DNA of 64,000 bases from an uncultured Acidobacteriota bacterium (GCA_963786555.1 CAWAZO010000008.1:7751-71750), one strand, 5' to 3'; shown: positions 1 through 64,000, numbered from the stretch's first letter. The notes: a model not told the origin generated them from the letters alone. Program-made: numbers and translations.

Positions 1-2
1 GC

Positions 3-921
3 GTGGAAGACATTCCGGAGTATCTGCGGAACGTGACCGGTGGACGCCCGCTGCCCGAGCCAATCGTGCGCGAGGTGGAGCATCGTTATAGCCTGATCGG
101 GCGCTCGCCGCTTACCGAGATCACCCTTCGCCAGGCGGAAGGCGTTGCCCGTGCAAGCGGCCTGCCGGTTTACGTCGGAATGCGCAACTGGCGTCCCTAC
201 ATTGGCGACACGGTGCGCAAGATGGCCGAGGACGGCATCACCCACGCGGTCGTCATCTGCCTGGCGCCGCATAATTCGCGGACCAGCGTGGGGCTCTACG
301 GGCGCGCGCTTTGCACCGCCCCGGCCGACGGGAACGCGGATGCCAGACTCCCATTCACGATTGATTTCGTCGAGAGCTGGCACGATCGATCCGCTGCTGA
401 TCAAGGCTTTTGCTCAAAGGCTGCGCGAAGGCTGGCAGAGGGCCTGTGCCGAGGCTGGCGGCCGGCTTCCGGTGATATTTACCGCTCACAGCGTGCCGTT
501 GCGCACCATCGCCGAGGGCGATCCCTATGAGGTCCAGACGCGAGAGACCGCCGCGTTGGTCGCCGACGGCGTTCCGGAGATCGCCCGGGGCGAGTGGCGC
601 TTCGCCTTCCAAAGTCAGGGAATGTCCGGCGGAGAGTGGTTGGGGCCGACCGTCGAAGAGACCATGCTAGGGTTGAAAGCAGCCGGCCAGACAGGGGTTT
701 TTCTGCAGCCGATTGGCTTTGTTTGCGACCATGTCGAGATTCTTTACGACATTGACATCGCTTTCCGCCGCTTTGCGGAAGAAAAAGGGCTGCGGCTGTG
801 GCGGGCGGAATCTTTGAACGATTCCCCTGCATTCATTCAGGCGGTGGCGGCCTTGGCGGCCGAGCGTCTGCCGAGGCGCTGCCAGCGCGCCGGCGATCCC
901 GGAGGCGGGCGGCAGCCATGA
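3..921 (+). CDS. hemH: Ferrochelatase (HemH/CpfC type), 5' end cut by window edge; one apparent frame break near 385-392
   Basis: ORFs 3..530 and 145..921 are consecutive parts of one protein in two frames (...FTIDFVESWHD then PLLIKAFAQRL...). GFVCDHVEILYDIDI ferrochelatase-type motif. Stop overlaps the next start (ATGA at 918-921). Confidence 0.85.
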
Positions 922-2350
922 TGCGAATCGCCATTGTGGGCGCGGGCATTTCCGGCCTGAGCGCGGCGCTGGCGCTGGAGAAGGCGCGCGCGCAAGGCGC
1001 TGCCCTCGACTATGTGCTGTTCGAGAGCGCTGCGCGGGTCGGCGGCTCGATGTTCTCCGAGCGCGTAGACGGATGCCTCGTCGAAGGCGGTCCCGATTCA
1101 TTTCTGACCGAAAAGCCCTGGGCGGCGATGCTTTGCCGGGAGCTGGGAATTGCAGACCGGCTGATCGGCTCCAACGATCATCTGCGCAAGACCTATATTC
1201 TGGTTCACAACCGGCTCATCGCCATGCCCGATGGCTTGCAGTTCATGGTGCCGACCAAAATCGTGCCCACGGCCATGTCTCCGTTGTTTTCCTGGGGCAC
1301 CAAGCTCAGGATGGCCGGCGAGTTATTGCATCCGCCGCGTCCCATGACCAGCGATGAGACGGTCGCCGAGATGGTCGAGCGCCACTTCGGCGCCGAGGTG
1401 GTTGACCGGTTGGCTGATCCTCTGCTGTCGGGAGTTTATGGCGGCGATGCGGCCAGCCTGAGCGCGCGCGCCGTGCTGCCGCGCTTTGTCGAGATGGAGG
1501 AGAAGTATGGCAGCTTGAGCCGGGCCATGCTGGCGGCTCGCAAGCGCATGAAGGCCGCCGCCGGGCAAACTCCACCTCGTCCGCTGTTCACCTCGCTCGA
1601 AGATGGCATGCAGCAGTTGGTCAGCGCCATCACCGCGAGGTTGACGCCGGCAAATATTCGCACTTCGACCCCGGTGTGCGCCGTTGCCCGCCGCGAGGAT
1701 CGATTGGGAGTTGCGGACCGAGAGCGGTCCGGAACTCTTCGACGGCTTGATCTTCGCCACTCCGGCGTGGGCGGCGGGGCAGTTGATTTCCGCCGTGGAT
1801 GACAGCCTGGGCGCGGATCTGGCGGCCATTCCTTACAGCTCCTCGATCACCGTGACCATGGGCTATAGCCAGGAGCAACTTCGCGCTCTGCCGCCGGGCT
1901 TTGGATTCCTGGTGCCGCGCAGCGAGCACCGCCGCATGCTGGCCTGCACCTTTGTCCACAATAAGTTTCCGCACCGCGCGCCCGACGGCAAGGGACTGCT
2001 GCGCTGCTTTCTCGGCGGGGCCACGGACGAGGCCGCGCTCGATCTGAGCGACGGCGAAGTGGAGAAAATTGTGCGCCGGGAGCTGAAAGAGCATCTTGCG
2101 GCTCGACACGGAGCCGCGCTTCATCCGGGTTTATCGCTGGCGCCGCGCCATGGCCCAGTACAGCGTCGGCCATCTCGATCGCGTCGCTCGCATTGAAGCC
2201 GCCGCCGAACGGCTTCCGGGTTTTGCCATCGCCGGAAATTGCTTCCGGGGTATCGGCGTGCCGGACTGCATTCGCACCGGACAGGCGGCTGCCGCATCCG
2301 TGGCAAAGCTGGCACCAGAGGCGCAGCGGGGTCTCCGACACGTGCCGTAG
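918..2350 (+). CDS. hemY: HemY-type protoporphyrinogen/coproporphyrinogen oxidase (FAD); two apparent frame breaks near 1690 and 2100
   Basis: N-terminal dinucleotide fold MMRIAIVGAGISGLSAA. Protein continues across ORFs 798..1802, 1684..2196 and 2096..2350 (...GFGFLVPRSEHRRMLACTFVHNKFPHRAP..., ...YRWRRAMAQYSVGHLDRV...AGNCFRGIGVPDCI). Translationally coupled to hemH. Confidence 0.8.
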
Positions 2351-2467
2351 TTGCGCGTGTTGGGGCAGACAGCCGGTGCGGTGACTGGCGGCGGCCAGCA
2401 AGGATTTTTAGAGCCAGAACATCGGCAGAGGCGCGGCATTCACTCCGCTTATCTCAGTTCCCGAGTA

Positions 2468-2664
2468 GGTGTATCCCGACATATCAAACTGTCATGGCGA
2501 GCGAAGTCGAGCCACCTTGTGTTCCTGTCGCCAAAAACAAAAGGTGGCTCCACTCCGCGCCTTGCTGATCGAATGTAACGTCGGGTACGCAGCTCGGCTG
2601 CTCCGGCCACGGGCGCTTGGCGCTCCGGTCGCCATGACATTCTTTTGGAACTGTGGGATACACC
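2468..2664. repeat. Nested palindromic MITE/REP-like element in the hemY-gyrB spacer
   Basis: Outer inverted repeats ggtgtatccc (2468-2477) / gggatacacc (2655-2664). Inner inverted repeats tgtcatggcga (2490-2500) / tcgccatgaca (2629-2639). Internal hairpin gagccacctt (2509-2518) / aaggtggctc (2541-2550). Confidence 0.6.
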
Positions 2665-2882
2665 AACCAGGGAACCGCCGTCGCCTTTTTTAACCCCACC
2701 GCAGCGAAACCTGATCGATCCAGCCCGCCCATCAGACGCGTGGCCTGAGGCTGAGCCGCGGCTTCGAGAGCCGGTTTTCTCCGGCTATCGCATGGAATTT
2801 GTCTCCCGGAAAGCCGGTCGGGCGAGGCCTGCGCGGCTTTGGATTGCGGACCGGCCAGAGCCCGGGGAAAAGCGCTCCGGCG

Positions 2883-2891
2883 TGGTATAAT
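2883..2891 (+). promoter_or_regulatory. Candidate extended -10 promoter element upstream of gyrB
   Basis: tggtataat = TGnTATAAT in an AT-rich patch about 265 nt upstream of the gyrB start. No good -35 seen. Confidence 0.35.
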
Positions 2892-3109
2892 AACCATAGC
2901 TCGTTTGCCTCTAAGTGATTGGATTTTAAACTAGATGAGTTGCTTTGCGGAGCTGGCTGCGAGACAGAAACCTCGGCCACAATTGCCAGGGCGTCAGTGG
3001 CGACCGCGAGCCCAGCCCAAGCGCCGCGATCCACGGCGTTTGTTGGGGACCCCGAATTCGAACGGAGCAGGATGTCTCCCAAGCAGATTTCAACCGTAAT
3101 TGAAGCTGA

Positions 3110-5716
<2,607 letters not shown>

Positions 5717-5761
5717 CTGCCACCGGCGATGCCTTCCTGGCATCGCCGGCAGGGTTTCAGG

Positions 5762-5788
5762 GCAGCCGCTCCGGGCTGCTCTTTTTTT
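5762..5788 (+). terminator. Rho-independent terminator after gyrB
   Basis: gcagcc-gctccg-ggctgc followed by tcttttttt. Preceded by a second hairpin ccggcgatgcc/ggcatcgccgg at 5723-5749. Confidence 0.7.
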
Positions 5789-5857
5789 GCTTCAGGCACA
5801 GTCAGACCGGATTCGCGGAAATGTATCCGGCGAAGGAGCCAGGTTTCCACGCCCGGT

Positions 5858-5900
5858 GGCCGGGGTCCCCAACAAGCCCGCTGTTGGCTTGCTGGGTGGA
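5858..5900. repeat. GC-rich hairpin (REP-like) repeat, single copy of the family also seen at 34098-34194
   Basis: ggccggggtccccaacaagcccgctgttggcttgctgggtgga is similar to agccggggtccccgaccagcctgctgttgggctggttggggtgaa. Stem ccccaacaagcc / ggcttgctgggt. Confidence 0.55.
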
Positions 5901-6009
5901 GGTGCGAGTGCCAGATACCTCAATCTTGGAACTGCTCTAGCTACTACTTACCCGTGGCCTTCAGCAATGGTGTGCGTTACAGTTCTAGCTGCGCTCTGGC
6001 GCAACTATT

Positions 6010-7509
6010 ATGATTTCTTGCCAGGACGATTCCGCGATGAGCGTTGAGATTGATCACCGCCAGCAAACGGCTCTGCGCCAGCAAACGGCTCTGCCGCTGT
6101 GCGTCGATCTGGACGGGACGCTAATCCATGGCAATCTGCTGTGGGAATGTATCGTCTTGCTACTCAAGAGCAACGCCGCCTGCCTGTTGCTTTTGCCTTT
6201 CTGGCTGTTGACTGGCGGAAGAGCGAAGCTGAAGCGGCAACTGGCCCGCCGGACGCTGCTCGAACCAAAAAACATTTCGTACAACCAGGAGCTGATCGAG
6301 TTTCTGCAAACGGAACATGAACGCGGACGTCAGATCGTTCTCGCCACAGCCTCTGACCAGCAACTGGCGGAAAAAATTGCCGCGCATACAGCTCTGTTTG
6401 ACCAGGTTTACGGCACTCGTGACGGGCGAAACCTGAAAGGGCGCACCAAAGCAGACTTTCTTCTTGCCACATTTGGGAAGCGCGCATTCGACTATGCGGG
6501 AGACTCCGCTTCCGACATGCCCGTTTGGAGGGTCGCCAATGCCGCTTATGTCGTGGGTTCCAAAGCAACTGCCGATCGGGTCGCTGCCGTCGCCGAAGTA
6601 CGCCGTTGGTTTCCGCGCAAGGACCGCAATCTCACATGCTGGTCGCGAGCGATTCGCATCCGCCACTGGAGCAAGAATCTGCTGATGCTGGCTCCCCTGA
6701 TGCTGGCGCATCGGCTCGCCTGGTCTTTGCTGCTCACCACGTTTTTGGGAATGGTTCTGTTTGGTTTGTGTTCTTCAGGGGTTTATATTCTCAACGATTT
6801 GCTGGATTTGCACTCCGACCGTGCGCACCCCTGGAAGAGTTCCAGACCCTTTGCCACCGGAGAACTCTCGATCCTCTCGGGCATCGTGACCTCCCTGCTT
6901 CTGCTGGGCGGCGCACTCGGGCTCGGCACCGTGATCCTGAATGGGCGTTTTGCCGGGGCGCTTGCCCTCTATGCGGTCATTGCGATCTGGTATTCACTGC
7001 GGCTAAAGAGGATTGCAATCTTCGACGTATTCGTTCTGTCCAGCTTCTATACCTTTCGCATCTGGGCGGGCGCTCTAATCACGGACACACCACTTTCCCA
7101 GTGGTTCCTGGGTTTTTCGCTGTTCTTTTTTTTGAGCCTGGCGATGGCGAAGAGGTATTCAGAGCTGGTGCACGCGGCGGAGCTGGCTGACAGTGGCAAT
7201 TCAGGCCGCAGCTACCGCGCCGAAGATCGCGCACTGCTCATGAACATCGGCGTGGCAAGCTGCTTCTCGGCAATTGTGATTCTGAGCCTCTACGTGCACA
7301 GTAACGAGGTCCTGGCACTGTATCCGAGACCGGAACTGCTGCTGCTCACCTGTCCGCTGATACTGTACTGGACCTGCCGCATCTGGCTCAAAGCGCATCG
7401 CGGCGAACTGAATGAAGATCCCGTCAACCTTGCGCTCCGCGACCCGGTCAGCTATGGCGTCGCCGCGGTTGGCCTGGCGATCATGCTGGCTTCGTCTTGC
7501 AGGCTCTAG
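6010..7509 (+). CDS. HAD-phosphatase / UbiA-family polyprenyl-phosphate phosphoribosyltransferase fusion (Rv3806c-like)
   Basis: N-terminal HAD motif I CVDLDGTLIHGN. C-terminal multi-TM UbiA domain with NDLLDLHSDRAHPWKSSRPFATGE. Sits directly upstream of DprE1/DprE2 homologs. Confidence 0.8.
   Translation: MISCQDDSAMSVEIDHRQQTALRQQTALPLCVDLDGTLIHGNLLWECIVLLLKSNAACLLLLPFWLLTGGRAKLKRQLARRTLLEPKNISYNQELIEFLQTEHERGRQIVLATASDQQLAEKIAAHTALFDQVYGTRDGRNLKGRTKADFLLATFGKRAFDYAGDSASDMPVWRVANAAYVVGSKATADRVAAVAEVRRWFPRKDRNLTCWSRAIRIRHWSKNLLMLAPLMLAHRLAWSLLLTTFLGMVLFGLCSSGVYILNDLLDLHSDRAHPWKSSRPFATGELSILSGIVTSLLLLGGALGLGTVILNGRFAGALALYAVIAIWYSLRLKRIAIFDVFVLSSFYTFRIWAGALITDTPLSQWFLGFSLFFFLSLAMAKRYSELVHAAELADSGNSGRSYRAEDRALLMNIGVASCFSAIVILSLYVHSNEVLALYPRPELLLLTCPLILYWTCRIWLKAHRGELNEDPVNLALRDPVSYGVAAVGLAIMLASSCRL
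6058..6093 (+). repeat. Perfect 18-nt in-frame tandem duplication inside the 5' end of the HAD-UbiA gene
   Basis: cgccagcaaacggctctg x2 (6058-6075, 6076-6093), giving RQQTAL RQQTAL. Confidence 0.9.
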
Positions 7510-7626
7510 ACGGGCTTCGCGGAAGGTGTATTCCTGAAGAGAGCCAAGCGGTGTGATAGCAGAAATACACGAACTCCAGAATCGCTGAGCTGGAGTTGAT
7601 AAGTCACGAGGTTTTTCCAGATTCCT

Positions 7627-9000
7627 ATGTCGAATGCCAAATCTGATGACGAATCAGGTTCCCAACTAATATTGCAACCGCCGGTCACTTCCTATCGTTC
7701 ATGGGGACGATATCCCTTGGCCGCCCACCGCAATGTATACAGGCCAAATTGGGCCGACGAACTCGGCCGCTTTGATGATGCCGACGCTCCCGTGCTCGCC
7801 GTTGGATTGCGCCGCAGCTATGGTGACTCCTGCCTGAATGACGGCGGATACCTGATCGACGTCACTGCCATGGATCACGTGATGTCGTTCGACCGAGCCT
7901 TAGGACTCATTCGTTGCGCGGCCGGAGTATCGCTGGCCACCATCTTGCAGTTAGCGGTTCCTCAGGGTTGGTTTCTGCCGGTAACACCGGGAACGAAGTT
8001 TGTGACCATCGCCGGCGCCATTGCCAATGACGTGCATGGCAAGAACCATCACTGCGCGGGAACCATGGGGCGCCACGTAAAGCAGTTCGAATTATTGCGC
8101 AGCGATGGCAGCCGCTTCATCTGCTCGCCGACAAAAAATGCGGAGTGGTATGCCGCCACCATCGGCGGGCTGGGACTGACCGGCATCATTCTCTGGGCGG
8201 AGATACAACTGAAGAAGATTCGCTCCAGTAAGATCGCGCTCGACACCATCACTTTTCGAAGCCTTACTGAATTTCTGGATATTACCAGGGAAAGCGAACA
8301 AGCCGGTTTCGACTACACGGTTGCGTGGATTGACTGCCTTTCCGGCCGGAATGCCCGCGGACTCTTTCACCGCGGCAAACATGCGGAGACCGGCGAACTC
8401 GTGGCCAAGGGTGCAAACGACGCAAAGCTCAAGGTGCCATTCGCGTTTCCCGAGTTTGCGCTCAACCGGGTCACTGTCAAGGCATTTAATCTGCTGTACT
8501 ACGCGCTCAAAGCGAGGAAGCCGCAGACGCAGACGGTGGACTACGGTCCGTTCTTCTATCCCCTGGATGCCGTCCGCGAGTGGAACCTCATCTATGGCAA
8601 GCGCGGGCTAACGCAGTATCAATGCGTCGTTCCGGAAACTGAATCGGAAGCGTTTCAGGAAATTTTGCGCACGATCTCCAGCTCCGGCGAAGGCTCGTTT
8701 CTCGGCGTGATCAAGAAGTTCGGCGACATCGCGTCACCGGGAATGATGTCGTTCCCCCGGCCGGGGCTGACATTGGCGCTGGATTTTCCGTTTCGCGGCG
8801 AGCGCACGCTCCATCTGTTTGAACGCCTGGATCGCATCGTGCTGAACGCACACGGAGCGCTTTATCCAGCCAAGGATGCACGCATGAGCCGCGATATGTT
8901 TGAAGCATCGTACCCGAATCTGGAACGTTTCCGGGCATTCGTGGACCCGCACCTTTCGTCCGGTTTCTGGCGCCGGGTGCGGAGAGAGGATGGAAGGTGA
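7627..9000 (+). CDS. dprE1: FAD-dependent decaprenylphosphoryl-beta-D-ribose 2'-oxidase homolog (DprE1-like)
   Basis: GLRRSYGDSCLNDGGYLIDVT, PGTKFVTIAGAIANDVHGKNHHCAG, FFYPLDAVREWNLIYGKRGLTQYQCVVP and SFPRPGLTLALDFP align by eye with M. tuberculosis DprE1 over the full length. 457 aa. Confidence 0.85.
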   Translation: MSNAKSDDESGSQLILQPPVTSYRSWGRYPLAAHRNVYRPNWADELGRFDDADAPVLAVGLRRSYGDSCLNDGGYLIDVTAMDHVMSFDRALGLIRCAAGVSLATILQLAVPQGWFLPVTPGTKFVTIAGAIANDVHGKNHHCAGTMGRHVKQFELLRSDGSRFICSPTKNAEWYAATIGGLGLTGIILWAEIQLKKIRSSKIALDTITFRSLTEFLDITRESEQAGFDYTVAWIDCLSGRNARGLFHRGKHAETGELVAKGANDAKLKVPFAFPEFALNRVTVKAFNLLYYALKARKPQTQTVDYGPFFYPLDAVREWNLIYGKRGLTQYQCVVPETESEAFQEILRTISSSGEGSFLGVIKKFGDIASPGMMSFPRPGLTLALDFPFRGERTLHLFERLDRIVLNAHGALYPAKDARMSRDMFEASYPNLERFRAFVDPHLSSGFWRRVRREDGR

Positions 9001-9740
9001 GCCAGAGAATCGTGGTGCTGGGGGCAACTTCGAAGATTGCCCAGGAAATTGCTCGCCTGGCGGCGGCAGACCGCAAGCAATTCCTGCTGGTGGGTCGTCG
9101 CCCGGGGCGCTTGGCTACCGTCGCCGGAGATCTGGCCGCTCGCGGCGCCGCCGCCGTGGATTGCGTGTCGGCCGACCTGGCGGACATCGCATCTCATCCG
9201 GCGCTGGTCGAAGAAGTTCTGGCCAAGATGCCGGACTTCGACACCATCGTGCTGGCCTATGGCACGCTCGGCGAACAGGCGCGGGCGGAGAACTCAGCCG
9301 AGTATGCGTTCAGTGAGTTGACCACGAATTTCACCAGCGCAGTGTCGCTACTGACGCGGTTTTCCACGCTCCTCATGCCGCGCCGCGCCGGGTGCATCGC
9401 GGTCATTACGTCGGTCGCCGGCGACCGTGCGCGGCGCTCCAACTACATCTATGGGACGGCAAAAGGCGCGCTGGCTCTGTTCACACAGGGCTTACGTGCC
9501 AAACTCTTTTCTGCCGGTATACGAGTCCTTACAATCAAACCCGGGCCGGTTGCCACCCCCATGACGGCGAACCTGCCGGCGCGCTCGAAGTTTGCCAACC
9601 CGGAAACGGTGGCGCGCACCATCTATCGCGAGCTCGAAGACGGTCACCGCGACATCCTTTATGTCCCGGGCTACTGGCGCTGGGTGATGTTGGCAATTCG
9701 ACATATCCCGGAGAGCATCGGTAAGAAGTTGAAGTTCTGA
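8997..9740 (+). CDS. dprE2: Short-chain dehydrogenase, decaprenylphospho-2'-keto-ribose reductase homolog (DprE2-like)
   Basis: VVLGATSKIAQEIA; SNYIYGTAKGAL (YxxxK). C-terminus WRWVMLAIRHIPESIGKKLKF resembles the DprE2 tail. GTGA overlap with the dprE1 stop. Confidence 0.8.
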   Translation: MSQRIVVLGATSKIAQEIARLAAADRKQFLLVGRRPGRLATVAGDLAARGAAAVDCVSADLADIASHPALVEEVLAKMPDFDTIVLAYGTLGEQARAENSAEYAFSELTTNFTSAVSLLTRFSTLLMPRRAGCIAVITSVAGDRARRSNYIYGTAKGALALFTQGLRAKLFSAGIRVLTIKPGPVATPMTANLPARSKFANPETVARTIYRELEDGHRDILYVPGYWRWVMLAIRHIPESIGKKLKF

Positions 9741-9821
9741 ACCATGCTGCACGGATCGCGATCCACCTGCTCCGGCTAGCACGTTTCTGGAGCTGTATAT
9801 CCGGAAAGAAGTGGAAATGCT

Positions 9822-11666
9822 TTATGGGAGGCTCTCCTGCGGTATCTTGACATAGGAGACCGGAACTTCCTTTTTTCGGACATACACCGTCAACTCACCG
9901 AAGGAGTCGATGCGTTGGTAGGTGTTCGTGTGCTCGATGTAAAAACCCACCAATTCCATTCGACTGTAATCGTCCTTCAGGAAGATCAGCAGATCGGGGT
10001 CCGCCCGCTGAAAGGTCAAAAGCATTCGGAGAAGCCGATCGCGTGGGAACAAATTGCCGGTATCCCAGAGCAGCGGCATACCCGGGATCAAAGGTTGGTT
10101 GAATACCGCGTATGCAAACTCCATTCGAGGGCCGAAGAAGACCGTTTTTGCCGGATAGCGCGAGAGTACCTCTTCGGATTGCGCAAGCACTCTTTGCAGA
10201 CGCGGCCCCGCTCGCAGCCCCGCGAAGAAGCCACTCTGGATAGTCCGGGTTGGAAGCAGTTCGTAGTACGTCCCCTCGCCAATCAAATAAATTCTGAGAT
10301 GGGTGAAGCAGAACCATGCCGACATCACCAGAGAGACGGTGAGAAAACTCGCCAGCACGATTTTTCTGCGCGCGCTGGGCTCCGCATCTTCCCACGGGCG
10401 CAGGCAAAGGAAGGCAGCGGCCGTTAGCAGAATGCTGAGATCGCTGTGCTTCGACTCGGCATTGGTGCAGGCCATGAGCAGCGCGGCGGCAGCGGCAATG
10501 GTGCAGACGGCAAGCTGGCGCCAGCGCTTGGGCTGACGCCGCACGGAGACCGTAAGCAGCGCGGCAAAGCCGAGTACATTCAGAATCGTGAAGAGGTATT
10601 GGAAATCTCTTTCAGGCCACGCCATCTGATGGAAGGGCACAAGACTGAGCGGACTTCCCCTGAGCTTGGCAACTTCCGCATAAGAGTGGAGCAGATCGGT
10701 TGGCGGCATCTGCGCGGCGGAGCACACCAGCAGAAAGAGTCCGAACGCAATCGCGCAAGCGGCGAGCGTCTTTGCCCATTGCCGTTTGTCTTTCGTGGCC
10801 AGCAATACGAGCACCATAAGACAGGCGGGTAGGACATTGGGCTTGGAGCCCAGAACCATGGCCAGCGCGAGAGGCAAACTGATCCACGACAGCCACTGCT
10901 TCGGCTCCTGCAAGCAGGCCAGGACGGAAAGAAGAAGCAGTACGACCGCGATGTAACTGGAATTGTTGTACCACCAGAAAGGAATCGTCAGCATGGTGCA
11001 GGCTTCCACGCAGGCGATAATTGCCAGCGCCCAATGGCGTGGCACGGCGGCGCAGCGCAGCAGCCCGAAGCTCCATAGAGAGGTGAGCGTGGCAAAGATT
11101 GCCGGTAGAAAAAGCAGGGAGGCCCATCGCAAGCCGAGCAGCTTTACATCCCACCGGATGCAGGCCATAAAGAATGGAGGCATGGTGCAGGGAAAATCGG
11201 CATATGGTTTGAACCCCTGCGCGTAGTAATTGGCGGCGTGGACAAGCAGGCCCTCATCGAAGCCGCCGAACTGATACGTTCCAAGTTGGTAGACGGCGGG
11301 AAAGATGAGTATGGCCGAGAGCCAGATGAGCCCGGGCGAGCAAAAGAACCGGTGCAACCGCCATCGTCCGGCAAAGCCGGCGTAAAGCGCGATGAGGGCA
11401 ACCGAAACAAAAATAATGAATGCGTACTCGGCCGCCTGAATCCTCGCCAGTCGCGTCGTCGCATGAAGTCGGCTGCGAAAGAGCAGGCCGGCCGCTGCCA
11501 AAACCGCAGCTACCGCGGCAATTCGCAAAGCCGACCTGGTGCCCCGAATCTGGCGGCCATGGCGCGTCTGGAGTTCCAGCATCCTCCGATTTTTGCACAC
11601 GTGTTTCTCACCCACAATGGCAATACCACGGTATAGGAAGCCTCCACTCTGTATTGTTACAAGCAC
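9822..11666 (-). CDS. Polytopic GT-C type membrane glycosyltransferase candidate (ArnT/PMT-like); start uncertain (GTG 11666 or ATG 11582)
   Basis: About 12 predicted TM stretches. First-loop acidic motif GGFDEGLLVHAANYYAQGFKPYADF. Soluble C-terminal domain. Paralog at 52739..54697. Confidence 0.55.
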   Translation of the reverse strand: MLVTIQSGGFLYRGIAIVGEKHVCKNRRMLELQTRHGRQIRGTRSALRIAAVAAVLAAAGLLFRSRLHATTRLARIQAAEYAFIIFVSVALIALYAGFAGRWRLHRFFCSPGLIWLSAILIFPAVYQLGTYQFGGFDEGLLVHAANYYAQGFKPYADFPCTMPPFFMACIRWDVKLLGLRWASLLFLPAIFATLTSLWSFGLLRCAAVPRHWALAIIACVEACTMLTIPFWWYNNSSYIAVVLLLLSVLACLQEPKQWLSWISLPLALAMVLGSKPNVLPACLMVLVLLATKDKRQWAKTLAACAIAFGLFLLVCSAAQMPPTDLLHSYAEVAKLRGSPLSLVPFHQMAWPERDFQYLFTILNVLGFAALLTVSVRRQPKRWRQLAVCTIAAAAALLMACTNAESKHSDLSILLTAAAFLCLRPWEDAEPSARRKIVLASFLTVSLVMSAWFCFTHLRIYLIGEGTYYELLPTRTIQSGFFAGLRAGPRLQRVLAQSEEVLSRYPAKTVFFGPRMEFAYAVFNQPLIPGMPLLWDTGNLFPRDRLLRMLLTFQRADPDLLIFLKDDYSRMELVGFYIEHTNTYQRIDSFGELTVYVRKKEVPVSYVKIPQESLP

Positions 11667-12039
11667 ATCGTCAACGACTATCTCAGCCGGTTGAGAAGAA
11701 GAGCTTACCGAAGTTTGACAGTTACGCGAGCCTGTACCCGATTACTCGAGCTGGTTTCAAAAACATCCTTATAGCTACAGGAATCATGTGTGTGCCCTCA
11801 GGGCAGGTGAAATCATTATCATGCGGAATGGGCAACTCTTCTTTGATGATCCGCTGCTGCGGATTCACCCCCCGAAGGTCGCATCCTCAGATCAGCCGGT
11901 GATTCACCCGCGACATATAGCGTATTTGATCTGTTGGCAGACGATAAAAGCATGGCCCAAATAGCCGGCCAGGCTAGAGCTGGTTGCATCGTTGGGTTGG
12001 GCAAGAGCCGGAAGGTGATAACTCCGGGATATGTCCCGT

Positions 12040-12735
12040 TCAGAGCTGCGGCTGGTCGGAGGGTGGGAGCAGGATTGTGCCCGGGCGTCGTTGTTCTCGC
12101 GATTCCAGATGCCTCTGGCGGAAATGCGCCAGCGCCCGATTTCCCCACGCCCGCACAAAGTAGTAGTTGAGCGTAGCGCCCACGCCCGAACTTACGACCG
12201 GAATCAAGCGGGCCGTCCACTTCTCGACAAACTCGGCGCTGGCGGAGATCGCGATGCGCTGAATCACCTTCGGCACAAAGCGGTTGATCACTCCCTTTTC
12301 CAGCAATTCACGGGTGATGTCCACCCCAGCCGCGCTGGCGGCGGCGACCCACAATTCCGCAACTTCCTCGTCGGTGGTGAACTGGAATCCGTACACCAGG
12401 CTGAGTTTCTGCAGCGTGCGCATGGTGATGGCCGCCAAAACTCCCAGATCGGGCACAATCGTAAACACGCCGCCCAATCCGAAGCCGGCTCCCTCGGCGG
12501 CCGCCAGCTTCATTCCGGCGCGGACGGTCTGCTGCGCGATGTTGTCCAGCCGTTCGACCGGCAAGGTAAACAGCCCGTCATAACTCTCCACCGGAAGTTC
12601 GTGCGCGGTCCGCAGGTGAAACAGGAACTGCTCGGAATCGACCCTGATGGTTTCGTAGGCGCGAGTGAGCCCGGTGCGCAGTGCGCCCTCGACTCGCCGC
12701 ATCAGCCAGGAATGATTTGCCGTCGCTTCAGCCAT
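12040..12735 (-). CDS. EcsC-family protein
   Basis: AAAEGAGFGLGGVFTIVPDLGVLAAITMRTLQKLSLVYGF resembles the EcsC domain pattern. Recognised from memory only. Confidence 0.5.
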   Translation of the reverse strand: MAEATANHSWLMRRVEGALRTGLTRAYETIRVDSEQFLFHLRTAHELPVESYDGLFTLPVERLDNIAQQTVRAGMKLAAAEGAGFGLGGVFTIVPDLGVLAAITMRTLQKLSLVYGFQFTTDEEVAELWVAAASAAGVDITRELLEKGVINRFVPKVIQRIAISASAEFVEKWTARLIPVVSSGVGATLNYYFVRAWGNRALAHFRQRHLESREQRRPGTILLPPSDQPQL

Positions 12736-13049
12736 GAGGTCTCTCTTGTTTCTTTAACCCTGTTCCACGAGAACAGTTTCCGGGTCGCTTGATCCAAGCC
12801 CATAAAACATCATTCCGAAGATCGGGACGGCCTCTCCGGAGCAACCGGGCGGCTGCACCCTGGGGGCAGCTCTAAGTATATTGGATGCGCGGCGAAATCA
12901 TCCCGTGCTTGTCGGTGGGCAAAGGGCTGCCACTCCGCCGCCGGGGCATTGCGTCCAACGCCATTACCGCTCTTGCCAGGAGGCCCACCTTTTGGCCCCG
13001 GAGCAACCCGCTGCCTCCGTCGCGCTCAACGTGCTAGCATTCAAGAGAC

Positions 13050-14720
13050 ATGTCTTCAGGAAAACTTCAAATTATTCCGCTCGGCGGCCTTGGCGAATTC
13101 GGGATGAACTGCATGGCCATTCGCTGGGGCGACGACATTATTGTGATCGACGCCGGACTGATGTTTCCCGAGGCCGAGCTGTTCGGCGTCGATATCGTGG
13201 TCCCGGACCTTGCCTACCTCATTGCCAATCGTAAACACGTGCGCGGCGTAATCCTGACGCATGGACACCAGGACCATATCGGCGCCGTACCCTGGCTGCT
13301 TTCCGAGTTGAACGTGCCGGTCTTTGCCACCGAGTTCACGCTGGCGTATGTCGAGGACAAGCTGGAAGAGCACGGGCTGCTGGATGACGCCGAGCTGAAC
13401 GAGATCCGCGCGGGAGAAAGCTTTCGCCTGGGCGCCTTCACCATTCAACCCATCCAGGTGACGCACAGCCTGGTCGATTGCGTGGCCTTGGCCATTCACA
13501 CGCCGCTCGGAGTGCTGATCCACACCGGCGACTTCAAGGTGGACCCAACGCCGACCGACAACCGCCTCTTCGATCTGCACTCCTTTGCCGAATACGGCAA
13601 GCAGGGCGTGCTGGCCTTGTTGCAGGACTCGACCAACGTCGAGCGTCCGGGCTATACCCAGAGCGAGCAGGCGGTGCGTCCGCGCTTCGAGCAGATTTTT
13701 TCTTCCGCCCCGCGCCGCATCTTCATCTCTTGTTTTTCGTCGTCCATTCATCGCATCAAGATGTCGATGGAATTGGCCTTTCGACACAATCGCAAGGTCG
13801 CGCTGCTGGGTCGCTCGATGGTCGAATCGACCGAAATCGCACAGGATCTTGGCTACCTGACCATCCCCGAGGGCCTGTTGATCAATCCCGGGCAAATTAG
13901 GGATTATGCGCCCAATCAGGTTGCGATCCTGATCAGCGGCACCCAGGGCGAGCCCATGTCTTCGCTCTCGCGCGCGGCGGTCGACAATCATAAACATGCC
14001 AAGATCGAGCCGGGCGATACCGTCATCCTTTCTTCGCGCATCATTCCCGGCAACGAAAAGGCGATCTATCGCGTCGTCGATCACCTCTTCCGCCGCGACG
14101 CCAAGGTTTTCTATGAGGACGGGACGAAGCCGCCATTGCACGTGAGCGGTCACGCCAGCCAGGAAGAGTTGAAATTGCTCATCAACCTGGTGCGCCCGAA
14201 ATATTTCATCCCGATTCACGGCGAGTATCGCCAACTCAAGCTGCATGCGGCTCTGGCCGCCTCGATGCCCGGAGCCGTCGGCCATATTTTCCTGCTGCTC
14301 AGCGGTGAAATTCTGGAATTCGACGAACTTGGAGCGCGCAAAGCCGGCACCGTGCCGGTCGGACGCATTTGCATCGACTCCGGTTCCACCGGCGACGTGG
14401 TCGAGGAGTTGATCATCAGCGACCGCCGTCATCTCAGCGAAGACGGTTTTGTGCTGCCCATCCTGGCCATCAACAAAATTACCGGGATCGTCGAGAATCC
14501 GCCGGAGATTGTGATGCGCGGCTTTGCCGGCGCGCCCTCGGATAATGGCTTTGTCGAACAGGCAAAGCAGGTTGTGCTGGCGACCCTGGAGCATTCCACG
14601 CAAGAGGAAATGAGCGACTATGGCGTTATTAAGGAGAAAATCCGCCAGGACCTGAAGCGCTATATCGCCAAAAATACCCAGCGACGTCCCTTGATCATGC
14701 CCGTAATCCTGGAAGTCTGA
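13050..14720 (+). CDS. rnj: Ribonuclease J (metallo-beta-lactamase / beta-CASP)
   Basis: KLQIIPLGGLGEFGMNCMAIRWGDDIIVIDAG; ILTHGHQDHIGAVPWLL; HVSGHASQEELKLLINLVRPKYFIPIHGEYR. 556 aa. Confidence 0.9.
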   Translation: MSSGKLQIIPLGGLGEFGMNCMAIRWGDDIIVIDAGLMFPEAELFGVDIVVPDLAYLIANRKHVRGVILTHGHQDHIGAVPWLLSELNVPVFATEFTLAYVEDKLEEHGLLDDAELNEIRAGESFRLGAFTIQPIQVTHSLVDCVALAIHTPLGVLIHTGDFKVDPTPTDNRLFDLHSFAEYGKQGVLALLQDSTNVERPGYTQSEQAVRPRFEQIFSSAPRRIFISCFSSSIHRIKMSMELAFRHNRKVALLGRSMVESTEIAQDLGYLTIPEGLLINPGQIRDYAPNQVAILISGTQGEPMSSLSRAAVDNHKHAKIEPGDTVILSSRIIPGNEKAIYRVVDHLFRRDAKVFYEDGTKPPLHVSGHASQEELKLLINLVRPKYFIPIHGEYRQLKLHAALAASMPGAVGHIFLLLSGEILEFDELGARKAGTVPVGRICIDSGSTGDVVEELIISDRRHLSEDGFVLPILAINKITGIVENPPEIVMRGFAGAPSDNGFVEQAKQVVLATLEHSTQEEMSDYGVIKEKIRQDLKRYIAKNTQRRPLIMPVILEV

Positions 14721-14747
14721 GATGGGCATCCTTTGCTGTTTCCGGAT

Positions 14748-15956
14748 ATGAGCGGTTTTGCAGTTGCGAAAAGTGGAGAACGCCCGCGCCGAAGCGCGCG
14801 CATCGGGTTGGCGTTCGCCCTGGTCATCCTGCTGGTGGCCATTCTTCCTCCCTTGAAGCACCATCTCTGGGCGGCATCGGTGCTCTGGGGATTGGAGAGC
14901 CCGGCGGATGAAAGCCGGTTGGTGCGGGAGGTCGCGCGGATTGGCCTCAATCCAGTGCGCACCGAGAGCCGGACGATTCCGGGTTCCACGCCGATCGCGG
15001 CACGCTTCTACTATCCCGTCGGCCACGACAAGGCCCCGACGGTGATCGTGCTGCACGGAGTGCATCACCTCGGCATCGAGGAACCGCGGCTGATGGCCTT
15101 CGCCCGGTCGCTTTCGTCGCACGGATTTCTGGCCATCACGCCCGAATTGAAGGACCTGGCCGATTACCGGGTTACTCCCGAAACCATTCAGTCGATCGGC
15201 GAGTGTGCGCAATTTGTCCGGCAGAGTTCGGGCGCGCCGGCGACGATCATCGGCTTGAGCTTCGCCGGAGGCCTGTCGCTGATGGCTGCCGCCGAGCCGC
15301 GCTGGCGCGATGACATCGGCCTGATTGTCGCCGTCGGTGGCTACGATGATCTCGAACGCGTCCTGGAATACTATGCGACCAGCACCATTATCGGGCCTGC
15401 CGGCGAGGTCACCCGGCTTCCGACCCATGAGTACGGCCCACTGGTTGCCGTTTACGATCATCCCGGAGAATTTTTCTCGGCCCGCGATGTGGCCGTCGCC
15501 CGCACCACTCTGCGCTATCTGCTCTGGGAGGACCGCAAGCGGGCCGAGGCCGAAGCCAAGAGGCTCTCGCCCGGCGGAGAGCAGCGCATGGAATCGCTTT
15601 TCGAGCATCATATCGACGCGCTCTCCCCGGTGCTGCTGCGCGGGATTCGTAAATATCACGATGAAATGGCCGCGATTTCGCCGCACGGAAATTTGGCGGG
15701 CTTGCAGGCATCGGTTTACCTGTTGCATGGCGCGGCCGATAATGTCGTTCCCGCCAGCGAAACCGAATGGCTTGAGCACGACGTGCCCAGGCAGTCGTTG
15801 CGCCAGGCGCTGATCTCTCCCGTGGTCAGCCATCTCGACCTGAATCGTTCGCCGACGCTCACCGACCGCCTGAAGCTTGTACACTTTATGTCAGACTTCC
15901 TGCAGGATGCCGAATCCCCGGGTGCGGCACATCCGGTGAAGACTCCTTCGCCGTGA
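14748..15956 (+). CDS. Alpha/beta hydrolase family protein
   Basis: VIVLHGVHHLG, nucleophile-elbow-like IGLSFAGG, N-terminal TM/signal segment. ATG at 14748 is in frame within ORF 14733..15956. Confidence 0.6.
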   Translation: MSGFAVAKSGERPRRSARIGLAFALVILLVAILPPLKHHLWAASVLWGLESPADESRLVREVARIGLNPVRTESRTIPGSTPIAARFYYPVGHDKAPTVIVLHGVHHLGIEEPRLMAFARSLSSHGFLAITPELKDLADYRVTPETIQSIGECAQFVRQSSGAPATIIGLSFAGGLSLMAAAEPRWRDDIGLIVAVGGYDDLERVLEYYATSTIIGPAGEVTRLPTHEYGPLVAVYDHPGEFFSARDVAVARTTLRYLLWEDRKRAEAEAKRLSPGGEQRMESLFEHHIDALSPVLLRGIRKYHDEMAAISPHGNLAGLQASVYLLHGAADNVVPASETEWLEHDVPRQSLRQALISPVVSHLDLNRSPTLTDRLKLVHFMSDFLQDAESPGAAHPVKTPSP

Positions 15957-15991
15957 AGTCAACTTATTAGAATAGAGCTAGATCTATCGTC

Positions 15992-16990
15992 ATGATCACC
16001 TTGAAAGAAATTGAAAAAGCGCGCGAGCGGCTGGCTGGAGTCGCGGCTCGCACCCCTTTAATCCGGTACTATGCGGCAACCTCCGGCGAGCCCAGGCGCT
16101 CGGGTGAGCACGAAATTTATCTCAAGGCCGAGAACTTTCAGCCCACCGGAAGCTTCAAATTGCGCGGCGCCTATAACAAGATTGCCTCGCTCACCGAAGA
16201 AGAGCGGAAGCGGGGCGTCGTGACCCACTCCAGCGGCAATCACGCGCAGGGTGTCGCCTACGCCGCCCGCGCCATGGGATTGCACGCCGTGGTCGTCATG
16301 CCGCGCAATTCCAGCCGGGTAAAGCAGGAGGCGGTGGCGGCCATGGGCGCCGAGGTCGTCATCGTCGGCCCGTCCAGCCGCGAACGCCGGCAGAAGTCGG
16401 AAGAACTCGCGGCACAGCACGGCTATGTCCAAGTCCCGCCCTTCAACGACGAGCTGGTAATTGCCGGGCAAGGCACCATCGGGCTTGAAATCCTGGAAGA
16501 CCTCGCCGACGCCGACCTCGTGTTGGCGCCCATCAGCGGCGCCGGCCTCATCACCGGCATCGCGTCGGCCATCAAGCTGAGCGGATCAAAAGCAAAAGTG
16601 GTGGGCGTGGAGCCGGAATTGGCCAATGACGCGCAGCAGAGCTTCCGCACCGGTCACATCGTGGAGCTCGAACCGGAGCGCGCTTCCAGCACAATTGCCG
16701 ACGGCCTGCGCGGACAATCCGTCGGCGAGATTACCTTCGACCTGATGCAAAAATACGTCGACGACGTCGTCACCGTCAGTGAAGACGACATTCGCCACGC
16801 CATGCGGACGCTTATTTGCCAGGCGCATATCATGGCCGAGCCCAGCGGCGCGGTGGGCTTTGCCGCCTGCCTGTTGCACGCCGATAAGCTGCCCTCTGCC
16901 AGGAAAATCGTGGCCGTGGTGAGCGGCGGCAACACCGAACCGCAATTGCTGGCCCGCATCATCTACCCCGAAGGAGAAGCCAGGGAATGA
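15992..16990 (+). CDS. PLP-dependent threonine/serine dehydratase (short form, no ACT domain)
   Basis: FQPTGSFKLRGAYNKI (PLP lysine), HSSGNHAQGVAYAA, SGGN. Confidence 0.85.
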   Translation: MITLKEIEKARERLAGVAARTPLIRYYAATSGEPRRSGEHEIYLKAENFQPTGSFKLRGAYNKIASLTEEERKRGVVTHSSGNHAQGVAYAARAMGLHAVVVMPRNSSRVKQEAVAAMGAEVVIVGPSSRERRQKSEELAAQHGYVQVPPFNDELVIAGQGTIGLEILEDLADADLVLAPISGAGLITGIASAIKLSGSKAKVVGVEPELANDAQQSFRTGHIVELEPERASSTIADGLRGQSVGEITFDLMQKYVDDVVTVSEDDIRHAMRTLICQAHIMAEPSGAVGFAACLLHADKLPSARKIVAVVSGGNTEPQLLARIIYPEGEARE

Positions 16991-17062
16991 AAGCCCGTCC
17001 GGGTGGCCCATTCTCATAGTTGGCCAGAGTGTGGTAGATCGCGGTGGTCCACGTCCGCCCGC

Positions 17063-17212
17063 GTCGGGGTCCCAGGAGATGTTCTCGCTGGGGTGACTGG
17101 GCGAATGTAGGGCTCGAAGAAACGGATGACATTGGATTAGACTGCGGGTATCCCAAGTTCCGCGCTGCGAGTTCGGGGTCCTCGGCGAGTTCTGCTCGCT
17201 GGGGTGGTTAAT
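17063..17212. repeat. Two diverged copies of a GC-rich intergenic repeat in the dehydratase-uppP spacer
   Basis: cgtcggggtcccaggagatgttctcgctggggtgactgg (17063-17100) versus gttcggggtcctcggcgagttctgctcgctggggtggttaa (17171-17212). Confidence 0.5.
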
Positions 17213-17305
17213 TGACCGGCGTTAACCTGGGGCAGTTCCATGGCCGGGTGTCCACAGTTGCTAAGGTGAGGCATTCGAAGAGGCGGGATTCCCGCTGGAG
17301 GCTTA

Positions 17306-18169
17306 TTGAACCACTATTTACTCTCTGTCCTGCTTGGTATTGTCGAAGGGTTGACCGAGTTTCTGCCCGTCAGTTCGACCGCGCACCTGCGAATCTGCGA
17401 GCGACTGATGCACCTTTCGCTCGATGACCCGTACTGGAAGATGTACACCATCGTCATTCAGTTGGGAGCCATCCTGGCCTTGCTGCTGCTGTTCCTGCCG
17501 CGGATCGTCAATTTTTTCCGCACCTTTCCCGAAGGCGAGCGCGGCAAGAGCACGGTGATGACCCACCCCATAACGCTGACCTTTGTTGCCTTCGTCTGCA
17601 CCTCTGTGCCTTCGCTGCTGATGATCAAGCGCATCGGCCAAAATCTGGAAAGTCTCAAGGTCATGGCGCTGGCGCTCATCATTGGCGGCATCATTATGTG
17701 GATCGTCGATAGGATGAGCGAGCGGCATGAGCCCTCGACGACCGACATGGAAGAGATGTCGCTTGGCCAGGCGATCTGGATTGGCCTCTGCCAGGTGACC
17801 TCGGCGGTCATTCCCGGGACCTCGCGTTCGATGTCGACTATTGCGGCCGGGCAACTCGTCGGCATGAGCCGGCCGGCTGCCTTGGAATTCAGCTTCCTGC
17901 TTTCGATTCCGACCATGCTGGCCGCTACCGGCTATTCGCTGGTCAAGGCCCTGCACCCCAGCCACGCCGCCGCAGACACGCTCACGCCCCTGGTGATGAC
18001 CGGGCAGAATTGGATCGTGCTGATCATCGGCTTCGTAGTTTCGTTTTTCGTGGCGCTGGTCGTCGTGGAGTGGTTTCTGGTCTGGGTACGCGAACACGGC
18101 TTCGTCCCCTTCGCGATCTATCGCATCCTGGTCGGAGGCTGGGTATTATACCTCGCACTGCACAGCTAG
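17306..18169 (+). CDS. uppP: Undecaprenyl-diphosphate phosphatase
   Basis: LLGIVEGLTEFLPVSSTAHL; PGTSRSMSTIAAG; 8 TM-like segments; TTG start. Confidence 0.9.
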   Translation: MNHYLLSVLLGIVEGLTEFLPVSSTAHLRICERLMHLSLDDPYWKMYTIVIQLGAILALLLLFLPRIVNFFRTFPEGERGKSTVMTHPITLTFVAFVCTSVPSLLMIKRIGQNLESLKVMALALIIGGIIMWIVDRMSERHEPSTTDMEEMSLGQAIWIGLCQVTSAVIPGTSRSMSTIAAGQLVGMSRPAALEFSFLLSIPTMLAATGYSLVKALHPSHAAADTLTPLVMTGQNWIVLIIGFVVSFFVALVVVEWFLVWVREHGFVPFAIYRILVGGWVLYLALHS

Positions 18170-19061
18170 AGTGATACCACGGTTGAAAGCCCGGTTCCTC
18201 CACCCCAACAAGCCAACATGATTGCTCCGACTTTGAGCTTGCCGACGATGCCGTAATTGATCATCGGATCACGGTCGAACCAAGGGTTGATAATGGCTTC
18301 GGCGCTGGTGGCGTATTGTGGCCAATCCATGCCTTTTGTTCCTTTGGTCTGTGGCGGGATATTGATGAGCAATGCGCCACGGCGAGCGAGTTCAAGAGCT
18401 TGCGGCGGGTGCTACTCATCAGGTACCGCCCTTCTCTTGTTGCGCCCGACTAGCCACCCATGTTTCTTCTTGCTCTTTAGCGTGTCACCTTCGCACTTCT
18501 TGGCAACAACACGAGCATGTTCCGGTCGAAGTCACTTGCAGGTAAACCGGCTGGACGCCGTGTTCTTGTTCGATGTCTTGTAGCTGCTTGATTAACTCGC
18601 CAGAGCATGTTTCATAAATCGGTCTTTAAAGGGGCATGGCTTTAGCCTCGCCGTCCAGGGCCAGAAAAATGCGGGGCTTAGTCCCTAAGGGAACACGCAT
18701 TATTCCTAAAGCATGTTTTTGAAACAAGCTCCAGTTAACTTCGGGAACGGTTTGACCTGGAGATTTGTCTCTGCGGAATGCGAACCTCGGACTTCGTGGC
18801 CGTCAGCAATACCAGGGGGCACGACAGAAGCGGGTCAGAGGGGCAGGGGGATTGATGCTGGTTGGAAAGCCACCAGACCTTTTTGGCCAGGCTAGAGCCT
18901 TGGTCGCCGGCGCCGGTTCGCCCCTTCACGGGCACCGTGGTCAGAAGCGGCGAAACTTCCGGAAAAAGAGATGTCCTACACGCCGTGATTGCGTGTTACA
19001 ACTCGGCATTGTTGCCTTAAGCTTAAGGACGCCACAAGGCGCAGAGCCAGGTTCGGGAGGA

Positions 19062-20096
19062 ATGGTCATGGAGAAGGTTAAGGTGGGAATCGTTGGGATC
19101 GGATGGTGGTCCGATGTGCTTGCAACCGCGCTGCAAAAGAGCCCACATCTCCGCTTGGCGGCTTGTTTTTCGCGCGATCCAGAAAAGACCCGCGGATTTG
19201 CCGAAAAATTCGGCTGTGAGCCGGTTAGCTCTTTGGACGAACTTGTATCGGGAGAGAAGGTCGAGGGCGTCATTCTGACGACCCCTAACTCGCAGCATCG
19301 CGCGGGCGTCGAAACCGCCGCTGCTGCCGGAAAACATATCTTCGTCGAAAAGCCAATCGCCAACGATCTTGAGGACGCCTATGCCATTGTCGCCGCCTGC
19401 CACCACGCCGGCGTCATTCTTTCGGTTGGCCACAGCTATCGCCGGCATGGAGGATTGCGCAAGCTGGCAGAGATGATCAAGCGAGGCGAACTCGGGCGAA
19501 TCAGCCTGGCGCAGGCCATCTTTTCGAAGGATCACGGTCTACACCTAAAGCCTGAGGATTGGAGATCCCGAAGAGAAGAGATGCCGGGTGGATGCTTAAT
19601 GCAAATCGGCATCCATCACATCGACAATCTGATTTATCTGCTCGGAAACGTCTCCGAAGTCTCCGGCATGTTCGCGCACCTCGAAACCGCCGGAGCGATC
19701 GCGGATGTGGCCGCCATCCTGATGCGGTTCGCGAATGGCGCGATTGGACATGTTGGAGTCGATTACATCTCGGCGGACAAGTTCTCTCTCACTGTGCACG
19801 GGACCGATGCTCTCGCCTCCTTCGATCTGACCCGGGGCCTCACCGTGTTCCGGCGGGGTCAGGACGCAGAGGAGCGGCTCGCATTCGTGCCGGTCGACTA
19901 TCTTCGTGCCGAGCTCGACGAATTTGCCCTTTGCATTCGCGAGCATGGTCATCCTGAAGTGGATGGTCTGGTCGCCATCCAGCCCTTATCCGTCGTGCTT
20001 GCGGCCGTCGAGTCCGCTGCCACTGGCCGAACGGTTGCTCTCGGAGCACTGAGGGATGACTGGTTGCTTGGGCCACCCACTCTGCGTCATGCATAA
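19062..20096 (+). CDS. Gfo/Idh/MocA family NAD(P)-dependent oxidoreductase
   Basis: GGGAGG then ATG 19062. MEKVKVGIVGIGWWSDVLATAL...VILTTPNSQHRAGVETAAAAGKHIFVEKP. Confidence 0.8.
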   Translation: MVMEKVKVGIVGIGWWSDVLATALQKSPHLRLAACFSRDPEKTRGFAEKFGCEPVSSLDELVSGEKVEGVILTTPNSQHRAGVETAAAAGKHIFVEKPIANDLEDAYAIVAACHHAGVILSVGHSYRRHGGLRKLAEMIKRGELGRISLAQAIFSKDHGLHLKPEDWRSRREEMPGGCLMQIGIHHIDNLIYLLGNVSEVSGMFAHLETAGAIADVAAILMRFANGAIGHVGVDYISADKFSLTVHGTDALASFDLTRGLTVFRRGQDAEERLAFVPVDYLRAELDEFALCIREHGHPEVDGLVAIQPLSVVLAAVESAATGRTVALGALRDDWLLGPPTLRHA

Positions 20097-20346
20097 GACG
20101 CAGAACGGGGAATGGGATGCTGTGACGAATTCCCGACAACAGGGAAACTATGCTCACCTCGGCGCCTGATACTTCGCGACTATGTGAGCAATAGCGAACA
20201 GACACCATATTCCGCACTTGATAACTTCTGGGATGCTGGGGACCGCGAGAGTAGCTTATAGGATTGATCGTAGTACCCGACCACAGAAGAACGCACACCG
20301 GTCACAACATCAAGCCATTACCTAGAGGGTAGAGAGAGAGTTAAAG

Positions 20347-20574
20347 ATGATTAGTACGCTGAAAGAAAGCGCACAGCATTCCGTTGTTGCAATTTTCGCG
20401 CAGCATTCCGGAGCGGAAAATGCGGTCAAAGAGTTGAAGGCCAGTCGGTTCGACATCAAGAAGCTCTCGATTGTTGGAAGTGATTACCATTCGAACGAAA
20501 ATGTGGTTGGCTTCTACAACACAGGCGACAGGATGATGTACTGGGGCAAAATGGGCGCCTTCTCTTGGTCTTAA
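20347..20574 (+). pseudogene. Truncated general-stress-type small protein (N-terminal soluble half only)
   Basis: VVAIFAQHSGAENAVKELKASRFDIKKLSIVGSDYHSNENVVGFYNTGDRMMYWGKMGAF resembles, from memory, the N-terminal half of a longer stress/membrane protein family. The ORF stops right after GAFSWS, where a glycine-rich TM part normally follows. Confidence 0.4.
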
Positions 20575-20578
20575 TGCG

Positions 20579-21010
20579 GTGCAGGTTGCGGCAGATGGAT
20601 CTTTACAGGGTGTACGCGAGTTTGAGCCACAAATCGACAAGGACCTCGCTGGGGAGGGAGGAGTCATTCTCATCGCCCAGTTACTCGGACTGTGTCTTGC
20701 CCTGATTGGTGAAGTATTAACGTTGCGGCTGGTCGAGGACGTATCTCCTTACCTCAAGCTCACAACGAAACCGGCCACAGCCGTGCCCTTTGAAGACATT
20801 CTGAAGGAAGTTGGCCAACTCAACAATGTGAGCGAGCGGCTTGAGTCGCTTGCGGACCAGCATCCGATCGTGGAAGATGCATTGATGAGTGTCTCAGGGA
20901 ACATCCGTAATACGGCTACTGTATTGGAAGTTCTCGCTCTGATCAGAAACAAGTCTGTCCGGCTACCGGAAAATGGGCCGAAGGATCCGGCGCAGCGCTA
21001 TAAAATGTAA
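20579..21010 (+). CDS. Hypothetical protein or gene fragment
   Basis: ORF starts 5 nt after the truncated gene. Hydrophobic GGVILIAQLLGLCLALIGEVLTL segment. No recognisable family. Confidence 0.25.
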   Translation: MQVAADGSLQGVREFEPQIDKDLAGEGGVILIAQLLGLCLALIGEVLTLRLVEDVSPYLKLTTKPATAVPFEDILKEVGQLNNVSERLESLADQHPIVEDALMSVSGNIRNTATVLEVLALIRNKSVRLPENGPKDPAQRYKM

Positions 21011-21260
21011 TTTCTGCAAGATCGTTACACCAGTCGTCCGCTGTGGGGCCTGTTATTTGTAGTTCTTTCAAGTTCGCGCAGAGCGGTTGATCGGGAAATT
21101 TCGACATGCCCCGTTACGGCGGAGCACTTTGCACGGAAGCGAAAATGAAGACTTCGCCGGAAACGCGAGATTGGGCCCAGCGGCTTCTTGCTTACGAAGC
21201 TGTTGCTGGCGAGACCTCTGCTCCAGCGGACTCTGCGGCTGTTCGCGTCTATGAGAATCT

Positions 21261-21975
21261 GTGCCGGCCACTATGTGCACTCGCGGGAGTTACCGGTTTT
21301 CGGTCGCTCGCTTCTCGCGCTCCGAAGGCATTCGCCAGGGAGAACCCGGCATTGTCGCCGTCTTTGAAGAAAGACCGCAGGCGTACGTGGACCGGGCCGG
21401 CAGCTTTGGTATGGATTTGGAAACCCCTCAGCAAGAGGGAAAACTTCTGATCCTCTACCTCCGCCCCTGGACCTCTCGGTGGATGAAACCATGAACGAGA
21501 TTCTCGACGCGGTGCGGAAAATTGACGCAAAGCGCCTGGTGATCGATTCTCTGGCGGGCTTTGAGATGGCGCTGTCGCCCGGATTCCGCGAAGACTTTCG
21601 TGAATCGCTCTACCGGATGATCTTCGCTTTGACGGGAATCGGGGTGACGATTCTAAGCACGGTCGAGGTGGATGAGTCTTTCACCGAATTTCCGTTCAGC
21701 ACCTACTCGATTTCTTTTCTTACCGACGACATCATCCGGCTTCGGTACGTATCCATCGACGGCGAACTTCGCAAGATCCTGGTCGTTATCAAGATGCGCG
21801 GTGGCGACCCAGCAAGGATGTCCGCGAATATGAAATCACTTCCGAGGGAGGGATCATCATCGGCGAGCGCCTCAAGGACTATCAATATCTGATCACCGGG
21901 ATTCCTGAGCGGGTGAACCGATCCCGTCAGGGACAAGGGCTCTCGGATAAGCCGGAAGACACGAGTAAGAGCTGA
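21261..21975 (+). pseudogene. KaiC/RecA-superfamily ATPase domain remnant (no Walker A, at least 2 frame breaks)
   Basis: GEPGIVAVFEERPQAYVDRAGSFGMDLE...KLLILYLRP, then VDETMNEILDAVRKIDAKRLVIDSLAGFEMAL...FLTDDIIRLRYVSIDGELRKILVVIKMRGG, then SKDVREYEITSEGGIIIG in a third frame. Abruptly preceded by the unrelated ORF 21106... Confidence 0.65.
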
Positions 21976-22316
21976 GATTCACGGGCCTCGCTGGCTTTTG
22001 CCGGGTTCACAACCGATGTGGTTTCTGCGTTTCTGTCGCCGATACAGGCGCGGGAATCGCCCCCCAACACTACAAGCGTATCTTTGAGCCTTTTTTCACC
22101 ACGAAAGGCGATAAAGGAACAGGGCTAGGACTTTGGCTCTGCACAGGTATTGTCAACCGGGTTGGCGGCTCGATTCGCGTCTGGAGTTCACGGCGGCCTG
22201 GTCGCTCGGGAGTTTGTTTCTCTGTTTTCCTTCCTGCCGAGAAAGCCACCTCTACCCCGTGCCGCCGGCGATACGAGCGGGAAAACTCGACATGTCAGCA
22301 GGAGGAGCACGGTTAG
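21969..22316 (+). pseudogene. Histidine-kinase HATPase_c fragment (no HisKA or sensor part)
   Basis: My frame translation gives VSVADTGAGIAPQHYKRIFEPFFTTKGDKGTGLGLWLCTGIVNRVGGSIRVWSS...VCFSVFLP. Confidence 0.6.
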
Positions 22317-22427
22317 AAATAGAAATCCTGCCCTCCGCAGGTTCGCTGGGGAGCACCCCGACTGAGATTTCTGGCTGAAGACGGCCCATGCTAACGGATT
22401 GCTAAGGCATTGATCTCGCTATCACCA

Positions 22428-24275
22428 TCAATGATCGCAGTCAGCAGAGCGGCTTTCGCCACTTTCAATTGCCCAGATGGAGCTAGGTGTGCCGTTTGCA
22501 TTGGTGGGTTGCTTTCGATCGTCGGCCGAAGTGGGTCGTTCCGCGCCACCGGCAGCAGCGATGACGGCGAGAAGCTCAGTTTTTCGAACCGGCTTTGAGA
22601 TATAGAAATCCATTCCGCCTGCAAGACAGCGCTCTTGATCACCCTTCATGGCGTGTGCAGTCATGGCAACAATGGGAATGTGTTGGCCCATTGCGCTCTC
22701 CGCTCTACGTATTTTGCGAGTGGCTTCGAATCCGTCCATCTCCGGCATCTCCACGTCCATCAAGATCAGGTCGAAATCCGTTTCGGCATGCCCACGGACA
22801 GCTTCGCGGCCATTGCGCGCGATTTCGACCATGTGCCCTTCGCCCTGAAGTAATCGCATGGCTAGACACTGGTTGATCGGATTATCCTCGGCCACGAGTA
22901 TGCGCAGTTTGGGTTTCGTCGGCACTCCGGCGGCGGAGACAACCTCGACAGAGTTTTCCGCTTGTCCGTGCTCAGGTGCGCCCTCTTCCGCTTTGGCAAA
23001 TAAGACGGCAAAGTGGAATTGACTTCCTCTGCCCGGTTCGCTTTTCACCCAGATACGTCCACCCATCAGCCGAACAATCTGGGAGCAGATGGCTAATCCT
23101 AGACCTGTTCCCCCATACCTGCGAGTGCTTGATACATCAGCTTGTTTAAAAGCTTCGAAGATCTCCTCCTGTTTGTCTATAGGTATGCCGATGCCTGTGT
23201 CCCGCACGACAAAATGCAACCGTACGCTATCACCGCAGTTTTCGTCCAACGTTAGGGCGACAGCAACTTCTCCGCTCTCTGTGAATTTAATTGCGTTCCC
23301 CACCAAGTTCAGCAGAACTTGCCGGAGCCGGCTTCGATCGCCACAGACGCACGCTGGAATTTCAGGGGCGAGTTCGCAGGTCAATTCGAGCTGCTTTTTG
23401 TGTGCGTCGAGCGCCAGCGTGCCTGCCACCTCGTCCAACAGATCGCCGGGTGTAAACCGCACCATCTCCATTTCCAGCTTATCGGCCTCGATCTTGGAGA
23501 AATCGAGGATGTCGTTCAGAATATTCAACAGCGACTCCGCCGATGACCTGACGGTTTGAATCATTTCACGTTGATCGTCGGTAAGTTCGGTTTCGAGCGT
23601 TAACTCGGTCATGCCGATGATGCCGTTCATCGGAGTTCGTATCTCATGGCTCATGTTGGCGAGGAACGAACCCTTGGCGCGGTTCGCCGATTCGGCCGCA
23701 TCTTTCGCTTTTTCAAGGTCTCCGACAACAGCTCGCAATTCGGCGGTCCTCTGTTCCACCAGAGCATCGAGTTCTTCCATGCGCAGCCGCGCCTGCCGCA
23801 TGGCGGTCCACTTCGCGGAAAGGGCATGAGCGAGCTGGCTGACTTCGATGGTGTCGAAAGGTTTCTTGAGGACCACAAAATTGTGTGACACGCCTAGGCA
23901 TTGCACGATCTCTTTCCAGTCGTAATCCGAATACGCAGTGCAAATCACAATCTGCAGATCGGGGTCCGCCTGCCAGAGGTGACCGATGGTTTCGATCCCA
24001 TCCCATCCAGGAGGCATGCGAACATCGATGAAGGCCAGCGCATACGGCTGTTCGGAAGCCTTCGCCTGTTGGACACGAGCGAATCCCTCCTCGCCTTGAA
24101 GAGCGGAATCAATGGTGAAAGTTGCACCGGCCACCTTCGCCGTTCCGAACAGCAGAGCCTCGTCGGCAGCCAATTCCGAATCGATTTCTCTGGGCAAGAG
24201 AATCTTCTTTAAATCCTCGTGGATGGCTTCGTTATCATCTACGATGAGCAGTCGAAAATGAGGTGTTTCGTTCAT
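22428..24275 (-). CDS. Hybrid histidine kinase (REC - HisKA - HATPase_c - REC), cytoplasmic
   Basis: [14 protein letters not shown]...[12 protein letters not shown]; H-box [19 protein letters not shown]; [16 protein letters not shown]; second receiver [11 protein letters not shown]...[13 protein letters not shown]...[10 protein letters not shown]. Confidence 0.9.
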
Positions 24276-25978
24276 GATGCACCGCTCTTTCCAAACGAAT
24301 CCTGGGTCGGTTGTAGAGGAAGTTCCAGTGTGAAGGTAGCGCCCTTGTTCGGACCTTCGCTTTCAACGGTAAGCGTCCCGCCCAGCTGTCGCGCCTCGAG
24401 TGCGCTGAAATGCAATCCAAAACCGTGGCCACCCTTTTTGGTGGTAAATCCGTAAGAGAAGATGCGCACCAAGTTCTCTTGCGGAATGCCCATGCCGTTG
24501 TCTGTTACCTGGATCTTCGCCCGGCTCTGCCCCACACGCAGCAATCGAACCGTGATTTCCCGGCGGATGTCAGCAGCGGACCGCACAGAGTCTTTGGCGT
24601 TACCCACCAGGTTCAACAGAATCTGGAGCACCTTATGACGGTCGGTGATCATGGGCGGCAGGTCGTCGAATTCGCGGCGGACAGCGATGCTGTAGCGGTC
24701 CATGCTGCTCTGCGTAGTTTCCAGAACGTCCTTCAGGAGTGCCTGAGCTGAGACTTTCTCAAACACCCCCGCGGCCTGCGCGTAGGTCTGCTGCATCGCC
24801 ACGATCTGATTCACGTGGCTTACGTGCTGCGCCAGGCGCGCGATTTCCCGGCTCATTTCGTCTCGCTCCTGCACCAGGTGAGTGGAGAGTTTGCCCAAAT
24901 AGGGAAGAATTCGCTGGCCGCGAGGATCCTCCGCCACAAAATTACCGAAGTCTCGCTGGTGTTCTTGTAGCAGTCGGACCAGCTCGCCAAGCTGGCCGAG
25001 GCGCGACCCGCGCAGGCGATCGGCCACAATCGTGACGGAAACGTTGATACTGTTCAGCACGTTGCCTACGTTATGAAGAACGCCCGTAGCGACCTCGGCC
25101 ATTCCCGAGAGACGCGAGAGGTCGATTAGGCGTTTCTGCGCGTCCGCCAGTTCGGCATGGGCCCGGTCCTTGGCGACGACCTGCTCGCTCAATTCCTGGG
25201 TGCGTTCGGCCACACGGCGTTCCAAGTCTTGCTTGGCATCCGACAATTCCTGGTCGCGGTGCAGGATTGCATCCGCCATACTATTAAAGGCATTGGCCAG
25301 TCGCTCGATTTCGTCTCTGCTCCTGATGTCGGCGCGAGCCGTCAAATCGCCGCTCGCCACTTGTTCCACTACCGCTTGCAATCGTAGAATCGGCCCGACA
25401 AGGTAGTGGGCGTACGCCACCGACGCGAGCAGGCTGAGCAATATACAAACGACAGCCAGTATTAAGGTCCGACGATAGACCTGTCTTGCGCTGCTGTCAT
25501 AGGATTCCAGCGATAGCCCGACGTGAATCCACCCCCATTCCATACCGTTATAGTTAAAAGGAACGGCGTAGTGGAACAGGCGCTTGCCTATAATTGGCAC
25601 CACTTCGATATGACCGGTGGTAAGCCGTAACGAGGGGCGCCAATAGTTGTCGATACTCTGCTGGACGCGCCAGCCGTTCCGTTTCACCAAAACCGAGAAG
25701 CCGTCGTATTTTGTGATCACCAGAAAATCAACGGCTTGGTCGCCTGCCAGAACCTGCATGGCGTGTTCGACGACCGAGGAGTAATCTTCCGAGATTGCGG
25801 CCCCCGCGACTTCTCCTTCCAATGCGGCCGCCACACCGCGTGCCTTTGACTCCAATCCAGCCTGCAGATTGCGTTTCTGCTCCGGAATGATGATGGTGAC
25901 AAAGATACTCAGGGTGAGGAGCGTGACCGTCCAGGCCAGCAGAGTCATCCGGCGCGTGATTCCAGCGACCCTCAACAT
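24272..25978 (-). CDS. Membrane sensor histidine kinase with HAMP domain
   Basis: N-terminal TM, periplasmic region, second TM, HAMP ([34 protein letters not shown]), [13 protein letters not shown]-box, [20 protein letters not shown] overlap with the downstream hybrid kinase. Confidence 0.85.
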
Positions 25979-25999
25979 GGCGGCTCCGTCAACATATTC

Positions 26000-26950
26000 T
26001 CAAAGCTTTCTCTTCGCCGGGCTCGCTGCATGCAGAGCAAGCACTCGGTCATATTGGCGCATCATTTCCAGCGCGCTGGCCATCACGGAACCTGATCGCA
26101 GGACGAACCCGCTCGACTGGTACAACGCCACGATTTGCTGCCCGCCTGGCACCGACGTGATATGCAGAATTGTGTCGATCAAGGACTGTTTGGCTTCCAC
26201 ATTGCAATTCCGGCGGAAGCAGGTTGCGATGGGAATGACCTTCGGAGAGACTGCCAGGAATCGGAGGCTCCGGCCAAGCTGCGGGTTGAGCTCAACTGCG
26301 GTATTCCAGTGCTGGCGCGCCAGAAAAGCCGCGTCCAGCCGGCGGAAAAAAACCGGAAGCGCAACCTGGGTCAAGCTGTCGCGGAACAGTTGGCCGCCGA
26401 AGAAATGTTCTGCCAAAGGCAAATTGTTCGCGGCCAGTAGTGTGCCCAACCAGGCCGGAAGCAAGGCCATGTCGCGATGATGATGGATCACGACCTGCGC
26501 GCCGTGAAGGTCCGCCAATTTCTTGAACGGACTGTCATTATGGACCAGCAGAACATATTCCATGCCGTTGGGATAATCCTGCAGCAGTACGGAGTTGCGG
26601 TCGGTCAACTCAACGACCTTGGCGTATTCCGGAGCAGTAATTCCATAGCAATCGATCGTCCCTTGCCGAATCATACGAATGAGTTGCTCGGAAGGAACGA
26701 AGATTTCCGGGACGACTTCGGCTTGGATCGGCCCCCGATGACGGGTGACCTCCTGTATCCAGACCTTGTATGCAGCCCGCGCATCGTTGATATTGGCTCC
26801 CGCCAAAGTCTCGGTACTGACCGCTACGCGTAGAACCCGCTTCTCACTGTCGCCCAAGCAAGAAAGCGGCGCCAGGGTCGTCGCCGCCGCGCCCGCAAGC
26901 AGGGCGAGACATTGCCTCCGGTTCATGCGCATGCCTGTGGAACCTGTCAT
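26000..26950 (-). CDS. Periplasmic PhnD-like (phosphonate/solute-binding fold) protein, likely sensor partner
   Basis: Tat-like signal MNRRQCLALLAGAAATTLAP. VLRVAVS...GTIDCYGITAPEY pattern of type-2 binding proteins. 21 nt upstream of the kinase gene. Confidence 0.6.
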   Translation of the reverse strand: MTGSTGMRMNRRQCLALLAGAAATTLAPLSCLGDSEKRVLRVAVSTETLAGANINDARAAYKVWIQEVTRHRGPIQAEVVPEIFVPSEQLIRMIRQGTIDCYGITAPEYAKVVELTDRNSVLLQDYPNGMEYVLLVHNDSPFKKLADLHGAQVVIHHHRDMALLPAWLGTLLAANNLPLAEHFFGGQLFRDSLTQVALPVFFRRLDAAFLARQHWNTAVELNPQLGRSLRFLAVSPKVIPIATCFRRNCNVEAKQSLIDTILHITSVPGGQQIVALYQSSGFVLRSGSVMASALEMMRQYDRVLALHAASPAKRKL

Positions 26951-26971
26951 GTTTCATTCCTTGCCCCGGCC

Positions 26972-28510
26972 TCAGTGACCGGAGACGAACTTGGACTGAA
27001 GGTCTCTGCCCGCCACCAGATCGATCCTGGATTGCAGGGCCCGGCGGTCATAGATAGCTTTGTCATGCGCCGCTGAGACCAAGGCTTCCTGCAACTGCGC
27101 GCGGATCACTTTCTCGGTGGAGACCAATGCGCTTTGATACGCACGCACCGTCAGCTCGCGGTCCTCCTGCGCTGCTCTCATCGCATCTTGCGTGGCCTGG
27201 CAGACTTTCTGCGACGCGTCCAGTTCCAGGAACAGGTCCCTGATCTGGAGACCGAGCCCCTCGCGCAACAGCAGCTTCTTCTCCTGGAGCTGGTGGATGC
27301 GGGCGCGTGCCTCCGCCACCTTGGCGGCGGTAAGAAAGCCATTGAATACCGGGATCTCGATTCCGACGCCCACCGTCCAGCCGGCGCGATTCTGCGGGGT
27401 GGAAATGCCACCGTTGTAGTCGTTCCACCAGCGATGCAGTTCACCCTTAAGGCCGATCTTCGGATAGTACCCGCTGACGGCCGTCAGTCGCTCGCCCTCG
27501 AGCGCCCGCAAACCCGCGTCGATCTTGGCCCAATCAGGGTTAAACTCATAGGCTGATGAAACCATTTCATCCAGATTTCCGGGATAATCCTGGTAAGGTA
27601 CCTCCTGCTCTGCGGGAGTGACGCTCGATTTCCAGGGCAAGCCGATCGTGTAGGCTAAGGCAGCCTCGGCGGAGGCCTCGTTCTTTTCGAGCGGCGGGAT
27701 CATGGAGCGGACGCTTTCGACCATGACCTTGTTGTCGAGATAGTCGGTTTTGTTGACCGCCCCTGAACCCTCCTGGTAGAGCGTTTCGGTCAGGCGCAGC
27801 GTGGCTTCCATGCGCTCCAGAGTGTCCTGGCCGAGTTGGTGAAGCTGGCGGGCGAGCACTGCACCGTAGTAAATCCGGATCACACTGTCGGTGAGTTCCA
27901 GATCGGTGCGGCGCGACTCGGCGCGAGCCGCATCCAGGCCGCCGAGCGACTGCTCCCGATATCCACGCCGCATGCCGCCATCGAGCAGCAGCCAATTGAA
28001 ATCGCCCTCCACCGTCTCCGTGGTGGGGTTAAGCAGCTTGACAGTTTGCGCGGGAACGGCAAAGACCTGTGCGCTGGTGTTGACCGTCTGTCCCGAAAAG
28101 CTGACGGGAAGCTGGGTGGCCGGAGATCCCGGCCCCAGAAAGTTGGCTGGGATGGCGACGGTCGCATTCCCGGCAGGAACAGCAACGGCCTGCGCCGGGA
28201 TGTACATCGTACTCGCCGGAAAAACAAAGTTAAGCGCCTGGTCCAGACGCGTGACCCCGCCCTGGACGCTCAACTGCGGCCAATACCCGGCCAATGCTTG
28301 GCGATGCTGCGCTTCAGCCACGGCGACGGCGAAGCGGCTGGCCGGCCGGCTGTGGTTTTTCTCCAGGGCGATGCGCAGGCAGTCATTCAGCGAAAGCGTC
28401 TGTCGCTCGGCCGCCGCTGTAGCTTGGCAGTAGCCCGTGGCTCCGGTGAGCAGTTGCAGAGCAGTCAACAGGAAAGAGCACATCCCGTTTCTGAAAGCAT
28501 TCCTCTGCAT
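26972..28510 (-). CDS. TolC-family outer membrane channel
   Basis: Signal peptide. LSLNDCLRIALEKNHSRPASRFAVAVAEAQHRQALAGYWPQLSVQGG and a second repeat half. 512 aa. Confidence 0.85.
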   Translation of the reverse strand: MQRNAFRNGMCSFLLTALQLLTGATGYCQATAAAERQTLSLNDCLRIALEKNHSRPASRFAVAVAEAQHRQALAGYWPQLSVQGGVTRLDQALNFVFPASTMYIPAQAVAVPAGNATVAIPANFLGPGSPATQLPVSFSGQTVNTSAQVFAVPAQTVKLLNPTTETVEGDFNWLLLDGGMRRGYREQSLGGLDAARAESRRTDLELTDSVIRIYYGAVLARQLHQLGQDTLERMEATLRLTETLYQEGSGAVNKTDYLDNKVMVESVRSMIPPLEKNEASAEAALAYTIGLPWKSSVTPAEQEVPYQDYPGNLDEMVSSAYEFNPDWAKIDAGLRALEGERLTAVSGYYPKIGLKGELHRWWNDYNGGISTPQNRAGWTVGVGIEIPVFNGFLTAAKVAEARARIHQLQEKKLLLREGLGLQIRDLFLELDASQKVCQATQDAMRAAQEDRELTVRAYQSALVSTEKVIRAQLQEALVSAAHDKAIYDRRALQSRIDLVAGRDLQSKFVSGH

Positions 28511-28870
28511 ACCTTGCCTATCGGTAGAATTCGGTTGTGCCTTAGCATTTCCGCGAGATTCGTTCCGTGGAGAGGAGTTCGCAGAAGCTACCGAGGTGTG
28601 GGCAACATCGCGCCGACCGTAATCCGATATCTCGATGCACGTGCGTGCGATGGTAAAGGCACTTCCGGATTGTCGGCAAACCGGCAGTTACGAGTCGATT
28701 AATATGCAACACCCTGTCTGCAATGGGCGAGTATGCGATTCTCTCTAGCCTATCCTCGTGAGTATTTTCGCCAGGAGGCCCGCACCTAAGACTTGCACAG
28801 CGGGAGCATCGGCGTCTGGTGTCGGTGCTAACCAGCCCCTAGCCGACCCGATTCGACCCGGAATTTATCT

Positions 28871-28898
28871 TGACAATTGGTGATCTCACATTAACTTG
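28871..28898 (+). promoter_or_regulatory. Candidate sigma70-type promoter upstream of the IclR gene
   Basis: TTGACA - 16 nt - TAACTT, about 55 nt upstream of ATG 28953. Confidence 0.3.
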
Positions 28899-28952
28899 AC
28901 CCCACGCAATAACAGTATGGCGTCCTGTCAGGCAGAACGGCAGGCATAAGAA

Positions 28953-29787
28953 ATGATGGTGGGCAAAGGCCCTAAAGCCGAAGAAGGTGTAGCGGCAGTC
29001 GAGCGCGCAGTGTCAATCCTGAGAGCTTTTGACGAGCGCTCTCCCGCGCTGACGCTGGCGGAACTGGCTTCGCGCACCGGTTTATAAGAGCACCATCTCA
29101 CGCCTGCTGGTTTCGCTGCGGCGTTGTGGTTTCGTTGAGCGCGATAGCTTGGTCCGCCATCGCATTGGGCCGCAGGCATGGTCCGTGGGGTCGCTGTTCG
29201 CCGTCGATCTGACGCTGGAAAAGATTCTCCGCCCAATCATGGAGGATCTCTCGACTGCCACGCGCGAGACGGTCGCCTATTATGTGCCACTGCCCGGCAC
29301 CCAGCCGCCGATGCGCATGTGCATCCTGCGCGTCGATCCCATGCGCCGCATACGTGACGCGCTTTATCTGGGCAACCGCATACCGATCGACATCGGCGCT
29401 GGCGGGGTGGTTATACGCGCCTTCAGCGGACCTCCATTGCTTAAAAAAGACGACGCGATTCGGGAAGAGCGGGCACATGTCTCCTGGGGCGAAATTGATC
29501 CGGAAGTTTGCGCCATCGGTGCCCCCGTGCTCGGACACGACGGGCGCGCCCTGGGGGCGCTGGTAGTATCTGCTCCCCAGGCGCGGCACGACATGGCTTG
29601 GGCGATCGCGATGAAAGCGGTGCTGCGCGAGGCGGCCGACAGGGCGGGCCGAAACCTGAGATTGCTGGAAGATTTTTCCAGGCCGCGAGTGCAGGACGGC
29701 GGCGAGACTATCAGGCAGGCGGCAAAGCGCGGCGCTGAACCGGGTATAGCCCCCCGATTCTGCGCTGTTACAGGACAGGAAACATGA
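28953..29787 (+). CDS. IclR-family transcriptional regulator; one frame break near 29085
   Basis: AVERAVSILRAFDERSPALTLAELASRTGL then (next frame) YKSTISRLLVSLRRCGFVERD...RIGPQAWSVGSLF. The effector domain continues in ORF 29149..29787. Confidence 0.75.
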
Positions 29788-30240
29788 TCGAACTCGCTTG
29801 TGACGTATTGGTGGTTGGAGCCGGGGCTGCCGGAAGCCGTGCCGCCCTGGAAGCCAAGCGATGTCATCCGGAACTCAGAGTGGTTCTGGCCATTGCCGGC
29901 AGGCAGTGCAAGACTGGCAGCACGCAATTGATCGCCTCCGAGAGTCTGGGAATCAACGCACCCTTCAACTTCGCCGGCGATGCGACAGCCCTGACGTTTA
30001 TTACCAGGACATGCTGGCAACCGGCGGCGGGCTTAACGATCCCGCGCTTTGCCGCATCATCGCCGACGAATCCTGCGAGCGCATTCAAGACCTAACCTCG
30101 CTCGGCATGGCTTTCGATTGCTCGGCGGGCGTTCCTATCAAACCAAGCTCTCCGGCTGCACCAAGGCGCGTTCTTTGACTTGCGGCGGCTCGACCGGGGT
30201 GGAGATGCTGCGGGCCTTGGCCAAGGGCCACGCCGAAGCG
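29784..30240 (+). pseudogene. N-terminal remnant of an FAD-dependent oxidoreductase (SdhA/FrdA/NadB-like), frame-broken and truncated
   Basis: CDVLVVGAGAAGSRAALEA; SPDVYYQDMLATGGGLNDPALCRIIADESCERIQDLTSLGMAFD; YQTKLSGCTKARSLTCGGSTGVEMLRAL. These lie in three frames and only about 150 aa are present. Confidence 0.6.
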
Positions 30241-30583
30241 GGCGTGCCTGGCGACGGTCTTCACACTACTGGGAGCATACTCCACCTCCACGTGGCCGGC
30301 AGTCACTTTTCTCACGTTGGCGGTAGCCAGCTTCAGCCTGGCTACCGGTTCAATCCAGACGATGATGGTTGACATCGCACCGCCCAATCACGTCGCAACC
30401 CTGGGATCGCTGCAAAATTTCCTTGGCAATATCGGTGGCGCTATGGCTCCACTGGTAACCGGAATTCTGCTGGCCAGGACGAAGAGCTTTACGGTCCCAT
30501 TGATAGTCACTGCCTGTGTGGCGGTGTTTTCCGGCAGCAGTAACGGAGATGACGACAATGGAAAAGATTCTTCACGCACGTAA
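30240..30583 (+). pseudogene. C-terminal remnant of an MFS (ACS/DgoT-like) transporter
   Basis: TVFTLLGAYSTSTWPAVTFLTLAVASFSLATGSIQTMMVDIAPPNHVATLGSLQNFLGNIGGAMAPLVTGILL. Only the last 3-4 helices are present. Confidence 0.55.
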
Positions 30584-30968
30584 GGTTGTAGGCGGCAAGA
30601 CGCGGGGGCCCGCGCTGGTGACGGCCGAGCCGATCTGCTTTCTGGGCGGGGTCGACGTTAAGACCGGCATCATCACCGAGGTCGGCCATCCGCTCAAAGG
30701 CAAGAGCATTGCCGGCAAGGTCCTGGTCTTCCCGACCGGCAAAGGTTCGACGGGCGGCTCTTACCTGATCTACGAAGCGGTCAGCAATGGCGTCGGCCCG
30801 TGCGCCATGATCAATCGCAACGTCGAGCAGGTGACGGCGATCGGCTGCATCATCTCCGAGATTCCGATGGTGGACAAGTGCGATTGCGACCCGATCGCGG
30901 CGATCAAAGACGGTGACATCGTCGAAGTAGACGCCGACGCGGGAATCGTGAAAGTCACCTCGGCCTGA
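30558..30968 (+). CDS. Aconitase X swivel-domain small subunit (DUF126 / AcnX_S)
   Basis: MEKILHARKVVGGKTRGPALVT...GKSIAGKVLVFPTGKGSTGGSYLIYEAVSNGVGPCAMI. 136 aa from ATG 30558. Confidence 0.7.
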   Translation: MEKILHARKVVGGKTRGPALVTAEPICFLGGVDVKTGIITEVGHPLKGKSIAGKVLVFPTGKGSTGGSYLIYEAVSNGVGPCAMINRNVEQVTAIGCIISEIPMVDKCDCDPIAAIKDGDIVEVDADAGIVKVTSA

Positions 30969-31108
30969 CACTTGAAGTGGCATCCTGAGCAAGCCGGGTC
31001 CTCCGGCAGACGCCGTTGTTGCGTCTGCCGGATGCCGGCGCTCCGTTTCAGGATGACAGTCCAGGGGCAGGTATATACCATCAGTAACAACTCTGGAACG
31101 AGGATTCC

Positions 31109-31774
31109 ATGTCCGAATTCGATACCAAGTATCGCCAGCGGTTGCTGCGGCTTTCGACCACCAACATAGCCGACGCGCTCGATGCGCTGAGCCTGAAGGG
31201 CGCGACCTATGGCATCCGTCCGCTGTGGGAGAGCGCGGGCAAGATCGTCGGCCGGGCGGTCACGCTGAAGATTACCGCTGCGGGACTGACCAAGGGCAAA
31301 ACTCATCTGGGCGTCAAGGCGATTGAGGCAGGCGAGCGCGGCGACATCATTGTCATCGATAATGGCGGGCGCCTGGACACCTCTTGCTGGGGCGGAATTC
31401 TCGCCAACGGCGCCAAGATGAAGGGCCTCAGCGCCGTGGTAGTCGATGGCGCCGTGCGCGATCTCGACGACTGCATCGATGTCCAGTTCCCGGTCTATGC
31501 CCGAGGAACGGTAGTGGCTACCGCCCGCGGCCGGATCATGGAAGAGGCGACCAACATCATGATCCAGTTCGCCGGAGTGCAAGTCCGGCCCGGGGACGTG
31601 GTCATGGGCGACCGCAGCGGTGTCGTGATCATTCCCCAGGAAAGGCTGGACGAGGTTCTGGTCAAAGCCGAGGAACTCTACGACAAAGAGGAGCAGATGG
31701 TGGCGGAGATCAGGGCAGGCGCCTCCATGCTGGAAGTGGACACCAAGTACGGTTACGAAAAGATGCTCAAGTAA
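31109..31774 (+). CDS. RraA-family protein (HMG/CHA aldolase / oxaloacetate decarboxylase-like)
   Basis: LSTTNIADALDAL...CWGGILANGAKMKGLSAVVVDGAVRDLDD. Confidence 0.75.
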   Translation: MSEFDTKYRQRLLRLSTTNIADALDALSLKGATYGIRPLWESAGKIVGRAVTLKITAAGLTKGKTHLGVKAIEAGERGDIIVIDNGGRLDTSCWGGILANGAKMKGLSAVVVDGAVRDLDDCIDVQFPVYARGTVVATARGRIMEEATNIMIQFAGVQVRPGDVVMGDRSGVVIIPQERLDEVLVKAEELYDKEEQMVAEIRAGASMLEVDTKYGYEKMLK

Positions 31775-31804
31775 GCGCACCGGGAGAGAGAGGAATGATC
31801 AAGC

Positions 31805-32457
31805 GTGGATCAGGCGATTATCGAAGGTTTTAAGAAATTCGATACGACCAGCGTGTCGGATGCGCTGGATAGGCTCGGTATAGTCGGCGGTTTGCACGGC
31901 ATCCGCCCGGTGATTGCAGAAACAAAGTTCTGCGGTCCTGCCTTTACCGTGCACTACGTTCCCTGCGGAACCATTAAAGGCACAGTCGGCGACTTTCTGG
32001 ATGATGTTGCGCCGGGGCAGGTAGTGGTACTGGACAATGGAGGGCGCACCTATTGCACCGTTTGGGGCGACCTCATGACCATCAACGCCTCAATGCGCGG
32101 TATTGCCGGAACTGTAATCGATGGAGTCTGCCGCGATGTCCCGGGGATTCGCCAAGTTGAAATACCCGATCTTCACCCGCGGCTGCTACATGGTGACGGG
32201 CAAGGACCGCGTTCAGTGCGATGGCGTGAACGTTCCGGTGGCAATTTCCGGAGTACAGGTCAAAGCCGGGCGATATTCTGATGGGTGACGATAGCGGCGC
32301 ACTGGTCATTCCCGGCGAAAGAGCGGAGGAAGTTTATCGCGTCGCCGAAGAGATTGCTAAGAAGGAAGAGATTATTGAGCGAGAAGTTCGCAAAGGAGTG
32401 TCACTTCGGGAGGCCCGGGGAAAAATGGGATATCACCAACTTCAGACCCGGAAATAA
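31805..32457 (+). CDS. Second RraA-family paralog; two frame breaks (about 32155 and 32262)
   Basis: FDTTSVSDALDRLGI...TVWGDLMTINASMRGIAGTVIDGVCRDVPGI, then KYPIFTRGCYMVTGKDRVQCDGVNVPVAISGVQV, then KPGDILMGDDSGALVIPGERAEEVYRVAEEIAKKE in successive +1 frames. Confidence 0.7.
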
Positions 32458-32800
32458 CCGGCGCCCGTCAGCGAGTGCTGAAGCACAAACTCCTCGATGA
32501 GCAAGGTGGGGCTTGCACATTCTTGGCAATCAGGGAGTGACATATCTTGAGACTGTCCGGCGCGCATGGAGCCGGCTTGCCGGCTGGCACAGGCGCTGCT
32601 CTACTTGGCCCGCTAATGGCTTTAATTTGGCGATGATCTTTCCTTGCAGGAATCGGCAGAGGTCACGGCCTCGACCCTGAGCTTGATGGTGGCGGCAAAT
32701 CAGCCGCGCTCGACGGGGTGATGCAGTCCCGGCTGCCAGAAGGTGGCAGCCAAACGGCGGCCACCGCATTCGACTCTGCTCTGCAAGTTTTTGAAGAAAT

Positions 32801-32875
<75 letters not shown>

Positions 32876-33299
32876 CATCGGTGAGCATTCTTAAAGTAGC
32901 GAAAAACGCCGAAAATGTCCATCATTCATCAGTGGGAAATGGCGCGGAAATGTCCATTGGGCGCCTTATAAAGCGCGGCGCTTGCTCCAGAGCATTTCAT
33001 AACCGGTATCCTCTACAGGTCATCGCCAAACCGGATGTTATTCCGCAATCGTCAAGCCCTTGCCGGGTGTGCGTTTCCGCGGGCGCTGGTACACGTTCCG
33101 CGAATCTGTTCTGTCCAACCGGCGGTGTCGTGGCCCCAGGGTTCAGCGCATTTTTCAGCCGCCGGTCCGGAAGCCGGGGTGACTACAGACCAGACGATAT
33201 AGGTACAATGGTCGCGACTCCCGTGTGCAATCGTATTCGAAGCCGAATCGAAGTTGGGCCGCGTGTTGCCCGGGCAAGGAAAGGACAAAGATAAACATC

Positions 33300-34055
33300 A
33301 TGACCGATATTAAGGTAGCACTCGTGACGGGAGCTGGCAGCGGCATAGGCCGTGCTGTCAGTCTGGCCCTGCAATCGACAGGGTACTCGGTTGTGCTTGC
33401 CGGCCGCCGCGCCGCAGAGCTGGAAAAAACAGCCGCATTGGGGCAAGCCTCCCTGGGGAAAATGCTTCCGGTGCCCACCGATGTCAGCAATCCCGAGAGC
33501 GTGCGGGCTCTTTTTGCCAGGATCAAGCAGACCTTTGGCCGGTTGGACCTGCTGTTCAACAACGCCGGCACAGGCGCCCCTGCCATTTCCATGGAAGACC
33601 TCTCTTATGAACAGTGGAGCACGGTGGTAGGCGTCAACCTCACGGGAGCTTTTCTTTGTGCGCAGGAAGCGATACGCATGATGAAGGCGCAGGATCCGTC
33701 GGGCGGGCGGATCATCAACAATGGCTCGATTTCGGCGCACACGCCGCGGCCCAACTCAGCGCCCTACACCACCACCAAACACGCCATTTTGGGACTCACC
33801 AAGTGCATTTCGCTGGATGGCCGAAAATACGGCATCGCCTGCGGCCAGATCGATATCGGCAATGCGGCGACGGAAATGACCGAGCGCATGAGCGCCGGCG
33901 TCCTGCAAGCGAACGGAACCACTATGGTCGAGCCCAGGATGAATGTTCGCAATGTCGCCGATGCCGTGGTCTTCATGGCAAGCCGGTCCTTCGAAGCTAA
34001 TGTGCAATTTCTCACTGTAATGGCCACGAACATGCCTTTTATCGGTCGCGGGTGA
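33300..34055 (+). CDS. SDR-family NAD(P)-dependent oxidoreductase
   Basis: [16 protein letters not shown]; NNAG; [13 protein letters not shown]. Confidence 0.85.
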
Positions 34056-34097
34056 ACTGAAAATCCTGTTACATCGTTCCGCCCAGAGCGCGGTTTC

Positions 34098-34194
34098 AGC
34101 CGGGGTCCCCGACCAGCCTGCTGTTGGGCTGGTTGGGGTGAAAGCCGGGGTCCCCGACCAGCCTGCTGTTGGGCTGGTTGGGGTGAAAGCCGGG
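34098..34194. repeat. 45-nt GC-rich hairpin unit in tandem (2 full copies plus a 7-nt start of a third)
   Basis: agccggggtccccgaccagcctgctgttgggctggttggggtgaa at 34098-34142 and 34143-34187. Each unit forms the stem ccccgaccagcc / ggctggttgggg with loop tgctgttg. Confidence 0.9.
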
Positions 34195-34445
34195 TGAGGC
34201 AAAGAGTAAGCAGACGGTTTCCGCCGGCTCTTTGCCTCGGACTTCTGGAGCCAACTCTCGACATCGAAGCGTCCGCCCGGGGCTTGTCCGGAAGCAAAAT
34301 TTCAGGTGGAATATGCAATATTTACGGAGACAGAGGTACTGCTTCTCTGTTATTTATGTTCCAAGCCCGAAGTGGCCGTAGTGATGTGTAGCCCGCCATC
34401 TCTCGTGCGTCTCGGGGACTCTCTCTGTAGAAAACTGGAGACTAG

Positions 34446-35078
34446 ATGAAGATTTCAAGATCTCGTTTGCTGGTCTGCGCCCTTTCTCTGCTCGTATTGC
34501 TGTTCTGCGTCAGTGCCGTTGCTCAGACCGAAATTCCACAAGCCCAGGTCACAGGCAGCTATTCGTACCTGAATACCTCCAAGAACAGCATCAACCAGCG
34601 CGGATTTGAGATCTCGTCGGGTTACAACTGGCTCAAGTGGTTGACCCTCGGCGCCGATTTTTGCCACTATTCCGGCGACGGCCATCAAATGCAAGCCCTT
34701 CCTGTGGTTGGGAACACCGATATTCCCTTTAACGCCGAGACGTACACCGTAGCGGTCGGCACGAAATTCCTCTTGCGCAAGAATAAGTGGGTTGCTCCCT
34801 TTGTGCGCCCCGGTCTGGGATTGGTCCACGAGTCGCTGCTCACGGTGCAGCCTGCGGGAATTCCTAGTCAAATGCTTCCCATTGGGGGGCAGTCCAAAGC
34901 CGAATACAGGATTTTCTACGGCGCAGGCGGCGGCTTCGAAGTTTTCCACGTCGTGCCGCATGCTTCGATTGTGGTGCTCGCCGACTATCTCCGTACGCGT
35001 CTTTTCGCCGAAGACCTCAACAGTTACCGCATTTCGGCTGGGCTGAGTTGGCATATCGGCAGCAAACAGGTGAATTAA
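34446..35078 (+). CDS. Small outer-membrane beta-barrel protein
   Basis: Signal peptide MKISRSRLLVCALSLLVLLFCVSAVAQ. Alternating aromatic/hydrophobic strands. C-terminal ...YRISAGLSWHIG. Confidence 0.6.
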   Translation: MKISRSRLLVCALSLLVLLFCVSAVAQTEIPQAQVTGSYSYLNTSKNSINQRGFEISSGYNWLKWLTLGADFCHYSGDGHQMQALPVVGNTDIPFNAETYTVAVGTKFLLRKNKWVAPFVRPGLGLVHESLLTVQPAGIPSQMLPIGGQSKAEYRIFYGAGGGFEVFHVVPHASIVVLADYLRTRLFAEDLNSYRISAGLSWHIGSKQVN

Positions 35079-35157
35079 TTTCCGCAAATCAGAGCTGAAA
35101 AGGCCCTACGGTGGCGTTCCGCAGAATTCCATTCAGGGCTGGAATTCCATAATGCTG

Positions 35158-35187
35158 GGTAGCTCCACACTCAGGTGTGGAGCTACC
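35158..35187. other. Perfect 13-bp stem hairpin after the OMP gene, no U-tract
   Basis: ggtagctccacac-tcag-gtgtggagctacc. Preceded by gaattcca/tggaattc at about 35124-35148. Confidence 0.6.
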
Positions 35188-35510
35188 AACCTCCAGCGCA
35201 TGTGTCCGCCCCTCGCCTATTTCCGCCGCCTGCCTGGGAAGAGCCGCAGGAATCCGCTTCCGAGCTGGACTGCCGTACGTATCCACCTGAAAGACAAATA
35301 GTTATTCGAGCAGCACGTCGCGACGCCGAAAGCATCTAAATTCCAGCGGCATTCCGTCGGCACTCGAAATCGGTTGAGACCGGCGCAACTGTGGCCGGAC
35401 AACGACTAGAATTATGGATTAAGGTCGCAGCCGGATGAAGGCCGCGGGTTGGGTAGCGCACCATTCTTGTTGGCGTCAGGGTTTGCAACATCCGAGGGAG
35501 AAGTGTATCC

Positions 35511-36570
35511 ATGAGGTCCCCCAAGCTTTGGATTCTCGCGCTCGCGGTCATGCTTGCGCCGTCACTGGCGGCACGCGCCGCCGATGCAGCGAAGGCCAGC
35601 ACCGCGGATTCGTCCGAGACGAAATATCACGACGGCAGCATCAAGGACCTCAGCGCGATCGGAAACCGTAATGTGGGTTGCGGCCGAGGCGTGGGCAACT
35701 GGTACTCCATCGAAAAGCAAATTGCGTTAGGAAGGGGTTATGCCGACCAGATCAACCGGACGGCGAAGATGGTGCAGGACCCGGTGGTTACCGAGTATGT
35801 GAACCGCATCGGACAGAATATTGTTCGTAACTCCGATGCGCAGGTTCCTTTCACCATCAAGGTCATCGACTCCGATGAGGTCAACGCATTTGCGCTTCCC
35901 GGCGGCTTCTTCTTCGTGAACTCGGGCTTGATCCTCGCCGCCGACAACGAATCGGAGCTGGCCGGCGTGATGGCGCACGAGATTGCTCACGTTTGCGCCT
36001 GCCATGCGGCCCGCGGCGCCACCCGCGGACAGCTCGCGAATCTGGCGGCCATCCCGCTCATCTTTGTTGGCGGCGGCCTCGGCTACGCGGTTTCGGGCGT
36101 CGCCGGTATCGGACTGCCGGTGGCGTTTCTGAAGTTCTCGCGCGGATTCGAGGCTCAGGCCGACTACCTCGGCGTGGAGTATCTCTACAAGAGCGGCTAC
36201 GATCCGCAGTCTTTCGTGCAGTTCTTCGAGAAGATTGAAGCGATGGAAAAGAAGAAGCCCGGCTTGCTTCGATAAGACCTTCGAAAACCATCCGCCCACT
36301 CCTGATCGCATCGAGAAAACCCAAGAAGAAATCGGACAGATTCTCCCGGATCGTAACCAGTATCTGCTCGATACATCGGAGTTTCAGTCGGTGAAATTGC
36401 GCTTGGCTCAACTGCAAAACCGGCGCAAGATCGATGACAAGAAGGAGCGCCGTCCCGCACTTCGCCGCGGACAGCCGAGCGGCAACACGAACAACAGCGA
36501 TCAGAATCAGAAGGATCAGAATCAAAAGAAGGATGACGATCAGCCGACGCTGCATCGTCACGACAGCTAG
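35511..36570 (+). CDS. Secreted M48-family Zn metallopeptidase; one frame break near 36265
   Basis: Signal peptide. NAFALPGGFFFVNSGL; HEIAHV; EAQADYLGVEYL. Continues in ORF 36235..36570 (TFENHPPTPDRIEKTQEEI). Confidence 0.8.
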
Positions 36571-36871
36571 ACCAGAGTCGCGGAAGGTATCTCCGCGAAG
36601 ATAGCCGGGCTTCCACGCCCGGCGGTGATGTTGAGGAACTCTCGGATTCCAGAATTGGTCGTCCCTGAAGTCGGGCGCGCAAAACGCTAAAGTCCCCCCA
36701 ACTGTCCTCCCAAGCCCGGCTCCGCTCCGGGAATCCCTTTTCATCGGATCGAAATCAGGCCATCGTTGCGGCTTCGTTTCGACCTGAACTCATCGCGCCG
36801 CCGCAGCGGGCTTAAATGGTTTAAATTGATAGCGGATTATCAGGCGTGTATTCGCGTTGGGGAGAAGAAAA

Positions 36872-37816
36872 ATGCGATTTGCGGTGATAGGGGCGGGAGC
36901 GGTTGGCGGCTACTTCGGCGGCAGACTGGCGCAGTCAGGAGAAGACGTCTGGTTCCTGGCGCGGGGCCGCACCCTGGAAGCCTTGCGGCAGCATGGGCTG
37001 AAAGTGGATAGCACAAAAGGTGATTTTGTGCTGCCCAGTGTTCGAGTTTCAGAACAGCCGAACGAGGTCGGGCCGGTCGATGTGGTGCTGGTTGCCGTCA
37101 AGGCCGGGCAAGTTGCGGAACTGGCTCCCATGCTGAAACCCCTCGTCGGCCCGCAAACCATGGTGGTTCCGTTACAGAACGGGATTGAGGCCCCGGAGGA
37201 GTTGTCGCGGATGGTGGGCAGCGACAAGGTCCTGGTTGGGCTCTGCGGCCTGATGAGCACGATCGTCGAGCCGGGACATATCCGGCATTTCGGTCTTGAG
37301 CCTTTCATCGCGTTCAAAGAACAGAACAACTCCCGCACGCCAAGGCTCGAACCGCTGCGAGCGGCCATCGCCAAGGCCGGCATCCAGGCCGTCATTCCAG
37401 AAGATATCTACGTCAGGTTTTGGCTCAAGTTCTTCTTTATAACCGCGTTTGGGGGAGTCGCCAGCGTCACCAGATCGCCGGCAGGCATCGTGCGCCAGAC
37501 GCCGGCCACCCGGCAGTTGCTATACCGGACAATCCAGGAAATCGACGCCCTGGCCAAAGCGAAGGGCGTAAAGATGCCGGCCAGCGCCGTGGATGACACC
37601 ATGGGCATCGTCGATGGCTTGCCTCCGGGCGGCACAACCTCCATGCAGCGGGATATTCTGGAAGGGCGTCCCTCCGAGCTGGAGTCGCTGTGCGGGGCGG
37701 TCGCTCGCATCGGCAAGGAGCTAGGGCTCGATTTGCCGGTCAACACCGCCATCTACGCTGCTCTCCTGCCTTCCGAGCTGCGGGCCAGGGGCGAGCTGAA
37801 GTTCGACAGGATGTAG
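36872..37816 (+). CDS. panE: 2-dehydropantoate 2-reductase (ApbA/PanE family)
   Basis: MRFAVIGAGAVGGYFGGRLA; ...TSMQRDILEGRPSELE. Confidence 0.8.
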   Translation: MRFAVIGAGAVGGYFGGRLAQSGEDVWFLARGRTLEALRQHGLKVDSTKGDFVLPSVRVSEQPNEVGPVDVVLVAVKAGQVAELAPMLKPLVGPQTMVVPLQNGIEAPEELSRMVGSDKVLVGLCGLMSTIVEPGHIRHFGLEPFIAFKEQNNSRTPRLEPLRAAIAKAGIQAVIPEDIYVRFWLKFFFITAFGGVASVTRSPAGIVRQTPATRQLLYRTIQEIDALAKAKGVKMPASAVDDTMGIVDGLPPGGTTSMQRDILEGRPSELESLCGAVARIGKELGLDLPVNTAIYAALLPSELRARGELKFDRM

Positions 37817-37892
37817 GGATTGCGCGTATCCGATCCGCCGTCGATTATCCCGTCGATTCATGGAGAGGTCGATGATGGAGAGGAGTCGCCAT

Positions 37893-38637
37893 TCAGAGAG
37901 CGCGGCATCTTCTCCAGGGCCTCGTTCCAGCGGTACGTCGGCTTCGGGCGGCAGCGCGGAGAGCCGACTTGCGCCGCTCGCGTTTCGCCGCATAGAAAAG
38001 CCAAATCAAAACCGCCAAGTTATAGGCGAGCGGGCGGAGCAGGACATAGCCCGGAGTGCTTCCATCTCCCAGATAACTCCGCATCAGCGAAACTGCAAGC
38101 TGCACGCTCGCCATCACCCCGAAGCCCAGTGCAATTCCGAATGCCAACTGTCCCCAGCCCAGCACCAGCATCCGCGACATCACGAACAGAGTTGCCAGCA
38201 CCCCCAACTGAATGATCATCGAGCTGGTATCGAGCGTCAGCAGACCTGCGACGGTGCGGTCCGTCTCGTTGCCGGGCGCCAGCAGCGCGGTCCCGAATGC
38301 CACCGCCACCAGGATCAGAACGGCACAGCGGTAGATCTGGTTGGCCCGTTTTTTCAGGATCGAATATTCGCGCAACACCGCGCCGAATACTTCCTGAATG
38401 ACGGCGATCACCAGCAGGAAATCGAACGCTTGCATAATCCAGAACGCATAGAAATAGAGCGCATGGGAATGGAAGTAGCAATAAAGCTCAATCGGCAACT
38501 GCACTATATGGAAGAAGACATAGGCCCGAAAAGACGGGAAAGTCGGTCGAAAGCTTGCGCCGCGACATAAACAGCGCGATCAAGCACTGGCCTACTGCGG
38601 GCGCGATCCATAGCACGTACTGGTGCCACAAAAGCAT
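37893..38637 (-). CDS. Hypothetical polytopic membrane protein; one frame break near 38530
   Basis: ATG at 38637 gives MLLWHQYVLWIAPAVGQCLIALFMSRRK...FPVF, then ORF 37893..38504 continues with 5-6 further hydrophobic helices. Confidence 0.45.
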
Positions 38638-38652
38638 AGCTGCCGGGTAGGG

Positions 38653-38841
38653 TCAGCATACCCGCAAACCCGGCAGCGAGCAAATGCAGAAGCGCAGCCT
38701 TACCTGCCGAGCGGCGGCGGTCCGCCGCTTCCGTCTGGCTGAACGACGCCGGTGGAGGGAGTTGTGGTGGTGCCGGTCGGTCGACGTTGCAGTGCCGATG
38801 AAGGACGAGAACGCGAGAATCAGACTAAGCAGAGTTGCCAA
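38653..38841 (-). CDS. Possible small membrane-anchored basic protein
   Basis: aaaggag about 9 nt before TTG. MATLLSLILAFSSFIGTA hydrophobic N-terminus then an Arg/His-rich tail. Stops 16 nt before the next gene. May be frame-broken. Confidence 0.25.
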   Translation of the reverse strand: MATLLSLILAFSSFIGTATSTDRHHHNSLHRRRSARRKRRTAAARQVRLRFCICSLPGLRVC

Positions 38842-39233
38842 GGGGAAGACTCCTTTCAGAATTCAGTAAAGTCATGCAGCGTAACTGGTAACGACAATGC
38901 CTGTTGCGGCGGGAAGTGCGATAACTATTTAGATTTTGTTCAAGTTTCCGAACTTAGAACAAGAAATTTCGCCTCTATCCGGCCGAAGCTCTGAGCGTCT
39001 TGTGGTCAGCACAGCCAGGCCGCATATGGGATACTGCAACTCGGGAGTCGGCACCAGCCCGGATTTGCGGAAAGTGTGCCCGGCAGAGAAGCGCCGTACG
39101 TGGACTCTCGCAAACGTCGAAAGCGGCCATTCCCGAACTGGTCCCGGAGTACTCGGCGAGGAATTGTGAAAGTTTGGTTGAATCGACGATCAGAAGGGCT
39201 GTATCTTCAACAATTCGCAAGTAGAATTAAGGC

Positions 39234-39926
39234 GTGAAGCCTATCATCTTCGTCATGGAGGATGAAGCCGACATAGCTCACCTCCTCCGGCATCACCTTG
39301 AAGGCGCGGGGTTTCAGGTGCGCCTTTTTTCGACTGCGAACAACGTACTCGCCGAAGCCGAGAAGCAGAAACCCTTGTTGTTCCTGCTGGACGTCATGGT
39401 TCCCGGCGGCGACGGCTTTGACCTGTGCCGCCAGATACGGGCAAAGCAGGCGCTTGCCATGACTCCGGTCATTTTTCTGACGGCAAAGACCGGGGAACCC
39501 GACCGCGTACTTGGCTTTGAGCTCGGTGCCGACGACTATATTTCCAAGCCGTTCAGCCCCCGCGAAGTCGTGGCCCGCGTCAAGGCCGTGCTGCGCCGAT
39601 TTGAGCGGCCGCTGGCGCCGGAAGTGGTACAGTTTGAAGACCTTGAGATCGATAGCGGCGCCATGACGCTGACGGTTCGCGGCGAGTCGGTGCCGACCAC
39701 CGCGACCGAATTCCGGCTCTTGGATTACCTGGCGCGCCATCCCGGAAGAGTATTTACCCGCGATCAGTTACTGGATGCGGTTTGGCGCGAAACCGCCTTT
39801 GTTACTCCGCGCTCGGTCGATGTTTATGTGCGCCGTCTCCGCGAAAAGATCGAAAAGGATCCCGAGCAGCCGCAGTATTTGCGAACCGTCCGCGGAGCGG
39901 GGTACCGCTTCGGTGCGGCTAAGTGA
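39234..39926 (+). CDS. phoB: OmpR/PhoB-family response regulator
   Basis: IIFVMEDEADIAHLL...LLDVMVPGGDGFDL...ADDYISKPFSPREV; winged helix TATEFRLLDYLARHPGRVFTRDQLL...YLRTVRGAGYRF. Heads the Pho cluster. Confidence 0.8.
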   Translation: MKPIIFVMEDEADIAHLLRHHLEGAGFQVRLFSTANNVLAEAEKQKPLLFLLDVMVPGGDGFDLCRQIRAKQALAMTPVIFLTAKTGEPDRVLGFELGADDYISKPFSPREVVARVKAVLRRFERPLAPEVVQFEDLEIDSGAMTLTVRGESVPTTATEFRLLDYLARHPGRVFTRDQLLDAVWRETAFVTPRSVDVYVRRLREKIEKDPEQPQYLRTVRGAGYRFGAAK

Positions 39927-41646
39927 AACAACGGATTCTTCATTAAGCTTCTTTTCGCGTTTCTGTTGGTCATCGTGGTGGCGACGGTTACGCTCGACCT
40001 GCTGGTGCGCAGGTCGTGGGAGAATTCGCTGCGCCGCGAAACCGAAGCGGCTCTGCGGCAGAAAGTGGCGATGTTTGCCGACCGGGTGAATCACGAGCGC
40101 CAGATTTCTCCGCAGAAACTCGTCGAGTTCGTCAGCCAGCAGGCAGCCGCTCGCGCCACCATCATCGACCCGCAAGGCAAGGTGATCGCGGACTCCAGCG
40201 CCGAGCCGGACGCGATGGAGAACCATGCCCAGCGTCCCGAATTCCACGCGGCCCTGCAAGGCGGAGTGGGGACTGACACGCGCAAAAGCGCGACCGTCGG
40301 AGTCGAATATCTTTATGTCGCCGCGCCGGTGAACGGTGGCGCCGTACGGCTGGCCTATCCGCTGCAAGCCATCCAGCAGGCGCGGCGGCAGAATCCGCTA
40401 CGAGTTGCTGTTCAGCTCGTTACTGGCTTTTCTGGTGGCGATGGTTGTGGCTGCGCTCTATGCGCGCTCGGTCAGCACGCGCTTGCGGCGCATCGTGGGT
40501 TTCGCGGCGCAAGTCGCGCAGGGCGACCTTTCGGCGCGGCTGGACGAGAATTCCGCCGACGAAATCGGCGCCGTTGCGCATTCGCTGGACGCTACCACGA
40601 AGAAGTTGCAGGAAAACTTCGAAGCCCTGCAGACCAGTCGCGACCAACTGGAAACGCTGCTGAATAGCATGCAGGAGGCGGTGGTGGCGGTGAACCGCGA
40701 AGGCCGGGTGCAATGGGCGAACCGGCGGATGGAAAAGCTGCTGCCCACCGGCGTCCGGCCCAACGCCGCGGTCGTCGAGACGATTCGAGAACCGAATTTC
40801 CTTGCCACCATCCAGACTGCGCTTCGCGATCGATCGGTTTCCACCCAGCGCGCCTCTTCCATCGTGCCCGGCAAGATCTTTAATGTGACGGCCGCGCCCA
40901 TGGCCGGCGGAGGCGCCGTCGCGGTGTTGCACGACCTGACCGAGGTCGAACGCGTCGAGAAGACCCGCCGCGACTTCATCGCCAACGTTTCGCACGAGCT
41001 GCGGACGCCGCTGACCAACGTGCAGGGATACGCCGAAACGCTGCTGGAAAGCGCGGGAGAAGATGGCCCCAGCCGCGAGTTCCTGGAGATCATTCGCAAG
41101 AATGCCGCGCGCATGACGCGGATTACCGAGGACCTGCTGATTCTTGCCAAGGTCGAGTCGGGCGAGCAGAAGCTCGATCTCCATCCGGTCTCACCCGCCA
41201 TGCTGCTCGAGGATGCCGCCGAGAACTTCCGCGAGAACGAACTCAGCGGAACCATGGAACTGATCGTTCAGAATCATGCCGCGCAGTGCGTATCCGCCGA
41301 CCGCAACGCCATTTTTCAGGTCTTCCGCAACCTGATCGATAACGCGCTAAAATATGCCGCGTCGGGCGGGCGGCTGGAAATCGGCGCGCGCGATGTGGAA
41401 GGCGCGGTCGAATTCTTTGTGCATGACTACGGCCCGGGAATCGCCTCGGAGCATCTGCCCCGGCTGTTCGAGCGTTTTTACCGGGTGGACAAGGCGCGCT
41501 CTCGCGAGAGCGGCGGCACTGGACTGGGATTGGCAATCGCCAAGCACATCGTCCGCGTACACGGCGGCGCGATCTGGGCCGAAAGCGAATTGAACCACGG
41601 CAGCATCTTCTTTTTCACTTTGCCGGCGGCGACCGATGTTTCATAA
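39923..41646 (+). CDS. phoR: PhoR-like sensor histidine kinase; two frame breaks (about 39935 and 40385)
   Basis: GTGA overlap with phoB. TM KLLFAFLLVIVVATV, periplasmic part, second TM LLFSSLLAFLVAMVVAAL, HAMP, PAS, H-box [33 protein letters not shown]. Confidence 0.8.
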
Positions 41647-41782
41647 TTTTGATCGAGGTTTCATGCAGCGCGTTCACCGGGCGTAAACACTTTTTCGGTA
41701 TAGTTAAGCTTCGGCCCCGCGAGACGCGCGAGCGTTGCGTAGCGGGGACTCCAGCCTCAGGCGCAGGCATCGCGGAGACAGC

Positions 41783-42503
41783 ATGGCCACCTCTTCCTCA
41801 AATCACCACGCCGATATCTCGCAAGTCACCGATTTGACGCTGGATGCGTTTCGCTTGGCCCGTTCCGGGGCCAAGGCTGCCGCGGAGGCAATTGCCACCG
41901 GCTCCGAAGAAGCCTTGAAAGCGTTGCGAAGCTGCGAGATCAGTCTCGATGGGATTGACCGCGACGTCGATGATTTCTCCACCTCGATCATTACGCGCGT
42001 GAGTGAAAGCGATGCGCGGGAGTTGCTGGCCTGCATGAAGTTCGTGGTCGCTCTGGAACGCATCGGCGACCTGCTGCTGAGCTTTGGCAACCGCGTCGAG
42101 TCGGTTGGGCTCGCGCCTGGCGGTGGAAGACAAAAAAGCGCTGGAGTCGATGGCAACGCGCCTGGAGAGCATGCTGGGCGAGGCCGACAGCGCATACCGC
42201 GAGCGCAACCTGGATCGCGCCGTAGCCGTGTTGCGCTCCGACGCCGAGATGGACCGTCTCCGCAACCTGATTTTTCTGCATCATCTCGAAACCAATCGCG
42301 AGCAAAGGCGCCCGGAGAGTTTCCATGTGCTGTTTATGGCGCAGGGATTGGAGCGCGCCGGCGACCACGCCAAGAACATCGCCGAAGAGGTCTGCCACCT
42401 GGTGAGCGGAAGGACGGTGCGGCATGTTCTGCGCAGCTACGATATACCCGACGAAAAGCTTTTCATCGAACACCTGCGTGCGCAGCATCGGGAAAGACAG
42501 TAA
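41783..42503 (+). CDS. PhoU-domain protein (second, divergent PhoU paralog); one frame break near 42105
   Basis: CMKFVVALERIGDLLLSFGNRVES then RLAVEDKKALESMATRLESML...FMAQGLERAGDHAKNIAEEV. This is the two-repeat PhoU architecture. Confidence 0.7.
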
Positions 42504-42618
42504 CCGGCCAGAACCGCATCTCTTTGACCCCGTTCGGCCCAAGATGGTGCCACGGGCGAATGGGTTGCGCTGATTCTGCCCGTGGCGACACAACCGTGAT
42601 TGGCCGAAATTCATTCAT

Positions 42619-42640
42619 CTGTAACAACTTTGTAGTACTT
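42619..42640 (+). promoter_or_regulatory. Candidate Pho box upstream of pstS
   Basis: cTGTAACAacttTGTAGTActt: 7-nt direct repeats with 11-bp period, 60-80 nt upstream of GTG 42698. Confidence 0.35.
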
Positions 42641-42697
42641 AGGAAGTTTAAGGACCAGGAATAGAAGCTCGAATCGAGCTGAAACCAGGAGGATGGA

Positions 42698-43705
42698 GTG
42701 AATCGTTTTCTCAAAGTCGCATTGTGCGTTGCGCTTTTCAGCATTTGCGCCGTGGCGCAGGTGAACCTAAACGGCGCCGGTGCTACGTTCCCATATCCGA
42801 TGTACTCGAAATGGTTTAGCGAATTCCACAAAGCAAATCCCAACATTCAGATCAACTATCAATCCATCGGCAGCGGCGGCGGCATTCGTCAACTGCTGGA
42901 AGGAACGGTCGATTTCGGAGCCAGCGACGGGCCGATGACGGACGAACAGCTGGCGAGAAGCCAAAGTAAAGATTCTTCATGTGCCGACCGTGCTCGGCTC
43001 GGTTGTTCCCGCCTATAACATTCCTGGCGTTTCCCAGGAGCTGAAATTTACTCCCGATGTTCTGGCCGGCATTTTCCTCGGCAAGATCAAGAACTGGAAT
43101 GATCCCGCGATCGCGAAGGCGAATCCTGGCGTTAAGTTCCCCAACCAGGAGATCGTGGTTGCCCATCGTTCCGATGGCAGCGGCACGACTTACGTATTTA
43201 CCGACTATCTTTCCAAGGTCAGCCCCGAATGGCAAAAAGACCGTGGGCAAGGGCACGAGCGTAAAGTGGCCCACCGGAATCGGCGGCAAGGGAAACGAAG
43301 GAGTCGCCGGAACGATTCGTCCAGATCCAGGGTTCGATCGGCTACATCGAGTTGATCTACGCGGTACAGAACAAGATCCCATTCGGGACCGTGCAGAATT
43401 CCGCAGGCAATTTTGTGAAGGCCTCGCTGGAGTCTACGACGGCGGCTGCGGCCTCGGCTAAAATGCCGGCCGATTTCCGTGTTTCCATCACCAATGCTCC
43501 CGGCAAGAACGCCTACCCGATTGCCAGCTTTACCTGGCTGCTGGTGCCGGTGCAGTCCAAAGATCCTGCCAAGGGTAAGGTTCTGAAAGACTTTTTAACC
43601 TGGATGCTGGACAAGGGCGAGCCCATGACCGGATCATTGACGTACGCTCCGCTGCCCACCGCGGTGAGCAAAATGGTGCGCGCGGAAATTCAGCAAATCC
43701 ACTAG
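42698..43705 (+). CDS. pstS: Phosphate ABC transporter substrate-binding protein; three frame breaks (about 42952, 43234-43238, 43330)
   Basis: aggagga RBS. Signal peptide. [16 protein letters not shown]; [10 protein letters not shown]; then [20 protein letters not shown]; then [26 protein letters not shown]; then [14 protein letters not shown]...[10 protein letters not shown] in successive +1 frames. Confidence 0.85.
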
Positions 43706-43981
43706 CTGGCTGCTGGAGAAAGCGCCGAAGCAACAAGCGAGCGCCAGTGGGATGTGTGCTCTACGAACTCGTTTAACAAGGCCTTGTGGGCTGGGTCAAT
43801 TGCAGAACTGTTTTTCAGCAGCCTGCTGGAGCAGTTTAGGAATGAGTGTATGCCGCGTTCCTCGCCGGGCTGAAACGCCCGGCTGCTTCAACGGCTGCAC
43901 CCTTTTGCTAAACAGATCTGGCTTTGGAGGAGCGGCTCTGCTAACTTCAAAGACACACAACGAGTCTTTGGAGTTATAAAA

Positions 43982-44343
43982 ATGAGGAGATTTTTAGCCG
44001 GGGCGCTGACCATCGTGCTTTGCTGCTCGACTTGGCTGGCCGCCGCCGATACGGAAAAGAAAGAACCTGCTCGCAAGCAGGCCACGGCCAGTTCGGCTCA
44101 AGCAATTGCGGCAGATGCAGACTCAGTTGAAGAAACAGCAGGAGCAGATTAATAAGCTGCTAATGCAGTTGCAACAGAGTCACCAGGCGTTGCAGCAGGC
44201 GCAACAGAAGCTCCAGGTGGGCGCGCAGCAAGCGGGACAGCAGGCGCAGACGGCGCGAGCAGAAGGCCAATAGCCTGAACGAGCAGTTAACGGGAATGCA
44301 GGCGACTCCTGGCAACGTCGATCAGAAACCGCAAGCCAAGTAG
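43982..44343 (+). CDS. Small secreted Gln-rich coiled-coil protein; two frame breaks
   Basis: MRRFLAGALTIVLCCSTWLAAADTEKKEP..., then KQLRQMQTQLKKQQEQINKLLMQLQQSHQALQQAQQKLQ..., then KANSLNEQLTGMQATPGNVDQKPQAK in successive +1 frames. The pieces are too short for the ORF track. Confidence 0.45.
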
Positions 44344-44412
44344 TCGGCGGGCCGGATAGCTGAGCCTTAGCATTCAAGTTACTGGCAATGGATTCAATGG
44401 GTTAGAATGTTT

Positions 44413-44442
44413 AGCTGCCGGTTCAGGCCGGCAGCTTTTTTA
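44413..44442 (+). terminator. Rho-independent terminator
   Basis: agctgccgg-ttcagg-ccggcagct followed by ttttttatt. Confidence 0.75.
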
Positions 44443-44480
44443 TTGCGGCGCAATCAATCGCCGGAGGCAGCCGACAAGAC

Positions 44481-44933
44481 ATGACCTCTGAGCTTGAAAC
44501 CCTTCGCTCGGTGCGGGAGTTGCTGGAATCACAAAGTACGATGACGCTGGCAACGGTGGACGAGCACGGCCATCCGGACGCCGCGCCGCTGTTCTTTTTT
44601 CTGCGGGACGACCTCACGCTTTATTGGCTTTCCTCGGCGGACAGCCGGCACAGCGTCAATCTGCGCGCGCGGCCGCAGGTTGCGGTTGCGGTCTATGCCT
44701 CGGTGAATCGCTGGGAGAAGATTCGCGGGGTGCAACTGGAGGGCACGGCGTCTGAGGTGTCGGACCCGCAGCAGCGCCGCGAGATCATCGCCGGCTATCG
44801 GCGCCGCTTTCGGCTGGGAGTGCTGCTTTCTGCCGCCATCACGCAATCGACGCTCTATGCCTTCCGCCCAAGCTGGATACGCTACACCGATAATTCGCAA
44901 GGATTTGGCTATCGCGTCGAGATGGAAATGTAA
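44481..44933 (+). CDS. Pyridoxamine 5'-phosphate oxidase-family (FMN-binding split barrel) protein
   Basis: STMTLATVDEHGHPDAAPLFFFLRDDLTLYWLSSADSRHSVNL...WEKIRGVQLEGTA. Confidence 0.7.
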   Translation: MTSELETLRSVRELLESQSTMTLATVDEHGHPDAAPLFFFLRDDLTLYWLSSADSRHSVNLRARPQVAVAVYASVNRWEKIRGVQLEGTASEVSDPQQRREIIAGYRRRFRLGVLLSAAITQSTLYAFRPSWIRYTDNSQGFGYRVEMEM

Positions 44934-44984
44934 TTGCACGTCGCTGTGGTGAAGACCTGACGTGACTGTCGTGTTGCCTGGGAT

Positions 44985-45001
44985 TTAACGCTACGTTAAC
45001 A
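44985..45001 (+). promoter_or_regulatory. Candidate Pho box upstream of pstC
   Basis: TTAACGctacgTTAACA: direct repeats at 11-bp period, about 90 nt upstream of ATG 45090. Confidence 0.3.
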
Positions 45002-45089
45002 AAGCTCTGCTAACTTGGCAGAGTGAGTACGGTCCCTTCCAATCAGTGCTCCCCGCGTTCCCAGCCCTGTTTTTGGCAAACCGCATGTC

Positions 45090-46086
45090 ATGGGCGAAAA
45101 TCGTAGTCCGCTGGAACGGGAGCGAACGCCCGCCCCCACGCGCCGCATCAAGTTGCGAGCGGGGCTGAGCGACCAAGTTCGCCGACGACTCTTTTCGCTA
45201 CGCCATGCTGACCTGTTCGCTTTCGGTGATGGCGATTGTCGTGCTGATCCTGCACGAGCTAATTACCCGCTCCAGGCTTTCGGTCGCCAAGTTTGGTTTC
45301 GAGTTTTTCCTTGGTTCAGATTGGGACCCGGTTTCCGGGCAATTCGGTGCATTTCCGTTTATTTACGGAACTCTGGTTTCATCGCTGGTTGCGTTGCTGC
45401 TGGCGGTGCCGCTGGCGGTTGGGGTCGCGGTGTTCATCACCGAGATTTGTCCCAAGGCCTTGCGGGGTTTCACTTCGTTTACGGTGGAGTTGCTGGCGGC
45501 GATCCCGAGCGTTATCTATGGTCTTTGGGCAATTTTTATTCTTGCTCCGCTGCTGCGCAACTGGGTTCAGCCGGCTCTGGCCAAATCGCTGGGCTGGACA
45601 GGGCTTTTCACCGGTCCGCCGTTTGGCATCGGCATGCTGGCCGCCGGAATCATCCTGGCAATCATGATCATCCCCATCATCGCGTCGATCACCCGAGAGG
45701 TGCTGGTCGCCGTGCCGCGCCACCAACGTGAGGCGGTGCTGGCGCTGGGAGCGACGCGGTGGGAAATGGTTCGCATGGGCGTGCTGCGCAACGGACGCGC
45801 CGGTATCCTCGGGGCCGTCATCCTTGGCCTGGGCCGCGCCATGGGTGAAACCATGGCCGTCACGATGGTGATCGGCAACCGGCCGGAAATCGCCAAGTCG
45901 CTGTTTGCGCCCGCCTACACCATGGCAAGCGTCATCGCCAATGAATTTACCGAGGCCACGGGCGATCTCTACCTCAGCGCGCTGGTCGAAATTGGGCTGG
46001 TCCTGCTGCTGCTCACCATCGTCGTCAATGGGTTAGCCCGCCTGCTGATCTGGTCCATCACCCGCGGCACGCCTTCGAGAGTGTGA
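45090..46086 (+). CDS. pstC: Phosphate ABC transporter permease PstC; one frame break near 45170
   Basis: N-terminus in ORF 45090.., body in ORF 45205..46086. FGAFPFIYGTLVSSLVALLLAVPLAVGVAVF; EAVLALGATRWEMV. Confidence 0.85.
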
Positions 46087-46949
46087 TGTCGAAAGTCAAA
46101 CAACACGTTTCTTTATGGCGCCGCACGGCGAACGTACTCTTTGCGGCCGGTGCCGGAACGGCGGCGATTCTGGTGCTGGCGCCACTGTTCGCGATTCTCT
46201 CCTACCTGGTTTATAAGGGTGTGGGCTCCATCAACTGGGAGTTCCTGACCAATACGCCGCAGCCGGTTGGCGAAGCGGGCGGCGGAATGGGAAATGCAAT
46301 CCTTGGCTCCGCGTTGATTCTTGGTATCGCCAGCCTGATCGGAGTGCCGCTCGGGATCGGAGCCGGTATTTACGTCTCGGAATTCGGGCGCGGAAAATAC
46401 GCCAATATGGTTCGCTTTACGGCCGATGTGCTGAACGGCGTTCCTTCCATTGTGATCGGCATCGCGGCCTACACGCTGGTGGTGCTCCGCCAGGGACATT
46501 TTTCCGCAATGGCCGGAGGCGTGGCCCTGGGTATTATGATGGTTCCTACCGTGGCCCGGACTACGGAGGAGATGTTGCTGATGGTTCCACATTCGGTGCG
46601 CGAGGCGGCCTTGGCATTGGGCGTTCCCCAGTGGCGCAGCACCCTTTCGGTGGCCTTGCGTACGGCGAGGTCGGGAATCATCACGGGAGTCATGCTGGCA
46701 TTTGCGCGCGTGGCGGGCGAGACGGCGCCGCTGCTGTTTACCGCCTTCGGCAATCAGTACTGGAATACGAATCCGAATCAGCCTACCGCCGCGTTGCCGC
46801 TGCAAATCTTCACCTATGCCATCTCGCCATTCGATGAGTGGCACCGGCAGGCATGGGCGGGAGCACTGGTCTTGATCGTCCTGATTGTCCTGGCCGTCGC
46901 GGTGGTGCGCCTGGCGGCGCGCCGCGGTTCCTTTGCGCAACAATCCTGA
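46083..46949 (+). CDS. pstA: Phosphate ABC transporter permease PstA
   Basis: Overlaps the pstC stop (GTGATG). GGMGNAILGS; REAALALGVPQWRSTLSVAL. Confidence 0.9.
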   Translation: MMSKVKQHVSLWRRTANVLFAAGAGTAAILVLAPLFAILSYLVYKGVGSINWEFLTNTPQPVGEAGGGMGNAILGSALILGIASLIGVPLGIGAGIYVSEFGRGKYANMVRFTADVLNGVPSIVIGIAAYTLVVLRQGHFSAMAGGVALGIMMVPTVARTTEEMLLMVPHSVREAALALGVPQWRSTLSVALRTARSGIITGVMLAFARVAGETAPLLFTAFGNQYWNTNPNQPTAALPLQIFTYAISPFDEWHRQAWAGALVLIVLIVLAVAVVRLAARRGSFAQQS

Positions 46950-47033
46950 TGTTCAATCCACCGAAGTTCCTCCAATCTGAATTGCGGTGGACGGCAGCTT
47001 GGCTGCCGCGGGGAGAAAGGGGCCCGTGCTGGA

Positions 47034-47795
47034 ATGGGCGTGGGTATTGATGTCCAGGATCTGAATGCGTGGTTTGGCAAAGCACAGGTACTGAACGACA
47101 TCAAAATGAAAGTTGAGCCCGGCCACGTGACGGCCATTATCGGACCGTCCGGCTGTGGCAAGTCGACCTATATACGATGTTTGAACCGCATGCACGAGAC
47201 GCTGCCGGATGCGCATGTCTCCGGACGGGTGATCGTCGGCGATCTCGATGTGTACGACAGCGCCACCGCCGCCGTGGATGTGCGTCGGCGTATTGGCATG
47301 GTCTTTCAAAAGCCGAATCCGTTTCCGACCATGTCGATTTACGACAATGTTGCCGCCGGACTGAAGTTGAACGGCTTCCGCAATCGGCATGAACTCGACG
47401 AGGTCGTCGAACAATCGTTGCAATTGGCCGCCCTGTGGGATGAAGTCAAGGACGTGCTCAAAAAGAAGTCGGGTGCGAGTCTCTCCGGCGGACAGCAGCA
47501 GCGGCTCTGCATTGCGCGCGCCTTGGCCGTGGCGCCTGAAGTTCTGCTGATGGACGAGCCCGCTTCGGCCCTGGACCCGATCTCAACCGGCAAGATCGAA
47601 GAGCTGATTTTCCAGTTGAAAGAGCGCTACACGGTCGTCATTGTGACGCATAATATGCAGCAGGCCGCGCGCGTAGCCGACTACACGGGATTCTTCCTGA
47701 TGGGGAATCTGGTCGAGTTCGACAAAACGCAAAAGATCTTTACCACCCCCTCCGATCAACGCACGGAGGATTACATCACAGGCAGGTTTGGATGA
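47034..47795 (+). CDS. pstB: Phosphate ABC transporter ATP-binding protein PstB
   Basis: GPSGCGKST; [14 protein letters not shown]; [12 protein letters not shown]; [11 protein letters not shown]. Confidence 0.95.
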
Positions 47796-48487
47796 ATCGG
47801 ACCAGGTTCCAACAAGGGCTTGATGATCTCAAGCAAAAGCTGCTGCAGATGGGCGGTATGGCGGAGAGTGCGATCGAGGCCGCGGCCGAGTCCTACCTTC
47901 AGCGCGACCCCAAGCTTTGCCAACTCGTCTTCGAACGGGAAGATGCGATCAACACGGCTGAACGCGCCATCGATGAACTTGCGCTCGACCTGCTTGCCAT
48001 GCAGCAACCCATGGCGGTCGACCTGCGCTTCATCGTGGCGGTGCTGAAGATCAACTCGGACATCGAACGCGTTGGCGATCAGGCGGTGAACATCGCACAG
48101 CGCACGATGGACCTGCTGGCAGAGCCCGAGGTCGCTGAGATTCCGGTCGATATCGGACGGATGACGGCAACCGTATCGACCATGATGCGGCGCGCGCTCG
48201 AGTCTTTCCTCTCCGGAAAGGCGGATGTCGCCCAAGCCGTTTTGGAAATGGATAACATCGTTGACCGCATGAAGGACGAAGCCTTCGTCATTCTAGTGCA
48301 GCGCATGAAGCAGAACCCGGAGCGGGCGCAAGTCTATCTCGACGTGCTGCTGATTACGCGCAACCTGGAGCGGGTGGCCGACCACGCCACGAATATTTCC
48401 GAAGACGTAATCTTCTGGGTCCGCGGCGCCGATGTCCGTCACCGGGTTGGCCTCGATCCGGAAGACCGTCCGTCCATACCGCAGTAG
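47792..48487 (+). CDS. phoU: Phosphate signalling complex protein PhoU
   Basis: ATGA overlap with pst[52 protein letters not shown] and a second repeat ...[17 protein letters not shown]. Confidence 0.9.
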
Positions 48488-48636
48488 GCGCGGCTTCCCG
48501 GCGGTTGTGCCTTGGCGACGGCCAGAGCTAACCCCGATTTGCGAAAGGTATTTTCCAGGAAGGCCGGCATCCCCGGCCTGACTGTGCCGCAATCGCTGTT
48601 AACCGGTTCAGGTCGCCCGCCATTGTGGCGTTCGCC

Positions 48637-49116
48637 TCACGCGACGGGCGATGTGGTTTCCTGCTTGGCGTTACCTGTCAACAGAACCGATTTCAGGTTC
48701 TCGCACGCCGGCGCGGCACGGTAAATCTCGCATTCATAGCAATCTTTGCCCGGCCAGCAGCAGGTGTGGTGAACCCAACAGGGATTGGAAGACTCAGCCG
48801 TAGTGGCGCACTGGCTTCGCTCCACACCGTCACAATGGCGGACGTCCCAGCACGGCAGCAGGGCAAGCAGATGGCGGACGCCGGCAAAGTTCAACCGGTA
48901 GTCGCGCACCAGGCGCATCAACGTTTCGATCCACGGATAGTCCCGTTCGGTGTAGTAGCGGGTGCCCTTGGAAGACTTGATGGGTATGAGGAGTCCCTCG
49001 CGCTCATAAAGCCGGAGCAGATCCACGGAGATATTGAAATGCCGAGCCACACCGCCGATCTTGATTTTGCGCTCTGGCTTTGCGATGGGGGCTGAAGGAT
49101 TCGGCTCTGAAAGCAT
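48637..49116 (-). CDS. MerR-family regulator with a nine-Cys C-terminal domain
   Basis: From ATG 49116: KIKIGGVARHFNISVDLLRLYEREGLLIPIKSSKGTRYYTERD (MerR HTH). Tail LLPCWDVRHCDGVERSQCATTAESSNPCWVHHTCCWPGKDCYECEIYRAAPAC. Confidence 0.7.
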   Translation of the reverse strand: MLSEPNPSAPIAKPERKIKIGGVARHFNISVDLLRLYEREGLLIPIKSSKGTRYYTERDYPWIETLMRLVRDYRLNFAGVRHLLALLPCWDVRHCDGVERSQCATTAESSNPCWVHHTCCWPGKDCYECEIYRAAPACENLKSVLLTGNAKQETTSPVA

Positions 49117-49150
49117 AGCTACCTCAAAACTATCGACAAGGTCGAGACTA

Positions 49151-49172
49151 CTTGCAACCATAGAATTGCAAG
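49151..49172. promoter_or_regulatory. Palindrome overlapping promoter-like hexamers next to the MerR gene (candidate operator)
   Basis: cttgcaa-ccatagaa-ttgcaag, 35-56 nt upstream of the MerR start. On the + strand, TTGCAA - 16 nt - TGATAA. Confidence 0.4.
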
Positions 49173-49661
49173 CTGATAACCAATCTCCCCACCGTACACC
49201 ACATTTTAACCCTTGCAGTTTCAATGTCTTACCGGGATGCACCGAAACCGCTCGAGAAATCGTGAGCAGAGCGGCGCGAAAACACGCAAGCGAAGTGCGA
49301 TATTACCCAAAACGGGAAAGCGAGGCGCGGAGCGCGCGAAAGCCGTTCCCGAGTTGATGTACCCCAGAAAAAGTTGACGATCCCAAGGACGACGATTCCA
49401 GCGTGTCGCTTTAGGGTTGAGTAAATACGCAGATCGTCATGTCCGTCACCCTAACGCGCCGAGCCTCGTCGGCGACCCAAATCGGCTCGTAACCGCGAGC
49501 TTGCTCACGCTGACCTCCGCAGCGAGGACACCGTATCTATCGAGTCACTCCAGAGCAATTCCTTCTTCGTCATGATAGCGCTCCATATCACCGCCGGATC
49601 ACCCGACTCCTTTGCGCCATATAACGTCAGAGAATCCACTCAACCCGTGGCGTTTTTCGGT

Positions 49662-49701
49662 AGTGAGTCCTTTGGATCAAAAGGACTATCACTGTTTTTT
49701 T
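49662..49701 (+). terminator. Rho-independent terminator inside the 675-nt MerR/phosphoesterase spacer
   Basis: agtgagtccttt-ggatca-aaaggactatcact followed by gttttttt. About 90 nt upstream of ATG 49792. Confidence 0.65.
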
Positions 49702-49791
49702 AGTTTTCTTGCCGATGCGCAGGCAACCAAAATCGCGGAGCAACTCAGGCGTGCAGCTTTGGCTTCTATTCATAGGTCGCTGATTGTGTGA

Positions 49792-52522
49792 ATGAATCAA
49801 CAGGAAGGTGTCATGATCGAAGCCTCGGCCCCTGGACGCTACCGGTATTTGACTCTGTGCGCGGTGCTTCTCGCGTTTTCGTATCTCTCGGCGTGTGGCA
49901 GAGGAACCGCCGCATCAACGACTGGCGGCGACTCCTCAACGGGCGGTTCGCAAACCACGCCGACCGCCCCGACCGTGACCCTCAATACCAGCGCAACCAG
50001 CATTGTGGCTGGCGGTTCACTCACGCTGACCGTTGTGGCAAGTAACGCCACCCAGTTCGTCATCTCCGACAACTGCGACAGTCAAACCACTACCGTGCAG
50101 GCAACCGGCGCAGCACAACCGGTCCCAATCACCGTTCCGACTACGCCGGCGACTTGTACCTACACGGCGACGGCCAGCGGTACGGCGCGGAACGGCTGTT
50201 GCCAGTGTTCCGATTACCGTGCAATCTTCGACGACAACGACCGTCGGCATGACGACCAGCACGCCGATCATCGACTCCGGGGCGCCAGTGACTTTCAATG
50301 TCACCGTAACGAACGCCAATTCGGTGTACATCACGAATAACGTGGATAACACGAGCGTTGCGGTTTCGGCAGGCGGCGGGCCGGTGACTATAAATCCTGG
50401 TCCGACGCAGACGAGGACATATACGGTCACGGCTACCGGGGCAAACAACCAGACGGCTTCTGCCCAGGTCACGATCACGGTAATGTCCGTGTCGATCGCG
50501 GCCTCTCCGGCCACGATTGTCAAAGGGAATCCCGCGACCCTGACGGTTACGGCCGCCAATGCGACGCAGGTCGTGATTTCGGATAACCAGGACAGCACGA
50601 CCTACACCTTGACCGGAAGCGGGGAGCCCGCCGCCGGTCAGCCCGACGGCAACCACGATCTACACGGCGACGGCCACCAATGGAAGCGTCACCGCGACAG
50701 CGACGGTTACCGTGACGGTCAATGCCGCGGCTGACATGACCCTGATTAACCACGTCATCTTCCTGATGCAGGAGAATCGCACCTTCGACACCTACTTCGG
50801 GATGTTGAATCAATACCGGGCGAACCAGAAGGATCCCACGTCGGGGCAAGCGTGGAATATCGGCGACGATGGCACTGAGTACGACGTCGACGGGATCGCC
50901 GGAACCAATGGGGTGTTGGCTACCAATTTCGCTCCCAACAAAACCGATGTTGTCACCTGTCCAGTCGACAGGACAATATGGAACGCCTCCCGTCACCTGT
51001 ACGCCGGGCCAGTCCGTCCCGGGACTGGACGGCAGCGCCATCAAGTTGTTCACGTTGGCCACCGCCTGCATCGACGACCTGACCTCCGACTGGGTCGGAA
51101 GCTACGGCGATGTGAGCCCATACAACTTCGCCCCCAGCCGGACGAACCCGAACAATCCCATCATGAATGGCTTTGTCCACATCGCCTATAACTACGCCAA
51201 GAGCGGCAGCGGCAGCGGCGACATGACCGATGATCCCAACGGACAACGCGCCATGGGGTACTACGATCAGAGTTACCTGAACTACTACTACTACATGGCA
51301 TCGCAGTTCGCGCTCTCCGACCGCTGGTTCTCGCCGGTCTCCAGCAAGAGCACGCCGAACCGTTTAGCCACCATGACCGGCGGCACCACGCAAGGCCTGG
51401 TCTACGATCCCTTCGACGACGACAAGTTCACAAATTTTCAGTTTTCGACCCCGACCATCTTCGGCAAACTGGATAAAGCCGGGGTGTCGTGGAAAATTTA
51501 TTACGGCCTGACCAATGGCGGCTGTACGGACCAGGACGGCGACTGCGGAACCGTGGACGCCTTTCCTTCGATCACCTTCGCCGATTTCACCGATTCGTAT
51601 AAGTATCTGTATTCGCCACAATCGGGCGCAGCCTGCTCTGCCACGACAACGGCGATTGGCACCGGCGCGAATATGTTTTGCATGGACACGACTCACATTG
51701 CTCCCATCGGCCAGTACTTCACCGATGTCGCCAACGGAACGCTTCCCAGCTTTGCCTTTATCGAGCCCGCCTACGGCCACAATGACGAGCATCCGGGTTC
51801 GGGCCAGTCGATACTGTGGGGACAGGCTGAGGTCGCGAGTCTGGTCAATAAGCTGATGGCCACCAGCGGAATGCCGAATGATTCGTGGAAGGATTCGGTT
51901 TTCTTCCTTTCCTACGACGAGGGCGGCGGACCGTTCGACCACGTTCCCCCGGTTCCCAATTACTCCAACATTTCACCAGCCCGGCAACGGGGATCGCGTC
52001 GAACGTTAGCATTCCCGATATTTCCAGTATCGCGGTCAACCCGGATCCTCCGCCCAGTAACCCCAGTGGGCCGCCTTACTTCCCTTGTCCGGCGAATGGA
52101 ACGCCTCTTGCCGGGTCCACGACGCCGACACCGACCCTGCACTGCGACCTCAAGGACCACGGGAACTACCAGGACCCCGGCTACAATGCCGGCGATGCCG
52201 CGGCGATCGATGGATTTGCGGCTCAGCTCGGCTTCCGGCTGCCGAACATGGTCATCTCTCCGTTCACCCGGAGACATTACGTTTCCCACGTTCCGATGGA
52301 TCACACGGCGATCCTGAAGTTTGTGGAAGATCGCTTCATCGGCGACCACAAGTACCTCACCCAGCGCGATGCGGCGCAGCCGAATCTGGCTGATCCCACC
52401 TGGGTTTCTTCGACTTCGTCAACCCCCCTTGGGCCACGCCGCCTGTCGCAAGCACTATCCCGACGCCCATTCCGGCCACAGGCACGGGCAGCAAGCCGTG
52501 TGCGCCGGCAGCGATGCATTAG
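49792..52522 (+). CDS. Lipoprotein with three Ig-like repeats fused to a phosphoesterase (non-haemolytic phospholipase C / AcpA family) domain; at least 5 frame breaks
   Basis: Lipobox LLAFSYLSAC. Repeats TVTLNTSATSIVAGGSLTLTVVASNATQFVISDN..., ...APVTFNVTVTNANSVYITNN..., ...ATIVKGNPATLTVTAANATQVVISDN.... Catalytic start INHVIFLMQENRTFDTYFG; ...FAFIEPAYGHNDEHPGS...; ...RLPNMVISPFTRRHYVSHVPMDHTAILKFVEDRF. My frame translation puts the stop at 52520-52522. Confidence 0.75.
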
Positions 52523-52690
52523 AGCGGTTCCCGAGAGGCTTATATCCTCTCGGAATTGTTCCCGGGCGTCGCTCTCGCTCCCTGTCGGTCGCAACGGCCG
52601 ATGGACCGCGGCTTCGGGAAACATCATCTCGGAAACCGCTGTAACCGCCGGAGCGCGTAACCCAGCCGCCTCGGCTTACTCAGTGACTAC

Positions 52691-52722
52691 AAAGCCGCGA
52701 TCTTCGGATCGCGGCTTTTGCT
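52691..52722. terminator. Bidirectional hairpin terminator between convergent genes
   Basis: aaagccgcgatc-ttcg-gatcgcggcttt, then tgctt. A/T flanks on both sides. Confidence 0.6.
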
Positions 52723-52738
52723 TGGCGACAGCGGGACA

Positions 52739-54697
52739 TTAATTTGATTTCTTGCGGTAGACGTCGTAGTTGCCGAGGCTTGCCACCATCTGAAAATCGT
52801 GCCGCAGCAATTCGAGCATCCGATTCTTTTGCTCTACCGGGTCCGCCCGGAGTTGAAGCTCGCGCTTCACGATCAGCCATCGGATGTCCCGCTCCCGGCT
52901 AAGCTGGAGAATTGCTTCCGGGCCGTAGGGATTGACCGTATGGTCGAACATCAGCACCGGAAAGCCGGGATGTCTTCCGCTGCTGTAGTAAAAAAGATCC
53001 TCGCCGGGAATCATCAGGATTCCGTCCTGCCGCGGGATCTCGCGCTCGGAAAAACGAAGCAGCTCCTCGAACTGTGGCAGCCACGGACCGCGGAGCGAGA
53101 GCCCTTTCAAGGCCGGCAAACTTGACCGGTTTATCGCGCCATCGGAAAGATTCGCATAGTCCAGACGTTCATGGCTCCAGAGGTAAAACCCGCCCGAGAC
53201 CACCATCGAGAGCGCGACCGCGGCCGCGAGTGAGACTGTCCGCCAGCCAGTCCGATCCTTCGACAGCGGGAAAAGCACGGTGATCGTGTCCGCGAGCAGC
53301 AGCATAAGCAGGGGCCAAATTGCGTAAGTGGAGCCCCAGAGCTGCTGTGACAGGAAAGCTCCATGGATGGTCCCAATCAGCACGAACGGCAGAACCAGCG
53401 CGATGCCCCGGCGACGTCTGACGCTCAAAAGCGCAGAGACGAAGGAAGCGATCAACAGGAAGGGCCAGAGAGCGAGCAGGCTCTCCGCGCGCTCCGCCGG
53501 CTCGGTTTCGACGAATTGGCGAATCAGCACCCAGAGGAAAGGGCTCGACAGCAACAGGCCGGAAAGCAGTGCCAATTTTCGGTCGCACGGCCTTCGAACG
53601 CTCCCTTGAGATACGGCGCGCGATTCGGTCAAGCTGCGCGGTTGCAGCCAACGGCTTCCCGGCTTGAACCACAGCAGCAACGCACCGGCCAGAAACAGCG
53701 CAATCCACCAAGGCAGCATCGGGTTCTGGTAGACGGCGAGCATGTCCACCAACGGTGGCATCCGCCGGGATGCGGCAAACTGGATTGTCCAGTGCTTGTA
53801 ATTCGCCAGACCGGCGGTCAGATGGATCAGGAGAAGCGCCGACAGCAGTCCTACGGCCGCCCCGAGCAAGACCCACAGCAGTCCGCGTACGGGCCGGCGC
53901 TGCCACAGGTTGATGCCCAGCAGCACGGCGAGCCCCAGCGCCGCACTTCCCAGGAAGGCGAGTCCCGTATTCTGTTTAACAAACAGTGGAACTACCAGCA
54001 GCACCCCGGTAAAAAAAGCGGGCAGCGGAGAAAATCCTCTGCGCTCCAGTCTTTGAAGGAGAACGATGCAAATCAGTACGACAAACGTGCAGTCTGGATC
54101 GTAAAAGGGATGGGGAAAAATGCAGTAAATCCCCAGCACAGTCAAGGGCGCGCTCAGCAGAAACGCCACCATCCGGGCTAACTTCACCTGGCCACGCAGC
54201 AGCAGGTTCAGCAGAATTTGCCAGGTGAGCACCGTGGCCGCTCCGCCCTCGACCGCGCAGTAGAGCACGTGATGAAAAAAAACTCGCCCAGTGAGCTTGA
54301 TGAGCGCCGCTTGCGTGAGGAAAGTCAGGGGCGCATAGGGCAAAACAAAATCGCGATACGGCATATCGCCAAGCGAGATTCTGTGCGCGTTCTCCAGGAT
54401 GTAGCTGAGGTCCCACAAGACTCCCAGCCGGGTGTTCTGCCATAGCACCACGGCGGCGGTCGCGACAAAAAGCGCCAGCGCGGCGATCCAGTCGCGCCAT
54501 CTCCAGGGCTCCTCGCCGCTGGGTTTGTCCACCTCCTCCGCCGGCTCCGCAATGGGCACAGCTTCGCGAGTTTGCCGATCGATTTTCATCAGCAGCATTG
54601 GAATGAATGGAGTCTTGGGCCGGAGCGCTTCATAACCGGTTGGGAAGGTAATTATCTCACCCCGAGTATTTGCGTCGCTGCCGGGAGCGGAGGACAT
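52739..54697 (-). CDS. Polytopic GT-C type membrane glycosyltransferase candidate (paralog of 9822..11666); start uncertain
   Basis: WDLSYILENAHRISLGDMPYRDFVLPYAPLTF first-loop motif. More than 12 TM segments. The soluble C-terminal domain ends ...LGNYDVYRKKSN, compared with ...FGELTVYVRKKE in the paralog. Confidence 0.55.
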   Translation of the reverse strand: MSSAPGSDANTRGEIITFPTGYEALRPKTPFIPMLLMKIDRQTREAVPIAEPAEEVDKPSGEEPWRWRDWIAALALFVATAAVVLWQNTRLGVLWDLSYILENAHRISLGDMPYRDFVLPYAPLTFLTQAALIKLTGRVFFHHVLYCAVEGGAATVLTWQILLNLLLRGQVKLARMVAFLLSAPLTVLGIYCIFPHPFYDPDCTFVVLICIVLLQRLERRGFSPLPAFFTGVLLVVPLFVKQNTGLAFLGSAALGLAVLLGINLWQRRPVRGLLWVLLGAAVGLLSALLLIHLTAGLANYKHWTIQFAASRRMPPLVDMLAVYQNPMLPWWIALFLAGALLLWFKPGSRWLQPRSLTESRAVSQGSVRRPCDRKLALLSGLLLSSPFLWVLIRQFVETEPAERAESLLALWPFLLIASFVSALLSVRRRRGIALVLPFVLIGTIHGAFLSQQLWGSTYAIWPLLMLLLADTITVLFPLSKDRTGWRTVSLAAAVALSMVVSGGFYLWSHERLDYANLSDGAINRSSLPALKGLSLRGPWLPQFEELLRFSEREIPRQDGILMIPGEDLFYYSSGRHPGFPVLMFDHTVNPYGPEAILQLSRERDIRWLIVKRELQLRADPVEQKNRMLELLRHDFQMVASLGNYDVYRKKSN

Positions 54698-54816
54698 CGG
54701 CGGTCGAGCGGCTTCCGTGGCAGGCCACCACCCGGCCGGAACCCGTTGGCCCGGCGCCCAAGCATCCTAGCACGCAACCAGGACGGGACCAGCCTGATCT
54801 GAGGAAAACCCGGGGT

Positions 54817-55515
54817 TCAGCGGCGTACGCGCTTTCTGGGGGGATGGACCGTTTTGTGTGGTCCATAGGCGATCAAAAACACGCGGATTCCTTCTTTGAC
54901 GTAGGCGCTTTTGGCCTCCGCTGACGGGAATGGATCGATATTCAACTGCCCGGGCAACAAGTATCGTCCGACACAGAAACTCATGAATAGCTGGGCCGCA
55001 AGCTCCGGATCATCGAGGTCCAGTTTTCCCAGGCGCGCCTGCTCCCGCATGTAATCGGAGAGAATTTTATTGCCGCGTTTCACTCCGGATTCCCAGAATG
55101 CCGTGGCCAGTTCGGGGAACGAATCCACGGCGGAAATGAGCGTACGCAGCAGTCGCCGGCTCGGGTCCTCCAGCATTCGGTGAAGCATCTCCAGCCCGAA
55201 ACCCTCCAGTACCTCCGCGACCGGCTTATTGACACTGAGGATGTCGCTGAAGTTCATGTGTACGGTTTCGGATCGGCGCTGCATTACCGCCTTAAATATT
55301 TCTGCCTTCGAGGGGTAGCGCACGTAAAGGGTCTGCTTGGAAGCTCCCGCCCGTTGGGCAATCTCTCCAACGCTGGTGCCCTGGTAGCCGCGCTCCATGA
55401 ACACTTCGGCGGCAACGTCGAGCAAGTGTTCCATACGCCCGGCCACCTGGTCTGCGCAGGGGCGTCCCGGGGTATGCCGCTTTGCGCCACCTGAACGGCG
55501 TATCGGTTTTCTCAT
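54817..55515 (-). CDS. TetR/AcrR-family transcriptional regulator
   Basis: From ATG 55515: LLDVAAEVFMERGYQGTSVGEIAQRAGASKQTLYVRYPSKAEIF. Divergent from the RND operon. Confidence 0.85.
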   Translation of the reverse strand: MRKPIRRSGGAKRHTPGRPCADQVAGRMEHLLDVAAEVFMERGYQGTSVGEIAQRAGASKQTLYVRYPSKAEIFKAVMQRRSETVHMNFSDILSVNKPVAEVLEGFGLEMLHRMLEDPSRRLLRTLISAVDSFPELATAFWESGVKRGNKILSDYMREQARLGKLDLDDPELAAQLFMSFCVGRYLLPGQLNIDPFPSAEAKSAYVKEGIRVFLIAYGPHKTVHPPRKRVRR

Positions 55516-55583
55516 GGCGAATGCCTCATAGCGGAAGTCTATATTAAAACGAGACGGTACTGTTTTTATTTTAAGGCAAAGAG

Positions 55584-55609
55584 AGTACAATTACTTTATA
55601 AATCGTACT
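55584..55609. promoter_or_regulatory. Candidate TetR operator in the divergent promoter region
   Basis: agtacaatt-actttata-aatcgtact: 8 of 9 positions match as an inverted repeat, in an AT-rich spacer. Confidence 0.35.
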
Positions 55610-55658
55610 ATGCAGTTCTATTATTCTTGAGGTTGCAGCCTCTCTGCCAGGACTTGAG

Positions 55659-56906
55659 ATGACAAGAATTCGATACCGATCGCCCTTTGCTTCGACAAGT
55701 GCTTCTGCCGTACTTCCAGGCACATTTTCCGGTGACCTATGCGGTAGACCGGAAGCTTCAGCGAATTTCCGATTTGCCGCACTCTTCATGGTCGTGATCA
55801 CGGTCATCCTGTTCGCTCTGGGGTGCAGTTCGAAAACGCAAGCCAACGCGGCGGCGCCGGCCTCCGCCGTACAGGTGGTCAAGGCCGTTCAGCAGGATGT
55901 GCCGATGTACGGGAATTGGGTGGCAACGCTCGACGGATCGGTCAATGCCCAGATCCAACCGCAGGTGACGGGGTATCTGGTCAGGCAGATCTACCGTGAG
56001 GGTTCCAACGTCCGCAAAGGCGAGGTGCTTTTTGAGATCGACCCGCGGCCATTTCAGGCGGTTTTAGACCAGGCTAAAGGTCAATTGGCGCAGGCCAAGG
56101 CGAAGCTCTCACTTGCCGACGTCAATGTCAAACGGGATACGCCTCTGGCCAAAGAGCGCGCCATTGCGCAAAGCCAGTTGGATACCGAACTCGCCGCGCA
56201 GCTGGAGGCGAAAGCCAGCGTGCAAGCCGCGGAAGCCTCCGTCGAGCAAGCGCAGTTGAATCTGGAGTTCACCAAGGTCCGGTCGCTCACCGATGGCATC
56301 GCAGGGATCGCCACGGCCCAGATGGGCAATCTGGTTTCACCGACGACGGTGCTCACCACGGTCTCCAAGGTGGACCCGATCAAGGTGTATTTCCCGATCA
56401 GCGAGCAGCAATACCTGCAGTTTGGGAACAAGCAGCAAAAAGGCTCGGGCACGGTGCGCGATTCGCAGGCGATGTCGCTGGAACTCGTGCTCTCGAATGG
56501 AAACCGGTATCCCCAGAAAGGGAAAGTCCTGTTCACCGATCGGCAGATCGATCCCCAAACCGGCACCATTCGATTAGTTGGCTCATTTCCCAATCCCGGC
56601 AATTTCCTGCGTCCGGGACAGTTCGGGCGCGTGCAGGCCCTGCTCGGAGTCCGGCAAGGAGCCATTCTCGTACCGCAACGCAGTGTCTCGGAGCTGCAAG
56701 GCACCTATCAGGTCGCGGTGGTCGGCGCCGACAACAAAGCCTCGATCCGCAAAGTGAAGGTGGGCGACCAGGTCGGCTCCATGTGGGTCATTGAAGATGG
56801 ACTCAAAGCCGGGGAGCAGGTGATTTCCGAGGGAACATCCAAAGTGCGCGAAGGCATGCCCGTCAATCCGACGATCGCCAATGCCGGGGTGGAAGGTCGT
56901 CAATGA
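55659..56906 (+). CDS. RND efflux periplasmic adaptor (membrane fusion protein); start uncertain (55659 or 55788)
   Basis: Lipobox [15 protein letters not shown]-type [28 protein letters not shown], coiled-coil hairpin, [22 protein letters not shown]. Confidence 0.85.
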
Positions 56907-59900
56907 TTTCAAAGTTTTTTATCAGCCGCCCGATTGTAGCGATGGTGATCGCGATTTTGATGGTGATCGTCGGGGCCGTGGCGATGGTCAGCCTGCCGAT
57001 TGCGCAGTTCCCGGAGATTGTGCCGCCCGAAATCCAGGTAAGAGCCGTCTATCCGGGCGCCGATGCGAAGACGCTGGAAGAATCGGTGGCTACTCCGATT
57101 GAAAGCCAGATGAGCGGCGTGGACAACATGAATTACATGTATTCCACGAACGACAGCAATGGCAATAGCGTGTTGACCGTCAACTTCGACGTCAAGACCG
57201 ATCCCAACACCGACCAGATTCTGACCCAACTGCGTCTCTCGCAAGCCAGTTCGCAGTTGCCGGCCCTGGTCAACGCGACTGGCGTTACGGTGCAGAAGTC
57301 GCGGTCGACTCCGCTGATGGTGGTGTCGCTCTACTCGCCCAAGGCAACTTACAACCGGAACTTCATGACCAATTACGCCTACATCAACTTCGCCGATGAA
57401 CTGTCGCGCGTTCCGGGTGTAGGTCGAGTACAGGTGTTTGGCGGCCAATATGCCATGCGGGTGTGGGTCAGGCCCGATCAACTGGCGAAGCTGGGAGTCA
57501 CGGTTCCGCAGATCATTTCGGCGCTGGAGTCTCAGAACACGGTGAATCCGTCAGGGCAGATTGGCGGCGAGCCGGTGCCGAAGGGGCAGGAGTTTACCTA
57601 CACCGTCCGCTCGCAGGGGCGCCTGACGTCGCCGGAAGAATTCGGCGAGATTGTCGTGCGGGCGAACCCGGACGGCTCCATCCTGCGCCTGAAAGATGTT
57701 GCCCGAATCGAGTTGGGCGCGCAGACCTACAACATCGATACCCGGTTCAACGGTCAGCCTTCGGCGGCTCTCGGAATCTACCAACTGCCGGGTTCCAACG
57801 CGATTTCCACCGCCGCGGGAGTTCGCAAGAAGCTGGCGGAATTAAGCGCGCGCCTTCCGAACGACATCCAGTGTGAAATCGGTCTGGATACCACGAGAGC
57901 CATCAGCGCGGGCATTCGCGACATCGTGACCACCCTGATTGAGGCGCTGCTGCTGGTCGTGCTGGTCGTCTACGTATTTCTCCAGGGATGGCGCGCCACC
58001 CTGATTCCGCTGCTGGCCGTGCCGGTGTCGCTGATCGGGACATTCGTGGTTTTCCCGCTGCTTGGTTTTTCCATCAATACTCTCTCGCTGTTCGGAATGG
58101 TGCTGGCAATCGGGTTGGTGGTCGACGATGCAATCATCGTGGTGGAGGCCGTCGAGCATCACATGGAACAGGGGATGACGCCGCGTGCAGCATCCCTCAA
58201 GGCGATGGAAGAGGTTTCCGGGCCGGTGATTGCCATCGCGTTGATTCTGGCTTCCGTCTTTATTCCTACCGCATTCATTCCGGGAATTACCGGCCGGCTG
58301 TATCAGCAGTTTGCGGTGACCATTGCAATCTCCGTCATCTTCTCGGCCTTTAACGCGCTCACGTTGAGCCCCGCGCTCTGCGCCCTGCTTCTGCACCCGA
58401 GGCGAAAGTTTCGCGGACCGCTCGGCCGCTTTTTCGAATGGTTTAATCGGGTATTTGCCCGCTCAACCGATCGCTACGTGAGCTACTCGGGCACGCTCAT
58501 CCGCAAGTCCGGCTTCAGCTTGGTCTTTCTTGCGCTAGTCGCCCTGGTCGCGGTCGGGATCGGAATGAAGTTGCCCACTTCTTTCCTGCCGGAAGAGGAC
58601 CAGGGTTACGCGTTCATCAATCTTGCCCTGCCGGAAAGCGCCTCGCTGCAACGCACGTCGGAGGCGGCGCGGAAGGTCGAGGATATTGTTCGCCGAACCC
58701 CAGGCGTCGACAATGTGACGTCCATCATGGGCTACAACATGCTGAGCGGTGGAACCCAGAGCACGTATAACTCGATGTTTTTCGTCAATCTCAAGGAATG
58801 GGATTTGCGGAAATCGGCGTCGGAGCAGGCGGCGGCCATTCAGCAGCGTTTCAATCGGGAGCTTTCGAAGGTAAGCCAGGGCATTGCGTTTTCCTTTGCG
58901 CCGCCGGCAATTCCCGGCATCGGCGCAGCCGGTGGCGTGACCTTCGTCCTCGAGGACCGGTCGGGAAGCGGGCTCGAATTCTTCAATGGGAACTTGCAGA
59001 AGTTCATCGCCGCCGCGCAGAAGAGACCGGAGCTGGCGAGTGTGATGACGACGTTTGCACCGCATGTTCCGCAACTGTTTGTCGATGTTGACCGGGAAAA
59101 GGTCATGCGCCAGAAGCTCGACGTCGCCGACGTCTACCAGACGATGCAGACCTTCATGGGCGGCTACCTGGTCAACTATTTCAACCGCTTTGGACGCCAA
59201 TGGCAGGTGTACATCGAGGCCGAAGGCGACTATCGCACGAATCCGAACAACATTGGCCAGTTCTACGTGACCGGCTCGAACGGAAGCATGGTGCCGCTGA
59301 ACACCGTGGCCAACATCCGGAGCACGAGCGGCCCGGAATTCACCATGCGCTATAACGAATACACCTCCGCGCAGATCAACGCGTTTGCCAATCCCGGCTA
59401 TAGCTCCGGGCAGGCAGTCAAGGCCTTGGAAGAAGTGTTTGCGCAAACCATGCCGAGCGAGATGGGTTTCGATTACCTCGGCATGTCCTTCCAGGAGCAA
59501 AAAGCGACCCAAGGGGTTCCACCCGCGGCGGTCTTCGGACTCTCGCTGCTGTTCGTCTTCCTGATCCTGGCGGCTCTCTATGAAAGCTGGTCGCTGCCCT
59601 TCAGCGTGGTGCTGGGTACGCCGATCGCGGTCTTCGGAGCTTATGCGGCGCTTTGGGCACGCCACTTCGAAAACAATGTGTATGCCCAGATCGGACTCAT
59701 CATGCTCATCGGCCTGGCTGCCAAGAATTCCATTTTGATCGTGGAGTTCGCCAAACTGGAATACGAAAAAGGGGGCAAAAGCTATGCCGAGGCCGCGCTC
59801 GCAGGAGCTCGGCTGCGTCTGCGACCCATCCTGATGACTTCCTTCGCTTTCATCTTCGGCTGCGTCCCGCTGTGGGTCGCATCGGGGTCGGGAGCCGTAG

Positions 59901-60073
59901 GCAGGCGTGTGCTGGGGACGGTGGTCATCGGAGGCATGGTGGCGGCTTCTTTGATCGCCATCTTCCTCATTCCGGTTGCGTTCACCGTGATCGAGCAATT
60001 CTCAAGCCGATTTGGCGGCGCCCACCCGGCGGCAGCCGAGGTTGAGGAGAAAAAAGAAGGAGCCCTCGTTTAA
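56903..60073 (+). CDS. RND multidrug efflux transporter permease (HAE1/AcrB family)
   Basis: [24 protein letters not shown]; 1056 aa; 12-TM two-lobe architecture; [15 protein letters not shown]; intact frame. Confidence 0.95.
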
Positions 60074-61479
60074 TGTTTCCTAAAAGCTTGATTCCTTTTC
60101 TCCTTTTGCCGCTACTGTTTTTCACCGCATGTACGGTCGGTCCCAAGTATCAAAAACCTGCCGTGGAGACGCCGGGCGGATTTCGCGGACAAGCGCCGGA
60201 TCTGAAGGCGGGAACTGCTTCGTCCGAATCTCTCGGCGACGAGAAATGGTGGGCGGTGTTTCAGGATGAGCAGCTCCAGAAGCTTATCCGTACAGCGCTA
60301 CAGCAAAACTATGACGTGCAGATCGCTGCCGAGCGGGTGATTTCGGCGCGGGCTCAGCTCGGTATCACCCGGGCCGATCAGTTGCCAAGTTTGCAGGTGA
60401 ATACGGCCATCATCAGCCAGCGCGAGGAGCGAACCACGCAGGCGGCGGTATTCCGCTCGGAATCGGGTCTGCTGGGTGCATCCGCATCCTGGGAGCTGGA
60501 TTTCTGGGGCAAGTACAGGAAGGCCACGGAGGCCGCCCGGGCTAATCTGGCGGCGACCGAATGGGGCCGGCGAGCGGTGCTCAGTACGCTGGTCGCCGAT
60601 GTCGCCAGGTCCTATTTCCAACTTCGCGCGCTTGACCTTGAGCTCGATATCACGACGCGCACGCTGAAGTCGCGGCAGGAGTCCCTGCACCTGACGCAGC
60701 TCCTGGCCGACCAGGGCGCCACTTCCATGATGGACGTTCGCCAGGCCGAGCAACTGGTTTTCACCGCATCGGCCGCCATTCCGGACCTGCAACGCCAGAT
60801 TGAGCAGCAAGAAAATTTCATCAGTATCCTGCTCGGCCAGAATCCGGGCCCCATTGCCCGCGGCCGAAGCTTGACGGAACAACCGCATCTGGCGTCGGTC
60901 CCGCCGGGACTCCCTTCGGAACTGCTGGAGCGCCGCCCGGATATTCGCCAGGTCGAGCAGCAATTGATCGCCGCCAATGCGGAGATCGGTGTCGCCAAAG
61001 CCGCGTATTTCCCATCCATTGCCCTGACCGGAAATGCCGGGACCCAAAGCACGGCTCTCACCAGTCTGTTTTCGGGTCCGGCCGGCCTCTGGAATGTGGC
61101 ATCGTCTCTGTCGCAGCCGGTCTTCACCGGCGGGCGCTTGCGCAACACGGTGCGGCTGACCGAATCGCAACAGCGGCAGGTGCTGCTCGGCTATCGTCAA
61201 GCTGTGCAAGGCGCATTCCGCGATGTCTCCGACGCCCTGGTCGCGTACCGCAGAACACAAGAAGTGCGCGAGCAGCAGACATCCCTGGTCACGGCGGCAC
61301 AAGATTCAGCGCGGCTGGCGCATGTCCGCTACGAAGGCGGCGCCACCGCATACCTGGAGGTGCTCACCAACGAGACGAACTATTACTCCGCGGAGTTGGG
61401 CTTGGCGCAGGCGCGCTTGAATGAGATGCTCGCGCTGGTGCAGGTGTACAACTCACTGGGCGGCGGCTGGGCGCAATAA
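60073..61479 (+). CDS. Efflux outer-membrane factor lipoprotein (NodT/OprM family)
   Basis: Lipobox LFFTACTVGPKYQKP. Two TolC repeats. C-terminal VQVYNSLGGGW. Confidence 0.9.
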   Translation: MFPKSLIPFLLLPLLFFTACTVGPKYQKPAVETPGGFRGQAPDLKAGTASSESLGDEKWWAVFQDEQLQKLIRTALQQNYDVQIAAERVISARAQLGITRADQLPSLQVNTAIISQREERTTQAAVFRSESGLLGASASWELDFWGKYRKATEAARANLAATEWGRRAVLSTLVADVARSYFQLRALDLELDITTRTLKSRQESLHLTQLLADQGATSMMDVRQAEQLVFTASAAIPDLQRQIEQQENFISILLGQNPGPIARGRSLTEQPHLASVPPGLPSELLERRPDIRQVEQQLIAANAEIGVAKAAYFPSIALTGNAGTQSTALTSLFSGPAGLWNVASSLSQPVFTGGRLRNTVRLTESQQRQVLLGYRQAVQGAFRDVSDALVAYRRTQEVREQQTSLVTAAQDSARLAHVRYEGGATAYLEVLTNETNYYSAELGLAQARLNEMLALVQVYNSLGGGWAQ

Positions 61480-61595
61480 CGGCCGAGCATTCAGAAATGA
61501 TAGTTTCGCAGGGGATATGTCGATTGCATGGCTAGGGGCGTGATCCTGTTTGCGATCAACAGCCTGCCGAACAGACTGCTAAAAAACTCATATCA

Positions 61596-61681
61596 GTGTC
61601 ATCTTGAGCGTAGCGAAGGATCTATGCATTACGAATCAAATCCATAGATTCTTCGCTCGCTACGCTCGCTCAGAATGACAC
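61596..61681. repeat. Imperfect palindromic (tgtcat...gagcg..agcgaag) intergenic element
   Basis: Left arm gtgtcatcttgagcgtagcgaaggatctatg. Right arm catagattcttcgctcgctacgctcgctcagaatgacac. 16-nt loop. The core resembles the inner arms of the 2468-2664 element. Confidence 0.75.
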
Positions 61682-61717
61682 CTCAAAAGTTATTACGCGA
61701 ACTTCTGGGACACGACA

Positions 61718-62323
61718 CTAGGTTTCATCGCCCACGACGTCCAGAATCTCGTACTTCAGCATTTGCAGCGACTCCAGGGCCGCACAATACGCCGCTTCAA
61801 ATGCCACACCATTGACGCCCAACATCAGGGCAGACTGCCTGGTCGGGTATTCTTCGATTCCGCGCATCACCAGAGCGAAGCGGCAGAGCACGTCGATTCG
61901 GCCAACGATGTCATTGGGATGGGTCCTGAGCAGCGCGATTTCTTCGGGAGTGAGCGATGCATGTTCCCGATGCGGACAGGGATGGCGTCGATAGGCGGCG
62001 CCGAGCTGTGTGATTCGCGACTGTTGCATCTCGGTCGCCGAAAGGATAATCGCGCGCCGCGACCAATGTTCAAGCCAGTCCAGGAACACCTGCTTCTGGC
62101 TCACCGCGAGCGCGCAGGCATCGACCATGCAGGGCTGAACCAGGTCTTGATTCCCGGTAAGAAAAAAGGCGAGCCACTCCAATTCCTCCCGGTGCTCGGC
62201 GAAGGCTTTGCGAAAATCATCCGCAGTGGCGTGATGGACCGATGTTTGGTCGTCGCGTGCGGCGTTCTTGGGCGGAGCGTTCCCGCAGGTAGCTTGTCGA
62301 TTGTGATTTTCCATGGTCTTCAC
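61718..62323 (-). CDS. Divergent ECF-sigma-like protein
   Basis: FRKAFAEHREELEWLAFFLTGNQDLVQPCMVDA (region-2-like) and IDVLCRFALVMRGIEEYPTRQSALMLGVNGVAFEAAYCAALESL (region-4 HTH-like). Starts 5 nt after the radical SAM stop. Confidence 0.4.
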   Translation of the reverse strand: MKTMENHNRQATCGNAPPKNAARDDQTSVHHATADDFRKAFAEHREELEWLAFFLTGNQDLVQPCMVDACALAVSQKQVFLDWLEHWSRRAIILSATEMQQSRITQLGAAYRRHPCPHREHASLTPEEIALLRTHPNDIVGRIDVLCRFALVMRGIEEYPTRQSALMLGVNGVAFEAAYCAALESLQMLKYEILDVVGDET

Positions 62324-62327
62324 CCGG

Positions 62328-63707
62328 CTATTCGAAACTCTGCGTGCCCCCTTGGAAACCGTGTTTCGCCTGCTGCCACAGCCACTTGATGACCCTCGCG
62401 TCGTTGTAGCAGTAGGCCAGGTTGTGGTTGAGAGTCGAGAAGCAGTGGCTCTGGCAAGTCTTCTTCATGTCGTTTAATTGCGCGTAGTCGAATCGAAAAT
62501 GTTCGATATTGCCCCAATCGAATGTTGCCGGATAGAGCGGGAAGCAGGGAGCCAGCGTGCCATCGGTGCGGATCACAACATTGTTCTGCCCTGCGCGGCA
62601 GTTCCAGTCGGCAAAGCGCAGGTCTCCATCTTCATCCTGCATGACTCCGCGATTCGCCGCCAGCATCTCGGCTCAGGTCGCCATCGTTGCCCGTTCCGTC
62701 GCCGTTCCAGCCCACCTGCCGCAGATCCAGACCGGACGACATGCGCAGGAAGGTCTTCATCTCCAGCAGCCGCGGAACCGAGTTCACCATCTGGTATCCC
62801 GACCGGTTCTTGGCGACGATCCAGTCCACCAGTTCATCCACTGCCCGCCAATCCTCCGGACCGATGTAGGTCGGGTTGTTCTCCATGTGCCGGAAGTGGT
62901 CGGTCTGGTCCAGCATGGGACTTTCATTGATGTGATAGTCGGTGGCAATGCGATGCGCGTGTGCCCACTCCGTCAGCCGCTTCACGTCCTCATGGTTGTT
63001 GCGGCAGATATTGATATTGAAGAAGATCATGTAGCCGTAGACGTACTGCTTCTTCAGCAGGTGTTCCAGGTTTTTTTCGACCGGAATGAACGCCTTCGGC
63101 AGGCTCTCTTTCTCCTCCCATGAATCGAGCGCCAGGTTGAAGATCGCAACTCCGGCATCGCCCAGCCGGTCGGCCACATCGGGCCGCAATAATCGGCCAT
63201 TGGTCGCAATGTAGACCCACATCCCTTTCTTCGCCGCGTAATTCACAACCTTGTGCACAAACTGGGGACGAAGCAGCGGTTCTCCGCCCATCAGCGCCAG
63301 CACCCGGCCGCCGTGATCGTAGAGCCAGTCGATGGAGCGGCGGGCGGTATCTTCGGTCATCCCTTTCACCTGTTGTCATACGAAGGGCAGTACCAGCAGT
63401 CCAGATTGCATTTGTATTCGACGAACAGATACGCCGTGATCGGATGAAAATCGCCCGGCAGCAGCCGGGACCTGAGATAAGGAATCAGCCAGCCACGCGC
63501 CGCGCGAAGGACCTGGCTTGCCGGCCATTTCCGGCGTTCGGGCAGCACTTCGGGACCGGGGTCCGCCAGCTTTTCCGGAAACTGCGGAAACACCGGCTCG
63601 GGAAGCCTCCAGCCGTTGTTCTTCGCCGGTATCGGAGGCTCGGGACTGGACTTCATCAGCAAATCATTGAGATCAACATCAATCCGAAATTTAGCCGGAC
63701 TTACCAT
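62328..63707 (-). CDS. Radical SAM enzyme with a twitch/SPASM-like C-terminal Cys region; two frame breaks (about 63366 and 62660)
   Basis: From ATG 63707: ...ITAYLFVEYKCNLDCWYCPSYDN (CX3CX2C), then VKGMTEDTARRSIDWLYDHGGRVLALMGGEPLL...YIATNG (ORF 62632..63369), then WNCRAGQNNVVIRTDGTLAPCFPLY...KKTCQSHCFSTLNHNLAYCY (ORF 62328..62666). Confidence 0.7.
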
Positions 63708-63723
63708 GGCGCCCCTTATCCCC

Positions 63724-63750
63724 CTATTCTTTCTCGATCTATTCTTTCTC
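63724..63750. promoter_or_regulatory. 12-nt perfect direct repeat just upstream of the radical SAM start
   Basis: ctattctttctc at 63724-63735 and 63739-63750 (gagaaagaatag on the coding strand), 15-bp period, 17-43 nt upstream of the ATG. Confidence 0.4.
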
Positions 63751-64000
63751 AATGGTTCCGAAAGGTACGGGCGGGGGTGCGGCGATTTCTTGCTGGTCGC
63801 ACCACTCTTTCCGAAAGAGAGCCCGCCCGCGGCCGAGGCGTGCACATCGCGATCCGATACGGTCGCGACCAATTGCGCTCGGCCAAATTCATTTTCGAGT
63901 ACACGTCTTTCCGCAAACTGTGCGGTATTTCCAGGCGGTTGCAGAGAAACGCTGAAACGAATCTCCGCGCCAGAACCAGCCCACTCGGTAAAGCCGCCCA

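Follow-up and report, generated by a model that had tools for sequence, protein, structure and literature searches.

A predicted donor operon for lipid-linked D-arabinofuranose beside a GT-C membrane protein in an uncultured Acidobacteriota bacterium

Introduction

A three-component mode of extracytoplasmic pentofuranose addition has been described in Citrobacter youngae O1/O2, where it comprises ORF15, ORF14 and ORF12 (Kelly et al. 2024, PNAS, PMC11127046). ORF15 is a bifunctional phosphoribosyltransferase/5-phosphatase that produces polyprenyl-P-Ribf from PRPP, and when its HAD/PRP domain carries the D18A mutation, the 5-phosphorylated product builds up (PMC11127046). Homologues of DprE1/E2 are found in the Araf-adding systems, and a locus of Rhizobium sp. 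CCGE531 was listed as a candidate three-component system (Fig. S12 of PMC11127046). Related donor genes belong to the mycobacterial DPA pathway (Rv3806c, DprE1/Rv3790 and DprE2/Rv3791), to the group IV pilin system of P. aeruginosa (PsPA7_6245-6249 with the arabinosyltransferase TfpW) and to the rhizobial noeCHOP or noeCNHOP operon for Nod factors. The GtrA-like 6247 is non-essential in P. aeruginosa PAO1, yet it is required when the system is reconstituted in E. coli.

Here we analyze a 64,000-nucleotide stretch of DNA from an uncultured Acidobacteriota bacterium (the window), in which three adjacent genes and a convergent fourth gene form the locus under study (Table 1). Judged from the encoded sequences, the three-gene operon very likely makes a lipid-linked D-arabinofuranose donor. 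The locus as a whole is, with good probability, the cytoplasmic half of a Gram-negative-type extracytoplasmic D-arabinofuranosylation system. An earlier note on this DNA had read the genes as a mycobacterial-type DPA route; the enzyme set is borne out by profiles, PDB matches and motifs, but the Gram-negative three-component pentofuranose system fits better and is the better comparator.

Table 1. Positions of the predicted genes, domains and sequence elements in the window.
Feature	Position	Strand	Length	Basis or remark
Strong terminator-like hairpin after gyrB, upstream operon boundary	5759..5792	+		9-bp stem with 6 GC pairs, then T-run
Predicted bifunctional polyprenyl-phosphate 5-phosphoribosyltransferase / phosphoribose 5-phosphatase	6010..7509	+	499 aa	NCBIfam, Pfam, PDB match, motifs
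Exact 18-bp tandem duplication, 2 x CGCCAGCAAACGGCTCTG	6058..6093	+		lengthens the N-terminal leader by RQQTAL, ahead of HAD motif I
HAD (PRP-type), N-terminal domain	~6100-6560	+		within 6010..7509
UbiA (PPPRS), C-terminal domain	~6628-7497	+		within 6010..7509
Predicted DprE1 homologue, FAD-dependent polyprenylphospho-beta-D-ribofuranose 2'-oxidase	7627..9000	+	457 aa	PDB match, NF053785, FAD_binding_4
Predicted DprE2 homologue, SDR 2'-keto reductase completing ribo-to-arabino epimerisation	8997..9740	+	247 aa	PDB match, motifs
GT-C fold membrane glycosyltransferase, candidate polyprenyl-P-Araf-dependent arabinofuranosyltransferase	9822..11666	-	614 aa	predicted fold, adjacency to trio
Second GT-C-like membrane protein, in a context unrelated to the Araf system	52739..54697	-	652 aa	BLAST, hhalign, predicted model

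Results

The first protein of the trio is covered along its full length by NF006088/PRK08238 (551.2 bits, with the cutoff at 351; residues 21-496 align to positions 5-480 of the 482-position profile), and Pfam places a HAD domain at residues 33-172 (1.1e-08) and a UbiA domain at residues 231-459. The DPPRS models score 103-126 bits over residues 207-491, and the best match among solved structures is Rv3806c (8j8j; 1.8e-23, residues 212-418). HAD motifs I and IV are found as DLDGT at 33-37 and GDSASD at 164-169; going by the motif, the Asp of DLDGT-33 would be the equivalent of ORF15 D18. In the PPPRS part, the Asp-rich loop NDLLDLHSD at 262-270 pairs with NDVRDVEAD of Rv3806c, and the R/E loop KRYSEL at 381 pairs with KRYAEL; their ORF15 counterparts are N247, D248, D251 and D255 (NDxxDxxxD) and R366 and E369 (PMC11127046). 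Residues 28-494, spanning both domains, also match the ORF15-type gene of the Rhizobium sp. CCGE531 locus. These results agree with the previous description of the protein as an Rv3806c-like UbiA transferase with an N-terminal HAD module, both quoted motifs of which are present. The accompanying suggestion that the fused HAD domain could remove the 5-phosphate is consistent, by analogy, with the D18A biochemistry of the same architecture (PMC11127046). It is not new: the fusion is already NCBIfam PRK08238, a common architecture with thousands of members (more than 3,000 representatives at E <= 1e-30). The 18-bp duplication is missing from the orthologues of two relatives, L008 and L004, which are 493 aa rather than 499 aa long.

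The second protein matches the M. smegmatis and M. tuberculosis DprE1 structures over residues 52-442 at E = 1.7e-74, far above xylitol oxidase, the next family in the PDB search, at only 3.5e-10. It shares 38.5% identity with the M. tuberculosis enzyme over 379 aligned columns and contains a FAD_binding_4 domain (Pfam, 3.9e-18). NF053785, a model that we take to be tuned to actinobacterial sequences, gives 377.4 bits, below its equivalog cutoff of 500, and is still the top family by 100 orders of magnitude. Aligned with the M. tuberculosis residues, HGKNHH-137, QYQ-330 and AKD-415, the last containing the Lys418 equivalent, are all kept. In the HMMER alignment, Cys387, the covalent target of benzothiazinones (nicvdfp), pairs with Ala (ltlaldfp), just as had been noticed by eye, and Asn385 is replaced by Thr. 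Cys387 of DprE1 is dispensable for catalysis and governs drug susceptibility, and position 387 is naturally Ala or Ser in some mycobacteria.

The third protein aligns with M. tuberculosis DprE2 (21gq_C) over residues 3-245 at 1.3e-30, a lead of 17 orders of magnitude over the next SDR in the PDB (2e-13). Its C-terminal tail RHIPESIGKKL pairs with RHIPRSIFRKL of DprE2 (pattern RHIPxSIxxKL), and the SDR motifs are present as the cofactor motif GATSKIA-9 and the YxxxK motif YGTAK-152. NF053786 reaches 175.9 bits (cutoff 250) and the generic SDR model PRK07102 261.6 (cutoff 267). Because neither the DprE1 nor the DprE2 homologue reaches its NCBI equivalog cutoff, we infer rather than assign their exact substrate and product. 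The GTG start of the DprE2 homologue overlaps the TGA stop of the DprE1 homologue in a 4-bp GTGA (context GGTGAGC), and the two genes are probably translationally coupled. The earlier note had named the same pair, including the DprE2-like tail and the overlap, and had advised profile or reciprocal searches; among solved structures, the trio's best matches are Rv3806c, DprE1 and DprE2 rather than generic oxidases or SDRs.

The locus lies between gyrB on one side and EcsC/RNase J on the other, outside any glycan cluster. Directly upstream, the reading frames of hemH, hemY and gyrB are all broken. Multi-TM ORFs and Pfam scans revealed no GtrA, SMR or MATE flippase in the whole 64-kb window. A comparison of synteny, also advised earlier, showed the trio conserved in four MAGs of Acidobacteriota, in one close relative from a metagenome and, at a distance, in a MAG of Proteobacteria, with identities to the window of 74-82% in L002-L004, 94-96% in L008 and 38-54% in the Proteobacteria MAG (L005). 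In L001, the first two genes are visible before the contig ends; the DprE1-DprE2 pair is kept in every relative with a long enough contig. Granulicella tundricola has homologues of all three on one plasmid, split ~8 kb apart, and the Ruegeria operon carries an inserted GtrA gene. In L004, the trio is flanked by a GT4 glycosyltransferase and a Bac_transf initiating sugar transferase.

The AlphaFold model of the convergent 614-aa protein (pLDDT 89.3, pTM 0.89) has a GT-C fold, in line with the earlier proposal; the coordinates given earlier hold for all four ORFs. All of the top ten Foldseek matches in the PDB are GT-C enzymes (probability 0.99-1.00; ArnT, AftA, ALG3, PglB, Emb and Pmt), with TM-scores of 0.46 and 0.51 for ArnT, and the 11 hydrophobic segments fall in the GT-C range of 7-13 transmembrane helices. 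The relation to AftA and Emb is at the level of fold only (11-14% identity), and the protein has no Pfam (E <= 0.01) or NCBIfam match. EpsG, the family to which CDD assigns ORF12, is likewise unmatched at that Pfam threshold, and hhalign of the family against the GT-C of the Rhizobium CCGE531 locus, used as a stand-in for GT136/ORF12, gives a probability of 0.15%. Given that homologues start at Met29 (nt 11582) and that residues 1-41 lack structure, Met29 is probably the real start. The family is small, with 47 homologues, none of them named for a function or matched by a Pfam domain. In its sequence alignment, D137 is invariant and E138 near-invariant within the motif FGGxDEGLLVHAAxYYAQGFKPYxDF, and K275-P276-N277 are also conserved; the acidic pair may correspond to the catalytic motif that GT-C enzymes have in their first extracytoplasmic loop.

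A paralog had been claimed at 52.7-54.7 kb, and both proteins had been put forward as candidate arabinofuranosyltransferases. The 652-aa ORF is present and its model is GT-C-like (moderate pLDDT of 73; top PDB matches ArnT, AftA, STT3 and EmbB), but paralogy is not recognisable: BLAST between the two proteins gives E = 0.11, and hhalign of the family profiles gives a weak match that runs collinearly through 424 columns (E = 0.003, probability 10%). The 652-aa family is large (at least 1,870 matches), and the gene's neighbors, a phosphoesterase and a TetR/RND efflux set, are not tied to arabinose. The 652-aa protein is no more than a remote GT-C relative, and its surroundings are unrelated; the 614-aa protein stays a candidate by its fold and its adjacency to the trio.

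Discussion

In the proposed pathway, the fused N-terminal HAD/PRP domain would strip the 5-phosphate from the product of the transferase domain to leave polyprenyl-P-ribofuranose, and the FAD oxidase and SDR reductase homologous to DprE1 and DprE2 would then invert C2 to give polyprenyl-P-D-arabinofuranose. A transporter encoded elsewhere would flip the lipid-linked sugar, or the GT-C itself might do so, and the 614-aa GT-C, as its fold and adjacency suggest, may move Araf to an envelope acceptor such as exopolysaccharide, LPS or protein. We consider this the best explanation because the three proteins have Rv3806c, DprE1 and DprE2 as their best matches, near full length and far ahead of any other family, because all checked catalytic motifs are conserved and the fusion passes the NF006088 cutoff, and because biochemistry has been published for ORF15 of the same architecture and DprE1/E2 occur in Araf-adding systems. 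The synteny of the trio, the glycosyltransferase flanks in L004, the GT-C fold of the neighbor and the occurrence of its family near donor cassettes argue for the same explanation.

The last step is the one most exposed to an alternative, in which the donor operon works as described and the 614-aa GT-C is an unrelated neighbor that uses another lipid-linked sugar, the real arabinofuranosyltransferase being encoded elsewhere. We regard this as a serious contender, if a rather doubtful one. A GT-C of this type is absent within 10 kb of the trio in L002-L004 and does not accompany it in L005; none of four sampled GT-C homologues (76%, 64%, 61% and 53% identity) lies beside sugar-donor genes or has DPA genes within 8-10 kb, and two others (L010-12 and L016) sit in amino-sugar GT2+GtrA donor clusters. 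The convergent orientation means that the GT-C and the trio are not co-transcribed, and the Araf transferase TfpW of P. aeruginosa is likewise unlinked to its donor genes. Outside the window, adjacency recurs in a single close relative, L008, and is therefore weak independent evidence. However, L008 retains the arrangement, with the four genes 92-96% identical, despite a different far flank (integrases there, EcsC and RNase J here). Moreover, the repeated position of the family beside polyprenyl-P-sugar donor cassettes fits a GT-C that accepts a locally supplied donor, and donor promiscuity has been shown for ORF12 (PMC11127046).

Two further alternatives concern the trio itself. That the genes are decaying or non-functional, as the broken hemH, hemY and gyrB and the tandem duplication might suggest, is very improbable: all four ORFs are uninterrupted and match their orthologues from one end to the other, the duplication keeps the frame and precedes the catalytic motifs, and the frameshifts hit essential genes and are therefore likelier to be assembly or sequencing indels than real decay. 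The names of the related MAGs are typical of long-read soil metagenome bins, which points to a long-read origin. It is also unlikely, to a lesser degree, that the FAD oxidase and SDR yield no arabinose and that the system delivers ribofuranose, a 2-keto sugar or another pentofuranose epimer. The sub-cutoff scores of both homologues and the two changed active-site-proximal residues, Asn385 to Thr and Cys387 to Ala, would allow this, although position 387 is non-catalytic and naturally variable, as described above. The conserved Lys418 equivalent, HGKNHH and QYQ, the 17-order lead and shared tail of DprE2, and an identity to M. tuberculosis DprE1 that exceeds the 33% published for the functional enzyme of P. 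aeruginosa all favor arabinose. Related systems do make Xylf via other epimerases, but they use a different, single SDR and have no DprE1/E2 pair (PMC11127046).

Returning to D-arabinofuranosylation as the preferred reading, we tentatively suggest, as a possibility short of an expectation, that the 614-aa protein founds a previously undescribed GT-C family, so far found only beside acidobacterial-type genes, of modular envelope decorators that use the polyprenyl-P-sugar of the adjacent cassette, D-Araf here and GT2/GtrA amino sugars in relatives. In that case the Acidobacteriota, a phylum dominant in soils, would bear D-arabinofuranose on a glycan or protein of the cell surface, made without a dedicated flippase. 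The literature searched holds no report of a D-Araf glycan in this phylum; the sole lead on acidobacterial arabinose is a second-hand mention for the EPS of Granulicella WH15.

Compared with mycobacteria, the locus has the same transferase, oxidase and reductase families and chemistry, with DprE1 and DprE2 adjacent. The phosphatase is a fused HAD domain here and an unrelated Rv3807c-type enzyme there; moreover, the GtrA-like Rv3789 has no counterpart, Cys387 is Ala, the GT-C is only fold-related to AftA/Emb, and the lipid carrier is probably C55 rather than the mycobacterial C50. In the P. aeruginosa system and the rhizobial operon alike, homologues of Rv3806c, DprE1 and DprE2 make up a similar Gram-negative DPA-type donor operon that serves a dedicated membrane arabinosyltransferase. 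In P. aeruginosa, however, the phosphatase is a protein of its own (6245) and the operon includes a GtrA-like gene, where the window has the fused HAD and no GtrA. The acceptors are pilin Ser/Thr in P. aeruginosa and Nod-factor GlcNAc in rhizobia, while no pilin or nod genes lie near the window locus.

The C. youngae system shares the HAD/PRP + PPPRS fusion, the auxiliary epimerases that diversify the pentose and a GT-C that finishes transfer outside the cytoplasm. It differs in that the window has no MATE/SMR flippase (the Rhizobium CCGE531 locus has an SMR transporter), that the locus lies outside an O-antigen/EPS cluster, and that the 614-aa GT-C, judged via Pfam and the Rhizobium GT-C, is not GT136-like by sequence as ORF12 is. 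Acidobacteriota are absent from the published three-component examples. Because the pathway type and the fused phosphatase were described in 2024, the acidobacterial operon is another case of a known system, to which it adds one more example.

Proteins of the probable donor pathway

All four genes that the earlier note had placed here are present in the ORF list, and every peptide motif quoted with them was found. The HAD-UbiA fusion (protein 1) contains Pfam HAD (residues 33-172) and UbiA (231-459) domains. Over profile positions 5-480 of 482 it matches NF006088/PRK08238, a curated NCBIfam model of full length, with 551 bits (cutoff 351). The decaprenyl-phosphate phosphoribosyltransferase models match residues 207-491 with 103-126 bits, under their cutoffs, and the sole relative of solved structure is M. 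tuberculosis Rv3806c (8j8j, 1.8e-23), whose NDVRDVEAD and KRYAEL motifs pair with NDLLDLHSD and KRYSEL.

DprE1 structures align with residues 52-442 of protein 2 at E = 1.7e-74, with the next family at 3.5e-10, and 38.5% of 379 aligned columns are identical to the M. tuberculosis enzyme. HGKNHH, QYQ and the AKD lysine (Lys418 equivalent) are kept; the alignment also bears out that Cys387 of DprE1, the benzothiazinone target, is replaced by Ala, and the Asn385 position is Thr. The best PDB match of protein 3 is DprE2 (1.3e-30; next SDR 2e-13), and the alignment runs end to end, including the C-terminal tail. Both epimerase subunits score under the NCBI equivalog cutoffs (377/500 for protein 2 and 176/250 for protein 3); judged by sequence, they are homologues with conserved catalytic machinery and not automatic "equivalogs". 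Together with conserved synteny, these profile and PDB matches and motifs indicate that reading the trio as a lipid-linked D-arabinofuranose donor pathway was essentially right, and we regard this assignment as very probable.

Gene layout and conserved synteny

The stop TGA of the protein 2 gene is overlapped by the GTG start of the protein 3 gene, and a strong terminator-like hairpin is the upstream boundary of the operon. A sigma-70 promoter scan of positions 5600-12100, uninformative for Acidobacteriota, gave no match. Upstream, the genes for ferrochelatase (hemH, 3-921) and protoporphyrinogen oxidase (hemY, 798-2196) as well as gyrB (3155-5716) are each broken across reading frames; the gyrB frame is lost directly after MKELVE near nt 4757 and regained near 5100-5190. 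Because these genes are essential, the breaks are probably assembly indel errors rather than signs of pseudogenes, and the pseudogenisation of the trio and its GT-C neighbour, which the upstream frameshifts had raised, was rejected since all four genes are intact.

Positions of the trio, its flanking features and the Granulicella plasmid genes
Feature	Position	Strand	Remark
Protein 1 (HAD-UbiA fusion)	6010-7509	+	499 aa; ORF list
Protein 2 (DprE1 homologue)	7627-9000	+	457 aa; ORF list
Protein 3 (DprE2 homologue)	8997-9740	+	247 aa; ORF list
GT-C neighbour	9822-11666	-	614 aa; ORF list
Strong terminator-like hairpin	5759-5782		3' of gyrB
DprE2-DprE1 pair and HAD-UbiA fusion of G. tundricola (L017/L019)	NC_015059.1, pACIX904: 8563-10748 and 18782-20272		about 8 kb apart

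The fusion gene contains an exact, in-frame 18-bp tandem duplication at 6058-6093 (CGCCAGCAAACGGCTCTG x2), which lengthens the N-terminal leader of the protein by an extra RQQTAL; in L008, the closest related locus, and in the MAG locus L004, the orthologues have only one copy of the unit (493 aa vs 499 aa). A BacA/UppP undecaprenyl-diphosphatase gene lies at 17306-18169, 5.6 kb downstream of the GT-C gene, and is relevant to the supply of the polyprenyl-P carrier, yet probably a housekeeping gene.

A genome scan with protein 1 gave four MAGs with 74-77% identity (three labelled Acidobacteriota, one beta proteobacterium) and a Proteobacteria MAG with about 40% identity. Synteny is conserved in these relatives: the three genes are contiguous in L002, L003 and L004 and in the distant Proteobacteria MAG (L005), and the L001 contig stops within the second gene. 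The trio is flanked by GT4 and initiating sugar transferase genes in L004, by unrelated redox genes in L002, and by a membrane protein, weakly PMT_2-like, in L005; because these flanks differ, the trio behaves as a portable cassette. The full order of gyrB, trio and convergent GT-C is repeated in L008, a JGI metagenome contig, with 91-96% identity over the intact genes. Beyond the GT-C gene, L008 has two phage-type integrases and an HTH_17 protein (6-3295) where the window has EcsC and RNase J, suggesting a recombination hotspot or mobile element at this far boundary.

The mobilizable plasmid pACIX904 of the cultured Granulicella tundricola MP5ACTX9 encodes homologues of DprE1 (52%), DprE2 (46%) and the HAD-UbiA fusion (40%), all with generic annotations, and the fusion gene adjoins a GT8 gene. 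This strain provides a tractable system for the question of D-Araf production.

The convergent GT-C protein

The 614-aa protein has no match in Pfam or NCBIfam, and none of its 47 detectable homologues carries a Pfam domain or a functional name. Its AlphaFold model (42 sequences) is confident (pLDDT 89.3, pTM 0.89), and the ten best PDB matches of this model are all GT-C enzymes, with ArnT and AftA in front. In the family alignment, D137 and the KPN motif are invariant and E138 is near-invariant. The true start is probably Met29 at nt 11582: homologues P0005 and P0006 begin at the corresponding point, with MLE(I/L), and the model shows disorder over residues 1-41.

Gene contexts of the 614-aa family in the sampled loci
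Locus	Identity to the 614-aa protein	Context
Window, L008	92% (L008)	DPA trio adjacent
L010-L012	64%	NDP-amino-sugar genes, GT2, GtrA
L016	50%	NDP-amino-sugar genes, GT2, GtrA
L015	47%	GT4, UDP-glucose dehydrogenase, YdjC
L007	61%	RpiB directly upstream, 9441-9887
L013	64%	RpiB directly upstream, 7335-7781; GT4 and methyltransferase downstream
L006	76%	no sugar genes
L014	53%	no sugar genes

The sampled contexts fit a GT-C working with polyprenyl-P-monosaccharide donors, and the link of the family to Araf comes from a single lineage. We lean towards an Araf transferase as the function of the 614-aa protein. Membership in GT136 was rejected, and so was any relationship with the Rhizobium GT-C or the GT-C-like protein beside the L005 trio, both of which are unrelated to the family in sequence. 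We also observed that a ribose-5-phosphate isomerase B (RpiB) gene lies directly 5' of the homologue in two independent contigs, an adjacency that could connect the family with the supply of pentose and PRPP or could be coincidence.

The 652-aa protein (52739-54697, minus strand) had been called a paralog of the 614-aa protein. The two proteins give E = 0.11 in BLAST, and a profile-vs-sequence comparison aligned the loop-1 motif alone; the profile-vs-profile alignment is collinear over 424 columns (E = 0.003, probability 10%), with DE/WD, PY.DF and KPN/KQN lined up. Given the BLAST value and the profile-vs-sequence result, paralogy was rejected at the sequence level, leaving the weak collinear profile match and a common fold. 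The model of the 652-aa protein, of moderate quality (pLDDT 73), matches ArnT, AftA, STT3 and EmbB. The protein is probably a GT-C built along similar lines. Its family is large (at least 1,870 matches, the few with names being Acidobacteria), the surrounding genes encode a phosphoesterase and TetR/RND efflux, and there is no tie to arabinose.

Comparison with known pentofuranose addition systems

D-Arabinofuranose is rare outside Mycobacteriales, and Acidobacteriota is a very abundant, poorly characterised phylum. The donor pathway predicts a D-Araf glycoconjugate, as yet unseen, in Acidobacteriota, and its complete occurrence in soil members, including the G. tundricola plasmid, widens the range of Gram-negative pentofuranose addition systems. 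Since the databases searched gave the 614-aa family neither a Pfam match nor a functional name, it could come to be recognised as a new glycosyltransferase family, one whose donor can be tested. A literature search for DprE1 in Acidobacteria found nothing relevant; a passage on the EPS of Granulicella WH15 mentions arabinose second-hand, there without configuration or ring form.

Among Gram-negative bacteria, the pilin system of P. aeruginosa and the noeCHOP operon of rhizobia are earlier precedents. The three-component system consists of a synthase, a MATE or SMR flippase and a GT-C, and its Araf-adding variants have DprE1/E2 homologues (PMC11127046). A screen of all window ORFs of at least 90 aa with at least three hydrophobic segments, followed by Pfam scans, revealed no GtrA, SMR or MATE protein, either close to the operon or elsewhere in the window. 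In contrast, the Ruegeria plasmid operon (NZ_CP065364.1, 39580-43494) has the order UbiA(HAD-fused)-GtrA-FAD oxidase-SDR, and an SMR transporter is encoded at the Rhizobium locus. The Ruegeria operon indicates that GtrA is a cassette component in some lineages, lost or never present in the acidobacterial version. By analogy with P. aeruginosa, where the GtrA-like protein is dispensable in strain PAO1 and ArnE/F may stand in, it is plausible that the flippase is encoded outside the window.

Protein 1 has the same architecture as C. youngae ORF15, in which a HAD "PRP" domain at the N-terminus and a PPPRS domain at the C-terminus convert PRPP to polyprenyl-P-ribofuranose, and mutating the HAD domain (D18A) makes the 5-phosphorylated product build up (Kelly et al. 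2024, PMC11127046). The supplement of that study lists examples from Citrobacter, Stenotrophomonas, Rathayibacter, Burkholderia, E. coli, Rhizobium, Xanthomonas, Bacillus and a phage; residues 28-494 of protein 1 match its Rhizobium sp. CCGE531 locus with 36% identity (4e-62). An exhaustive HMMER scan with protein 1 gave 3,174 representatives (50%-identity clusters) at E <= 1e-30, of which the top 150 are all near whole-query matches (about residue 9-31 to 482-498), and 81 of 103 matches in the plasmid collection cover at least 80% of the protein. Two family members, P0195 (781 aa) and P0284 (966 aa), are extended at the N-terminus, by about 300 and about 495 residues respectively, and these extra regions may be further fusions, e.g., with an epimerase subunit.

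The suggestion that the fused HAD domain acts as the 5-phosphatase was therefore correct but not novel, because the ORF15 biochemistry and the widespread family members make it established knowledge. As the enzymology, including this phosphatase role, is already established, a new mechanism is not expected in the donor steps. The phylum, the lack of a linked flippase, the GT-C family and the acceptor are modestly new, and the system in the window belongs, as an acidobacterial member, to the known Gram-negative pathway for pentofuranose (Araf) addition.
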